Source: Octopus vulgaris
Taxonomy: Eukaryota
NCBI GenBank assembly: GCA_951406725.2
Contig: OX597814.1
Coordinates: forward strand, 10,602,001-10,666,000
Direction: 5' to 3'
Length of the DNA: 64,000 nt
The notes beneath the pieces are model-generated. The model had not been told where the DNA came from. It did not search any database and saw only the letters and a program-made list of their open reading frames with translations. The translations under genes and the position numbers were made by a program. Positions 1 through 64,000 of this stretch are shown here, piece by piece (position 1 is the first letter of the stretch; each line of letters begins with the position of its first letter).

Positions 1-60
1 CAAAATGTGGGAGTAGTTAGGAATCTAAATCGAAGGGGACAGACACTCACACAACTACAG

Positions 61-241
<181 letters not shown>

Positions 242-542
242 CAAACGCAGGTAAACATATATGCGTGAGAGAGAAAGAGAGATGCGAGGACATTGCAAGC
301 GATCGCTCTCGCTCGAAGCTAAAACTGGGAGTGAGGCTGATGCCGAAGAGGGGTAACAATGATGACTGCTCCTGAAGAAGCCAGCACATGACTAAATCTG
401 GCTAAAAGTTCCTTTAAATGTTGGCAAGGGAATCGAGGCTATCTATTCTGAGGGAGACTCTTCATACCAAAGCAAATTTCTCCGGATGCAGATTCATGGT
501 TTAGTGTAACTAACAAATAGCTCATATTATATATAAGTGCTT

Positions 543-604
<62 letters not shown>
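543..604. repeat. (GTA)n microsatellite
   Basis: Read directly from the sequence. Confidence 0.95.
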
Positions 605-605
<1 letters not shown>

Positions 606-744
606 CGGTCCTTATTTTCCAATGTATATAAAGGTTTCTTTCTGCTTTGTCTTCCTTCACTTCTCACACTAATCACTCTCTCTTCATTGCCCCTCTTTCA
701 ATTTTACCTTCCACGAATGACAAAATGAGAAGTTCCATTTCGTT

Positions 745-916
745 CTGCCGTCATCATCATCATCATCATCATCGTTATCAACATTGTCATCACCGTCATT
801 ATCACCTTCGTCTTCGTTGTCGTCGACTTCGGCGGCAGCGGCAGCGGCGCCATCACCAGGATAATCGTTGTCGTCGTTCTCAATTTCTTCCTCGCCATTA
901 TATTTCTCCCCACTTC

Positions 917-983
<67 letters not shown>

Positions 984-1295
984 TATCATCATCATCATCA
1001 TCATCACCATCATCATTACCAAAAACAATACCCCACACCCACCACCGCTACTATCATCACCATCATCATCATCAACTTCACCATCATCATTTTCATCATC
1101 ATCATCATCATCATACTTATCATCGTCTTTTGTTGTTGTTGTCATCATCAGTGTCGTCATCGTTTTCGTCATCACTACGGTCGTTGTCATTGTCGTCATC
1201 ATCATCGTCGTTTTCATCGTTGCAGCGACAGTGTGGTCATCATCATCATCATCATTATCCTCATCATAATCAGCCGTGACGTCATCGATGTCGTC
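745..1295. repeat. Degenerate (CAT)n/(CGT)n trinucleotide tract
   Basis: Pure CAT core at about 917-1005 with CAC/CGT/TGT variants on both sides. It explains the poly-H/S/I/D ORFs. Confidence 0.9.
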
Positions 1296-1398
1296 AGTTC
1301 GTTGTCATTTTTGTACTCGCCGTTATACTCCTCTTCATCTACATCTGTGGTTCTCAACCGGGGTCCATATAACTCCTGAGGATCCATATAAGATTTAT

Positions 1399-1691
1399 TG
1401 TTTGTTCCTTCTCGAGCCATGCCTGGCTCATAAGGGCCGGTTTCCCGGTTTCCTTGGCGTATAGGTCCCCCACCTGGACGGGACGCCAGTCAGTCGCAGG
1501 TGAGCTGTCAGATGCAGGAGGAAAGAGTGAGAGAAAGTTGTGGCGAAAGAGTCAGCAGAAGTTCGCCATTACCTTCTGCCGGAGCCGCGTGGAGCTTAGG
1601 TGTTTCGCTCATAAACACATACATCGTCCGGTCTGTGATTCGAACCTGCGATCCCTCGACCGCGAGTCCGCTGCTCTAACCACTAGGCCAT
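1399..1691 (-). mobile_element. tRNA-derived SINE, family B, V-domain-like tail
   Basis: Minus strand has A box TGGCCTAGTGG and B box GGTTCGAATC. TSD gatttat (1392-1398 / 1692-1698). Homologous to 34990-35288. Confidence 0.85.
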
Positions 1692-1913
1692 GATTTATGG
1701 GGTCCACGTAACAAAATAGTAAATTGGGGCCGCTGAAAAAAATTTTGCTTTACATGTATGTATTGGTATGTTTTGGAAGGAACAGCTAAGTTTCCTTCTC
1801 TAACATTCTGCATAGTTCAACCTACAGAAGTTAGTGCATGAAAAAGAAAAAATGAACTAGTTTTTTAAATATCGAATGACTATAGGGGTCCACCAGAATA
1901 AAATAATAATCAA

Positions 1914-2324
1914 TAGGCGCAGGAGTGGCTGTGTGGTAAGTAGCTTGCTAACCAACCACATGGTTCCGGGTTCAGTCCCACTTCGTGGCATCTTCGGCAA
2001 GTGTCTTCTGCTCTGGCCTCAGGCCGACCAAAGCCTTGTGAGTGGATTTGGTAGACGGAAACTGAAAGAAGCCTGTCGTATATATGTATATACATATATA
2101 TGTATGTGTATATGTTTGTGTGTCTGTGTTTGTCCCTCTAGCATTGCTTGACAACCGATGCTGGTGTGTTTACGTCGCCGTCACTTAGCGGTTAGGCAAA
2201 AGACACTGATAGAATAAGTACTGGGCTTACAAAGACTAAGTACCGGGGTCGATCTCCTCGACTAAAGGCGGTGCTCCAGCATGGCCGCAGTCAAGTGACT
2301 GAAACAAGTAAAAAAGTAAAAGAG
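1914..2324 (+). mobile_element. tRNA-derived SINE, family A, with internal microsatellite
   Basis: Head GGCGCAGGAGTGGCTGTGTGG, B box GGTTCAGTCC, tail GACTGAAACAAGTAAAA. TSD aaaata(a/g)taatcaa (1900-1913 / 2325-2338). At least 6 other copies in the window. Confidence 0.9.
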
Positions 2325-2756
2325 AAAATAGTAATCAAAGGGGTCGATAGATAAAAATATGGTTGGGAACCCCTGATTTACATCATCATCATCATTATCA
2401 TAATCATGAAGGTGAAGAACGACAAGCAAAACAGCAATCGTCATCATCGTCATTGTTCAAACTCCCGTCCTTATCTCTCAAGCTAATCTTCCAGAAACTA
2501 TTTGTCGTGACTGGACAAGGTCATGGTTAGGGAAAACGGCGCTCGGAGTCAGTCTGTAGAAGGACTTGAACAAGTTAGCTAAAACTGACCAAGCACACGC
2601 CACTAAATGACCGTTTGATTTTGAAGCCACTATACGTAGCCCAAATCATTTACTCGTCAGTGTAAATATTGATGCATGTGTATATGTATATATAGTTACA
2701 CACACACACATATATGCGCCCACAGACACACATATGTATATACGCATATACACACA

Positions 2757-2847
<91 letters not shown>

Positions 2848-3886
2848 TGTGGGGTTTGTGGATGTGTGTATATATTCTTATATGTATGTTTATATTTGTG
2901 TGTGTATGTATTCACGTGCGTGCACAACGCAAACAAATACACACACTTTCTCATACACACAAATCCACATGCACAAATATACAGCGAAACGTGCTTCCAT
3001 ACTAAGTGATGTGTTCAATGTTAACCAGTTGGGCAGTAGTTGCGATAAAATAAAATACATCTTGGCAGACTGACGTAGAAATGATAGCTGCCCTTAAGGT
3101 GAGGAAGATAGATAGATAGAGAGAGAGAAAGAGGGAGAGAGAGAGGATGTAGAGTGATACAGAGTATATTAGAGTGGGTGAACGGGAGAAAGAAAGAGAA
3201 TGGTTCCGACATACTTTACGAGCAGGAATCTACGGAACACGCTACGTTCAAGATGTTATGGCAAAATTAATTTATGTATGACTAGTCCTGATTATAGCGC
3301 CTTCGTGACGTATGGCGTCGTTTAGAAGTTGAAAGTAGCCATCAGAGGAAGCTAGTTTTGGCAATAAACTAGCACAAACCGATCATCTTCTGGCATCGAC
3401 ACGAGCTTAAAATCCAACATCAGTTGCACACGCATTCGTGAATTTGTTTAGTAGTACAGAGGAAAATATAAAATGCTGATAGAGGTGGGGGGTTGATGGG
3501 ATAGAGATTGTGTGGTTGAGGGAATGAAGAGGAGGAGACAGAGATAGGAGAGAGAGAGAGAGAGAAAGAGAGAAAGAGAGAGAGAGAGAGGAAGGAGTGA
3601 GAAAGTGAAAGGAAAAGAGATGGAAAATAAAGGAAAGTGAGAAATAGCAGGGAAGAGGAAAGAATAGGAACTGGAAACATTAAAACAAAAATATAACAAA
3701 AATATGAATAAAATATAATAATAAACAGCAACAACAACAACAGCAATGATAATAATGGTCTTAAAATAGTGATAATAGAGACAATAATATAAAGAATGAT
3801 TTAAAGAGAGAAAGAATGAGAGGAGAACGAAACGAAATAGTCAGAAGGAAGAGAGGAATGAAGAAGTGGAAAATGCTGACATACAT

Positions 3887-3924
3887 AAATAACAATAATA
3901 ATAATAATAACAACAACAGCAATT

Positions 3925-3985
<61 letters not shown>

Positions 3986-4006
3986 AACTACTACTACTAC
4001 TACTAC

Positions 4007-4060
<54 letters not shown>

Positions 4061-4118
4061 AATAATAACAATGATAATAATGATAATGATAATAATAATA
4101 ATAATGATAATGATGATG

Positions 4119-4155
<37 letters not shown>

Positions 4156-4157
4156 TA

Positions 4158-4200
<43 letters not shown>

Positions 4201-4241
4201 TCATGATGATGATAATAATGATAATGATAATGATAATAATG

Positions 4242-4327
<86 letters not shown>
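3887..4327. repeat. Compound (AAT)n/(ACT)n/(ATG)n trinucleotide tract
   Basis: Read directly from the sequence. Confidence 0.95.
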
Positions 4328-4328
<1 letters not shown>

Positions 4329-5175
4329 GGAATAATATTAAGTAAATAAATAAATGAATGTAAATGAAAAACAACCATAAAAGCAAATAATATGTCAGAA
4401 ATCTAAAGGGTAAGATAGAAGAGAGAGAATGGTTAGGAATGAAATCAAGGAAAGAAAGAAGGAAATAGCTACGAGAGAAGAGAAGAGAGAAGAGATGTAA
4501 GAGAGAGAGAAAGAGAGATAGGGAGAAAGATAGAAGGCGAGTGGTAGGAGGGAAAGATAGAAGAGGAAGGGAAGCAGTTGGTTGAGCTGAACGAGTTTTG
4601 CTGTAAACACGGTGAAGTGGTTTTACTCCTCTGTCCGCCATGCACGTGTCTGCGTTTCATTAGTTTTTATAAGTTGTTAATAATGTTACCGCAGTCCATA
4701 TTGCTTAATAACGTTGTTATCTAAGGAAACTGTTGCTAATATAGTTTAGCCGATGTTCGTGGTGTGTTGCTAACTGGCTTTCATACACATACGTACGCAT
4801 GCATATGCACCGCTGCCGTTGTTCTTCTTCACACGAACACTTGCTGTTGTTTGTAAACGCTGCTGGTGAGATTAGCATCTGTCTATATAGGCTTCTAATG
4901 ATTGCTAATTTACTTATCAATGATGATAAACAAGAAACGGCATTTTTAACACGTATTCGCACGCACGAACATACTGCAGTCAACACACTTGCGTACACAT
5001 GCGCACAGGACACAAACGTATCGACATGTCCTGTCTATGGGATAGATAAACTCCTGCTACAGAAACAAAGAGAAGGACTCGCACGCACAGATATATAGAT
5101 AGAAACACATACACACTCACGTATGAACTCACTCACATACATACACCAAGTTTTACTTTTTCACGCACACATTCC

Positions 5176-5371
5176 TTTACCCTTGTATTTGTTCCAGTCA
5201 TTTGATTGTGGCCATGCTGGAGCACCGTCTTTAGTCGAACAAATCGACCCCAGGACTGATTCTTTGTAAGCCTAGTACTTATACTATTGATTCTTTTGCC
5301 GAGCCGCTAAGTTACGGGGACGTAAACACACCAACATCGGTTGTCAAACGATGGTGGGGGACAAACACAGA

Positions 5372-5443
<72 letters not shown>

Positions 5444-5592
5444 CGTCTGGGTTCTTTCAGCTTCCGTTTACCAAATCCACTCAGAAGGCTTTGACCGGCC
5501 CGAGGCTATAGCAAAAGACATTTGCCCAGAATGCTACGCAGGGGCCATGTGGTTGGTTAGCAAGTTACTTACCACACAGTCACTCTTGCACC
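5176..5592 (-). mobile_element. SINE family A copy
   Basis: Reverse complement of 1914-2324, with an internal (CA)n(TA)n tract. Confidence 0.85.
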
Positions 5593-5707
5593 ATATCAAT
5601 AAATATTATTATGCTGCTTGTCTCGATATGTGTTCGAGTGTTACGCTTTCAACAATCTTAACTATCAAACGAAATCGTAGGCATAATCGAAATGCTTAAC
5701 ATGCTTG

Positions 5708-5916
5708 TTTCCAATTTTGGTACAAGGCCAGTATTTTCGGGAGAGGGTAAGTCAATTACATCGACCCCAGTTCTCAACCGGTACTTATTTTATCGACACA
5801 AAAAGGATGACAGACAAGGTCGACTTCAGCAGAATTTGAACTCAGAAATTGAAGGCGGACGAAATGCCGCTAAGTATTTTCCCCTGCATACTAATAATTC
5901 TATCGGCTCACCGTCT
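5708..5916 (-). mobile_element. SINE family E copy (degenerate)
   Basis: atcgacccc...ggtcgacttcagcagaatttgaactc...gaaatgccgctaagtattt matches 35412-35645 in reverse. Confidence 0.7.
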
Positions 5917-5974
5917 TTGAAATCTTTCAACATATTGAAATGATATTTCGAAGTTCTGTAAACTTATACATCAA

Positions 5975-6232
5975 AATAGTTAGGAGATTAGGTTCACAGC
6001 TCCGGTACTACAGACATTTGGTCAGAATGTTGCTGGAAAGAATTGCAAAACAGATTCTTCAAGCCGAGCCAACCGGCAGGAGACATAGTATTAGACCAAG
6101 AACGAGATGGTCGGATATTATCCATAGTCCTGCTGGAAATTCTAATGACAGTTGCTTCTGTCAGGACAATATGGAGGAGACGACTGAGAGCTCAACCCTC
6201 AGATGCTCCCAGGAATAGTGGGTGGAGCGGAT
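5975..6232 (+). mobile_element. RTE-clade LINE, 3' fragment
   Basis: QLRYYRHLVRMLLERIAKQILQAEPTGRRHSIRPRTRWSDII resembles the RTE C-terminal LRWxGHVxRM...GxRxRGRPRxRWxD motif. Confidence 0.75.
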
Positions 6233-6463
6233 ATATGTATGTATGGATGGGTTTCTTTACAAGAATAGTATTGATAGCGACTTTAAAGTTTCAGCTTTCC
6301 AATGAAGTCTTCCTTGACCGTAACTTCGAAATGACTGTCAACAATATTAGTGTTAAAGAATAACAAATCTGTACGCTACCAAATTTATTTAGCAATTTTT
6401 CTTGTTAATGTAAAGCTGTTTTTAATATAGTATATAAACAAGCAATAATATACAGCTATATAT

Positions 6464-6530
<67 letters not shown>

Positions 6531-6655
6531 AGTGTACCTTTAAACACAAGAGAAAACTGCATTCAACAAGCAGTTTTTACATATTTATATTAATTGTACT
6601 TGATAATACACATTTATATCTTTTAAATTATCCAATTTAGATTCTAATCAACTTT

Positions 6656-7375
6656 TTATTTTATTCTATTTTTATTTGTAGTCTTCAAATACATATTCAT
6701 ATGAATGTGTACATGATTATCTTTTTCACACTTACTGTTAAGGAGCCTGTGCTTAGATTTTAAAATTTGGAAGATTTCATCAATAGATAAATCAAAACGG
6801 GTGTCAGCTATTTTACAGGATCTAGCATGGCTGATTATTTCCCAATTTAGGCTAAATTCCTTATTTTTGTCCTTTAATTCCCAAATAAACTTTGGTTTAT
6901 TTTTGTTTCTAAACGTATTTTCGTGGTTGGCGATTCTTCTCTTGATAAAATTCTCCATGGTACCCATGTAATGATTATTTAGTCCCTTAGATTCTACCTT
7001 GTACCTATATACTACATTTTTCTGTTTGAAAAGATTATTAAATGGACAGTTAGCTTTGAATTTGCGATCACAACCAATATTTTTATTTTTCTCAAAAAAT
7101 CTGTGGTCTATCAATATTAATCATGTCTCTAGCGTTATTTCTTTTCCGTATAATTTCAAGGTTAAAATGGGAGTAAACATGTGTTACCTCTCTTTCTCCA
7201 CAGGAAGATTTCATTTTACATACATTGTAATTGGAACATTCTGATTGTTTTGCGAGGTATCAGAATCGCACATATTTCTATTGTTATAGAAACTATTCAT
7301 TATTTTATTATTAAGTGAATAAATAATTTGAGAAACATTGAGACGGAGAAACCAAATCTAAGTTTTCCGTGTTAA
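6656..7375 (-). mobile_element. Penelope-like element fragment, decayed GIY-YIG endonuclease
   Basis: ORF 6656-7114: CPFNNL..KNVVYRYKV..HYMGT..IKRRIANH..IWELKDK..WEII..DLSIDEIFQI..LLNSKCE follows the PLE GIY-YIG layout. Upstream NVSQIIYSLNNKI matches the PLE linker. A (TA)n tract lies nearby at 6475-6526. Confidence 0.8.
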
Positions 7376-7824
7376 TTAGATCATAATATTTGTTTTCCTT
7401 AATAAAATAAATATCACGAGATAATTACCTAGAGTAAGTAAAGTAAATTCCAGCACTATCACGTGATCAAACATATTAGCACACGTATACACACAGAAAA
7501 TAAAAACAAAAGCATATACACAAGCAACAGTTTTTAAAAAAATATTAACACGTATACGCGAAAATAAATTTAACATGCACACGCACACAAATGAATAGAA
7601 ACAAGACATATATATATATAGATAACGGTTTTTTAATATATTTACATGCACACACGTGCACACACACACACATGTACACACTCTAAAAATGGTTTGATAA
7701 TGTAGTGAATTACAAACCGATAAAAGTTACAGATAGTTTGAAGAGTGGGGGTACCGGCGTCGATGATGGAATATAGGAGGCTATTAACTAATAATATTAG
7801 TTTAGATTGGGGAGAGACTCAACA

Positions 7825-8211
7825 CAGAGCCAGAATAAGATCTATAGAAGCCTTAAACACTTAAAATATTTTGGTGCCCCCATATAGGTGCAATTCAAAA
7901 TATATACAATAATAAATCATAAAATGAATTTATATTTTCTAAAATGGAAATTGCTTATTTTTGTATATTTCCACTTTGAAAAGTTTTCTCCTTTTTTTTT
8001 AAATTCCAAAGTCTATGATCAGATCTTCACTATGTTACCATGAACCCTTCAAAATTATATTTCCGATCATATAAATCACTTCAAATATTATTTTAGAAAA
8101 TTTAAAGTGATTTTTTTTTGTGCCGTAAACCATTTATCATTTCTGTTGTGTCCCCGCTTCCCTTGATGCCCTGAATAGTGCTTATTTTGTCTAATATTTA
8201 ACCCAGACCTG
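7825..8211. mobile_element. hAT-type MITE (CAGGGCCGG-like TIRs, decayed)
   Basis: Ends cagagccagaataag / ttaacccagacctg. 8-bp TSD actcaaca (7817-7824) vs attcaaca (8212-8219). Confidence 0.55.
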
Positions 8212-8935
8212 ATTCAACAGTTATTTCCACGGATAAGACTTAGTCAGAGCTAAAAACATCCAAAAGCACTTCTATGCATTGAGGCCAGCGTACATTTAAA
8301 ACTTTAGGAAAATATGAGATCATATAGCTGTGAACAGTGATAAATATTCGTAGTCGCATGAGATCGGAATGTAGATATCGTTGTTTAAGACCAGATCTAG
8401 AACAATAGCTTCTACTCCTTGATAGCTAGCTTGTCACGTATCACTGCTAATGTAAGATTCCCGACTCAATCCTACCATCTCTTCTCTTAACCCTTATAAT
8501 TCCCACATTAAGCCCAACAGTAATCCCTACATCGTCATCTTTCATACCTTAATGTCCGTCCTCCGGAATCGCTGTCGATTTTGAACAGTTTATACGAAAT
8601 ATCAACGACATAAATCTCTGCTTGCACCTGTAAAGGCCATCAAGACAATCCTTTTCTCAAAACCAAACTATAATATAAGAGTCAGTCCTCTGTCTTCTTG
8701 GTATAGTTTTGGTAGAAATACCTGTGTTCATAGTCGTTGCAGGATCTCCAAGACTACTGAAGACAGTTAACCTTTCTCTTAAGAAGTTGTCAGTTGACGG
8801 TTTCAAGAAAAGCGTGGGTAGGTGAAAATTTTAAAGGTAATAAATATAGAAGACCGATGTTAAGTGGTTAATGCATGAACTAACAGGGATGGGCACAATA
8901 ACAGTTCTCCCCCCCACACACACACACATATATAT

Positions 8936-9059
8936 ATACGACGGGCTTCATTCAGTTTCCATCTACCAAGTACATGACACTTGCCCAAGGTGCCACGCAG
9001 TAAGACTGATCCCGGAATCACGTGGTTGGTAAGCAAGCTGCTTACCACACATCCACTCT
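8936..9059 (-). mobile_element. SINE family A head, internally deleted
   Basis: gacacttgcccaaggtgccacgcag...gcttaccacaca matches the family A head. Confidence 0.75.
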
Positions 9060-9134
9060 TAAAAACATATATATTATTTATGCTATATATCTATCAATAT
9101 ATATGCTTATACACATACACACATATACGCACAA

Positions 9135-9175
<41 letters not shown>

Positions 9176-9576
9176 CACAACACACGCGCGCTCACATATA
9201 TAATTAACTGTTATCTCTACCACGTCGAATTACCGCGTAACTCAGGTTAGAATTGACGTAGCAACTATGCCAACCAGGATAAATGTCATAATTTTCAGTT
9301 CTTTCGTTCAGACATAGTGCATCTAGGAATACAGTATTTCGATGTACATGCTCTTACGAAGACATTACTATGTAAGTTATGCAAGATGCGGTTACTGTTA
9401 CAGGTCGCTAAAGCAACAACGCAAACGCTACCTCGTCAACTCCTCTTCCTCCTCCTCCTCATTCTCCTCCTCCCCGTCGTCATCGTTGTCATAGTCGTCG
9501 TTGTAGTTGTCTACCTTCAGATCACTCCCAATTGAGATCTATAATTAAAGAGATTGAAACTACAAACATACGGTGT

Positions 9577-9615
<39 letters not shown>

Positions 9616-9787
9616 TCTATTTCTTTTTTCTTTCTTTATTCTTTTTTCTTATTTGTCAGTCTAATCCCTCATTCTTCAATTCTACAAAATTGGGCGATTT
9701 GACTAAAAGAAGATTTGTCAGCTATTTCTAGCGGGTGGAATGATCAGGTAGAGGCTCAATAGTTGGCTTGAATTAGTTCTTCTTATT

Positions 9788-9808
9788 TTGTTGCTGCTGT
9801 TGTTGTTG

Positions 9809-9866
<58 letters not shown>

Positions 9867-9964
9867 CATCATCATCATCATCATCATCATTATTATTATT
9901 ATTATTATTATTACATCTAGTAGTAGTAGTAGTGGTGGTGGTGGTGGTGGTAGTAGTAGTAGTA

Positions 9965-10033
<69 letters not shown>
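9788..10033. repeat. Compound (TTG)n/(TTA)n/(TCA)n/(GTA)n tract
   Basis: Read directly from the sequence. Confidence 0.95.
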
Positions 10034-10501
10034 TTTACGTTGTGATGTTCTCTATACTGCAGCAGTATTGTTTTCCCGTTCTTGCTACAACGCACACTCG
10101 GTTGACTGAAGTCAGTGAACAATGTATAGCGCAGCATTCCATAGACAATCCATTGTTCAACCGTGATTGGCTCAATGAAGCGGAACGACAAAGATAAAGA
10201 ATAATTCGAGGTATTCAATAAATTCCTCAACACAAAACAATGTATTGCTTTTTCTGGTGTTTTGCTTTGGGTTTGAATTGTGCAAGCTATATACGTAAGG
10301 GGTGTCTACGCATTTCTCTTACGTATGTTTATTTGTATGTTTATGCGTATATGAATGCATGTAATATACGTTTGCATATATTTGTATATATATATATGTG
10401 TGTATGTGTGTATGTGTGTGTTTGTGTGTATATGTGTGTGTATATAAACACACATATCGATAGATATGGTATAAATAATATATATGTGCATACATGAATT
10501 C

Positions 10502-10535
<34 letters not shown>

Positions 10536-10588
10536 GAGAGCGGGTGAGCATATATATGTGTACTCACACACATACATCACTAGATAGG

Positions 10589-10620
<32 letters not shown>

Positions 10621-10648
10621 TTATATATATACATATATATATACATAT

Positions 10649-10692
<44 letters not shown>

Positions 10693-10768
10693 ATATATAT
10701 TCCCATATACACACACATTCACACACACACACACACACACACACGCATATATATATGAGTGTGTATTA

Positions 10769-10808
<40 letters not shown>

Positions 10809-13567
10809 GGAACGCTCTCACACACAAACACACACACTCTCTCATGCAGAAAAAATTCTGAAAATATACCTAAATGGTTTGTATTCGTGTTCCCTGTCAA
10901 GCAAAAACAAAACAAAAAAGCCATTATTATTATTGCTCTTGCCATTATTATGATTCCAAGTTTTTTTTTTTAATACAAGTTCCAACTCCAAAATCAGGTG
11001 CACCTTCCTATTTCTGAGTTCTTTGAAGCATTGTCTTTCGCAATATACAATCATGTTTATATAACTACATCAGATTAGCCTGAATGTGGATATCATTTTA
11101 TTACTCTTAGGATTATTCTAGTGTTTTGTATGTTGTGAATGGTTTGTCATGTGTATAACTTTAAGCTACATCCGAGTGGGGCTCTGATTCGGAGTTCCTG
11201 GGATTTTAAAATTGTGAGACCACCTCTTAGCCACCATCGATCCGAAGTATACTCAGATCTGGAGTAGCAGCACGTGTTAGGGTCCTGGCTGTTGGTTAAC
11301 AGCATGTGAACCACTACGAGTTCAGGACCCTAGTTCTCTTTAGAACATTCTAAGGGAAGATAAAATGGTATAAAAAACCTGTAGTTGGTTTCTGGTCGTC
11401 TCAACCTATGTTGTGCTACTGTTATTATAGCTAAAAGGTGGGGTATGCTGTGCAACACTTTATCCACTCAAAACAAATTCACGCACTGAAATTTCTTGGA
11501 CTCTCAGAACATTTTCACAGACTTACTGTGTTTAGGAAATGGTCTTTTCCCTCCCGAGTTGGCTTCTATCATGTGTTGAATAATTAAATAATTCTTGGAT
11601 GACGTTTGTGTTATGTTTTCGTGTTGTTTAGAGTGGTGTCGAGTAGAGTGTATAATGTTATAGTGATGGATAACAACTGCATAGAATATATGTGTGATGC
11701 GTATATATTAATGTGTCAGGTGACGGTAACGTAGAGTAAGTTTTAGGTGTTGGATAGTGACTGTAAAGAACATGTGTTGTGCTATATTGTTTGGTGGCTA
11801 TTCCGTTGTCCTGGGAAAGAGATGTTAAATTGCAACCAATGGTGAAGATCTCGCTGAAAAGTTCAGGTGTTTGGAGAGAACCCTCGAGGACTTGTAGAAT
11901 ATCGGCGGTGGCGCTTCCCACTATAATAACCAGTGTATCCCGTTGGGCGCGTAAATTCAGGGTGAGTGGCCCCGACCACTATAATACACCGGCGTGAGGC
12001 GTTTGGAGAGAACCCTTTATTCCCAGGTTCGCTCTGTCCTGAGGTTATAGTATTTGTCACACTCTCCAGTCCTGAGCCAGATATCAGTTAGTTCTGTGGC
12101 TAAGGAATATAAAGATTCCGAGGCGGGCTGGCCATGTACAACATAGGTGCACAGATGTGTGCACATGATCTGATGTCACGTTCACAATTTTGCCAGCTTA
12201 AACGTTACATAAATGATTTACATCAAGAGAGATTTCTGGAAAGCAGGAGATTACTTAAATAAATAAACCGACAGAAGGAAATAAGAAGCCACTACTGATC
12301 TTTCCCGAGAAAAATCAAGCGTCTTCAGATTTTGGAATGAAGCTCCATAATTTCCAAATCTTGTAAGCATGGAACACGAAGAAAAAGGTTGTAGTCTGGA
12401 GAATATGTGTTGTGTGAGTTGTGTCATTTCATTAGATATTTATCAGTTAGGTGCGTGTTGTGTGCAGAGAATGTACCGTTTGAACTGTGCATACTCTTTG
12501 AATATCTTGGGTCAGATGTAAGCTACCTCGCGGAACTATCTTTTAAAACGTGCATCGTTGTGAGTTCTGGTTTGATTTATGTACTTTTACTTACATTTTC
12601 TCATTTCTTGGCCTTAGAAATACTACGCAGTCATTTTACTCAACAGATTTTTACTAAACTCATGAACAGCTCATCTTTCTTTAATTCTCTTATCTTGGGC
12701 TCATTAAAGATATTTATTTTCAGTGTGCCCTGCCTTAAAGAAAATAGGTTTCCAGACACTTACGAAGGCCGTCACCTACTTAATCTAAATCTTTTATAAA
12801 TTATTTCTTCAAAAGTAGTTTGTCATCAAGCTCTGGCAACATGTTTCCTAATTATTAGATTGTTGGTGTGCTTTCTGACATAGAAATCTTTTTTTTTTGC
12901 CATTCTTTCTCCTGTGATTATCTCTTCTAACTTGGCTGCGCTATAAACAAAGGGCATCTGCGTAATTGTTTTATTGACTAAACAATATGCAACTCGCTTT
13001 AAACCTCAGGACCTATTTCAATGTTTCATATATTTTCTTTAGATATAATGTATGACTAATCGGTATCGAGGAAAACAATTTTCCAATGCTATTCTTCATA
13101 AGGTATTTATCTACACAGCTGCAATGGGTGTTGCCAAGTTTTCATAAAATTTGTCTTTGACCTCCTCAGGTTAGTCATGGTGGTGGAGGTAGCCTCTGAT
13201 TATGGTGCCACAGTGCTTTCATCTGGTAGAAGAGGAGAACCACAGCAACATCGGTTGGTCATTCAGTTCATTTGGGGGTCTGGTTACCTTGCTGATCAGA
13301 CTAGATTTGTTTGCATAACCTATTCCTACTCCACGACTTTCGAAGCTACTGCTGTCACCCCAACATTTCTCAGTTAATAACAATTGTCTGTTAATACTTT
13401 CTCTAGTTTAAAAATCTATGGCAAATACTTCTCTGTTTTAGGGATTTAATATGGAAAAGATTTTATTGCACTGTGCTGTATCATGTATTATTTTTGGTGG
13501 TGTGGGATCCTGTCTTTATAATTGGCCCATTACTTAGCAGCCTTGTTCTCTGACTTCTTCATTTTAA

Positions 13568-14004
13568 TACAAGGTGTCCCAAAATTAACTATATATTTCA
13601 ATGAAATCGGGCAAATTAAAAAACGAATAATTTTTTTGTTTATTACTTAACCATGATACCAAAACAAATAGATTTATAAATCTTACGTCAAAATTTTGTT
13701 GAAATTTTTCAACATGTACTTCGTCTGTATCCCTGCAAATTTCAAATCTATTCTGAGCTTTACGAAACACATTTTGAAGCATTTTAGGAGTTGTCTCTTG
13801 CACTGCTAACTGAATGCAGTCTTTAAGTTCAGCTAAACTTATTGTTACACCCTATCGACTGATGATAAAACTATAAACAAAATTAAAACTTTATACACAT
13901 TTAACTCATAAGAAACATGATAAATATGAATAAAAGTGAGTTTTTAAAAATACTGTCCAATATCGTTGAAATATGTAGCAAGTTATAGGACGAGGCACCC
14001 TGTA
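13568..14004 (-). mobile_element. Non-autonomous Tc1/mariner relic
   Basis: TA-flanked ends tacaaggtgtccc / ggcaccctgta. Minus-strand LKDCIQLAVQETTPKMLQNVFRKAQNRFEICRDTDEVHVE resembles a transposase C-terminus (LKxxI..ML.xV..R..C..GxHxE). Confidence 0.6.
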
Positions 14005-14578
14005 AAATAAAAAGGTGTTTATGGCATAGAGGCGTCGTAAGAAAATAAATTTATCTATCGCCTTAAGACTTCTTGTAGAGGTTACTTCTCATTGAAATGG
14101 ACAGAATAGTGTGAAAAATATAAAAATTACACCACGCGAAATTCTTCTAAAATTGAGCAATTTTGTATTTCTAGCCAATGGTGCTTTGCTGCTGAAGTTC
14201 ACATGTTCGACAAAATTTGATGTCATGTCTGCAATCAGTACCTCAAAATGAACATAGAATCACCACCGTGTTCAAAGTAGCTAAGGTTGCAGACAAGCGA
14301 TTTCTAGCATTGAGTGAACGTTTTAATATTAATACTTCTTCTGCAATACTATTTATTTTACAGGGTGTCCTATTTTGTAATTTTAGCCGTTTCTCTGCGT
14401 GATATTTTATCAGTTTTAACTACTTCCAATCATTTCCTTTGCTGGCCATGACCTGATTCTATGATCCCCATGTCTGTATCTCATTTACTGTTCTCCTTAG
14501 TTATTTTGCTAAATTTTCTGCTAGCGTTGGCATGTTTTACTCATAGCATATTCATTTGTATGTTATAGTTGAATATAT

Positions 14579-14974
14579 AGGCACAGGAGTGGCTGTGTGG
14601 TAAGTAGCTTGCTTACCAACCACATGGTTCCAGGTTCAGTCCCACTGCGTGGCACCTTGGGCAAGTGTCTTCTGCTATAGCCTCGGGCCGACCAAAGCCT
14701 TGTGAGTGGATTTGGTAGACGGAAACTGAAAGAAGCCCTTCGTATATATGTATATATATATATTGTGTGTGTTTGTGTGTCTGTGTTTGTCCCCCTAGCA
14801 TTGCTTGACAACCGATGCTGGTGTGTTTTTATGTCCCCGTCACTTAGCGGTTCGGCAAAAGAGACCGATAGAATAAGTACTGGGCTTACAAAGAATAAGT
14901 CCCGGGGTCAATTTGCTCGATTAAAGGTAGTGCTCCAGCATGGCCGCGGTCAAATGACTGAAACAAGTAAAAGA
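14579..14974 (+). mobile_element. SINE family A copy (near full length)
   Basis: High similarity to 1914-2324. TSD gaatatat (14571-14578 / 14975-14982). Confidence 0.9.
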
Positions 14975-15512
14975 GAATATATGAGCAATCTGTAATTTGC
15001 AAATATTTAAAAATCATTCATAGAGAGATGATCTATAATTTGACTGTAACATGACTATAGATGGTTTAATTTAACAGATCGTATCGGAACTGGACAAAAG
15101 ACTGTAGAGTCGATAATGAGTCGTTGCCACAGAAGATATGACTTCTCATGGATATAGGGCTGGTTTTAATTTCCTTTTTGCCCTGTAGTAATATGGTTGA
15201 TTTCTACTTTGACATGGCATAGCTGATGAACTCTAAGAGTAATGTGGCTGATTTGTTTACATGAAATGCTTCCTGTATGCCAAGAGAACTACTCTTCACT
15301 CTCTCTCTCCCTTTATCACGCACACGCGCGCGTGCAGACACACACATACACACACATGCACACACATATCTATATCTAATATACATGCATCCATACACAC
15401 ATGTATGTGAAGAAACATGGACAAAGGTACGCGGAAACACATACGCAAATAATATGCATGTCTGTGTTTGTGTGTGAATGTGTGTGTGCGTACATATATA
15501 TATATATATATA

Positions 15513-15632
15513 TCATGTGATCACGTGACCGACCAGACCATCAGATGTTGTTACACATCGCTGGTCACAATGCGCTTCGCATTGTTTTAGCCTTCGTATG
15601 ACGCCACCCCGCTGGCTAAGCGAGCAGGCCAA
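15513..15632 (-). mobile_element. Isolated 3' tail of the SINE B variant or its partner LINE
   Basis: Reverse complement of 22293-22412 (ttggcctgctcgcttagccagcggggtggcgtc...ggtcacgtgatcac). Confidence 0.75.
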
Positions 15633-16059
15633 TATTTATATATATATATATATGTATACATATGAATGTACACATATACACATATATATGGGTATGAAGA
15701 CAATAAGCGATATGTTAGCGGTGACAGCTGAAGAGAACCTTCGTTGCTAAAAGAAATATTACACTGCAACTGCATCACAATAAGTAACGTATTTACTTTG
15801 TCCTCTTTCAATATATTTCTCACATTACAAGGTGGTTACAAGTAACTGAATGCTTCATCTCCATAACTCGCGTCGTAAGTGTTGCAGAGCAAACAGGAGC
15901 TAATTTGCCACCACGTCTAACCTGACACTCAGAAATCCTAACAACCAGCTTTTCCGCCAAAAATTTCCAATCTTTTTCGTGAAGGACGTAATCACTTTTA
16001 CTTTTATTTTTTAGACACACCAGTTCTGCCTTGTTTCACTCTTCTCGATAGAAGTGTGT

Positions 16060-16128
<69 letters not shown>

Positions 16129-16155
16129 TGTGTGTATGTGTGTGTGTGTGTGCGT

Positions 16156-16973
16156 GAAGGTGCGTGGCTTAATGGTTAGGGTATTTGGATCATGATCATA
16201 ACTCTCGAGAGTTCGTTTTCTGGCTGATCGTTGTGTCCTTGAGCAAGACACTTTATTTCACGTTGTCCCTGTCCACTCAGCTGGTAGAAATGAGTAGTAC
16301 CTATGGAGGCCCAATGACCCAGTGGTTAGGGCAGTGGACTCGCGGTCGTAGAATCGCGGTTTCGATTCCCAGACCGGGCATTGTGAGTGTTTCTTGAACG
16401 AAAACACCTAAACTTCCACGAGGCTCCAGCAGAGGGTGGTGGCGAACCCTGCTGTACTCTTTCACCACAACTTTCTCTCACTCTTTCTTCCTGTTTCTGC
16501 TGTACCTGTATTTAAAAGGGCCAGACTTGTCACACTCTGTGTCACGCTGAATCTCCCCGAGAACTACGTTAAGGGTACACGTGTCTGTTGAGTGCTCAGC
16601 CACTTGCACGTTAATAAATGAGCTGCGACGTCACTGGTACCAAGCTGTATCGGCCTTTGCCTTTCCCTTGGATAACATCGGTGGCATGGAGAGGGGTGGT
16701 TGGTACGCGTGGGCGACTGCTGGTCTTCCATAAACAACCTTGTCCAGACTTGTGCCTCGGAGGATAACTTTCTAGGTGCAATCCCATGGTCATTCCTGAC
16801 CGAAGGTGGGTCCCATTCACAACCTGTAATTCAAAGGGCCAGACTTGTCACATCCTGTTTCAAATTGAATCTCCTTGAGAACTACGTTAAGGATATGCAT
16901 GTATATGTGGAGTGCTTAGTCACTTGCACGTTAATTTCACAGCTGGAATATTTATCATCGTAACTGACGGTGT
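16156..16973 (+). mobile_element. SINE family C interrupted by a chimeric SINE
   Basis: Head 16156-16302 (GTGGCTTAATGG...GTGTCCTTGAGCAAGACAC...GAAATGAGTAGTACCT). The tail resumes at 16826 (GTAATTCAAAGGGCC...). Confidence 0.7.
16303..16821 (+). mobile_element. Chimeric SINE: B head, C-type tail, then D-type tail
   Basis: GGAGGCCCAATGACCCAGTGG head as at 22111. 16502-16614 matches 16822-16934, and 16616-16812 matches 28494-28672. ACCT is duplicated at the junctions. Confidence 0.7.
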
Positions 16974-17667
16974 GTAAGAAAATGGGAGATCCAATTTTTA
17001 TGCCTTTCCAAAAAACGTTAATAATGGAAGTTGTTTAAGCCTCGTGCAACTCTGACTGAGCAGACCTGAAAAACGAAGGTGATCCAGAGGTCATCAGCAT
17101 GTCTCTTCTTTTCTTTCTATAATTGTTCTAAGATTAGATTGCTCAGTGTCTTACCGATTTTTATGATGAAAGAGTATGTTATGGGAGAGATTTTGCTACT
17201 GTTTCAGGCAACGAAGTAGACCCAGTAAATTAGTCTCGTTGACTCGCGTAAAGTAAAAGGGTTTTAAATAAAAGATGAAAATTACGTAAATGTTACTGGT
17301 TATTAGATTTTACCTATTGATATCCAGGCAACACCAACTAAAAATATTAATTTCATGAACTTGAGGGAGAAACTTGATCAATAGAATGCATTCCAATGCA
17401 TGATGAGTTCACAGTTGGGTGACCCATAGATGGATGAATGTTAAGAGTAAATCTCATCACATTTTGAACTCTGAACATTAATTGTCCTTCATAAATGTAT
17501 ACTAGACATGCCATTTAGTTCGGTGATCCACCGTTTATGCTATTTATTGGTAATGGAACTAGAGGATTTCATGACATTCTATAAACAGCAGCTAAATCTT
17601 CTTCAAATTCCATGACACTGTGCTTTTAAAATATGGATACAGTCGATAACTTACAGCAGAGCATATA

Positions 17668-18059
17668 TCTTTATATATAAAAGAGAGGTTGTGTGCTGTC
17701 TGTCTCCTATGATTTAGATTCCTAACTACTCACACATTTTGCGGTCCAGTTTAACCAAAACTGGGTATCTTATAGTCGTGATTCATATCGAGCCCTTCTG
17801 GGTATTAGCGCGCGTCTACGATGAGTCTACGATTTAAAAAAATTTACCATCAATTTTTCCCATTTTTAATGCATTTTTGGCATATATAAGGGAAGTAACT
17901 CTCTAAAAATGTATTATTAAATCTCAGAACGTAAAAAGCTACAGTAACACCCCCTTTGTGGTTAGCCATATTGAGATGGCTATTATACTTTACATCTCTA
18001 AAAATGATTATATAGTTATTTCCCTTACAAACCCGAGCAACGCCGGGCGATACTGCTAG
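17668..18059 (+). mobile_element. Non-autonomous Helitron (392 bp)
   Basis: A|TC start, CTAG|T end, subterminal hairpin cccgagcaacgccggg (18032-18047), no TSD. Confidence 0.8.
17912..17994. mobile_element. Miniature family F foldback insert inside the Helitron
   Basis: 12-bp direct repeat tctctaaaaatg (17900-17911 / 17995-18006). The left part resembles 57300-57317 and the right part resembles 57648-57707. Confidence 0.7.
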
Positions 18060-18299
18060 TATATTATAACAGAACAAAAACACACGGAAAAAAGCAGCCT
18101 TTGACCACTGCTGTGCATGAACAGCACTTAAATGGAGTGAAACGTCATAAGAAATTTTACGCACAAATCTTGAATAACCCGAGAAAATTAACCGATATTT
18201 GCGACTACTAGACAGAGGACTAACGATCAGGTCGTCAATTCAAAGGACAGAGAATTCATCAGTGCAAAACAAATTTCACAAACAAGAATACACACATAT

Positions 18300-18863
<564 letters not shown>

Positions 18864-19549
18864 ATATGCGTACCAGAATCACAAGAATAAGTTATCTGAA
18901 GTGAAATTAACTAATTCTGAGAGTTATTTGATGTAGCTATGCATAAATTCGTTGTAAAGTCGTTAAGTGGAAAAAGTGAGTTTGATGAGATCTGTTTACA
19001 CACAGGTGTTACCTTCATAGATTTCATGTGCATATGCACAGATGCTTTGATTTCGTTTAAATCGATTAAATCTGCAAAAAAAAAAAAAGATCTTTATCTA
19101 TCCCGGTTTATTTTTCAGTGTAACACATTGAATTGGGGTCAATGACACCAGATTGCTTACGAGTACTACGCGCGACTAACATATAGCTGAATAGCCTGTT
19201 ACAAAGTCAGGTATCAACAGGTAAACAAGCAGTACTCCTAAAGCTACTTGGTGAAGTGGATGATTTTTGGACACCTTTGAAGATTAAAAACAAAAAAAAT
19301 GTTAAGGAACATAGGCTAGCCAATGGTCAACCAGTAGTGAATAGATTTTCACGTTTAAGATGTATGCGTAAAATGAATTTTCGGCAGATCACACACGAGA
19401 AATTTATCGATGATGATCAAGATGCATACTATCTTATAGTCATTTTACTGATCCTCTACTATACCACCTGTTGGCTCGGTCACCTTGCCACCGTTCCAGG
19501 AAATCGGAAACGATAGAATGTGTTTGGTCAAGCAGCGCAGCCTTCTCAT

Positions 19550-19748
19550 TCTTTTCTACTCTAAGCACAAGGCCCTAAATTTTCGATTAGATTGATCCAA
19601 TACGCTACTGGTACTTAATTTATCGACCCCGAAAGGATGAATGGCAAAGTCGACCTCGGCGGAATTTGAACTCAGAGCGTAAATACAGACGAAATACTGC
19701 TAAGCATTTCACCTGGCGTACTAACGTTTTTGCCAGCTCGCCACCTTT
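19550..19748 (-). mobile_element. SINE family E copy (alternative tail)
   Basis: ggtacttaatttatcgaccccgaaaggatg...gtcgacctcggcggaatttgaactc...gccagctcgcc. Confidence 0.8.
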
Positions 19749-20342
19749 CAAGGCTGGAATATGTTGTCATGTATTCTTTAATATAATAATGTATTCGTTA
19801 ATATAACACGTGTCATAAGTCTCTGCTTACGTTCCGGGTTCAAATTCCGCCGAGGTCGAACTGGCGTCCATATAATCGATTGAGCCCAAATTAGAAACCA
19901 ATATAAGATATGTTCCGAATTCCCTCTCCTGTTTCTCCACATGCAGCGGTTTCGCTATTACTTTCTGTTGCATAAAAATTAAAATAGTTTCGTCCATTTC
20001 TCTCATACTAAAATAAAGTACATACTTATCCTGTTACGTATCTTTAGAATATGCAACTACACGGCGTGTATTCGTTCAAATTTGAATTCATTGTTACTTA
20101 GATTACGATCTATTAAACCTTTTTCTAAACAACATTTTGATGTAAACTTTCGGTAAATCATAAATGTATAAACGCCCTTTTAAAAATTATTCGTACATTG
20201 ACCTATTTGTATACAGAATATTCAGAAATATGGTATTTTTACACATCTACATCTTTTCCTAAGTTTTAAATGAATTACATGTTTACGCAGAGACACACAC
20301 ACACACACACACATACGAAAAAACACACACACACACATACGA

Positions 20343-20380
<38 letters not shown>

Positions 20381-20381
<1 letters not shown>

Positions 20382-20579
20382 GGCGCAGGCGTGGCTGTGT
20401 GGTAAGAAGTTTGCTTCCTAACCATATGGTTCCGGGTTCAGTCCCACTGCTTGACTGCTTGGCACCTTGGGCAAATGTCTTCTACTATAGCCTCGGGCCG
20501 ACAAAAGCCTTGTGAATGGATTTGGTAGACAGAAACTGAAAGAAGCACGTCATATATATATATATATATATATATATAC

Positions 20580-20612
<33 letters not shown>

Positions 20613-20835
20613 TGTGTGTGTGTGTGTTTGTACCTGTGTTTGTCCCTCCACCATCATTTGACAACCAATGCTGGTGTGTTTATGTACCCCGTATCTTAGC
20701 GGTTCGTCCAAAATAACCGATAGAATAAGTACTAGGATTACAAAGAATCAGACCTGGGGTCGGTTTGTTCGACTAAAGGCGGTGCTCCAGCATGGCTGCA
20801 GTCAAATGACTGAAACAAGTAAAAGAATAAAAAGA
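20381..20835 (+). mobile_element. SINE family A copy
   Basis: Same head, internal (TA)n(TG)n and tail as 1914-2324. Confidence 0.9.
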
Positions 20836-20851
20836 AAATATATATACATAC

Positions 20852-20906
<55 letters not shown>

Positions 20907-21038
20907 GTATGTGTATATATGTACATGCATATATACATACGTCTATGATTTCATGAGTAAACACACACATATGTACGATAGTGTTCTGTATGTCAATATT
21001 TTTGTGTATTTGATCTATACACATGCAATCATACATTT

Positions 21039-21137
<99 letters not shown>

Positions 21138-21515
21138 ATGATTGCGTGTGTTCATCTTTGTGAGTCTATTCGTATAGGGATGTGTCTATGAGTAAGCTAA
21201 TATATTTGCGTTAGTGGATTTATCTGTGTATGTGTGTGTGTGTTTGTGTGTGCATGTGATTATGATACATATTAATAATATATTTTGTTGACTTTGTACA
21301 ATTGGCTGCTGCTGATACTGTTGTTGGCGTTCTTATTTCTTCTTTTTCTTGTCGAAAGTTTACGATAAGCTTGCTTAAGGATTTAAAGATAGGATTAAAA
21401 TAAAAGCACCAATAAAAACAAAACAAAAAAAAAAGGAGATACACGAATGTTGAAAATGTTTAAGAAGTGCGTACTGTTGGCACAAAATTCCTACAACTCC
21501 TATTAGTGAGGAACT

Positions 21516-21551
<36 letters not shown>

Positions 21552-21972
21552 AAGAGGTTGAGGGAGGAGTAGTAAGAGCTTGAAACAATACTGTTTACAT
21601 GAGTGGCTTGGGTGGTTCTATAAGTTAATTGGGGAAATTTTTTGTTTGTTTGACTTTAAAAAAAAAAAAATTTCTTTGTGTATTCTTAGATGACGAATCG
21701 GTAAATTGAAATGGCCTCAGAAATCAGGTTTATTGCTTGTTTATTTACTCCATGTCCCTAATCTCTCACTTTCTCTGTCTGTGTGTCTGTCCGCCTGCTC
21801 TCTCTCTCTCTCTCTCTCTTTGTCTATCTCTCTCTGTTTATCTGTCTGTCTGTCTCTCTCTCTCTCTGTCTCTCTGCCTCTGTCTTTCTTATACTCTTTC
21901 TCTGCATTCTTGCATTCACGCTACCAACTTACCTACCTATGTATATATGTATGTATGTATTGCTATGTTTAT

Positions 21973-22107
<135 letters not shown>

Positions 22108-22110
22108 CGT

Positions 22111-22412
22111 GGAGGCGCAATGGCCCAGTGGTTAGGGCAGCGGACTCGCGGTCGGAGGATCGCGGTTTCGATTCCCAGACCGGGCGTTGTGTGTGTTTAT
22201 TGAGCGAAAACACCTAAAAGCTCCACGATGCTCCGGCAGGGTGGGGTGATCCCTGCTGTAGTCTTTCACCACTCTTTCTCCCACTTTCTTCTGTTGGCCT
22301 GCTCGCTTAGCCAGCGGGGTGGCGTCGTTCGAAGACTAAAACAATGCGAACGCATTGTGACCAGCGATGTGTAGCAGCATCTGATTGTCTGGTCGGTCAC
22401 GTGATCACGTGA
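22111..22412 (+). mobile_element. tRNA-derived SINE, family B
   Basis: A box TGGCCCAGTGG, B-box-like GTTTCGATTCC, tail ending (CACGTGAT)2. Sits between (TA)n tracts. Confidence 0.85.
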
Positions 22413-22452
22413 TATATATACATACATGTGTATATATAAATATATAAATAAA

Positions 22453-22535
<83 letters not shown>

Positions 22536-22881
22536 CTACACGAGTTAGACGTTGAGAAACCCTCTAAGGGATAATAAATATCCACTATACTATTGGATGT
22601 ATACCTACGTATTTATATCCAAGTGCTTAATATTGCAGGACAGTATCGCAATTGAATTATAGATAAGAGTGGGGGCAAATCATAAGTTTACCCAGAATTT
22701 ATAAGTCAAATAGGAAAATGGAGAGGATAATCAATCGACAAACATCAGTCTGTAAACATTCATTTGGATCCATTTATTAATTAATTACAATCATATGCAT
22801 AAATAAACGGAATAAATAAACAAATATACAAGTAAATAGATAATTAATTAAAAATAAATAAATGAATAAGAATAAATGAGT

Positions 22882-22964
22882 GAAAAATTACTAAACTATT
22901 ACAACTGTTGCAACTGAAAAATACTAAACTCTTACAACTGAAAAAATACTAAACTCTTACAACT
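22882..22964. repeat. About 26-bp minisatellite, 3 imperfect units
   Basis: aaaaatactaaactcttacaactg repeated. Confidence 0.7.
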
Positions 22965-23248
22965 TACTACTTTGGGGTTGTCCAACTCATCTATTCTTAT
23001 TTATTTATTTTATTTATTTATTTACGTGTTATGTCATAATGTTTTTTTTTTCTTTCAGTTGCAAGTCTCTCATTTAACTAACACTGAAGATTGCTGGTGG
23101 ATAAAATGTTTGTCACTTGGCTGGCTAAAAATGGAAGTCAAACTGCGCTCATGTTATACAATTCTCAAACTCAGTCAACCACTCGCTCCCTCACTCATTC
23201 AATCATTCAATCTCTCTCTCTCTCTTTCTCTCTCATTCAATCATTCAA

Positions 23249-23302
<54 letters not shown>

Positions 23303-24053
23303 TTTCTATTTCTCTTCATGTAGCATGCCTACAGGCGTCAACCTATCATGGACGTCTATGTCAGAGATTACAATTCCTGATTTTCTTTGAGAAATCTATG
23401 AGTAGTTTCGTTTCCCCGGCTCTTTTGGGACATACTTGGAAGTCTCTTGCTCTTACCGGTTTGTCTTTTTGGAGCATTTAACCTTCGGGCAGGGCGACGG
23501 GTTCCTGTGACGTTAGGGTGTATCTTACACACCAGTCGACTTGTGTGACACATATCTCGGGATCGACCCTCACACTATACTGCCGTTTAAAATTAAAGGC
23601 AACTTTAGATAATCAACTCTTAAATACGTGAATAATCATGGCTGGAATGCCCTTCATCATAGTTTGTTGCATCAGGCTTGATCTGAATCGAAATACTTTT
23701 TCCCTCTGTTGGTATCACTGGGTGGACAATTGTCCCATCTTGTAAAACCTGTTACTTTTATTGTTTCAGATGTTTTGTTGTTTTGCACCGGCTTTAGCAT
23801 TGACGGACGAGTTACAATGATCAAAACCCTTTCAACTATGTCAGCCCATTTGTTAGTTTCTCACATGTACCTACGACTACGTTATCCGATATAAATTCTC
23901 TTTCCCGAACTTAGGAGTGCGATTTACGGAAAATTTGTCTGCTGACTTCATAATATGTGACTAATTGTCACATATTATTTTACAGATAAATTTCCTCTAT
24001 TTACATAACATTGAGGTCTCTTTCTTTCTTTCGTTATCTTACCGTTTTTACCA

Positions 24054-24092
<39 letters not shown>

Positions 24093-24116
24093 CATCCAAA
24101 TATATATATATATATG

Positions 24117-24216
<100 letters not shown>

Positions 24217-25342
24217 TATGAATAGCAAATCCCTGGTACAGTATTATATATTTGAAAAGAATGAATTGAAATGGCTTTCCTGATAATTTTTTCCATTTTA
24301 ATAATTAAATGTCCGTAACTTTACAAAAGGTTACTCTAATAGTTTCTCACTTAAAATCGGTTATCATTAAGTAACTCTAAAGTTTGTATGTATGTATGCA
24401 TGCATGTACATTTATAGCTGAATAAAATTTGCATAAAATCCTTGTTATATACTATTCAAAGCTCATCCACAGTTATTGGCTACCTGATGTTATCATACAG
24501 TGGGAATACTCATGTTACTGAATATACAGCATGAACTCCATATTATCCATTGTGCTTATATAAATAGATAAATAAGAGAAAATAGATTAAACGACATTTC
24601 GTATTTCAAATTTCTACAATTGTACAATTAAACGCTTAATTTTATCCTTCATTCTTCTCTTTTTCTTTCCTTATAATCTGACGATGAAGATAGAGTTGCA
24701 ATTTATAGTCAACTTGACAGGGAAGCTTCTTTTTTATGCTTGTTTCTTTGGTTCTGTATTTCGAATTTTGATTATACTTGTGTTTTGACTGTCACGATAT
24801 CTATGGATTTAATTTTATCTGCAAATTGCAGAAAATAACACATTGCTTTGGGTATTCATTGTTGTACAGCGTGAAATGACAGTATGATGGATAATAGGAA
24901 TTACACGATATATTAATTGCATCATCTCACTAATGTCTATGGGTGTTACGATGTGTGGAAACAATTGCAGTGATTTGATGTAATGCTGTTCGATCATATC
25001 TCTCTTATTCATCTCTGTGTATATATACTTATATATATTTACAGGGGGTCATACAGTGACCAATGATTACGCATTCATAAAGCGCTTATCCTTATAGATG
25101 ACACGTCAGACCCCAATGGCCGCGGACCTATAACCTCTCTTCAAACTGGTCACTCTATGAACGGCTGTATAGTTAACCACCAGTAATACATTATTGTTTT
25201 AACTTTTAGTGTGTGCTTCTTTTTCGGATATATAACCCATTATCGACAATATATATATATATATATTCGTTTATATGTTTCAGCCCAAAGGATGTGCCCA
25301 TTTTGGGGCACCGGCATACACACACGCACTCACACATATACC

Positions 25343-25497
25343 TGCTCAAGAGATTTGAACTCGAGCAGATAGAGGAGTAAATGTAAGGACAAGCAAGTTA
25401 GTCAAGTCGATAACCAAAAATATTAAATATATTTGATATTTTAAAAAGATGTACATATTTCGCATAACCGTAGCTATGAGCTGAAACTACAGCACAA

Positions 25498-25565
<68 letters not shown>

Positions 25566-25779
25566 TCCGACTTACACAGAATGGAAATGATAACAGGAAT
25601 TAAGGTAGTTGAGTAGGAGTTTTACGAGTCCAACAGTTCATTTCTGATATCGTTTCCATTCTGTGTAAGACGGACTTCTTTTATATGTGCATTATTTATA
25701 TTAAATGTATATTGATTTGACTAACTTGCTTGTCCTTACATTTACTCCCCTACCTGCTCAAGTTCAAATCTCTTGAGCA
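25343..25779. repeat. Nested inverted repeats (foldback element)
   Basis: Outer arms 25343-25412 / 25710-25779; inner arms 25566-25600 / 25640-25674. Confidence 0.85.
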
Positions 25780-25833
25780 CCGCGAAGTGTATTCTGTATA
25801 GAGAATAACTGTTTCTAATCTCTCCCTGTGTAT

Positions 25834-25909
<76 letters not shown>

Positions 25910-26284
25910 CTCGAATTTGCTTAACAAAAATACAAGAGGACATCTATAAACCATCATTGATAAAGTGTTTGCAAATCAAGTACCCAACATACACTTTTAG
26001 CTTCATAGCAATTATTATTGGAGCAACAAGATAAATGCCAACACGTCTGGAACAAAATATGACTGACCTTGGTATCTTCTAGTATGGAAGCAAATCCTTA
26101 ATTCATACGCGACAAACGATCACGATATCTGGGATAGTAAAAACATGTAAGACCTTCTTAAGATTTAAAGGATGACAGTTGAAACAAGATGCTTACTTTA
26201 ACAACTTTGCTACCAAGGAGGTCGTCGGTCGAAATTTACTGAAATTAAAACATCAAAAAGAGAAAGAGAAGAATATACATACAT

Positions 26285-26326
<42 letters not shown>

Positions 26327-26666
26327 GTGTGTGTGTGTATTTAAGTGTCAAATTCGAGGTTAGTACTTCAACGTATTTTTAACAATATGAAAAACCCATT
26401 AACTGAGAAGGTGCGATCAATTCTGAGAATAGATTGAAATATATTGTGCAAATTCGTGTTGGGTAGAGTTCTAAGTTTCTTCTAACGGCATATTAATCAC
26501 AAGTTAAGTGAAATGTCTGGCAAAATTTACCGTGTTACTCAACACGGATTTTACAATCTATCTATCTGTCCTTTTTGTATCACCTAGTTGTCCGGGTGTT
26601 TTGCGTTCTTGTCCCATTTTATATTTTATGTTTTTTATATACATACATATATATATATATATATAT

Positions 26667-26936
26667 AACTAAAAATAAGGGTATCTGAGACACCACCATG
26701 CCAAAATAGCAGTCAAATCCCTGACTATAAAGACCACCTTAAATGTTCATATCGCCCCATGAGATAAGACAGAGGGACAAAATAGACTAACCAAAAGATA
26801 TTAGACTAGAAAAATGTCTATTTTGTCCCTCTGTCTTATCTCATGGTGCGATATGAACATTTAAGGTGGTCTTTAGAGTCAGGGATTTGACTGCTATTTC
26901 GGCATGGTGGTGTCTCAGACACCCTTATGTTTAGTT
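26667..26936. repeat. 121-bp inverted repeat with 28-nt spacer
   Basis: 26667-26787 is the reverse complement of 26816-26936 with 5 mismatches by hand count. Begins directly after (TA)n. Confidence 0.9.
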
Positions 26937-27350
26937 GTAAAAAATTATTACCTTTGTATGGTATTTTTTCTCATGGCGGCCACTTGATAATATCGATATA
27001 GGCTTTTTTGTTGTATATATATTAGTTTTTTATTATTAATTGTTGTCTTCGTCTTTTCGTTTGGCACTAAGCCTTTATTCTGCTTACTGTTTAGTCCCTC
27101 GTCCGGCTACTGACAGCCTCGTTTCGTTAGGTTTTGGTTCAATTCCCGGCAAGTTTCTTACCAGTGCCGCCAGGGTGGAAGCAGTCTTATCGACAATGGC
27201 TGAAATAGCATTGGCCGATAACTGATGAGGAGTTGGTGACCTCCTGTGCTTTCTGTTCGTCTATGTGTGTATATATATATATGTGTGTTTATATATATGT
27301 GTGTATATATATATGTGTGTATATATAATTATGTATGTATATATATATAT

Positions 27351-28092
27351 ACTTACTTTACTTTGATACTTTGATAGGTTTCGGCCATTATTGGCCCAGG
27401 CCATGTCTAACTTAATAGCACCACCTGGTGAAGTCTTTCAAGTCAGAATTTGGGCACTATGGCCCACTCAAGTAGAGAGTTATTGTTTACAGAGACATAT
27501 CCGGGTGTAGGGGGTTTATCCGGGATTTCTTGAAGGAATCTGTCCAAAGACTTCTTGAACCCTATAGGGTCAGTTTCTGTTTTAATGTATTTTGGTGTAA
27601 TGTTAAAGAGAGCGGGGCCAATTGAGGTGAAATAATTGTGCCGTATTGTTGTTATGAGATGAGAGTGCGATTTTTGTTTTGGGCGGATGGCACGGGGCCC
27701 AAGCCTTGGATGTACCTTAAAGGTGATGCCAACATCATTTGGGCAATGCTGATGGAATATTTTCCACATCATGCAGATGATGTAGCGCTCACGACGACGT
27801 TGGAGAGAATAGAGTTTTAGCTTTTCTAGTCGACCCCAATAGTCGAGGCCTGTCATGCCATCTATCTTTTTTGTGATTGCCCTTTGAGGTGCTTCGACTT
27901 TTATGATACCTTGTATTGTGTGGGGAGACCACAGTGGACAACAGTATTCAAGGTGGGGTCGGGCAAAAGTGGAGAAGAGAAGGATAATGGTGTGGATATC
28001 TCTCGACTGGAAAGTTCTGAGAATCCAGGAACACATTCTGCGGGCCATGTCAACTTTGGTGTTTATATGAGTGGCCCAGCTTACGTTGTTGT
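27351..28092 (-). mobile_element. 5'-truncated CR1-group LINE (ORF2 C-terminus, 3' UTR, short repeat tail)
   Basis: Open frame [52 protein letters not shown], typical of the post-RT region of CR1-like elements. Tail tatcaaagtatcaaagtaaagtaagt. Confidence 0.85.
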
Positions 28093-28117
28093 ATATGTAT
28101 GTATATATATATATATG

Positions 28118-28162
<45 letters not shown>

Positions 28163-28187
28163 ATATATATATGTATATATATGTATA

Positions 28188-28297
<110 letters not shown>

Positions 28298-28365
28298 TAC
28301 GTCAAATTTTCCGTTTGTTGTTTTTATTTAATCCTGAAAAATATATACATACGAAAAATATATAC

Positions 28366-28673
28366 ATGGCTCAGTGTTTAAAGCGTCGGGTTTACAATAG
28401 TGAGATTGGGAATTAGATTCCCGGACCGAGCTGAGCGTTGAGTCCTTGAGCATCTCACTTTATTTCACATTACTGCAGTTCACTCAGCTGTAGAAATGAG
28501 TTGCAGCATCTCTCTCTTCGACTTTCTCTTCGACACCATCGTGGCATGGATCAGGGAGCCTCATATGCAGGGGTGACTGCTGGTCTTCAACAAACAACCT
28601 TGCCCGGACTTGTGCCTAAGACGGAAACCTTCTCGGTACAATCCCATGGTTATTCATGACTGAATGGGGGTCT
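28366..28673 (+). mobile_element. SINE family D (degenerate)
   Basis: tRNA-like head TGGCTCAGTG...GATTCCCGG, body GTCCTTGAGCA..CACTCAGCTGTAGAAATGAG, tail shared with 16616-16812. Confidence 0.65.
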
Positions 28674-29034
28674 TCCCCGTTCAGAGAGTTTAGGAAGTTC
28701 CTACGCGTGAATTTGTTTCGAGCAGATATTCCTGCTCAGCTAAACTCATTTTTCAGCGCATTCACTTATAAAACAATTGGAACAACATGGATTCATAAGA
28801 CCAGGGACAATAACACTTCAGTTACTTTATTCGTGTTTACCTTCTCTAGAAATTAGTTCTAAGAGGAACTTGTGGTTTGTATTCGTTGTGGCTAACATAA
28901 TAATTAACCAATAACTGGAACTGTAACATGTACTACCACGCCGGGCAGAGTAGACAATAATGACTAACAGATGGTTCACCATACCACGAAAACCTGGAAC
29001 TCCCGCATCATGTCCCTACTAACGGATGCAGTTC

Positions 29035-33630
<4,596 letters not shown>

Positions 33631-34004
33631 GCATAGAGGCAACTTTTCATAAAGTTGCATAGAGACGTAACACAGCTGATAGCCAATTATAATGATGTAA
33701 AACAATTCTCGTCCATCCTAACTTTTTGGCATTTACATTTATTTCTTTTGCATCTTGCTTTCCACTTCTTTCTTTGCCTTCCGCTTCTTTATTCACAAAT
33801 TCTACGCAATATAAAATTGAAGCTCGATGCTAGGAATAGTTACCGAAAACTTGGTTCTTGGTTTACGCTTCATTAGTATAGTGTTGAAATATATGACTCT
33901 GCTGTTTTTAAACCTGAATATATATCTATCTATCTATCTGTCTGTCTCCCTATCTATTAATTTAACATTGTCTCTCTCTCTCCCTTTCTCCCTCTCTCTT
34001 TCTT

Positions 34005-34005
34005 G

Positions 34006-34076
<71 letters not shown>

Positions 34077-34086
34077 CATCTGTCTG

Positions 34087-34148
<62 letters not shown>

Positions 34149-34205
34149 AATCTGTCTATCTATCTAACTATCTGTCTATCTATCTGTCTATCTGTCTATC
34201 TATCA
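34005..34205. repeat. (CTAT)n microsatellite
   Basis: Read directly from the sequence. Confidence 0.95.
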
Positions 34206-34239
34206 ATTTCTCTCTCTTTCTCTCTCTCTCTCTCTCTAC

Positions 34240-34285
<46 letters not shown>

Positions 34286-34470
34286 CTTTCAGTGTATGTC
34301 TTTCTGTGTGAGTGTGCGCCTGTGTGTGCTTGTATTTCATACATATGCAATGTATATACCAAAACACACAAATCTAATATGTAGATGTATGTATGTACAT
34401 ATGCATGCGTATATTAATAACAATATACATTATATTATATAATGTGTGTGAGTGCATGTATATATATATA

Positions 34471-34791
34471 TAGGCACAGGAATGGCTTGCTTCCTAACCA
34501 CATAGTCACTGCAATTTGGGTAAATGTCTTTTACTATAGCCTCGGGCCGACCAAAGCCTTTTGAATGGATTTTGTTGACGGAAACCGAAAGAAATCTGTC
34601 ATGCACGTGTGTGTGTGTGTGTGTGTGTGTTTGGTCTTTTGTCTGTGTGTGTGCGTGTCTGTCTGCCTGTCTCTGTGCGTTTTCGTGTCTGTATTTGTCT
34701 TCTAACACTGCTTAAAACTGGTATTGGTGTGTTTACATACCCTAAACTGAGCGGTTCGGCAAAAGACCCCGATACAATAAACCAAGCTTAA
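34471..34791 (+). mobile_element. SINE family A copy (deleted and diverged)
   Basis: ctatagcctcgggccgaccaaagcc and gcggttcggcaaaagac blocks. Confidence 0.7.
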
Positions 34792-34989
34792 CGATTCCGC
34801 GTGCACACCGCCTTATTAAATAATAATAAACCCGGCAAGGCTAGTTACTCTTTGTAGCATACGTGTATATATGTAGGTATGTATGCTTGTATGGATGAAT
34901 GTATATATATATGTATGTATGCATGTGTGCATGCATGTATGTATGTATGTGTGTGTGTGTGTGCGTGTGTGCATGTCTGTGTGTTTGTC

Positions 34990-35288
34990 TTCTTCTTAAT
35001 CCTTTTTGCCCCTTGTGAAGCATAGGGCCGGTTGCCCGGTTTCCTTGGCGCATAGGTTTCCCACCTGGACGTGACGCCGGTCCGTCGCAGGTGAGCTGCT
35101 AGATACAGGAGGAAAGAGTGAAAGTTGTGGCGAAAGAGTCAGCAGAAGTTCGCCATTACCTTCCGCCAGAGCCGCATGGAGCTTAGGAGTTTCGCTCATA
35201 AACACACACATACCGCCCGGTCTGAGATTCGAACCCGCGATCTCCCAACCGCGAATCCGCTGCTCTAACCACTAGGCCATGTGCCTCC
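34990..35288 (-). mobile_element. SINE family B, V-domain-like tail
   Basis: Homologous to 1399-1691; head GGAGGCACATGGCCTAGTGG on the minus strand. Confidence 0.85.
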
Positions 35289-35325
<37 letters not shown>

Positions 35326-35329
35326 ATAC

Positions 35330-35393
<64 letters not shown>

Positions 35394-35411
35394 CATATAT
35401 ATATACATAAA

Positions 35412-35755
<344 letters not shown>

Positions 35756-38042
35756 CATGTATGTAAGTTTGTGTATGAATTACCTTTATATGAGTGAATT
35801 GATATAAACATCCGTGCGACCCTGTTTCTTGTAATACAAGGTAAACAGAATTACAATTAGAAACTCACAGGTAAACGATTACGATATTGAACATTAAATC
35901 GGTATCATCAATTTGAACCAAATCACTCACGAAATAAATGAATGCACCAGTAAATATTTGGATTTGCGCTTCTAATTGCTGTTTATGCACATACATATAT
36001 CTACGCTAAAAAGTATGTACTAAATATCGAACACATTCACGTTTACAACTTTGAAGATGAAACTATGTAACTATTCTTATATCGGGAGGAGATCTTCGTT
36101 ACCAGAAATTGTACACACACACACACACATACACACTCTCACACACACGCACACACACACGCACACACACACACACACTCACACACACACACACACACAC
36201 ACTTAATGATGAACTATTAACGATCAGTTATGTGAGAGAGAAAATATTCCATGTATGCCTTTTAAACAGTAGTTTTTCTCTAAAAATATTTTCGACCTTC
36301 GAAGGATATTTAATGAAGTTTAACTTATTTGCTTCTCGTCGTACTGTACTGACGATCTTGAAAAAAGGATGAAATAGTGCCATAAATGTCCACATACGAA
36401 TATTAAGTGCGTATATTATGTACAACTCCCTTACTCTCTGATTTAAAATTAAAATTTTCAATTCCGCCTCAGTTCAATCTAGAAGGAATTGTCTCCACTC
36501 CAGTAGCTGACCCCCAGGGAACACCACCTGCGCCTGTCTAGTCTATTTACACACACACACACAGAGACACACACGCACATACACATGATAAGTAATTTTT
36601 TTATATAAACAATGCAATGCATATGGCCAGTGTTAATAGACGCCGAAAAGCGTTTCTCCTGTATATTATCAATACCATTTCCCAAAGTGATTGATATTTT
36701 TGAACAATTCATATATCAAAATTCCTCATTCCATGTTGTTATTGTTATTTATCCCTATGCCAACATTAATCGACCAAACATATAAAGAAACCATTTCAAA
36801 CGTGACTGCTACTCCTTTTCCCACTATATCTTACATCCTATAACCCAATACGTCATTTACTTAAGACAGTATACGGCAGTTTGAGATAAATTTGACTGCT
36901 ATTTCTATAAAGTACGCAACTATGCTCATTTGTAATATTAACAATCTAGTAAATGGGCGATATTCAATTTCAAAAGGATTGAATGTTTTGCTTGAGGATA
37001 TCATCGTAGCTTTAATAAAACAACTCTTATCTTTTTTTGGCTTTTATTTTGTACAACATCCAGTGTATTTCTCTTCGAATTTGTTTTGATATAATTTGGA
37101 GACATTCCATAATAACATTATGCTTTTTGTTTTCAGTGAAGGGCTGAATGTATGTAGCGCTCTCTCTTAAGTTTTCATGTGGGTGTGGATCTAAAAAAAA
37201 TTAAGAAAACAGTCAAATTTTATACTGGATAAATTCGCTATCCGTGGAGTACAAGATGTTAATACGTTGAAAACATTCAGAAAAGAAAAACAAAAAAAAA
37301 TATCCGTTTATACTACAATTTGTTGATGGTATCGTTGTAGCAGTTGCTGTTGTTATCTGTCGTCACTTGTGCTGCTTAGCTAAAGGTCATCCCTAATCAA
37401 GTAGACTTATGATAAGATGCATTATAAATTGGCAATCCCATTTGCATTCACAGGAATGGCGTACAGCTGATTATAATTATTGTGTCCGCTTTTAAGACGA
37501 AAGAACATAGTTTGAGGGAAATGTAACTGTTATTTTTAGTATGTAGGATGACCACGATAGTTTGTTTGATTGCATGTAAACGGTTGTGGTTGCTTTGACA
37601 TGTCATCATGTGTATACGGAGTTGTATACACATTTTCTTTCCATAGAAATCCGGTTCTTTTTTTGATAATGGAATTGCCATCTCATCAAGTCAAGGAAAG
37701 AACCTGTATGTGGTCGGTCCACCAGTTAGAAATAGATGCGAATTAGTTATTAAAAAAATCACCCCTATTATCTTAGGAATAGAAGGGAAACTGCAACTTG
37801 TAATCCTATATATATAATACTTACAAATTTTGGCATAAACCAGGAATTTTTGAAGAGAGAGAGCTAGGACATTACATCGACTCCAAAATTTAACTGGCAC
37901 TTATTTTGTCGCTCCCGAAAGGATGAAAGACAATGTCAGTTTCGGTGTAGAATCAGAAAGTGATGAATCTAAGGAAGTGCCGCAAAGCAATTTTTCCGTC
38001 ATTCTAACAATTCTACCAGCTTTCTGCCTTAAACCAAATAGA

Positions 38043-38416
38043 AACAAGAGCACCCAGAGAGCGGAAACCTCCTCCAAGGCAACATCAACGTCCTCTCAAC
38101 GATTAGCCAGAGATGATTTTTAAAATGAGAATATCTGAAATAAACTCGACAGCTCTCACAAACAAAAATACTAAAAATGAACCCGCTGACTCTCAAAACT
38201 TAAGTAAAAAACAGGGAAAAATAATCCAGAACCCTTGTCCAGTACCGGATCGATCTCCAAATCTAATCAGTTCGTGCCAGTCACGAGGTCAAACGTTCCT
38301 GAATGTTACATTCGAATCCATCCAGTGGTTCTTGAGATATTTTGCCCACGGCCAAACAAAGAAACAAATAAACACGACTGAAAACAATACCTCTGCCTTA
38401 GCGAAGGCGAAGGTAA
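38043..38416 (+). mobile_element. Putative non-autonomous Helentron/HINE-like element
   Basis: Subterminal motif acctcctccaagg, a (AAAC)n-like tract, and a terminal hairpin tacctctgccttagcgaaggcgaaggta. Confidence 0.45.
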
Positions 38417-41244
38417 CAAAAAGTGAAAGCAAATAAGAATCGTTGTGAATAGAATTCTTTAATTTCAGCTCCATTGGATTACAAGGATTACAAGGGTCTA
38501 AACAACAACGACATTAGCATAATTATGCATAGGAGACGCATAATTTCCATTTTCTAAACATAAATGGTATATCATTTATGAAGTAATATTTATTCGCCAC
38601 TAGTTAGTAGTTTTTGCGTTATTTCCTTTACTTTAATCATTAAGAAGTGTCCTGTTTGTGCTTTGCCAAGACCCTAACACGAGTACATATGATATTACAC
38701 TTGCAGTTTTCTAGGTATTCAGTTTCTTAAGTGACTTTCAATTTACCTATGAAACAATTAGAGAGCATAGTGATACTTCTGATATATTAACCATTGCTGT
38801 CCCACGCGCGCAAGCGGTGGATCTCGTTTCATCTCTGTCCTAAATAAGTTGCTGTTGTTGTTTATCAACACCCATTTGATTCTGATTGAGCAAATTATTG
38901 ATCAAAGACAATTCAGATGTGACCATTCCATCTAAAATAAACTTTTGTATATAGAACCAAACTGCAATATCTAATGTTATTTTCTCTCTTTTTCATGACG
39001 ATGGAACGTTATTTCAGAGAAAATTTGCTGTTATTTCTAGGTAGTCGAGTGGTCATGTGGAGGCTCTTTCGTATGATCAATATATTATACTATTGATAAT
39101 GTAGAACATATACCTACGATGCTCCCTTCTACAAGCAAGGAAACAAATATACAATAAAAATAATAACATAGAAAATATGTGGACAAAGGTGTCAGGCTTT
39201 GAGGTCGGAAGAGCAACGATCTTCTGAAGGAGTATAATACTTTTTAATGAATGTCATCGTTAGAGCAAGTAGTCTAACTGAAAAATCATACCATTGATAG
39301 CATCTTTCTTGGCACTGTGAAAATGGTGGGACTTGTAATACCACAGATACTGGCTTGTCTTTACGACGTTCCCTTCTGACCATTTCAGGACTGAAAGCTC
39401 CTTCATCATAGAGAATTTATGCTTCAAACAAACTTAGACTGTTCTATGATCTTCCAGAGAACGAGGAGCATAATATCTGTGCCCCATAAATGTGTCATAA
39501 ATGTGTTATAAAAGATTCAAAGAAAGAACTTCAGAAAGGAATTGAAGAAGAACATATTTGAAGAACAGAATCAAAGTGGGAAGAGAATAGCTTATGAAAG
39601 GTAGGGCGAAGAATATGCAGAAACAAGAAAAGATGGAAGAAACACGGAATTAGAATAGTGGAAGAGTCGTTAAAGGAAGGGCAAAACGGTTTGCAGCATT
39701 TTCCGGCACTCTTTATTTTGAGTTCAAATCCTACCTAGTGCACTTTGCTTTGCTCCCTTCCTTGTCAATAAAATAATATATTGATTAGGACAGTGGATTA
39801 CCGGATTTGTAAAAGTGTCGGATGAAATATTTTGTAGTATTTGTTCAATCTATTTGCGTTTGTTCTTCTATGATGGTAGACTTTACTCGTCTTCTAGTTA
39901 CCATGGCCACCTATCCTTCGGACGTCTTTCTCAGAGTTCGCTCCTACGCAAGAAATCCCGTCACATCTCCGATTTAAAGGTAGCGTTTACCCTTTTTCCA
40001 CCAGTCTCAGAAACTTCGATAAAAAAAGGAAACTTAAAAAATTGCTATGAGCACTCTTCCCGCTTTGACTAAGAAATAGTTAATGAGAATTAGAGAAAAA
40101 ATATATACATAGACTCATTGAATATATTACACATACACATATATTGTATTTGGATATGTGTGTCAAGAAATTAAAAACTCCAAGGACTTCTCTTATTTCG
40201 AATTTTATATACCAATTGGATTCTAATTACCATATTGTGGGACTTTGAAAATTATTTATTCTGATTAACCTCAATAAAGTCTTTTTTTTTTTAATGTAGT
40301 CTTTCTTTTCCCTCTTTCTTCCTTTCTTTCTTTACTTTTTCCTAAGGTCGTCCGTTCTTCTTTTTCTATTTTTCTTTTTTTTTGTTTAATATTGTCTTTC
40401 TTTGACTTATTCTCATTCTATTGAATTTTTTGCTTCACTTTTTAACTATTTTAATTTACCCTTTCTTTTCATTTATTTTTCGTTCTTCTCCTTTATAGTT
40501 GTAATTATTTTCTTTCTTTCATCATTTTGTTCTTCAAGTTTCTTTTTTTTTATTCTCATATCTATTCATTTTCTTTCATTTCATTCTTTCTTTCATTTTT
40601 ATTCTCTTTCTATATTTCATTTTTAGACTAATTTTTCTTCGTTTCCTTCTACTTGAATGCTTCACTCGGTTCATTTTGCTGCCTTTCTTTCTTTCCTTCA
40701 TTCATTTTTTTCCCCTTATGTCTTTCTTTTTCTTTCCGTCTCACTTGTTTCATGCATTTTAATTCTTTCTTTCCTTCCCAGTTTTGTTTTCTTTTTCTTT
40801 TCTGATTTTCCAGGGAGTACAAAATGGAGAAAATTTCTCTTGCCCACTACCACTACCACGACTGGTATACGTATTCTTCATTTATCTCTCTCTCTCTCTC
40901 TCTAACAGTCTCTTTCTCTTTCTATCTTCCTCCCCACTCTTTCACTCCCAATCTCATTCTCTTCATACTCACCCACGCTACTCCCCCATCTCTGTCTCCA
41001 GTTCTCTAAACTAATGCCTCCACTAACGCCACACTGTTAAAGCATCACATCGTTCACTCGCCACCTTCATGAAGTACTTCCCAAGAGTTCTCAGTCCTTC
41101 GAGAGTTGTTAAAAATACTTTATCATTGACTTTTCCGGTTGTTACTTTTAAAGATTTCATTATTTTTTGTTGGTGTTGTTTTTGTGGTTGTTGATATCAT
41201 TGTTGTTTAAGGGAGAGATAGAGTTGAGGTGGCTTGATGTTTTA

Positions 41245-41530
<286 letters not shown>

Positions 41531-41648
41531 CTTGTTAGGAAAGGAGTTCGCTTTGATTCGATTTTAAGTGGACGGTATTTCGGTTCAATCTCACGCGAAA
41601 AGTATTTCGCATAAACATACACACACACGCACACACACTCACGGTTAA

Positions 41649-41687
<39 letters not shown>

Positions 41688-41708
41688 GATAGATAGATAG
41701 ATAGATAT

Positions 41709-41794
<86 letters not shown>

Positions 41795-42434
41795 TTACCA
41801 CGAGAGGGAGAGAGAGAGAGTGTGACAGACATAGAGGCAGTCAGAGACAGAAAGCACATATAAAATTGCATCTGACTTTATATATATATACAAATATATA
41901 TGTTTGTATATGTATATATATACATATATATAAATATATACACACATGCACATATCTATATATATATATATATGTATACACACACGCAAGCACATATACA
42001 CATACTATATACGTACATAAGTACATAATTATGTACGTTTATACATCATACATACATGCATGCATACATACATGCAAGCAAACATACATACATACATATA
42101 TGCATGCATGTATGCATACATACCTACCTACCTACCTACATGCATACATACATACATACATACATGCATACATACATACATACATACATACGTACGTACG
42201 TATGTTCGGTGAGAATAGGGATCACATGATTTTCAATATATTGTACGTTTTGGTATTGCTCACAGCCAGTGATTTAGCATTCAGGAGTACTATTTGGTGC
42301 TTGACATTCTTATTTTCATTTCAATTAATTATATTCAGTTGCCGAAGTAAACACACATATATACTGTTAGATGGGGATGTTTATGTCTGTATGTATATAC
42401 TATACTCTTGTGTCTGTATGAATGAATGGCTTCA

Positions 42435-42466
<32 letters not shown>

Positions 42467-42772
42467 TTTTATATACATATATATATGCATATATATGCAT
42501 ATATAATGTATACATAGATATATGCACATATATATATGTAAATTACACGCACACATAAATATATATATATATATATGTATGAAATTAGTATATATACGTA
42601 TACATTTATATATTCATATATATTTGTATTTTATATAGATGATTGCCATCATATACTTAAGTTTAAAGACCACTATACATATCAGTGTGTGTGTATATAA
42701 ATACATACATATACGTACATTTATTTATATATATGTATATCTGTATATATATATGTATATTTATATGTGTAT

Positions 42773-42851
<79 letters not shown>

Positions 42852-43548
42852 TCGTTTCTCTTTCTACATTTTTGTAAAATTCAGTAACCTATTTAGGGAT
42901 TTAAATAAAAGTAAATTGAAAAGAAAAAAATAGCCCCTGATATTTTTCAATTATTTAAACGACTTCACTTAATCTCTCTCCCTGCCTCCCCACTCTCTTT
43001 CTCTCCCTTTCCACGTCTCTATCTCCCCTCTTCCATTCTCGCTCACACTTTCCGACTTAATTTCTACTCCCATGTTATTTTTTCATTTACTACAATCATT
43101 AACTTTGCCGATGTTTGTTTTTATCTTAATGTATATTTCCCGAGGGATTTTTTAAAATTATTTTTCCTTTGTATTCCTTCCTATCTGCCTTGTATTTACC
43201 TTGCATGAGTTCAAGTTTTGACTTTGCCTCTCTGTCGCTCTTCATCCTTCTGAAGATGATAAAGAAGCAATACTGCAAGGTAGGTGTAATCCACAACTTC
43301 CATTTTCTAAATTTCTATCCACATTTGTCTCCTTCTTCTGACTTCTGGCATTCCCTCTCTATCCCCCCTCTCTCTTTCACTTTCCTTCTGTATCATATTC
43401 TCCCTTTCTTTCGCTCATTACCTCTCTCACTCTTACTGTTTCACCAACTATGTTCACTTCTTTCAGGCCCCAACTTCCAACTCTTTCAGCGACGCAAAGC
43501 ATATGGCTTTCCTCCAGACCAAATAATCAACATGCGCGTGTGTGTGTG

Positions 43549-43587
<39 letters not shown>

Positions 43588-43821
43588 GCACACATACATG
43601 TATTTCGCATGGACTATGCCACGAACGCATACCTATGTCATCATGCACATACTATTTATGAATATGGTTATTATGTAAGTTATCTTGAAACAGCTGTCGA
43701 GACACGACTTTTAAATATTTTTATATTATAATCTGTATTCTGTGCATCATGTAATATACGTCTCAAGCATAATTGTGTTCATCTATCTTACTGCCTTTAT
43801 ACATGCATATACATTCGTACT

Positions 43822-43913
<92 letters not shown>

Positions 43914-44504
43914 CACACGCACACTCCTTAATTAGAACTTCCACATTTAGGATGTGAGTGGGAAAAGATTTAGCTGTTATTTTGGGCACATATTGGTTAA
44001 TATTCTATAATTTGTTACTTTATGTGTTACATGACACGCACGCTCTACATTTTGATAGAATGAATACACGATATGGCGGCAATTAATGTCTCGTGTTTTG
44101 AAAAGTCTTCAGCAAATGTAAGCTAATTTCAATGACTTCAAGGAAGATGGTGAGAAAGAGAAATTGAAACAGATGAGAGAAACCGTTTTGTATCTTTGTT
44201 AATAAAGTCACGTTTTGGCGCCGGCATTTTACTAATCTGCTATCTCCCGGTTCGTTTTCGTTTATCTGATGTCTTTCCCATAAAACTACGTATTCTTCAA
44301 TTACTTATTCCTCAAGTTGTTACGAGTATTGTAAGAACACAAACAAACACATTAATATATACTGACTTCTTCTATACATTCAAATACATTCAGTCGTACA
44401 TATTAAATGCGTACACTCAAACGCACACCACAAAAGCACATAGTTCACCTTTCAAGTTGCATAAGAAACTCGAGGCTCAAGAGTTTCATTTATTGCGCTC
44501 TTCT

Positions 44505-44570
<66 letters not shown>

Positions 44571-44749
44571 TGTGTGTGTTTCACACAGGATATTGGAATG
44601 AAGAACATTAATTATATGATCGAAATGATACTTTTAAATATCTAATTCAATGAACATTTAAAATCTAACTAGATATTTCTAAATATATATATATCGGGAA
44701 ATATAAAAATCACGAATATTGTTCAATGATAATAATTGTTTTGATTAGA

Positions 44750-45700
44750 AGGTGGTGTCAAAAAGTTATGTTTAATAAAAAAAATAACTTATTTACCTAA
44801 GTCTTATTATAATCTCCTTCGAAATGGTCATCTTGCACAGCAATAGACCGGTCACAACATACCTGTTTCTTTATTACCCACCAGGGGCTAAACATAAAGG
44901 GACAAACAAGGACAGACAAACGGGTTAAGTCGATTACATCCACCCCAGTGCGTAACTGGTACTTAATTTATCGACCCCGGAAGGATGGAAGGCAAAGTCG
45001 ACCTCGGCGGAATTTGAACTCAGAACGTAGCGGCAGACGAAATACGGCTACGCATTTCACCCGGCGTGCTAACGTTTCTGCCAGCTCGCCGCCTCGGTCA
45101 CAACATTCCTGCCACCTTTAGAATCCGGCCTGGAAGTTGTTTTCCGTAAGCAAGTCGAGGACCTTCTGCGATTCGCGCTGAACCTCGACAACGGTGTCAA
45201 CACTGCAACCTTTGAGCTGTATTTTCCTCTTGGGAAAGAGATGGAGCCCGCAGGTGATAAATATGATGAATGGGGTTGGTGCAGAAGCGATACCTGTTTT
45301 GGACGAGAAACTTACGAGTTAGGAAAGCCCTGTGACAGGGTGCATCCGGTCGCGTCCACCGAATGTTCTCTCTCAAACGCTTCAAAACGTCACAGTTGAA
45401 CTATCAATTGACGGTCTGACCCTGGGAAACGAATTCTCGATGTACAATACTGCATTCTCGGGGGTGACGTACGTGTGAGGTCTTTCATATCGCTCATCGC
45501 CTTCCAGAAACATTCTTCTGCTTTTGAGGCGCCCGTACCACTCGAAGCATTGCGTGCGACCCATTGTCTCATTGCTGTAAACATACCGAAGCATATTCAA
45601 TGTCTCTGTAACAGACTTCTTGAGTTTAACCCAAAATTTCACGTTAGCTCTTTACTCTTGTCCATGACAAAATCGCAGGCTACAGCATACATGTGATCAC
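44750..45700 (-). mobile_element. Internally deleted mariner transposase relic
   Basis: HTH region KFWVKLKKSVTETLNMLRYVYSNETMGRTQCFEWYGRLKS..LEGDER joined to EFVSQGQTVN..VLKRLRENIR..APCHRA and a C-terminal ESQKVLDLLTENNFQAGF..IAVQDDHFEGD. Frameshifted. Boundaries approximate. Confidence 0.85.
44866..45094 (-). mobile_element. SINE family E inserted in the mariner relic
   Basis: 17-bp TSD cggtcacaacat(a/t)cctg (44849-44865 / 45095-45111). Confidence 0.9.
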
Positions 45701-46571
45701 AAAAGCACAAATTTCACAATTTGCTAAGTGAACACAGCGATGTCACTCGGCACACTGCTTCATGAAGGTCACTGCTAACTCGCGCTGCGCACGTAACCGT
45801 GTTACTATTTGCTGGCACACTACATCACAAGTTCACAAGTAGGACAGACAATTGGAAAAGAAAATTTTGTTAGTCGTTCGATCTTGTTCTGATCTCATAA
45901 ACGACGGATTGACTTCCGCGTACTTGCCTGAAATAGGGATGAGAGAATCATCAAGTACGATGTACATGAATGTAGACATTTGGAGATATTTTGTAGAATA
46001 AGTAACTGTCTACGTGAAGCAAAATATTTAATTTAGTTTAACAAAGACGTCAATCGCAAACCTGCTCAAGCATGTGCTTCGTTAGTTGTCTTAGCTGCAT
46101 TCTTTCGCCCATCCCACTAACAGTCGAATACCTAAACCACGCGCCTTGACATATAATATAGTATTTAGAAAAATAACAAGGAATAATGGTTTATGGTTCA
46201 AGTACAATTCACCAATACTGGAGAGAGTTAGTTTGAGTCGTTATCACCAAATCCAGTAAATGTCTGGCATTTTATTTTATCGACTTCGAAAGGATGAAAC
46301 GTAAATTCGACCTCGGCCAAATTGAGACTCAGAATGGAATGAGCTTGTCCAAGCGCCACTAACTTAAATGCGATTTCAAATCTGAACACAGCGAAGAACC
46401 GCTCAGACACCCCAAACAAAAATTAAGATTTAGAAAGTCAACTGGTCAACTACAATTAGCTTGTATTTTATTATAGTTTTACCAAATAGACAAAAGTAAC
46501 GTTGATTGCATTCATCGATTTAACGACAGCGAATTTGCTACCTGCTAGGTCAAGTAGATATTCCTGCGTTA

Positions 46572-46614
<43 letters not shown>

Positions 46615-46712
46615 TGCGTTTTTCTGTGTACACACTTTGGTTTGTGCAGATGTGTATCTATATACATACATTTATACGTACATATATATAAATATATGTA
46701 CATATGACTATT

Positions 46713-46755
<43 letters not shown>

Positions 46756-46965
46756 ATGTGTGTGTGTGTGTGTATGTGTGCGTGTATGTAAGTATATATA
46801 TCATCATAGCTGCACCTTCGTTACACGAGAAAAGCCATTGCCAAAAGAAGTATTACTGAAATGATTCATTATTGATGCCATGTGATGCCCTTTTATGACT
46901 TTTAAGCCCAGCCAAATTTTTACACATCATAAATATATATAGTATACATATATGTTATATATACG

Positions 46966-47024
<59 letters not shown>

Positions 47025-47270
47025 TAAAATGTAATGTGTATGTAATTAAGAGGAATAAAATGAATTAATCGCCTATCGCATATTTCTGCATGTCATATGG
47101 GCGGAATGAAAAATATCTTTTTACTCTCCATTTCAACTGAACACATGAGATTCTTAGTACGGTTCTAGTCTCTGTATAACTTCTGTCTTTCTCACGCTCT
47201 CTCTCTTTCTTTTTATCACGCTCTCTCTCTTTCTTTTTCTCACGCTCTCTCTTTCTCTTTCTTTCCCCCT

Positions 47271-47309
<39 letters not shown>

Positions 47310-47710
47310 ATGTGTGTTTGCGTGTATTTGTGCAATTGTGCAATTGTGCATGTGTATGAGTCTGTGTGTGTGTGTGTGTATGTGTTATATATGTCAAGTT
47401 ACCCGTGAGTACTACTGGTAACGTGTAATGCAGTATAACCTGTCACATTGTCGGGTTGTCGATTGTTAAGTCCACACCTCCTCATGAGGTTAGTTTCTCG
47501 AAACATACCAAGAGAAATACAAAACCTATCAGTGAGTATTATGAACCCAGCTTACGTTCGATACACATATACAAACAGTGTAGACTCATAAATATGTAGA
47601 AAGTCATGATGGTGAGCAGCTGCGTTGAAAGGTCATTAGATGATTGAGATATTCTGAATGACAGTAGGAAGTGTACTTTGACAATATGTGTGTATACATC
47701 GATTCATATC

Positions 47711-47980
47711 TAGGAGGGTGTGTGTGTGCTGAAAAGTACCTGACTTTAAGTGCGTCGCGAAAGGACTGGTTGGATGCCCACACTTCCGAAACCTTTTACA
47801 GGGCTTAGAAAAACTGAAGGACCGCTGGCAATAAGTGTGTGAATCTGAGAGGGGAATACGTTGAATAAAATCGTAATTAACTGATCGTAATCAACTTATC
47901 GTAATTAACTGATCGTAATTAACTGATCCTCCTGTATTTTTCTTTATCCAAACCCAGGAACTTTCCAGCACACCCTCATA
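47711..47980 (+). mobile_element. Mariner-derived MITE
   Basis: TA-flanked TIRs gagggtgtg..ctgaaaagtacctg / caggaactttccagcacaccctc. Residual GLEKLKDRW..KCVNLRGEYVE*. Internal 14-bp tandem atcgtaattaactg x4. Confidence 0.7.
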
Positions 47981-48058
47981 TGTCTAATTTCCTTCTCTTC
48001 CTCCCTCTGTCTGTCTGTTTGTCTGTCTCTCTCTTTCTCTCTCTCTCTCTCCCTCTTC

Positions 48059-48102
<44 letters not shown>

Positions 48103-48248
48103 TTTCGCTCTATCTATCTATCTCTATTTCTTTGAATTTTGGACGATAACTGACGAGGAAAGAGCGTGTCCATGTCTTGTCTGTGAATTTTCAGGATGTC
48201 CCTTGTTGCACTTCTGTGAAATTTTATGAAGGCTTATTTAATGTACTA

Positions 48249-48475
48249 AGGCAGTGTGAGCTGGCAGAATCGTTAACACACCGAGCAAAAATACGAAGCG
48301 GCATTTCACCCGTCTTTACGTTCGTTCTGAGTTCAAATTCCGCCGAGGTCAACTTTGCCTTTCATCCTTTCGGAGAAGATATATTAAGTACCAGTTGCGT
48401 ACTGAGGTCAATGTTATCGTCTTAACCCCACTCCCCCAAATTTCAGGCCTTGTTCCTGTAGTAGAAAAGACTATT
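48249..48475 (+). mobile_element. SINE family E copy (alternative tail)
   Basis: gagctggcagaatcgttaa...gagttcaaattccgccgaggtcaactttgcctttcatcc. Confidence 0.8.
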
Positions 48476-48869
48476 CTGTAATGTAACGCCTCGCACTCTC
48501 CATATTTGTTCCACACAGTGACATCTCCATACAGCGGGTATATATTTAGTGTGGCGTCTTCTCTTTCTTTCCTTTTCTCACGCTTTTCCTTTTCCTTGGC
48601 AGTCTATCTTTCCTCTCTCATCACCAGCTACCCCTCCGTTCGTTTTTCTGTCTTCTCCTTTTACATTATTATCCTCCTAGTTTCTTTTGTTTGGTGCACC
48701 CCTCCTTAATTACCTTTCTTTCACTCTACCATCTCTTCTATCTCCTTCTGGATATTTTTCATTCTCTCTGCCTCCTTTTTCACTTTACTTTGTTTTCATC
48801 TCTTCCTCGGCTTTCTTCTCTACCATTTACTAACTGTTGTCACTCTCCCTCTCCCATTTCGATACCTTT

Positions 48870-49097
48870 TTCTTTACTACCCACATGGGGCTAAACACAG
48901 AGTGGACAAACAAGGACAGACAAACGGAATAAGTCGATTATATCGACCCCAGTGCGTAACTGGTACTTATTTAATCGACCCCGAAAGGATGAAAGGCAAT
49001 GTCGACCTCGGCGGAATTTGAACTAAGAACGTAGCGGCAGACGAAATACCGCAAAGCATTTCGCCCGGCGTGCTAACGTTTCTGCCAGCTTACCGCC
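48870..49097 (-). mobile_element. SINE family E copy
   Basis: Reverse complement of 35412-35645. Confidence 0.85.
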
Positions 49098-49620
49098 ATT
49101 GCCAGCTCACCATGTGACAGTCCCAAATCTTTCAGACCTCCTTGTCGTATTTGGCAGCTCTCATGCTTCTTTTGAGCTTTCGCTTTCGCATTCCTGGATT
49201 CGATTTATTTTTCCACCTTTCGTTCTATCTCCCTTTCTATTTCTTCCATAATTTCACATTGCTTTCCATCTCTCTGCTTTCCTTTACCAGTCCTGTAGAT
49301 CATCATTTTCTAAGTGTTATTCCTATACATGTCTTGTCTTAATACTGTCTCATAGAAGTAAGCCCTCTATTAGTATGTGTATGTTTATTTATGCAACAAC
49401 CACCTGTGTCATTACCGTCCTTTTCATTTGATCACTTATTCTCAGCAGCTTTCTGCTGTTGACGCCACCAGAATGACCAATCTAATCATTAAAGGCGTGA
49501 AACTGTCAGGATTTTTGGATGATAACTGATGGTGGAAGAACATGTCCACTTCTTGTGTGTGAATTTTCAGTGAGTTCGCTTGCCTGTGTTGTCTACAATT
49601 GTTGAAAATTATATATATAT

Positions 49621-50395
49621 ATAATAATTCTCTAAAAGAGATATAGACAGTAACTGCTCGATAACATAAGGGACTAAAGCCATCTGAATATGGCTAGGGA
49701 CAGGGCAGAGTGGTGGGGGTGTTACTGTTGCATTTAGCCCCAGGCGAACATCGACGTCACCAGAAAGGCTCGACACCGTCACGGTGCCCTTAACCTGCAA
49801 AGGGAGGTAATTCCCCGATGAAGCGGAAACCACACACGGACCATGGTTTCAAGGTGTATTGCCTATCGTCGGCGTGTGGTAGGCTTCCGCTTCCTCGACG
49901 AACTCTCACTCTGCAGGATATTCATATATAGATTTTCAAGCAAAATACATTTGCTGATTTCGAAAATCTGTTCGAAAGCAATAATAATTCTCTAAAAGAG
50001 ATATAGACAGTAACTGCTCGATAACATAAGGGACTAAAGCCATCTGAATATGGCTAGGGACAGGGCAGGGTGGTGGGGGTGTTACTGTTGCATTTAGCCC
50101 CAGGCGAACATCGACGTCACCAGAAAGCTTGAAAATCTATATATGAATATCCTGCAGAGTGAGAGTTCGTCGAGGAAGCGGAAGCCTACCACACGCCGAC
50201 GATAGGCAATACACCTTGAAACCATGGTCCGTGTGTGGTTTCCGCTTCATCGGGGAATTACCTCCCTTTGCAGGTTAAGGGCACCGTGACGGTGTCGAGC
50301 CTTTCTGGTGACGTCGATGTTCGCCTGGGGCTAAATGCAACAGTAACACCCCCACCACCCTGCCCTGTCCCTAGCCATATTCAGATGGCTTTAGT

Positions 50396-50399
<4 letters not shown>
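49621..50399. mobile_element. Family F element: 360-bp monomer, partial tandem copy and inverted copy
   Basis: 49981-50127 repeats 49621-49767 with 1 mismatch. 50127-50399 is the reverse complement of 49669-49941. Flanked by (TA)n. Confidence 0.85.
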
Positions 50400-50467
<68 letters not shown>

Positions 50468-50573
50468 ACATATATATATATATATGTAGACACACACACA
50501 CACACGTATATAGTGTGTGTGTGCCTGTATATGCTTACGTTTATACATAGAGGCACATACACAAACACTTATC

Positions 50574-50623
<50 letters not shown>

Positions 50624-50931
50624 TATGTATACTTATATAAATGTATGAACAAGTATATGTGTATATATGCATAATATATGCATTAACATATGCACACACA
50701 TATGCATTTATATACGGAAACATAAGTACCCTATTGTTTCTGCCTTTACATAACAAATACCCAACGTAGATGATCTGTACAACGTACGCTTGAATTAATG
50801 GCAGTAGGAGTTTATTAATATGACTGCTTAAAATTACATATATGAACATATTTGCATGTACAGGGATTAGTAACGTCCTTGAATTCATACGTACGTACAT
50901 ACATACCTACATATATACATACATATATAAA

Positions 50932-50973
<42 letters not shown>

Positions 50974-51024
50974 TATATGTATACACACACACACATATAT
51001 ATATATATATATGTATACACACAC

Positions 51025-51099
<75 letters not shown>

Positions 51100-51132
51100 C
51101 ATATATATATATATATATGTATATATATATGT

Positions 51133-51193
<61 letters not shown>

Positions 51194-51615
51194 CCTCCAA
51201 GTTTGTTTATTGCTTTTCCCTTCTGACTGGAAACTTATGTATATGCATAATGTTTGTTTGTTGTAGAATATTCTACAGAGTGAATTTGTCCACATCTCTC
51301 TTCAGCATTTTAAATATTGACAAAATCTATGTGCATGGGTGATCTTTTTGGGAAGTTCATATTAATACATGTGTGTGCATGTGTACGGATATGCGTATGT
51401 GCCTATATATATGCATATATGTACACATGCAGGATGGATGTGTGTGTGTGGTTTTTTTTTTTAGAGGCTGAGTGAGCATCTTAGCAAATTCAAGTTGGAT
51501 TTTGTAGGATTAGAGACATGACTTCACAATTTTTGAATTATACCCCCTCCAAGGAAATCTTGCTCGTAAAAAATAGATAATAATAAATCCAGTATATATT
51601 TGAAATGTTTAATGC

Positions 51616-51694
<79 letters not shown>

Positions 51695-52405
51695 CATATA
51701 TGTATGAATACATATATATATATATATATGTGTGTGTATACATACATATATGTATATATATGTATATATATATATATTCATATTATCATATTCATTGATA
51801 CCCATCCATATGTATATGTATGTATCTGCATGTACGTGTGCATTCGATCGTGCACGTGTGTGCGAGAGAGAGAGAGAGAGACGATGATGTTCGTGGGAAT
51901 ATGCCAAATGTCATACCTGTCATATTCGTGTGCGTGTGCGCTTAGCTGAAAGTGTATACGTGTTAGTATCCCAGTAGATTCCTCAAGAATATTTGTTTTC
52001 TTCGTTGCCTGAAACTCTATTCGTAATAAAAAAATTTCAAAACAAAATTTTAACTAATGCAGTCTCTATCCAGCTTCTACCTCGTGAAGCACCTCTGCCG
52101 AAAAATACTTCTCAATATTGCAGTTTTCTTTGTTCGAGTTCTTTGACTTTGTTCATATATTTTTGTGTGTGTGTATGTTTATTTTTATGTATAAGTATGT
52201 ATATGTATATATGTATGTATGTATAAACGTACACAAGTTCACAGATGCATATTCATATGCACAGAATCATATATATGTTTGTGTGCATATATATATACAT
52301 ATACAAGTATAAATGTATGGATGGATGGATGTACACTTGTATCATTATGCATTAATGTATACATATGCACAAAAACATATATAATATATTAGAACATGTA
52401 TCTGA

Positions 52406-52447
<42 letters not shown>

Positions 52448-52696
52448 GTAGTAACAGAAAATAGGAATTTCGATTGTCCCCACGTGGTGGGTTGTAATAT
52501 ATATAAGAAATAAAAAAAAAGGAAAATATGCACACTCCCATGGTTTTAATATAATTTTTAATATATCGACCGGTTTCGCTATCGCTATTCATGATATTAT
52601 GTTTAATTTATTTGAATATATATTTTTTCTTAAGAAGAAATTTGGTCTATGTTGTGTGATGAAATTCACGAGTGAATGACTTCACAAGTAGACAAA

Positions 52697-52703
<7 letters not shown>

Positions 52704-52732
<29 letters not shown>

Positions 52733-52866
52733 TGTATGTATGTATGTATGTATGTATGTATGTATGTATGTATGTATGCATGAATGTATGTATGTATGTA
52801 TGTATGTATGTATGTATGTATGTATGTATGTATGTATGCATGAATGTATGTATGTATGTATGTATG
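52704..52866. repeat. (ATGT)n with a duplicated GCATGA interruption (60-bp higher-order unit)
   Basis: Lines starting at 52741 and 52801 are identical. Confidence 0.85.
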
Positions 52867-53289
52867 AATGAATGGATGAATGGACGGATGGATGCATTGT
52901 CCATGCATCTATGTATACATATATATTTGTATGTTTGAATGAGTGTATATATTTATGCCTGATTTATATTTGTGTGAATGGTTAACGAGTGCTATATGTC
53001 AGTTTGCTTGGAGATATAGAGATAAACGTTTTTATTCACGAAAAATGCCTTACATATAAATTCAAAATGTTTATATATAAAATCACGCGCACATATGCGT
53101 GTATGTGTATGGCTCTAGGGTAAGAAATATGCTTCTCAAGAAGTATACTGCTCAAGCTCCAGGTACAGTCCCCACATTGAGGCATCTGGGGACAACTGTC
53201 TTCTGCCATTGCTGCGTTGCTGTGAGCCGACCAGTGTTGTGAACGGATCTTTTAGACGGAAATGAAGGAACCCCATCGTATATATATAT

Positions 53290-53338
<49 letters not shown>

Positions 53339-53465
53339 TCACAATCAAGAGCAGAAATGGCGTATTCCAAATTAACAAGGTAATGTAATCCGATGGTAGA
53401 AAGAATTCCGCGAATTAGGTACTCCAAAGTCAGTCAGAAGACCTGGGTCCGTGTGAGCGTGCGGT

Positions 53466-54050
53466 ATATAGTAAATCCCTCCAAAGTAGAACAAACACAA
53501 AAAGACAACAACGTGAGGACGGGGTACATGTAAAATATTAGCAGACGCTCAGGGAAGGAAAGAATGATCATTTAACATTTCGAGCAACGCTTTTCTTCAG
53601 AATCAGAGGTAAGTCTAATAAAAAGAAAGACGGAACTTCCTTTCTTCTTTCTTTATTGCCCACAAGGTGCTAAACATAAAGGGGACAAACAAGGACAGAC
53701 ATAGGTATTAAGTCGATTACATCGATACCAGTGCGTGACTGGTACATAATTTATCGACCCCGAAAGGATGAAAAGTAAAGTCGACCTCGGCGGAATTTGA
53801 ACTCAGAACGTTACGGCAGACGAAATACCGCTAAGCATTTCGCTCGGCGTGCTAACGTTTCTGCCAGCTCGCCGCCTTTCTATTGGATCTTCCTTTCTAT
53901 TGGACTTTCTTCCGTTTCTGAAGAAGAGCGTTGCTCGGAATGTTAAACCATCTTTCTCTCTTTCCCTGAGCGTCTGCTAATATTTTACATGTACCACTTA
54001 CTCGCTTTATTTTTTTGCGTTTGTTTTTTTTTTTTTTCGATTTACTATAT
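53466..54050. mobile_element. Inverted pair of Penelope pLTR-like arms with degenerate minimal hammerhead motifs
   Basis: 53466-53630 vs the reverse complement of 53889-54050; shared ggtacatgtaaaatattagcagacgctcagggaa and CTGAAGA-A-GAGC-GTT-GCTC-GRAA. Confidence 0.7.
53646..53877 (-). mobile_element. SINE family E in the spacer of the inverted repeat
   Basis: Reverse complement of 35412-35645. Confidence 0.85.
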
Positions 54051-55484
54051 GTGTATGTGTGTGTGTGTGCGTGTGCATGTTTGTGTATGCACTGTTACTA
54101 ATATGATAATTTGTAAATATGTGAATATATGGATAAATAACGTAATGAATTCATATCATATTTGAAGTTGCCATGTATTTGTAGTTGCATATCCATGTAT
54201 GCAAACAGTAATATACTTTCTCCATACATATTCTAAATATCTTAATGTAAAGCATACATATTTCTAACCTTCAAGTTTCAGATCTACACCGAAAACATTG
54301 CCTATGTGCTTGACATCGAACTTTGAAACTATTGGCTGATAAGCTTATATAAGATTTAGTGATAATAAATGTGTTAAATGTACACTTGTGAACTACATCA
54401 TTAATTAGGCTATTTCTTTCTAAAGGATACATGTTCAGCTTAGCACAGTTGAACTTGCATTAAAGCTACTGCCAACGTAATAATTTTTAATTTAACTAGA
54501 TTCGAAACTACAATGCTTTGGTTGGGCCTCGTGGAATAAGGTTATCTAGCAATATATATAATTCGGAATACGCCATTTCTGCAGTTTGATTGTGAATCAT
54601 ATATATATATATATGATTCGCAATCAATTATAATACATATTTTGTAGAGCAAAATGTTACTTGTATTACAAAACAATATCTCTTGATATAGGCACTGGAA
54701 TCTTCATATCAAGCACATATAAACTGACGTATGTATTGATGTATTTGTATGTTTTTTTCTTTACGGTAATCAGCATAGAGAAGGGCTTATATATCATTAT
54801 AATTCGTGAAGCAGAATACTGATTGTACTTGTAAGTGCAGGATTTACCTCCCTGGAGTCATAAAAAAACAACAACCAATACTAAGGAACATATCATTAAC
54901 CCAAATGCTCTATTTTCGACTATAGATATCTTAGTGTTTCATGCGGATATTCGGCCAACATCAGCTGTGGGAGACTACGATTTCAAACACATACCTCTCA
55001 CTACATTCATTAATATTTCGTGCAGCAGCGTTACATATTACTTGTCAGCTGATGTGGTGTTACTGGTGATTTTTTTTTATTTACTGATTTACCAATATTA
55101 TAGTTCCATAAGGGTCATAAACTACTTTAATCTACAAAGCGCTGAACATTCGTGTTGTTTATTGCTAGTGTTACAGGTTAAGCGTAAGGAAAGAAAAACA
55201 AAACAACGTAAAACCACTTGTAAGAGCGTGTGATCTGTTAGTATGTGGATAAGTTCTAACAAGAGATCTCAATTTATAGAGGATAGAGTTTAAAAAAAAA
55301 AATTCTCGTTACTTGTTGAAAATTATCCATTCAGCATTAGTAATCCGAGTAATCGTGATACACACACGTTTGTGTATTTAGGACCTACATATATAAAATT
55401 ACACAAAAAACACGCATACCACGCTAACAACTCTCACACATACAAACACCTTTATATATGTGTTCGTGTGTGTGTGTATCTGAA

Positions 55485-55518
<34 letters not shown>

Positions 55519-55523
55519 CACGC

Positions 55524-55555
<32 letters not shown>

Positions 55556-55558
55556 CTA

Positions 55559-55626
<68 letters not shown>

Positions 55627-56390
55627 TATGTAGTATCTATATATGTATGTATGTATATATATATATATATATATATGTATGTACGTAAGTACATATGTAT
55701 ACCCGACCGTATATACAATTTCAAGCAACCTTCCTTGATATGTTATCTTACTTTAATAAATTATTATGTCACCTTGTCTCTTACAGAGGAAATGACAGTT
55801 AAGGAGTAAGACGTGTCTTACTGATATGTAACCGATATGAAGTCAATGTAAGACACTTCTCGCCAAGGTGGCGACATTCAGTTTTATCACCTTATTCTAA
55901 TACTGTAATTTGATACTATAAACCACACACCAGTTACTCTATCTCTCAGTATTTGTATAATTGTGTACGTAAGTATTCGGGACTGTATGAATTTACACGC
56001 ACACAAACACACGTGATACATGTGTGTGTGTGTGTGTGTGCTTGTTTGTTTGTGTGTGTGTGTTTGTTCTAGTTTATATATTTCAGTCATTGAACGGCGG
56101 ATTTGCTGGGCGGAACTTTAAAACTTGAACAGGTTTTAAGTGAACATGTGTCCAGAACTTATTCTGTCTTGAGTATAGTACTGATATTAACTGATCGATA
56201 TGTTGGGACGTTAGGATACTTGGGTAATAATGACACAGAATAAGGTTCAACATGTGTTCTCTGTTATTGCGCTCTGTCGACGGAGAGACATATATGTATG
56301 TATATATGTATGTATGTATGTATGCTTGAATGCATGTATGTATAAATGCATGTATGCATGCATGCATGTATGTATGTATGAATGTGTATA

Positions 56391-56643
56391 TTTCTTTATT
56401 GCCCACAAGGGGCTAAACATAGAGGGGACAAACAAGGACAGACAAAGGGATTCAGTCGATTATATCGACCCAGTGCGAAACCGGTACTTTATTTATCGAC
56501 CCCGAGAGGATGAAAGGCAAAGTCGACCCCGAGAGGATGAAAGGCAAAGTCGACCCCGGCGGAATTTGAACTCAGAACGTAACGACAGACGAAATACCGC
56601 TAAGCATTTCGTCCGGCGCGCTAACGTTTCTGCCAGCTCGCCG
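56391..56643 (-). mobile_element. SINE family E with an internal 27-bp tandem duplication
   Basis: tcgaccccgagaggatgaaaggcaaag at 56496 and 56523. Confidence 0.85.
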
Positions 56644-56723
56644 TATGAATGTATAAATGTACGTATGTATGTATGAATGCATGCTTGTAATTATGCGTGT
56701 GTGTGCGTGCGTGTGTTTATGTA

Positions 56724-58184
56724 TACAGAGAGTGTTCGGGATAAATTTTACGATTTTTATCTCTCCTTTTCTTTCGGGAACAGCTTGATGTATTGGCTAA
56801 CAATCAATGACATCGGAGAGCGTAAAGATTAAAGTTGTAATTGAGAAAACGTTAGCTAACATTGGAGGACTGGAAGCCGTCTGAATACCGAGAAAGATTT
56901 AGTTTATGTAATGAGGATTCGCGCCGGCTGTCAAAACGCAGACATCATGATTCCTTCTCAGTGTTGTGAACATTGTAAAATCTATAAGATGCAACATGGA
57001 CTTCGTGAAAACTAAGTTGCCCCAAACAGTGGTGGTCTTTTGGTATGTGTCTACCTCCCCCCAAACAGTGGTGGTCTTTTGGTATGTGTCTACCTCCCCC
57101 CAAACAGTGGTGGTGTTTTGGTATGTGTCTACCCCCCCCCCCACAACTTTAAGGAGGGTCTTAGTCTCAATTCATACGGCGATGTAAAAATTTTGGAGTC
57201 TGTGGTCAATTCTAGGCTGGAGAGAGTTGCTGCTGGAAAACCATAAGTGTGGCAACAAGATTCGCCTTTTTACCATATATCCAGAAGATATCAGAGGTGA
57301 TAATAAATCTCTGAACGAGGTATAAACAGTAACTGCACGACAATGTGAGGTATACTTGCCATCTCAATACGGCTAACCACTAAGGGTGGGTGTTACTGTA
57401 GCTTGTAGCCCCAAGGGAACATCGTCTCCAGCTGGCTTTAAGCACACTTTCTGTGCCCTTATGGTATTTAGCCCCAGGAGAACATCGTCTCCAGCTGGCT
57501 TTAGGCACACTTTCTGTGCCCTTATGGTATTTAGCCCAGGAAACACGTTCAGGCACACTTTCTGTGCCCTTATGGTATTTGCAAATACCATAAGGGCTCA
57601 GAAAGTGTGCCTAAAGCCAGCTGGAGACGATGTTCTCCTGGGGCTACAAGCCACAGTAATACCCACCCTTAGTGGTTAGCCTTATTGAGATGGTAAATAT
57701 ACCTCACATATCAGAGGTGGTTGTTTGAAAATTTCTATGCCTTCACTAGCCCCAATTTCTAGCTTCCTAATTTCCCCAAATATAATTCTATGGATTACGC
57801 TGTGCGTAAAGTAGTTGAATAAGACACCAAACTCTCTGCCTGCAAATTCAAGACTGAGTCGGTGGCCACAATCAATGAAGTCTTCGGGGATCTTCTCAAG
57901 AATACAGTGGAAAACTCATGCGCCAGGTACCGGAGCTGTTTGAGGCCGTGGTATAAGCTAAAGGCAACTACTTTGAGTAAACTACTTTCTCCCGATGCGA
58001 ACCATCATGGTACAAGGAACTCTTTTCCAATATTCAGATGATTTCAAGTCCTCCATGTCAGCTAGATTTTTCTCAACTTTGATCTTTATGCTCTCAAATA
58101 CTGTTGACTGCTCACCAATATGTCAAGCAGTTCATGAGAAAAAGGAGACATAAAAATCGTTAAATTTAACCCGAACACTCTGTA
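56724..58184 (+). mobile_element. Tc1/mariner (maT/DD37D-like) relic with long TIRs
   Basis: TA-flanked TIRs cagagagtgttcgggataaattttacgatttttatctctccttt / aaaggagacataaaaatcgttaaatttaacccgaacactctg. Remnants KTKLPQTVVVF and F*LPNFPKYNSMDYAVRKVVE (cf. WPPNSPDxNPMDY). 39-bp tandem x3 at 57021-57137. Confidence 0.75.
57300..57707. mobile_element. Family F foldback element inserted in the maT-like relic
   Basis: 12-bp TSD atatcagaggtg (57288-57299 / 57708-57719). 63-bp sub-repeats at 57406, 57469 and 57532. Palindromic apex TTTG|CAAA at 57581/57582. Homologous to 49621-49790. Confidence 0.85.
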
Positions 58185-58289
58185 TACATACATACATACA
58201 TACATACATACATACATACATACATACATACATACATACATACATACATACATACATACATACAAATATAGATATATACATACATGCAT

Positions 58290-58760
58290 AAACACCAGCT
58301 CAAGGAATACTGGTGGAATATACCCCTCTAAACGTCTGTCAAATGTAAACATAACAGACCGGATATTGTTGTTTGGGACAGAGGGGCAAAGGTATGTACC
58401 GTCATAGAGGTCCGCTGCCCTGGAGATATGAATATCTCTTTGGAAATCAATAGAAAAGAGGTTATCGATGGCCAACTGCTTCGAAACATGCAGCTTCTAT
58501 ATCCAGACTATGAATTCGTATTCATACCAATAATAATTGGAGTACTAGGTTTTGTTAGTAGAAACTTAAAGGAAAACCTGGATAAACTGGCTAATTCGTA
58601 CATTATAAGTCCAGTCTATGAGTGGAACAGTAAAAATATGCAAGACTTTTCTTACGTTCCAAAAGTGGATTTGTCTGTGTTAAAACTACATCACAAAGAT
58701 GAAGTCTTGCATTTTTGTTGGAAACCAGCTCCCTTCCCAGTGGAAGATTTATAATAATTA
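58290..58760 (+). mobile_element. R4/Dong-like LINE 3' fragment (restriction-like endonuclease)
   Basis: YWWNIPL*TSVKCKHNRPDIVVWDRGAKVCTVIEVRCPGDMN..LLRNMQLLYP..IPIIIGVLG is the RPD..E RLE motif, in frame with ORF 58428. Flanked by (TACA)n. Confidence 0.75.
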
Positions 58761-59404
58761 AAAAAATAGAAGAAACTTAGATAGATAGATACATAGATAC
58801 ATACATACATACATACATACATACATACATACATACATACATACATACATACATACATACAAGCTTTTTTACGTTGACACAGCTCATGAACACAGACCAA
58901 CTGTCAAATGTTGCTTTGTGTTCATATTCTCCATTCAACCTAGCGGCTCGACAGAGTGATCAATTAAATCAGTATTACGTATAAGACAGAATAAGTTCAA
59001 CTAAAAACTGGTCACAAGTTTTAAAGATCATATTTTTGTTTTCGTTTTAAATTTTTTTCTATTTTTGGATGGGATATCGTAATTTAATTTGTTTCTTTTC
59101 CTTTTTGCAAACAATCAAATTTATTGCAAACACCCGGTACATGTGTGTGCCTGTATATAAACACCGTCTGACTTCATTATCATTTAATGGCGTATATCGT
59201 CTTCAACTATTACTAATGTTCTTATTGTTGTTGTTGATTTCAGGTTAATTATATCCCATCCCGCTCCTCCTTGATCTTATTAACCATTTTCAAACTTTTA
59301 GGTCAGACGTGTGACATTTGTTGACAAGAAATATTTAATTGCATGACGAAACCCTTGCTCTCTCTACTTCTCTTTTATTGCTCATAGTTAAGTATGATTA
59401 TACC

Positions 59405-59434
59405 TTCTTCATCACCATCGCCTTCTTCTTCTTC

Positions 59435-59466
<32 letters not shown>

Positions 59467-59500
59467 CTTCTTCTTCTTCTTCTTCTTCTTCTTCTTCTTC
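59405..59500. repeat. (CTT)n microsatellite
   Basis: Read directly from the sequence. Confidence 0.95.
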
Positions 59501-60693
59501 TCTTTCTGCTCTAGAATTTCATTTATTGCTTATAAGTGCAAGTGAAAATGAAATGCATACTAATCTCTCTACCTACTAACAACAATCACATGTCGACCTT
59601 CTGTGAATATATCCTTGTATTAATCAACCTTAAGCTAAGTCGTCAATGTCGTCGGAGCGTCGAAAAAGATGTCTTCTTATAATTGTTCCGACACTCTTCA
59701 CTCCCTGTTCAAATTTTGCCTTGGTTAGTTTTTGAGTTTCACCCTTTCAATGCCAATAAATAATGTTTTAGTCAAGGAATGGGAATGACTTTTATACCCA
59801 CTCTCTCACTCTCTTCTCCCTCTCTCTCACACACACACACACACTCACTCATTCACTCACTCACTTTCCGTCACTCTCTTAGAAGACTATGCGTGACCAA
59901 TATCTGCGATCTCAGAAAAGATAGGCGATTATAATGATATTAGATAATGTATTCCGACTACACATGGGAAATAAGTTATTCCTCTCTCAAAACTTTGTTC
60001 AAATTTGGTGAGACCTTTAAATAAAGTATGAGCTACTGAAATGTGACGCATGAACATGACTCCGAGAAATTAAGCCACGAGTGGATGCTGATCGATCGAC
60101 TTGAAACTGCAACCAAATTATTCTTAAGTCATACCCAACCATCTTAAAAACCATGATTTCTCAGATTAAATTTTCGAAACAGTTTGTAAGGCATGATACA
60201 TGGAAACGGAAGTGCTGCTCATGACTGGTGCATTGGTGCATTTTCGGTTTCAGTTCTGCATAACCAGGGCCGAGCAAGAGCGAACCAAAAGAAATTTCTT
60301 CTTATTAAAGTTACTGAATGTCACCGTCAGGATAGAGTTTAGAAATATTTCTATTTATGACATCTACAAGAGAAACGATAGCTAAGTCACATTTCATACA
60401 TTTGTATGTCACCCTCAATTGAAGAGGGGATTAGTTTCGTTATTTACAGTGCCCTAAGAATACTAGGATCGTAGACTCATACGAAAATCCCAGACAACTC
60501 ATGTAGGTATCGCTCGTATAGAAGCTCCGGCGATGAAAATACAATCACATACCAATCTTCTCAGCCATAATCTGTTACAGCAGTACAAAATTATGTATCT
60601 TTAGGTTAACCTAAGAGGAACAACAAACACAAGGACACAATTCTCAGGACAAAAAAGTTTGATTCAACGTTCAACATAATGTAGATTTCAATA

Positions 60694-61391
60694 TTGTTGA
60701 GTATTGCTCTCTGGGAGATATCTTGTAGTAGTAAAACAGTAGTTTTAACTGCTATTTCTAAATTTCGGTATGTAGTAAATCAAATTTTGCTACAACCCTA
60801 ATTATGATTATACTCATAATTATTGAATTTTTGTATATATGTTTACCGATAATGGTTCTTTTAACATACCGAACTACTTGGTAAAATTATTAATTATTAA
60901 TTGATTAATTAATTAATTTTACTCTTTATTATTATTGATAATATAATTCTATCCCTGATAGTAAACTACACTTTCTGCTGAATTTTGCTCGTTGGTACAC
61001 GTGGGTGTGTGAGGAGGAATGCGAGATCCCATTCGTCTGTTTGAATTCGGAAGTGCTGGTCTTTGGATATATGCTGTTTGATGTCGCTTGGTCAAATACG
61101 TATGTTAGTTATCAGTGATCTCAAATTTAAAATTTGAAAAACTGTACTGTTAAGGAGAGTGTGTGATTAGAAATATGATTTTACATTTTTCCCATCTTTC
61201 TAACTCCGAAACGCGTATACGGGTAGAGTCGTTATTTTTTTCTCTTTCTCTGCGTGAGTTGTTGAGTATTGCTGTCTGGGAGATATCTTATAGTAGTAAA
61301 GTAGTAGTTTTAAGGGCTATTTCTAAATTTCGGTATGTGGTGAAGCAAATTTTGCTGAACCTTCCCTAATTATAATTATACTCATAATTAT
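60694..61391. repeat. Diverged direct repeat of about 130 bp (60694-60823 / 61259-61391)
   Basis: Shared ttgttgagtattgct.tctgggagatatctt..ctatttctaaatttcggtatgt..attatactcataattat. Confidence 0.85.
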
Positions 61392-61407
61392 AGATTTTAT
61401 ATATATA

Positions 61408-61800
61408 CTAGAAGTATCACCCGGCGCTGCTCGGGTTTGTTTCAACCCTTTAGAATTGGAATTTTTGAAAAGTAAAAAATGTGCATTATGTAGCTTGTTA
61501 TTCTCTTTAAGTGAACATTTTTCTGGTTGAAATGCACCACAAAATGGCGACAGAGCAGTAAAAAGTCGTAAAAAATAGTGATTTTCAATAAAAAAAAGCA
61601 CCTTTCTGATGTAAATTAATTTTTGGTGTTAATATTGGTCCGATTTGAATTTTTTCTTCCACGGAAAGAAGACCAAGCCTTCTTCTATCATACTTTCAAT
61701 TTTGGTTAACTTGCGCCGCAGGGTCTCGGAGGAGATAGTGATAGTTGAATGCTACCAAACCTGCCATACACAGACAACTTCAGCTTTATATATATATAGA
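61408..61800 (-). mobile_element. Non-autonomous Helitron (393 bp)
   Basis: Minus strand A|TC...CTAG|T; hairpin cccggcgctgctcggg (61420-61435). Termini similar to 17668-18059. Confidence 0.8.
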
Positions 61801-61921
61801 TGAACGTGTTTTCGTCCAATATTCTGTTGCATTCGCGCAAATACGCGCACAGTCACGCGTAGAATCCAATATGTTGCATGAACACAACTCAAGGCAATAG
61901 TGTACGACATTCACTCACTCG

Positions 61922-62058
61922 CAGAAAATGCATTGTTTCGGGCCTTTGTTATCAAGATAGAGACTTGGTGTGTAAATTTTCAGCTCGATCCTAGGACGTC
62001 TAGTGCCATTGAATCCTTACCAAAGCCAAAGTCCGCAAGTTTTTTTCCTCTTTTATAT

Positions 62059-62121
<63 letters not shown>

Positions 62122-62363
62122 ATATGAATTATCTTGTTAATATATATATAATAGAAATATTAACCGAAACCTTAGCAAAAGTCTCAACAGAAAAAACACG
62201 GCAGAAGTTACGACCGGAAAATATTAGTTATCGCCATACTCACAGAAAATGCATTGTTTCGGGCCTTTGTTATCAAGATAGAGACTTGAAATCTACTCTG
62301 GCCGTAACTACACCACGCCTTCTATAGGTGTGTAAATTTTCAGCTCGATCCTAAGAAGTCTAG
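61922..62363. repeat. Direct duplication, first copy internally deleted
   Basis: cagaaaatgcattgtttcgggcctttgttatcaagatagagacttg and ggtgtgtaaattttcagctcgatccta each occur twice. Confidence 0.8.
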
Positions 62364-62607
62364 GTAAATAAAACCTTTGAACAGAGATTGTCGGAAGCGA
62401 CACCTACTGGTTTGGCTACGCTGCATTGAAAATATATATATATATATATAGCTGCCGGCCAAGAGAGTGGAGCGACTGACCTCCCTTGTTCAAAGGTTAT
62501 AGATAGAGTTTGTGTATCAAATATCTAGATAAGGCGATAGCCTCATGGAGCTAATAGATAGCTTTATATTTTTATAAGAATGGATAGATAGTATGGATAG
62601 ATAGATG

Positions 62608-62689
<82 letters not shown>

Positions 62690-62733
62690 ATATAGATAGA
62701 TATGATATGTATATATATATAGGTATATATATA

Positions 62734-62818
<85 letters not shown>

Positions 62819-63657
62819 AATGTAGGATTAAATTTTTCGAAAAAAATTCTATCAAAGGCCAGCATATTAAAAAATACCTTTCAAGGTTAAATTTATAAAC
62901 AATTTATAAGTAAGGGCAAAAGAAAAAAATTTTAATGCCAAAATATGCCGAAAATAGACACAACGTCAATAACCATGTAATTTATGACTACAAGCACGCG
63001 TTTCGAAGAAAGCCGACAGAAATTTCTAAAAAATCCCCTTATTACCATATCGCACCCGATTTCAGAGTTAGTTCATAAGAACCTGCTCTTCATCAGTGAT
63101 AATTGCGGCAAAGGAATAAGTGAAATACTTACTTACACCCATGGAAGTGGATTTATATACTATATATATACATATATATATGGATATATATATATATATA
63201 TATCAATGGAATAAAACGCAATAGAGGGCATTAAAATTTTCGGACAGATAGACGATACATAGGCGGACAAGAGAAACGATAATTAGAAGGACAGGCAAAA
63301 ATAGACGGGTTATTCTTGGCTTTCTTTCATCAGTCAAGTCCCTGAAGTCACGACCATTTCAAGTAGTTACACTTGACATGGTTCGATTTGATTTCTTCCA
63401 AAAATGTCTGTGCTAAGAGCATTAGACGTCTTTGTAAGAAAGCTAGCGAATGTGTACGGCAACAAAGACAACAAAAAAAAGAGAGAAACAAATAAACAAA
63501 AAGCGGAGAACATGGTACACAATTACGGTATTCATTTGTAAAGTGCTTGTAAGCACGCTTTGCTTACCTACGCGGTAATACTAAGATCATTCTTAAAATC
63601 GAGGTAGCTGATATTTTGTATATTTCTGTTTGACCTATATATAATATATAAGTGCAG

Positions 63658-63718
<61 letters not shown>

Positions 63719-63940
63719 TCCCGTCTGACCATTTTGTCCAAGTCAGACGCCATGATAGATCGTTAGCCACTACACACTTTTATATATCCTTGTTTCTCTC
63801 CTTGTATTTTTTTTCTGTGTACCTTTCTGTAGAAGAGCGTAAAAGACTTTTTCTATTCTGAGCGCTATACTAATACATCTGTTTATTTTGTACACCACCT
63901 GTCTTCGTCTTTTGCATTTTTTTTTCGTAAACTTTCCCTA

Positions 63941-63997
<57 letters not shown>

Positions 63998-64000
63998 AAA

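What the first reader, a model, noticed from the sequence alone, without database searches (positions are those of the whole stretch)
49621..50399. Non-coding 360-bp tandem and foldback element (family F): candidate retrozyme-like or Penelope-mobilised RNA element
Seen: a 360-bp monomer (49621-49980) followed by 147 bp of a second copy with 1 mismatch, then an inverted copy of 49669-49941. It sits in (TA)n and has no credible ORF. The monomer is structure-rich: a long imperfect rod at 49794-49917 (CCTGCA..CGATGAAGCGGAA-ACCACAC / GTGTGGT..TTCCGCTTCCTCG..TGCAGG) plus hairpins AGCCAT-CTGAAT-ATGGCT, CACCG-TCA-CGGTG and TTTCGAA-aatctg-TTCGAAA. Established: partial tandem copies with an inverted 5' copy are typical of Penelope-like elements, and metazoan non-LTR retrozymes are ORF-less tandem monomers of a few hundred nt. 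Inference: a young, non-autonomous structured RNA, possibly circular, copied by a PLE reverse transcriptase. No canonical ribozyme core is visible in it.
Basis: partly seen in the sequence, partly recalled or inferred. Interest (0 to 1): 0.85.

Follow-up and report, generated by a model that had tools for sequence, protein, structure and literature searches.

The report
Penelope-spread retrozyme with variant hammerhead
This 360-base non-coding repeat carries an altered hammerhead ribozyme motif and lies in well over a thousand near-identical copies whose insertion ends match those left by Penelope-like retrotransposons in the same genome, so it is likely a small RNA parasite of those elements, probably copied from an RNA circle.

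Summary
The structure is real. It is one copy of a young family: a 27-mer of it occurs 1,490 times, in dispersed arrays of up to 11 monomers. It has a 6-bp helix I, a palindromic loop 3 and a non-canonical core, CCGACGA (U4C). Older copies have U3U4 and no copy of this family has the canonical core; sister family G does. Insertions carry the Penelope-like element (PLE) signature: (TA)n targets, 11-13-bp duplications and inverted arms. In 49 of 53 inverted arrays one end has a 43-nt tail and the other lacks it. Intact PLEs of this genome show the same asymmetry, but none shares sequence with the family, so the partner is unidentified. This locus has one hammerhead per strand and cannot release a monomer. 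Self-cleavage, expression and circles are untested. Verdict: a core-variant non-LTR retrozyme with unusually clear genomic evidence of PLE mobilisation. The scan had not noted this sequence before, but it noted ribozyme-free PLE-type tandem units in other genomes.

The parts
49621..49980 (-). Full monomer (RNA sense inferred to be the minus strand); lacks the terminal GCA of the usual tail end
   Evidence: fixed ends lie at the low-coordinate side, variable ends at the other
49981..50127 (-). Partial second monomer (147 bp), cut at the head-to-head junction; does not reach the hammerhead
50127..50399 (+). Inverted arm, copy of 49669-49941; ends 8 nt short of the usual tail-less end
49833..49878 (-). 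Type I hammerhead motif: helix I 49878-49873 with 49838-49833; core CCGACGA 49872-49866 (U4C); helix II U.U plus AGG/CCU; GAAA; helix III with palindromic CAUG loop; predicted cut between 49839 and 49838
   Evidence: activity not tested
50190..50235 (+). Second copy of the hammerhead motif, in the inverted arm; predicted cut after 50229
49794..49917 (-). Long rod: extension of helix I, which would hold the two ends of a cleaved monomer together
   Evidence: predicted folds; the role is inference
49978..50020 (-). Complete 43-nt tail segment between the two fixed insertion ends (inferred reverse-transcription start sites); truncated copy at 49621-49660
   Evidence: interpretation from PMC11167929
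49647..49728 (-). Complementary octamers 49647-49654 (inside the tail) and 49721-49728, kept in families F and G and at 7 of 8 positions in H; candidate recognition structure for the reverse transcriptase
   Evidence: sequence and alignment A1; pairing and role untested
49610..49620 (.). Left (TA)n target flank
50399..50433 (.). Right (TA)17 target flank
57300..57709 (.). Truncated, inverted insertion of sister family G, with a 12-bp target duplication and the same tail offset; too short to include its hammerhead

Best explanation
This is a protein-free tandem repeat with a variant type I hammerhead motif whose copies are inserted in (TA)n with Penelope-type ends; it is likely a retrozyme that a Penelope-like element copies in trans, probably from a 360-nt RNA circle. 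Shown: copy number, arrays, two fixed ends 43 nt apart, target duplications, the conserved hammerhead fold, and the same end geometry in intact PLEs of this genome. Inferred steps: (1) arrays with two or more hammerheads are transcribed on the minus strand; (2) neighbouring hammerheads pair through their palindromic loop 3 and cleave slowly, perhaps with protein help, releasing a 360-nt monomer that is ligated into a circle; (3) the PLE protein nicks both strands of an AT-rich target and primes at two internal start sites, one per strand; (4) each cDNA runs round the template for a variable distance and the two are joined head to head. The window locus is a product of this process but a dead end.
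For: 1,490 exact matches of a 27-mer, control 0. Among 74 arrays, 53 are inverted: 49 have one tail end and one tail-less end, 2 have two tail-less ends, 0 have two tail ends, 2 have an unclassified end (49 of 51, p about 1e-12 against independent choice). 107 of 127 fixed ends abut (TA)n; duplications of 13, 13 and 11 bp at L009, L077, L096. All 4 readable inverted pairs of intact PLEs show the same asymmetry. The literature defines this tail as PLE-specific and equal to the distance between two internal start sites. Hammerhead: 98.8% of cells paired in 15 natural copies from three families, 3 pairs with changes on both sides; loop 3 is one of four different palindromes in 316 of 320 redundant counts. 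Monomers within an array are nearly uniform, on both arms: median 1 difference within, 7 between arrays; 6 of 49 arrays fix a rare variant on both arms.
Against: No canonical core in family F: 1,223 CC, 155 UU, 0 CU; U4C considerably lowers activity in vitro. Rfam finds no hammerhead in F or in a canonical G copy. The predicted folds tie the core up in an alternative rod. In the one PLE studied in vitro, hammerhead cleavage was not needed and uncleaved RNA was the main substrate. Eight of nine frog retrozyme dimers did not cleave in vitro. One 12-monomer array (L071) is a mosaic of haplotypes, which a single circle does not explain. No PLE examined shares sequence with the family, and tail lengths do not match exactly.
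Confidence: 0.55

Rival explanations
1. Same element and same PLE mobiliser, but the template is an uncleaved linear multimer read through from existing arrays; the hammerhead is weak, protein-gated or vestigial and no circle is needed.
For: Core deviations in F and H; internal initiation needs no free 3' end and uncleaved RNA was the main substrate in vitro; mosaic array L071; young donor arrays are uniform anyway.
Against: Helix I changes on both sides and four different palindromic loops point to selection on the ribozyme fold. Arms of 9-11 monomers would need donors at least as long, while every insertion is truncated. Post-insertion variants of donor monomers are rarely seen repeated in arrays.
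Confidence: 0.3
2. Single or partial copies are inserted by a PLE and then expand into arrays in the DNA by unequal crossing-over or slippage, like a minisatellite.
For: Proposed for retrozymes by Li et al.; it would also give uniform monomers; L071 looks recombined.
Against: Both arms of inverted insertions hold whole monomers of the same haplotype and end at scattered positions; 41 of 74 dispersed young arrays already have two or more hammerheads in tandem (the sample leans towards long arrays).
Confidence: 0.08
3. The unit is the terminal repeat of a full-length PLE that was not sampled.
For: Frog retrozymes resemble PLE terminal repeats; only 75 arrays of several hundred were read; Naiad, Hydra and Poseidon families were not searched in the genome.
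Against: Monomer joins monomer precisely in all multimeric arrays; tblastn of a PLE protein against the non-PLE loci then held gave two hits, in flanks of L064 and L097; PLE terminal repeats here carry minimal U3-A8 hammerheads of another shape.
Confidence: 0.05

Closest known systems
Non-LTR retrozymes of animals (Cervera and de la Pena 2020, PMC7229834; Li, Clavereau and Pollet 2026, 10.64898/2026.07.22.740005)
   Same: ORF-less tandem monomers of 150-450 bp, GC under 50%, one type I hammerhead per unit, short helix III with a palindromic loop, duplications longer than 4 bp. A U.U mismatch at the base of helix II as in axolotl HHR_Amex2; size like the mussel retrozymes (350-390 bp).
   Different: Core departs from consensus in every counted F copy (U4C or C3U). 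Insertions show a fixed tail asymmetry and inverted arms, which I did not find described for retrozymes in the parts read. No sequence link to a PLE terminal repeat was found, unlike in frogs. Cleavage and circles untested.
Penelope-like elements with endonuclease (Craig et al. 2021, PMC8557442; Frangieh et al. 2024, PMC11167929)
   Same: Partial tandems, inverted truncated arm, tail at one end only, AT-rich or (TA)n targets, hammerhead in the repeat.
   Different: No ORF; the whole element is the repeat; tail 43-46 nt against the usual 30-40; hammerhead of retrozyme shape rather than minimal.
Non-autonomous Chlamys elements such as MRC1 (PMC8557442, passage)
   Same: [quoted passage not shown]
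   Different: Those share 3' sequence with their autonomous partner; here no such partner was found.

Membership tests
Non-LTR retrozyme | Tandem monomers of 150-450 bp, no ORF, no LTR | tested here: met
   360-bp units, arrays to 11-12 units; ORFs of 50 aa or less
Non-LTR retrozyme | Type I hammerhead fold in each unit | tested here: met
Non-LTR retrozyme | Canonical catalytic core CUGANGA...GAAA...UH | tested here: not met
   0 canonical, 1,223 U4C, 155 C3U; sister family G has canonical cores. Hence filed as a variant, not a plain member.
Non-LTR retrozyme | Two consecutive hammerheads at a locus (Li et al.'s 'active' criterion) | tested here: not met
   Not met at the window locus (one per strand); met in 41 of 74 arrays of the family
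Non-LTR retrozyme | Self-cleavage in vitro | not testable with these tools
   needs a bench assay
Non-LTR retrozyme | Expressed as linear and circular monomer RNA | tested here: inconclusive
   only contigs of runs not on record as RNA were available
PLE-type insertion | Tail at one end only, inverted truncated arm | tested here: met
   49 of 53 inverted arrays; same in 4 of 4 readable pairs of intact PLEs
PLE-type insertion | AT-rich or microsatellite target with target duplication | tested here: met
   107 of 127 ends in (TA)n; 11-13-bp duplications; family G likewise by eye
Autonomous PLE | Reverse transcriptase plus GIY-YIG ORF | tested here: not met
Derivative of a named PLE family | Shared 3' or terminal-repeat sequence with an autonomous partner | tested here: inconclusive
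   none with three C-terminal-endonuclease families; other clades not searched in the genome

The most novel reading that the evidence does not exclude
Each inverted array is the footprint of one PLE dimer priming both nicked target strands on a single circular retrozyme RNA, one subunit at each of two start sites, and rolling round it. The hammerhead has been kept deliberately slow (C3U, then U4C, never canonical in this family), working as a dimer or only when the PLE protein binds. This would be direct genomic evidence that animal retrozyme circles are rolling-circle templates for a telomerase-like reverse transcriptase.
Probability: 0.3. Interest if true: 0.75.

Novelty: new variant of a known kind. 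Interest (0 to 1): 0.5.

Why it matters
Which enzyme moves animal retrozymes, and whether their circles are the templates, is open; the papers read argue from co-occurrence and sequence likeness. Here hundreds of very young insertions carry the PLE-specific end signature, with intact PLEs in the same genome as a control. The one-tail-per-insertion rule also says something about PLE mechanism itself: the two ends are coupled. A 360-nt template, natural core variants and a published in vitro PLE assay make both questions testable. It also shows that canonical-core searches miss whole, recently active retrozyme families.

Tried and rejected
HDV-like, hairpin, twister, pistol and plus-strand hammerhead readings: considered by eye from recalled consensus features, none fitted; Rfam gave only chance matches. 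Enrichment of truncation points at the cut site: 5 of 127 against 2.8 expected, not significant. Absence of U4C reversions as a sign of selection: 0 seen, 2.6 expected, p 0.07, not significant. Partner search: GIY-YIG search and protein search found families with 781-aa, 776-aa and about 750-aa ORFs; no DNA similarity to F, G or H beyond simple repeats and one 32-nt hit at E 0.014. The published octopus Naiad end showed no match by eye and motif searches of that supplement found none relevant. A search with PF26215 was not possible, the family being absent from the library. RNA: no RNA holder listed; contigs of four runs guessed to be RNA cover the monomer and join end to start, which tandem DNA would also give. 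Locus integrity in independent DNA runs remains unchecked. Period-2 variants in L076 and L078 as a dimer circle: inconsistent, dropped.

Full report
Observation. The coordinates hold: monomer 49621-49980, a 147-bp second copy with one mismatch, and an inverted 273-bp arm with one mismatch, between (TA)n tracts. ATG ORFs inside are 50 and 43 aa. The minus strand folds better than shuffles (z -5.77) and better than the plus strand (z -3.05). The genome is 2.8 Gb. It is probably an octopus: this is inference, from an Octopus bimaculoides protein matching here at 86%.

The family. A 27-mer of the monomer occurs 1,490 times, control 0. Top copies are 96-100% identical and lie in dispersed arrays. 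I read 75 arrays, chosen from the best hits and the first listed places, so the sample leans towards young, long arrays. One degenerate locus (L122) was dropped. Of 74, 53 have inverted arms and 21 a single arm. Outer ends fall at two positions 43 nt apart, and inner ends are scattered. This makes the minus strand the inferred RNA. Of the 53, 49 have one end of each kind, 2 have two tail-less ends, none has two tails, and 2 have an unclassified end. 107 of 127 outer ends abut (TA)n; non-microsatellite sites show duplications of 11-13 bp. Fifteen inner ends scored at position 360, probably in part from short pieces missed by BLAST.

PLE signature. Craig et al. describe partial tandems, an inverted truncated arm and a 30-40-bp tail at one end (PMC8557442; passages). 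Frangieh et al. show that the tail is the stretch between two internal start sites, that both target strands are nicked and extended, and predict a dimer (PMC11167929; parts 1-2 of 4). As a control I read intact PLEs of this genome, with 781-aa and 776-aa ORFs. Their linker motif fits Neptune or Nematis as described; no tree was built. Four of four inverted pairs with both ends readable have one tail and one tail-less end in (TA)n; a fifth pair (L195/L196) had only one readable end. Offsets were 41-42 and 34-38 nt against 46 for F by the same measure (43 by BLAST), so none matches exactly. None shares sequence with the family.

The ribozyme. Comparison with sister family G, present in the window at 57300, exposed a type I hammerhead on the minus strand. 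A relaxed descriptor, written after I saw the motif, gave 3 hits in the window (two in this element) and 2 hits in 20 shuffled windows. A third family, H (618 matches of a 23-mer), has it too. In 15 copies, chosen as common intact representatives of 47 distinct sequences, 98.8% of cells pair and 3 pairs change on both sides. These are few independent events among relatives, so the shuffle counts are not probabilities. Loop 3 is CAUG, CUAG, UGCA or UAUA, all palindromes, in 316 of 320 counts (overlapping loci counted more than once). That is the shape of hammerheads that work as dimers (PMC4209133, part 1 of 4). The U.U at the base of helix II is a known tolerated feature (PMC3088659 section 8; PMC7229834 passage).

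Against activity. Genome-wide, F has 1,223 U4C cores, 155 C3U cores and no canonical core. U4C considerably lowers activity in vitro yet sufficed in vivo in a viroid (PMC3088659 passage). Rfam does not recognise F or a canonical G copy. The cut-to-cut unit folds as a stable circle (-118 against -88 +/- 5 kcal/mol in 60 shuffles), but with the core in an alternative rod. Eight of nine frog retrozymes did not cleave (preprint, parts 1-3 of 5).

Template. Among 197 near-full monomers, pairs differ by a median of 1 within an arm (224 pairs), 1 between arms (137) and 7 between arrays (18,945). The 49 arrays with two or more near-full monomers fall into 24 haplotypes. In 6 of 49 arrays with three or more segments, a variant seen in at most two arrays is fixed on both arms; two of the six share their variants. 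So both arms come from one RNA or one source locus. A circle explains this and arms of up to 11 units most simply. Read-through of a uniform donor array is not excluded, and L071 is a mosaic. The window locus has one hammerhead per strand and so cannot yield a monomer; 41 of 74 arrays could.

What is known. The element works like a non-LTR retrozyme (PMC7229834; passages and section 14), for which PLEs are the proposed mobilisers. It fails the strict core test and is filed as a variant. Searches for octopus with retrozyme, cephalopod with hammerhead ribozyme, and a five-term search (listings only) showed no description of it. The supplement of PMC7229834 could not be read, one file of PMC4209133 was not searched, preprint supplements are closed, and Dfam and Repbase were unavailable, so prior listing is possible. 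The scan holds no look-alike of this sequence but notes PLE-type tandem units without ribozyme in other genomes (unchecked).

Verdict. PLE mobilisation of a retrozyme-derived unit: about 0.9. With a circular template: about 0.55. Interest 0.5, for the clear insertion evidence, the coupled ends and the non-canonical core.

Noticed in passing
window 63050-63103, minus strand: Another type I hammerhead motif with a canonical core, in a short element between (TA)n tracts; a similar motif lies in L042. Probably a different PLE end or retrozyme family.
   Followed up: no
window 57300-57709; L051-L070: Sister family G, about 355-nt monomer, older, canonical core in several copies, 2,729 first-look candidates; internal 63-bp and about 93-bp sub-repeats in some copies.
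   Followed up: partly
L131-L160: Sister family H, about 355-nt monomer with a U3 core and UAUA loop 3, same end geometry.
   Followed up: partly
L127-L130, L197; L191-L206: Three PLE families with long ORFs, two of them young and abundant; minimal hammerheads of the U3-A8 type near the 3' end; the 776-aa family has a 3' region of about 1.5 kb made largely of microsatellite-like sequence, and the 781-aa family has an upstream frame of 400 aa or more.
   Followed up: partly
L071 (G000:C14:72705500-72712500): A 12-monomer array that mixes several haplotypes found separately elsewhere; template switching, conversion or assembly mixing.
   Followed up: partly
run X2: A run under a different organism label holds the whole monomer with three differences, hinting that the family also occurs in a related species.
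   Followed up: no
window 57020-57140: 39-bp tandem repeat, 3.1 copies, just upstream of the family G insertion.
   Followed up: no

What the first reader, a model, noticed from the sequence alone, without database searches (positions are those of the whole stretch)
57288..57719. Three independent family F insertions share the same two end points
Seen: the copies at 17912, 49621 and 57300 all start with an ATAATAA(A/T)TCTCT-like end, then switch strand. The inverted arm always stops at about the same position, 45-48 nt short of that end (..ATACCTCAC at 57707, ..AGTCCCT at 50399, ..ATACTTTACA at 17994), although the inserts are 408, 779 and 83 bp. Two have perfect 12-bp TSDs (atatcagaggtg; tctctaaaaatg). 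This copy has a spacer-less palindromic apex (57581/57582) and 63-bp sub-repeats. Established: Penelope inserts have a pLTR plus a short 3' extension and often an inverted 5' pLTR. Inference: a defined two-ended priming or RNA-processing mechanism, with the fixed site about 45 nt from the end as a candidate cleavage or priming site.
Basis: partly seen in the sequence, partly recalled or inferred. Interest (0 to 1): 0.8.

Follow-up and report, generated by a model that had tools for sequence, protein, structure and literature searches.

The report
Penelope-type tail on hammerhead-ribozyme repeat insertions
Three copies of a short repeat, the longest carrying a hammerhead-ribozyme-like motif, share two end points about 45 bases apart, which is most likely the known 'tail' mark of Penelope-like retrotransposons, left here on what is probably a small non-coding passenger element (a retrozyme).

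Summary
Three unrelated loci (A 57300-57707, B 49621-50399, C 17912-17994) each carry two head-to-head arms of one repeat family. One arm runs to a common terminus; the inverted arm stops 43-48 nt short of it. A and C have perfect 12-bp target duplications; B sits in (TA)n.

The mechanism idea is not new. It is the 30-40-nt Penelope 'tail', which Frangieh et al. 2024 traced in vitro to two reverse-transcription start sites.

That is the profile of animal non-LTR retrozymes. Both B arms read through the predicted cleavage site, 170-218 nt from the fixed ends, so the ribozyme does not make those ends. The arms are not fold-back copies, which favours two separate cDNAs primed from the two target strands.

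No RT/GIY-YIG partner was found, and the ends could be examined in only three copies.

Verdict: a new member of a known kind, with a modest chance of being structural evidence that Penelope machinery mobilises retrozymes.

The parts
57288..57299 (+). Copy A, left target-site duplication (12 bp; 10 bp if the 2-nt overlap with the element is assigned to the element)
57300..57344 (-). Copy A, 'tail': the 45 nt (43 with microhomology) present only in this arm; likely the 3'-most part copied from the RNA
57345..57468 (-). Copy A, left arm body, including the first 63-bp unit (57406-57468)
57469..57581 (-). Copy A, second 63-bp unit and a third, internally deleted unit
57566..57597 (.). Copy A, spacer-less palindromic apex (16-bp perfect arms); its centre aligns with a 6-nt motif that B has at the homologous place, so probably template-encoded microhomology
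57582..57707 (+). Copy A, inverted arm without tail; 93% identical to the left arm; one intact 63-bp unit, closer to unit 2 (61 of 62) than unit 1 (58 of 62)
57708..57719 (+). Copy A, right target-site duplication
49621..49668 (-). Copy B, 48-nt tail, next to (TA)n
49621..49980 (-). Copy B, 360-nt unit (GC 0.48; RNA fold z -4.7 for 348 of its 360 nt)
49833..49878 (-). Type I hammerhead-like motif: 6-bp helix I, core CCGACGA (U4 is C), helix II of 3 bp on a U-U mismatch, 2-bp helix III with palindromic tetraloop, GUC triplet; predicted cut after 49839; inside a long hairpin (49785-49925, z -6.5)
49981..50127 (-). Copy B, second (partial, 147-nt) unit in tandem, with its own tail; 1 mismatch to the first unit
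50127..50399 (+). Copy B, inverted arm without tail (273 nt; 272 of 273 identical to the first unit), ends in (TA)n
50190..50235 (+). Second copy of the hammerhead-like motif, in B's inverted arm
17900..17911 (+). Copy C, left target-site duplication (12 bp)
17912..17931 (-). Copy C, 20-nt piece of the tail end
17932..17994 (+). Copy C, inverted arm (63 nt), ends 44 (43) nt short of the terminus; shares no sequence with the 20-nt piece
17995..18006 (+). Copy C, right target-site duplication

Best explanation
The three inserts are head-to-head pairs of one repeat whose two outer ends lie at fixed sites 43-48 nt apart, and they were likely made by the reverse transcriptase/endonuclease of a Penelope-like element (PLE) copying a short, non-coding, hammerhead-bearing RNA of the non-LTR retrozyme type. 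Steps. (1) Shown: two arms, both with their 3' ends (as oriented by the hammerhead) against the target DNA; 12-bp TSDs in 2 of 3 copies; a 360-nt period and a hammerhead-like motif in B. (2) Inferred: the PLE protein nicks both target strands about 12 nt apart. (3) Inferred: each nick primes its own cDNA, one from the outer start site (giving the tail) and one from the inner start site (no tail), as found in vitro for anole Poseidon. (4) Inferred: the template was uncut multimeric or circular RNA, since both B arms cross the predicted cleavage site and one runs 507 nt, 1.4 units. (5) Inferred: the two cDNAs stop at variable points and are joined by short microhomology, which gives the variable lengths (83, 408, 779 bp) and A's palindromic apex.
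For: Anatomy matches the published PLE insertion: inverted 5'-truncated copy, tail on one end only, 8-10-bp TSDs, palindromes at inverted junctions, microsatellite bias (PMC3846280 passages; PMC8557442 passages). Two RT start sites bounding the tail, and nicking and extension of both strands, are shown for PAc (PMC11167929). The hammerhead descriptor hits B twice and nothing else in the window under the strict form; 0 of 5000 shuffles of the unit match. Its architecture (2-bp helix III with tetraloop, U-U at the base of helix II) is that described for axolotl HHR_Amex2, and 360 nt lies in the 350-390 bp range of mussel retrozymes (PMC7229834 passages). The unit folds far better than shuffles (z -4.7; hairpin z -6.5), and the 39-nt 'linker' pairs with the shared part, suggesting it is native to the RNA. 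The arms are not fold-back copies. B's inverted arm holds 174 nt absent from the adjacent partial unit. C's two arms share no sequence. A's inverted unit lacks the deletion of the adjacent unit. The ATG-started frame through the tail shows no coding constraint (A vs B, first 17 codons: 6 identical, 1 synonymous, 10 non-synonymous), as expected of a non-coding passenger.
Against: Only three copies were examined. No RT or GIY-YIG sequence is linked to the family (all blank). The tail is 43-48 nt, longer than the 30-40 nt reported. The hammerhead departs from consensus (U4 is C, no G10.1-C11.1 pair), has no Rfam hit, was found with a descriptor written after seeing it, and is not the preferred fold (-4.4 vs -30.4 kcal/mol). 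It is seen in B only, because A and C are truncated before it. The 360-nt period rests on one junction in one copy, and B has 1.4 units, fewer than the two full units that Li et al. require of an active retrozyme. The 3' domain around the two sites does not fold better than shuffles (z -1.0 and -0.2), although an 8-bp stem is invariant between A and B (16 of 16 at 73% background, p about 0.007, post hoc).
Confidence: 0.6

Rival explanations
1. Same two-start mechanism, but the inserts are just 5'-truncated pLTR ends of an autonomous PLE. B's 360-nt 'unit' is a one-off partial tandem made by a template jump, and the ATG before the tail is the ORF start.
For: Partial tandems are the normal PLE structure. 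In Adineta Pen2a the pLTR plus tail encodes the first 22 aa of the ORF; here an ATG-started, stop-free 21-codon frame fills ATG-to-terminus in A and B without indels. A 38-codon frame in B ends at a stop inside the hammerhead and could be an ORF C-terminus.
Against: No coding constraint (1 synonymous vs 10 non-synonymous codons). Neither peptide finds a relative, though these are weak tests for such short pieces. The ribozyme is of canonical retrozyme build, whereas metazoan PLE ribozymes are mostly minimal with a long helix II (PMC4209133).
Confidence: 0.25
2. One cDNA folds back on itself, or a hairpin/cruciform intermediate forms, and the endonuclease resolves it at a fixed site about 45 nt from the end. 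The inner end is then a DNA cut, not an RT start.
For: Craig et al. suggested endonuclease resolution for the tail, and Arkhipova et al. self-priming for junction palindromes. A has a perfect spacer-less apex.
Against: In B, C and A the inverted arm is not a mirror of the sequence next to it. In vitro data for PAc place the RT starts exactly at both tail boundaries.
Confidence: 0.1
3. The inner end is made by RNA processing (ribozyme or nuclease cut), giving two RNA species with different 3' ends.
For: The family carries a hammerhead-like motif. PAc RNA-seq read ends fall on the start sites, which processing could also produce.
Against: The predicted hammerhead cut is 170 and 218 nt away from the two ends, and no ribozyme motif lies at either end. 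For PAc, ribozyme mutants did not change the insertion product.
Confidence: 0.04
4. Coincidence, or a MITE-like DNA element with asymmetric terminal inverted repeats.
For: n = 3 and the test is post hoc; B's end is blurred by (TA)n.
Against: p = 0.0009-0.012 for the clustering. The interior is not conserved between copies and one end always carries extra sequence, unlike TIR elements (general knowledge). A hammerhead motif and a tandem unit point to an RNA intermediate.
Confidence: 0.01

Closest known systems
Penelope-like elements with GIY-YIG endonuclease (Penelope/Poseidon, Neptune, Nematis, Naiad); Poseidon of Anolis carolinensis (PAc), PMC11167929
   Same: Inverted 5'-truncated arm, tail at one end only, two fixed ends, partial tandem, TSD, type I hammerhead upstream of the tail, copies made from uncleaved RNA, AT-rich/(TA)n target.
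   Different: Tail 43-48 nt instead of 30-40. The hammerhead cut is 170-218 nt from the ends and 155 nt upstream of the candidate ATG, whereas in PAc the ORF starts inside the ribozyme. No ORF is attached here.
Adineta vaga Pen2/Pen2a/Pen3a (PMC3846280)
   Same: Inverted pLTRs with 8-10-bp TSDs, a 31-bp tail on one of them, palindromes at the inverted junction, about 22 codons in pLTR plus tail.
   Different: Those carry an RT-EN ORF; TSDs here are 12 bp (10-11 if microhomology is assigned to the element).
Animal non-LTR retrozymes (PMC7229834; bioRxiv 10.64898/2026.07.22.740005)
   Same: Unit of 360 nt (mussel 350-390), GC under 50%, one type I hammerhead per unit with HHR_Amex2-like helices, strong folding, TSDs longer than 4 bp, no coding signal.
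   Different: Only 1.4 units seen and no circular RNA shown. Non-consensus core. The passages read describe no tail or inverted arm for retrozymes.
L1 twin priming (recalled, not from a call)
   Same: Both target strands prime cDNA, giving an inverted 5' part inside a TSD; copy C (20 nt, 24-nt gap, inverted 63 nt) fits it as it stands.
   Different: In L1 the second priming site is variable and the arms do not overlap; in A and B the arms repeat the same sequence, which needs a second template or a multimer/circle.

Membership tests
EN+ Penelope-like element | ORF with telomerase-like RT and GIY-YIG endonuclease attached to these termini | tested here: inconclusive
   None in the three inserts. 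Peptides from B and A found nothing, but they are 30-72 aa with at most 17-38 aa of possible homology. No genome is held.
EN+ Penelope-like element | 5'-truncated copies in partial tandem and/or inverted (pLTR arrangement) | tested here: met
   Inverted arm in 3 of 3 copies, partial tandem in B.
EN+ Penelope-like element | 30-40-nt tail at one end only | tested here: met
   Present in 3 of 3 copies, but 43-48 nt long.
EN+ Penelope-like element | Target-site duplication | tested here: met
   12 bp in 2 of 3 copies; unreadable in B.
EN+ Penelope-like element | Type I hammerhead motif in the terminal repeat | tested here: met
   Descriptor match in B, 0 of 5000 shuffles; not found by Rfam; activity untested.
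EN+ Penelope-like element | RT starts at the two tail boundaries | not testable with these tools
   Needs in vitro TPRT.
EN+ Penelope-like element | Tail encodes the ORF N-terminus under coding constraint | tested here: not met
   Open frame, but 1 synonymous vs 10 non-synonymous codons of 17.
Non-LTR retrozyme | 150-450-nt unit with one type I hammerhead, GC under 50% | tested here: met
   360 nt, GC 0.48, one motif.
Non-LTR retrozyme | Head-to-tail repeats of two or more complete units | tested here: inconclusive
   1.4 units and one junction in one copy.
Non-LTR retrozyme | No protein coding | tested here: inconclusive
   No coding signal or homolog; weak tests.
Non-LTR retrozyme | Self-cleavage and circular RNA in vivo | not testable with these tools
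   Needs transcription assay and RT-PCR/northern.
Naiad (cephalopod families of PMC8557442) | Sequence match to published Naiad consensuses; lack of canonical hammerhead | tested here: not met
   Four 11-12-nt family motifs searched in the supplement text: three with 0 hits, one with 1 hit inside an unrelated coding sequence (long lines in that text are cut and motifs across line breaks would be missed). A hammerhead is present.

The most novel reading that the evidence does not exclude
Family F is a retrozyme caught in the act. Its insertions carry the Penelope-specific double-start signature, and one cDNA runs 1.4 times round a 360-nt unit straight through the ribozyme site. That would be direct structural evidence that PLE enzymes integrate retrozyme circles by two-sided target-primed, rolling-circle reverse transcription from two fixed internal sites. 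It would also map the cis element, a conserved 8-bp stem and 6-bp hairpin around those sites, that the enzyme recognises.
Probability: 0.3. Interest if true: 0.6.

Novelty: new member of a known kind. Interest (0 to 1): 0.35.

Why it matters
The shared end points are the known Penelope tail, so they do not reveal a new mechanism. Two things keep some value. First, how animal retrozymes are mobilised is open: the 2026 preprint links them to PLEs by co-distribution and pLTR homology only, and says the mechanism remains to be elucidated. A retrozyme-like unit whose insertions carry PLE tails, inverted arms and 12-bp TSDs would supply the missing insertion-level evidence. Second, the three copies argue that the inverted arm is a second, independently primed cDNA rather than a fold-back, which speaks to steps that Frangieh et al. 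leave unvalidated. A short, young (arms 272 of 273 identical), non-coding element with two defined start sites would be a compact test substrate.

Tried and rejected
Whole-genome copy collection: no genome held, and no read or contig pile-up on the element was obtained, so the end histogram is open.

Run search: 20 of 24 listed runs, from 11 studies, hold part of 49400-50398; 3 hold half or more of the words; no RNA holder listed. None was laid, so this is not used as evidence.

Motif scans for more copies: metagenome contigs 0, prokaryote genomes 0, viral contigs 2 hits to an 18-nt pattern. Those two match only the pattern itself and are treated as chance.

Protein searches: B's 72-aa frame, 0 of 423 candidates at E<=10; A+B profile, 0 of 47; B's 38-aa frame, 0 among 1.84 billion representatives and no usable Atlas hit; Pfam, nothing above cut-off for 5 peptides. 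The GIY-YIG-like frame at 6656-7120 had 0 of 104 candidates and shows no DNA link to the family.

Rfam: only microsatellite/hairpin noise over 49400-58000 (150 of 195 rows shown) and 0 hits over 49625-50395. Empty sites for A and C: none in the window. Earlier scan findings: nothing in 3 look-ups.

Rejected: the ribozyme cut as cause of the inner end (distance); fold-back synthesis (arms not mirrors); the tail frame as a constrained ORF start; special stability of the 3' domain.

Literature searches for a retrozyme-with-tail or two-template description: searches listed none, judged from listings and the passages read. The library lacks most subscription papers (e.g. Evgen'ev & Arkhipova 2005, Arkhipova 2006, not seen). 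Supplementary figures S1/S2 of PMC11167929 and the supplements of the bioRxiv preprint were not visible and may bear on tail lengths and retrozyme ends.

Full report
Setting. The window is AT-rich animal DNA crowded with microsatellites and decayed transposons. It looks cephalopod to me; that is recall, not a tool result. No whole genome is held, so copy-level statements rest on the three inserts in the window. A profile search found no fourth copy.

Observation. A (57300-57707), B (49621-50399) and C (17912-17994) are homologous (A-B 73%, A-C 87%) and lie in unrelated flanks. A and C are bounded by exact 12-bp direct repeats. Random placements give that in 19 and 149 of 20000 trials. B is in (TA)n. 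In the alignment of six arms, the three full arms end 63 nt after a conserved ATG, and the three inverted arms end at 18, 15 and 19 nt. With 2 nt (A) and 1 nt (C) of microhomology to the TSD, the missing piece is 43-48 nt. Under uniform truncation the clustering has p = 0.0009-0.012, a post hoc test on n = 3. C retains only 20 nt of the outer end (14 of 16 identical to A). A's 16-bp perfect apex and its 63-bp units are as described.

B contains a type I hammerhead-like motif at 49833-49878 on the minus strand, and again at 50190-50235 on the plus strand. It has a 6-bp helix I, a core with C at position 4, three pairs on a U-U mismatch in helix II, a 2-bp helix III with a palindromic tetraloop, and a GUC triplet. 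The strict descriptor matches nothing else in the window and 0 of 5000 shuffles. Rfam does not recognise it, and the ribozyme fold is far less stable than an alternative hairpin (-4.4 vs -30.4 kcal/mol), so activity is unproven. B is a 360-nt unit, 147 nt of a second unit in tandem (1 mismatch), and a 273-nt inverted arm (272 of 273 identical). The unit has GC 0.48 and folds at z -4.7; the hairpin holding the ribozyme folds at z -6.5.

Mechanism. The predicted cut lies 218 and 170 nt upstream of the two fixed ends, and both long B arms cross it. The ribozyme therefore does not make the ends, and the template was uncut at that site (inferred: multimer or circle; 507 nt is 1.4 units). The inverted arm is not a fold-back. 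In B it holds 174 nt that the adjoining partial unit lacks. In C the arms share nothing. In A the inverted unit is intact whereas the adjoining unit is deleted, and it is closer to unit 2 (61 of 62) than unit 1 (58 of 62). I infer two cDNAs, each primed by one nick of a roughly 12-nt staggered cut, starting at two preferred sites and joined by microhomology. A's apex centres on a 6-nt motif that B has at the homologous position. Around the two sites an 8-bp stem is invariant between A and B (p about 0.007, post hoc) and a 6-bp hairpin carries the ATG, but the region as a whole folds no better than shuffles. An ATG-started 21-codon open frame fills the terminus in A and B, yet it shows 1 synonymous against 10 non-synonymous codons, so it is not supported as coding.

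Comparison with what is known. Arkhipova et al. 2013 (PMC3846280, passages) describe inverted pLTRs with 8-10-bp TSDs, a 31-bp tail on one of them, and junction palindromes. Craig et al. 2021 (PMC8557442, passages and supplement searches) give the 30-40-bp tail and microsatellite bias as general features. Goubert-type curation guidance says the same (PMC8969392, passages), and D. virilis has a 34-bp repeat (PMC2377424, passages). Frangieh et al. 2024 (PMC11167929, parts 1-3 of 4; supplementary figures not visible) show that anole Poseidon nicks and extends both strands, starts RT at two internal sites that bound the tail, and uses uncleaved RNA. The two shared end points are thus a known signature with a published explanation. 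The ribozyme build and unit size match retrozymes: HHR_Amex2 with its U-U mismatch, and mussel units of 350-390 bp (PMC7229834, passages). They differ from the minimal motifs typical of metazoan PLEs (PMC4209133, parts 1-2 of 4), which also proposed more-than-unit copying of circles. Li et al. 2026 (bioRxiv 10.64898/2026.07.22.740005, parts 1-3 of 5 and a term search) derive retrozymes from PLEs but never mention tails. Eight literature searches listed no description of retrozyme insertions with PLE tails; the library is incomplete. PMC6962438 (passages) only notes Penelope elements and 235 hammerheads in giant squid.

Results against or short of the reading. No RT or endonuclease could be tied to the family. 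No further copies were found in public contig collections. The tail is longer than reported. The period rests on one junction. The ribozyme is non-consensus and seen in one copy. The genome-wide end histogram, the decisive test, is still open.

Verdict. The feature is real. It works like a PLE insertion (about 0.95 summed over the best explanation and the first two rivals). Membership of the PLE order proper is unproven; a non-autonomous, retrozyme-type passenger is the best single reading (0.6), and a truncated autonomous PLE is next (0.25). New member of a known kind; interest 0.35.

Noticed in passing
window 63041-63103 (-): A second, unrelated type I hammerhead-like motif with consensus core, 7-bp helix I, long helix II and 4-bp helix III; no convincing Rfam hit. 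Possibly the terminal repeat of another PLE family.
   Followed up: partly
window 6656-7120 (-): 154-codon frame resembling a decayed PLE GIY-YIG endonuclease (motif recalled; Pfam and homolog searches blank), followed by (TA)n; no sequence link to the family studied.
   Followed up: partly
window 56700-58750 (+): Copy A sits inside a decayed non-LTR element with an RT-like stretch and a restriction-like endonuclease frame at 58332-58754 (recalled motif; best Pfam VRR_NUC E 0.13); three 39-bp tandem units at 57020-57140.
   Followed up: partly
window 26664-26939: 276-bp fold-back insert next to (TA)n, arms 88% identical, no TSD found; could be another PLE-type inverted insertion.
   Followed up: partly
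window 53466-54050, 25343-25779, 53320-54614, 60694-61407: Further inverted-repeat pairs; no clear TSD of 7 bp or more outside microsatellite.
   Followed up: partly
window 18027-18069 and 61397-61440: Copy C lies just upstream of a repeat end with a GC-rich hairpin and CTAGT, Helitron-like by recall; a second copy lies at 61397-61440.
   Followed up: no
window 27443-28327 (-): C-terminal part of a CR1/L2-like reverse transcriptase frame (recalled motifs; Pfam blank).
   Followed up: no
window 49709 vs 50069: The single difference between B's units: the inverted arm agrees with the partial second unit (99 of 99), not with the first (98 of 99).
   Followed up: partly
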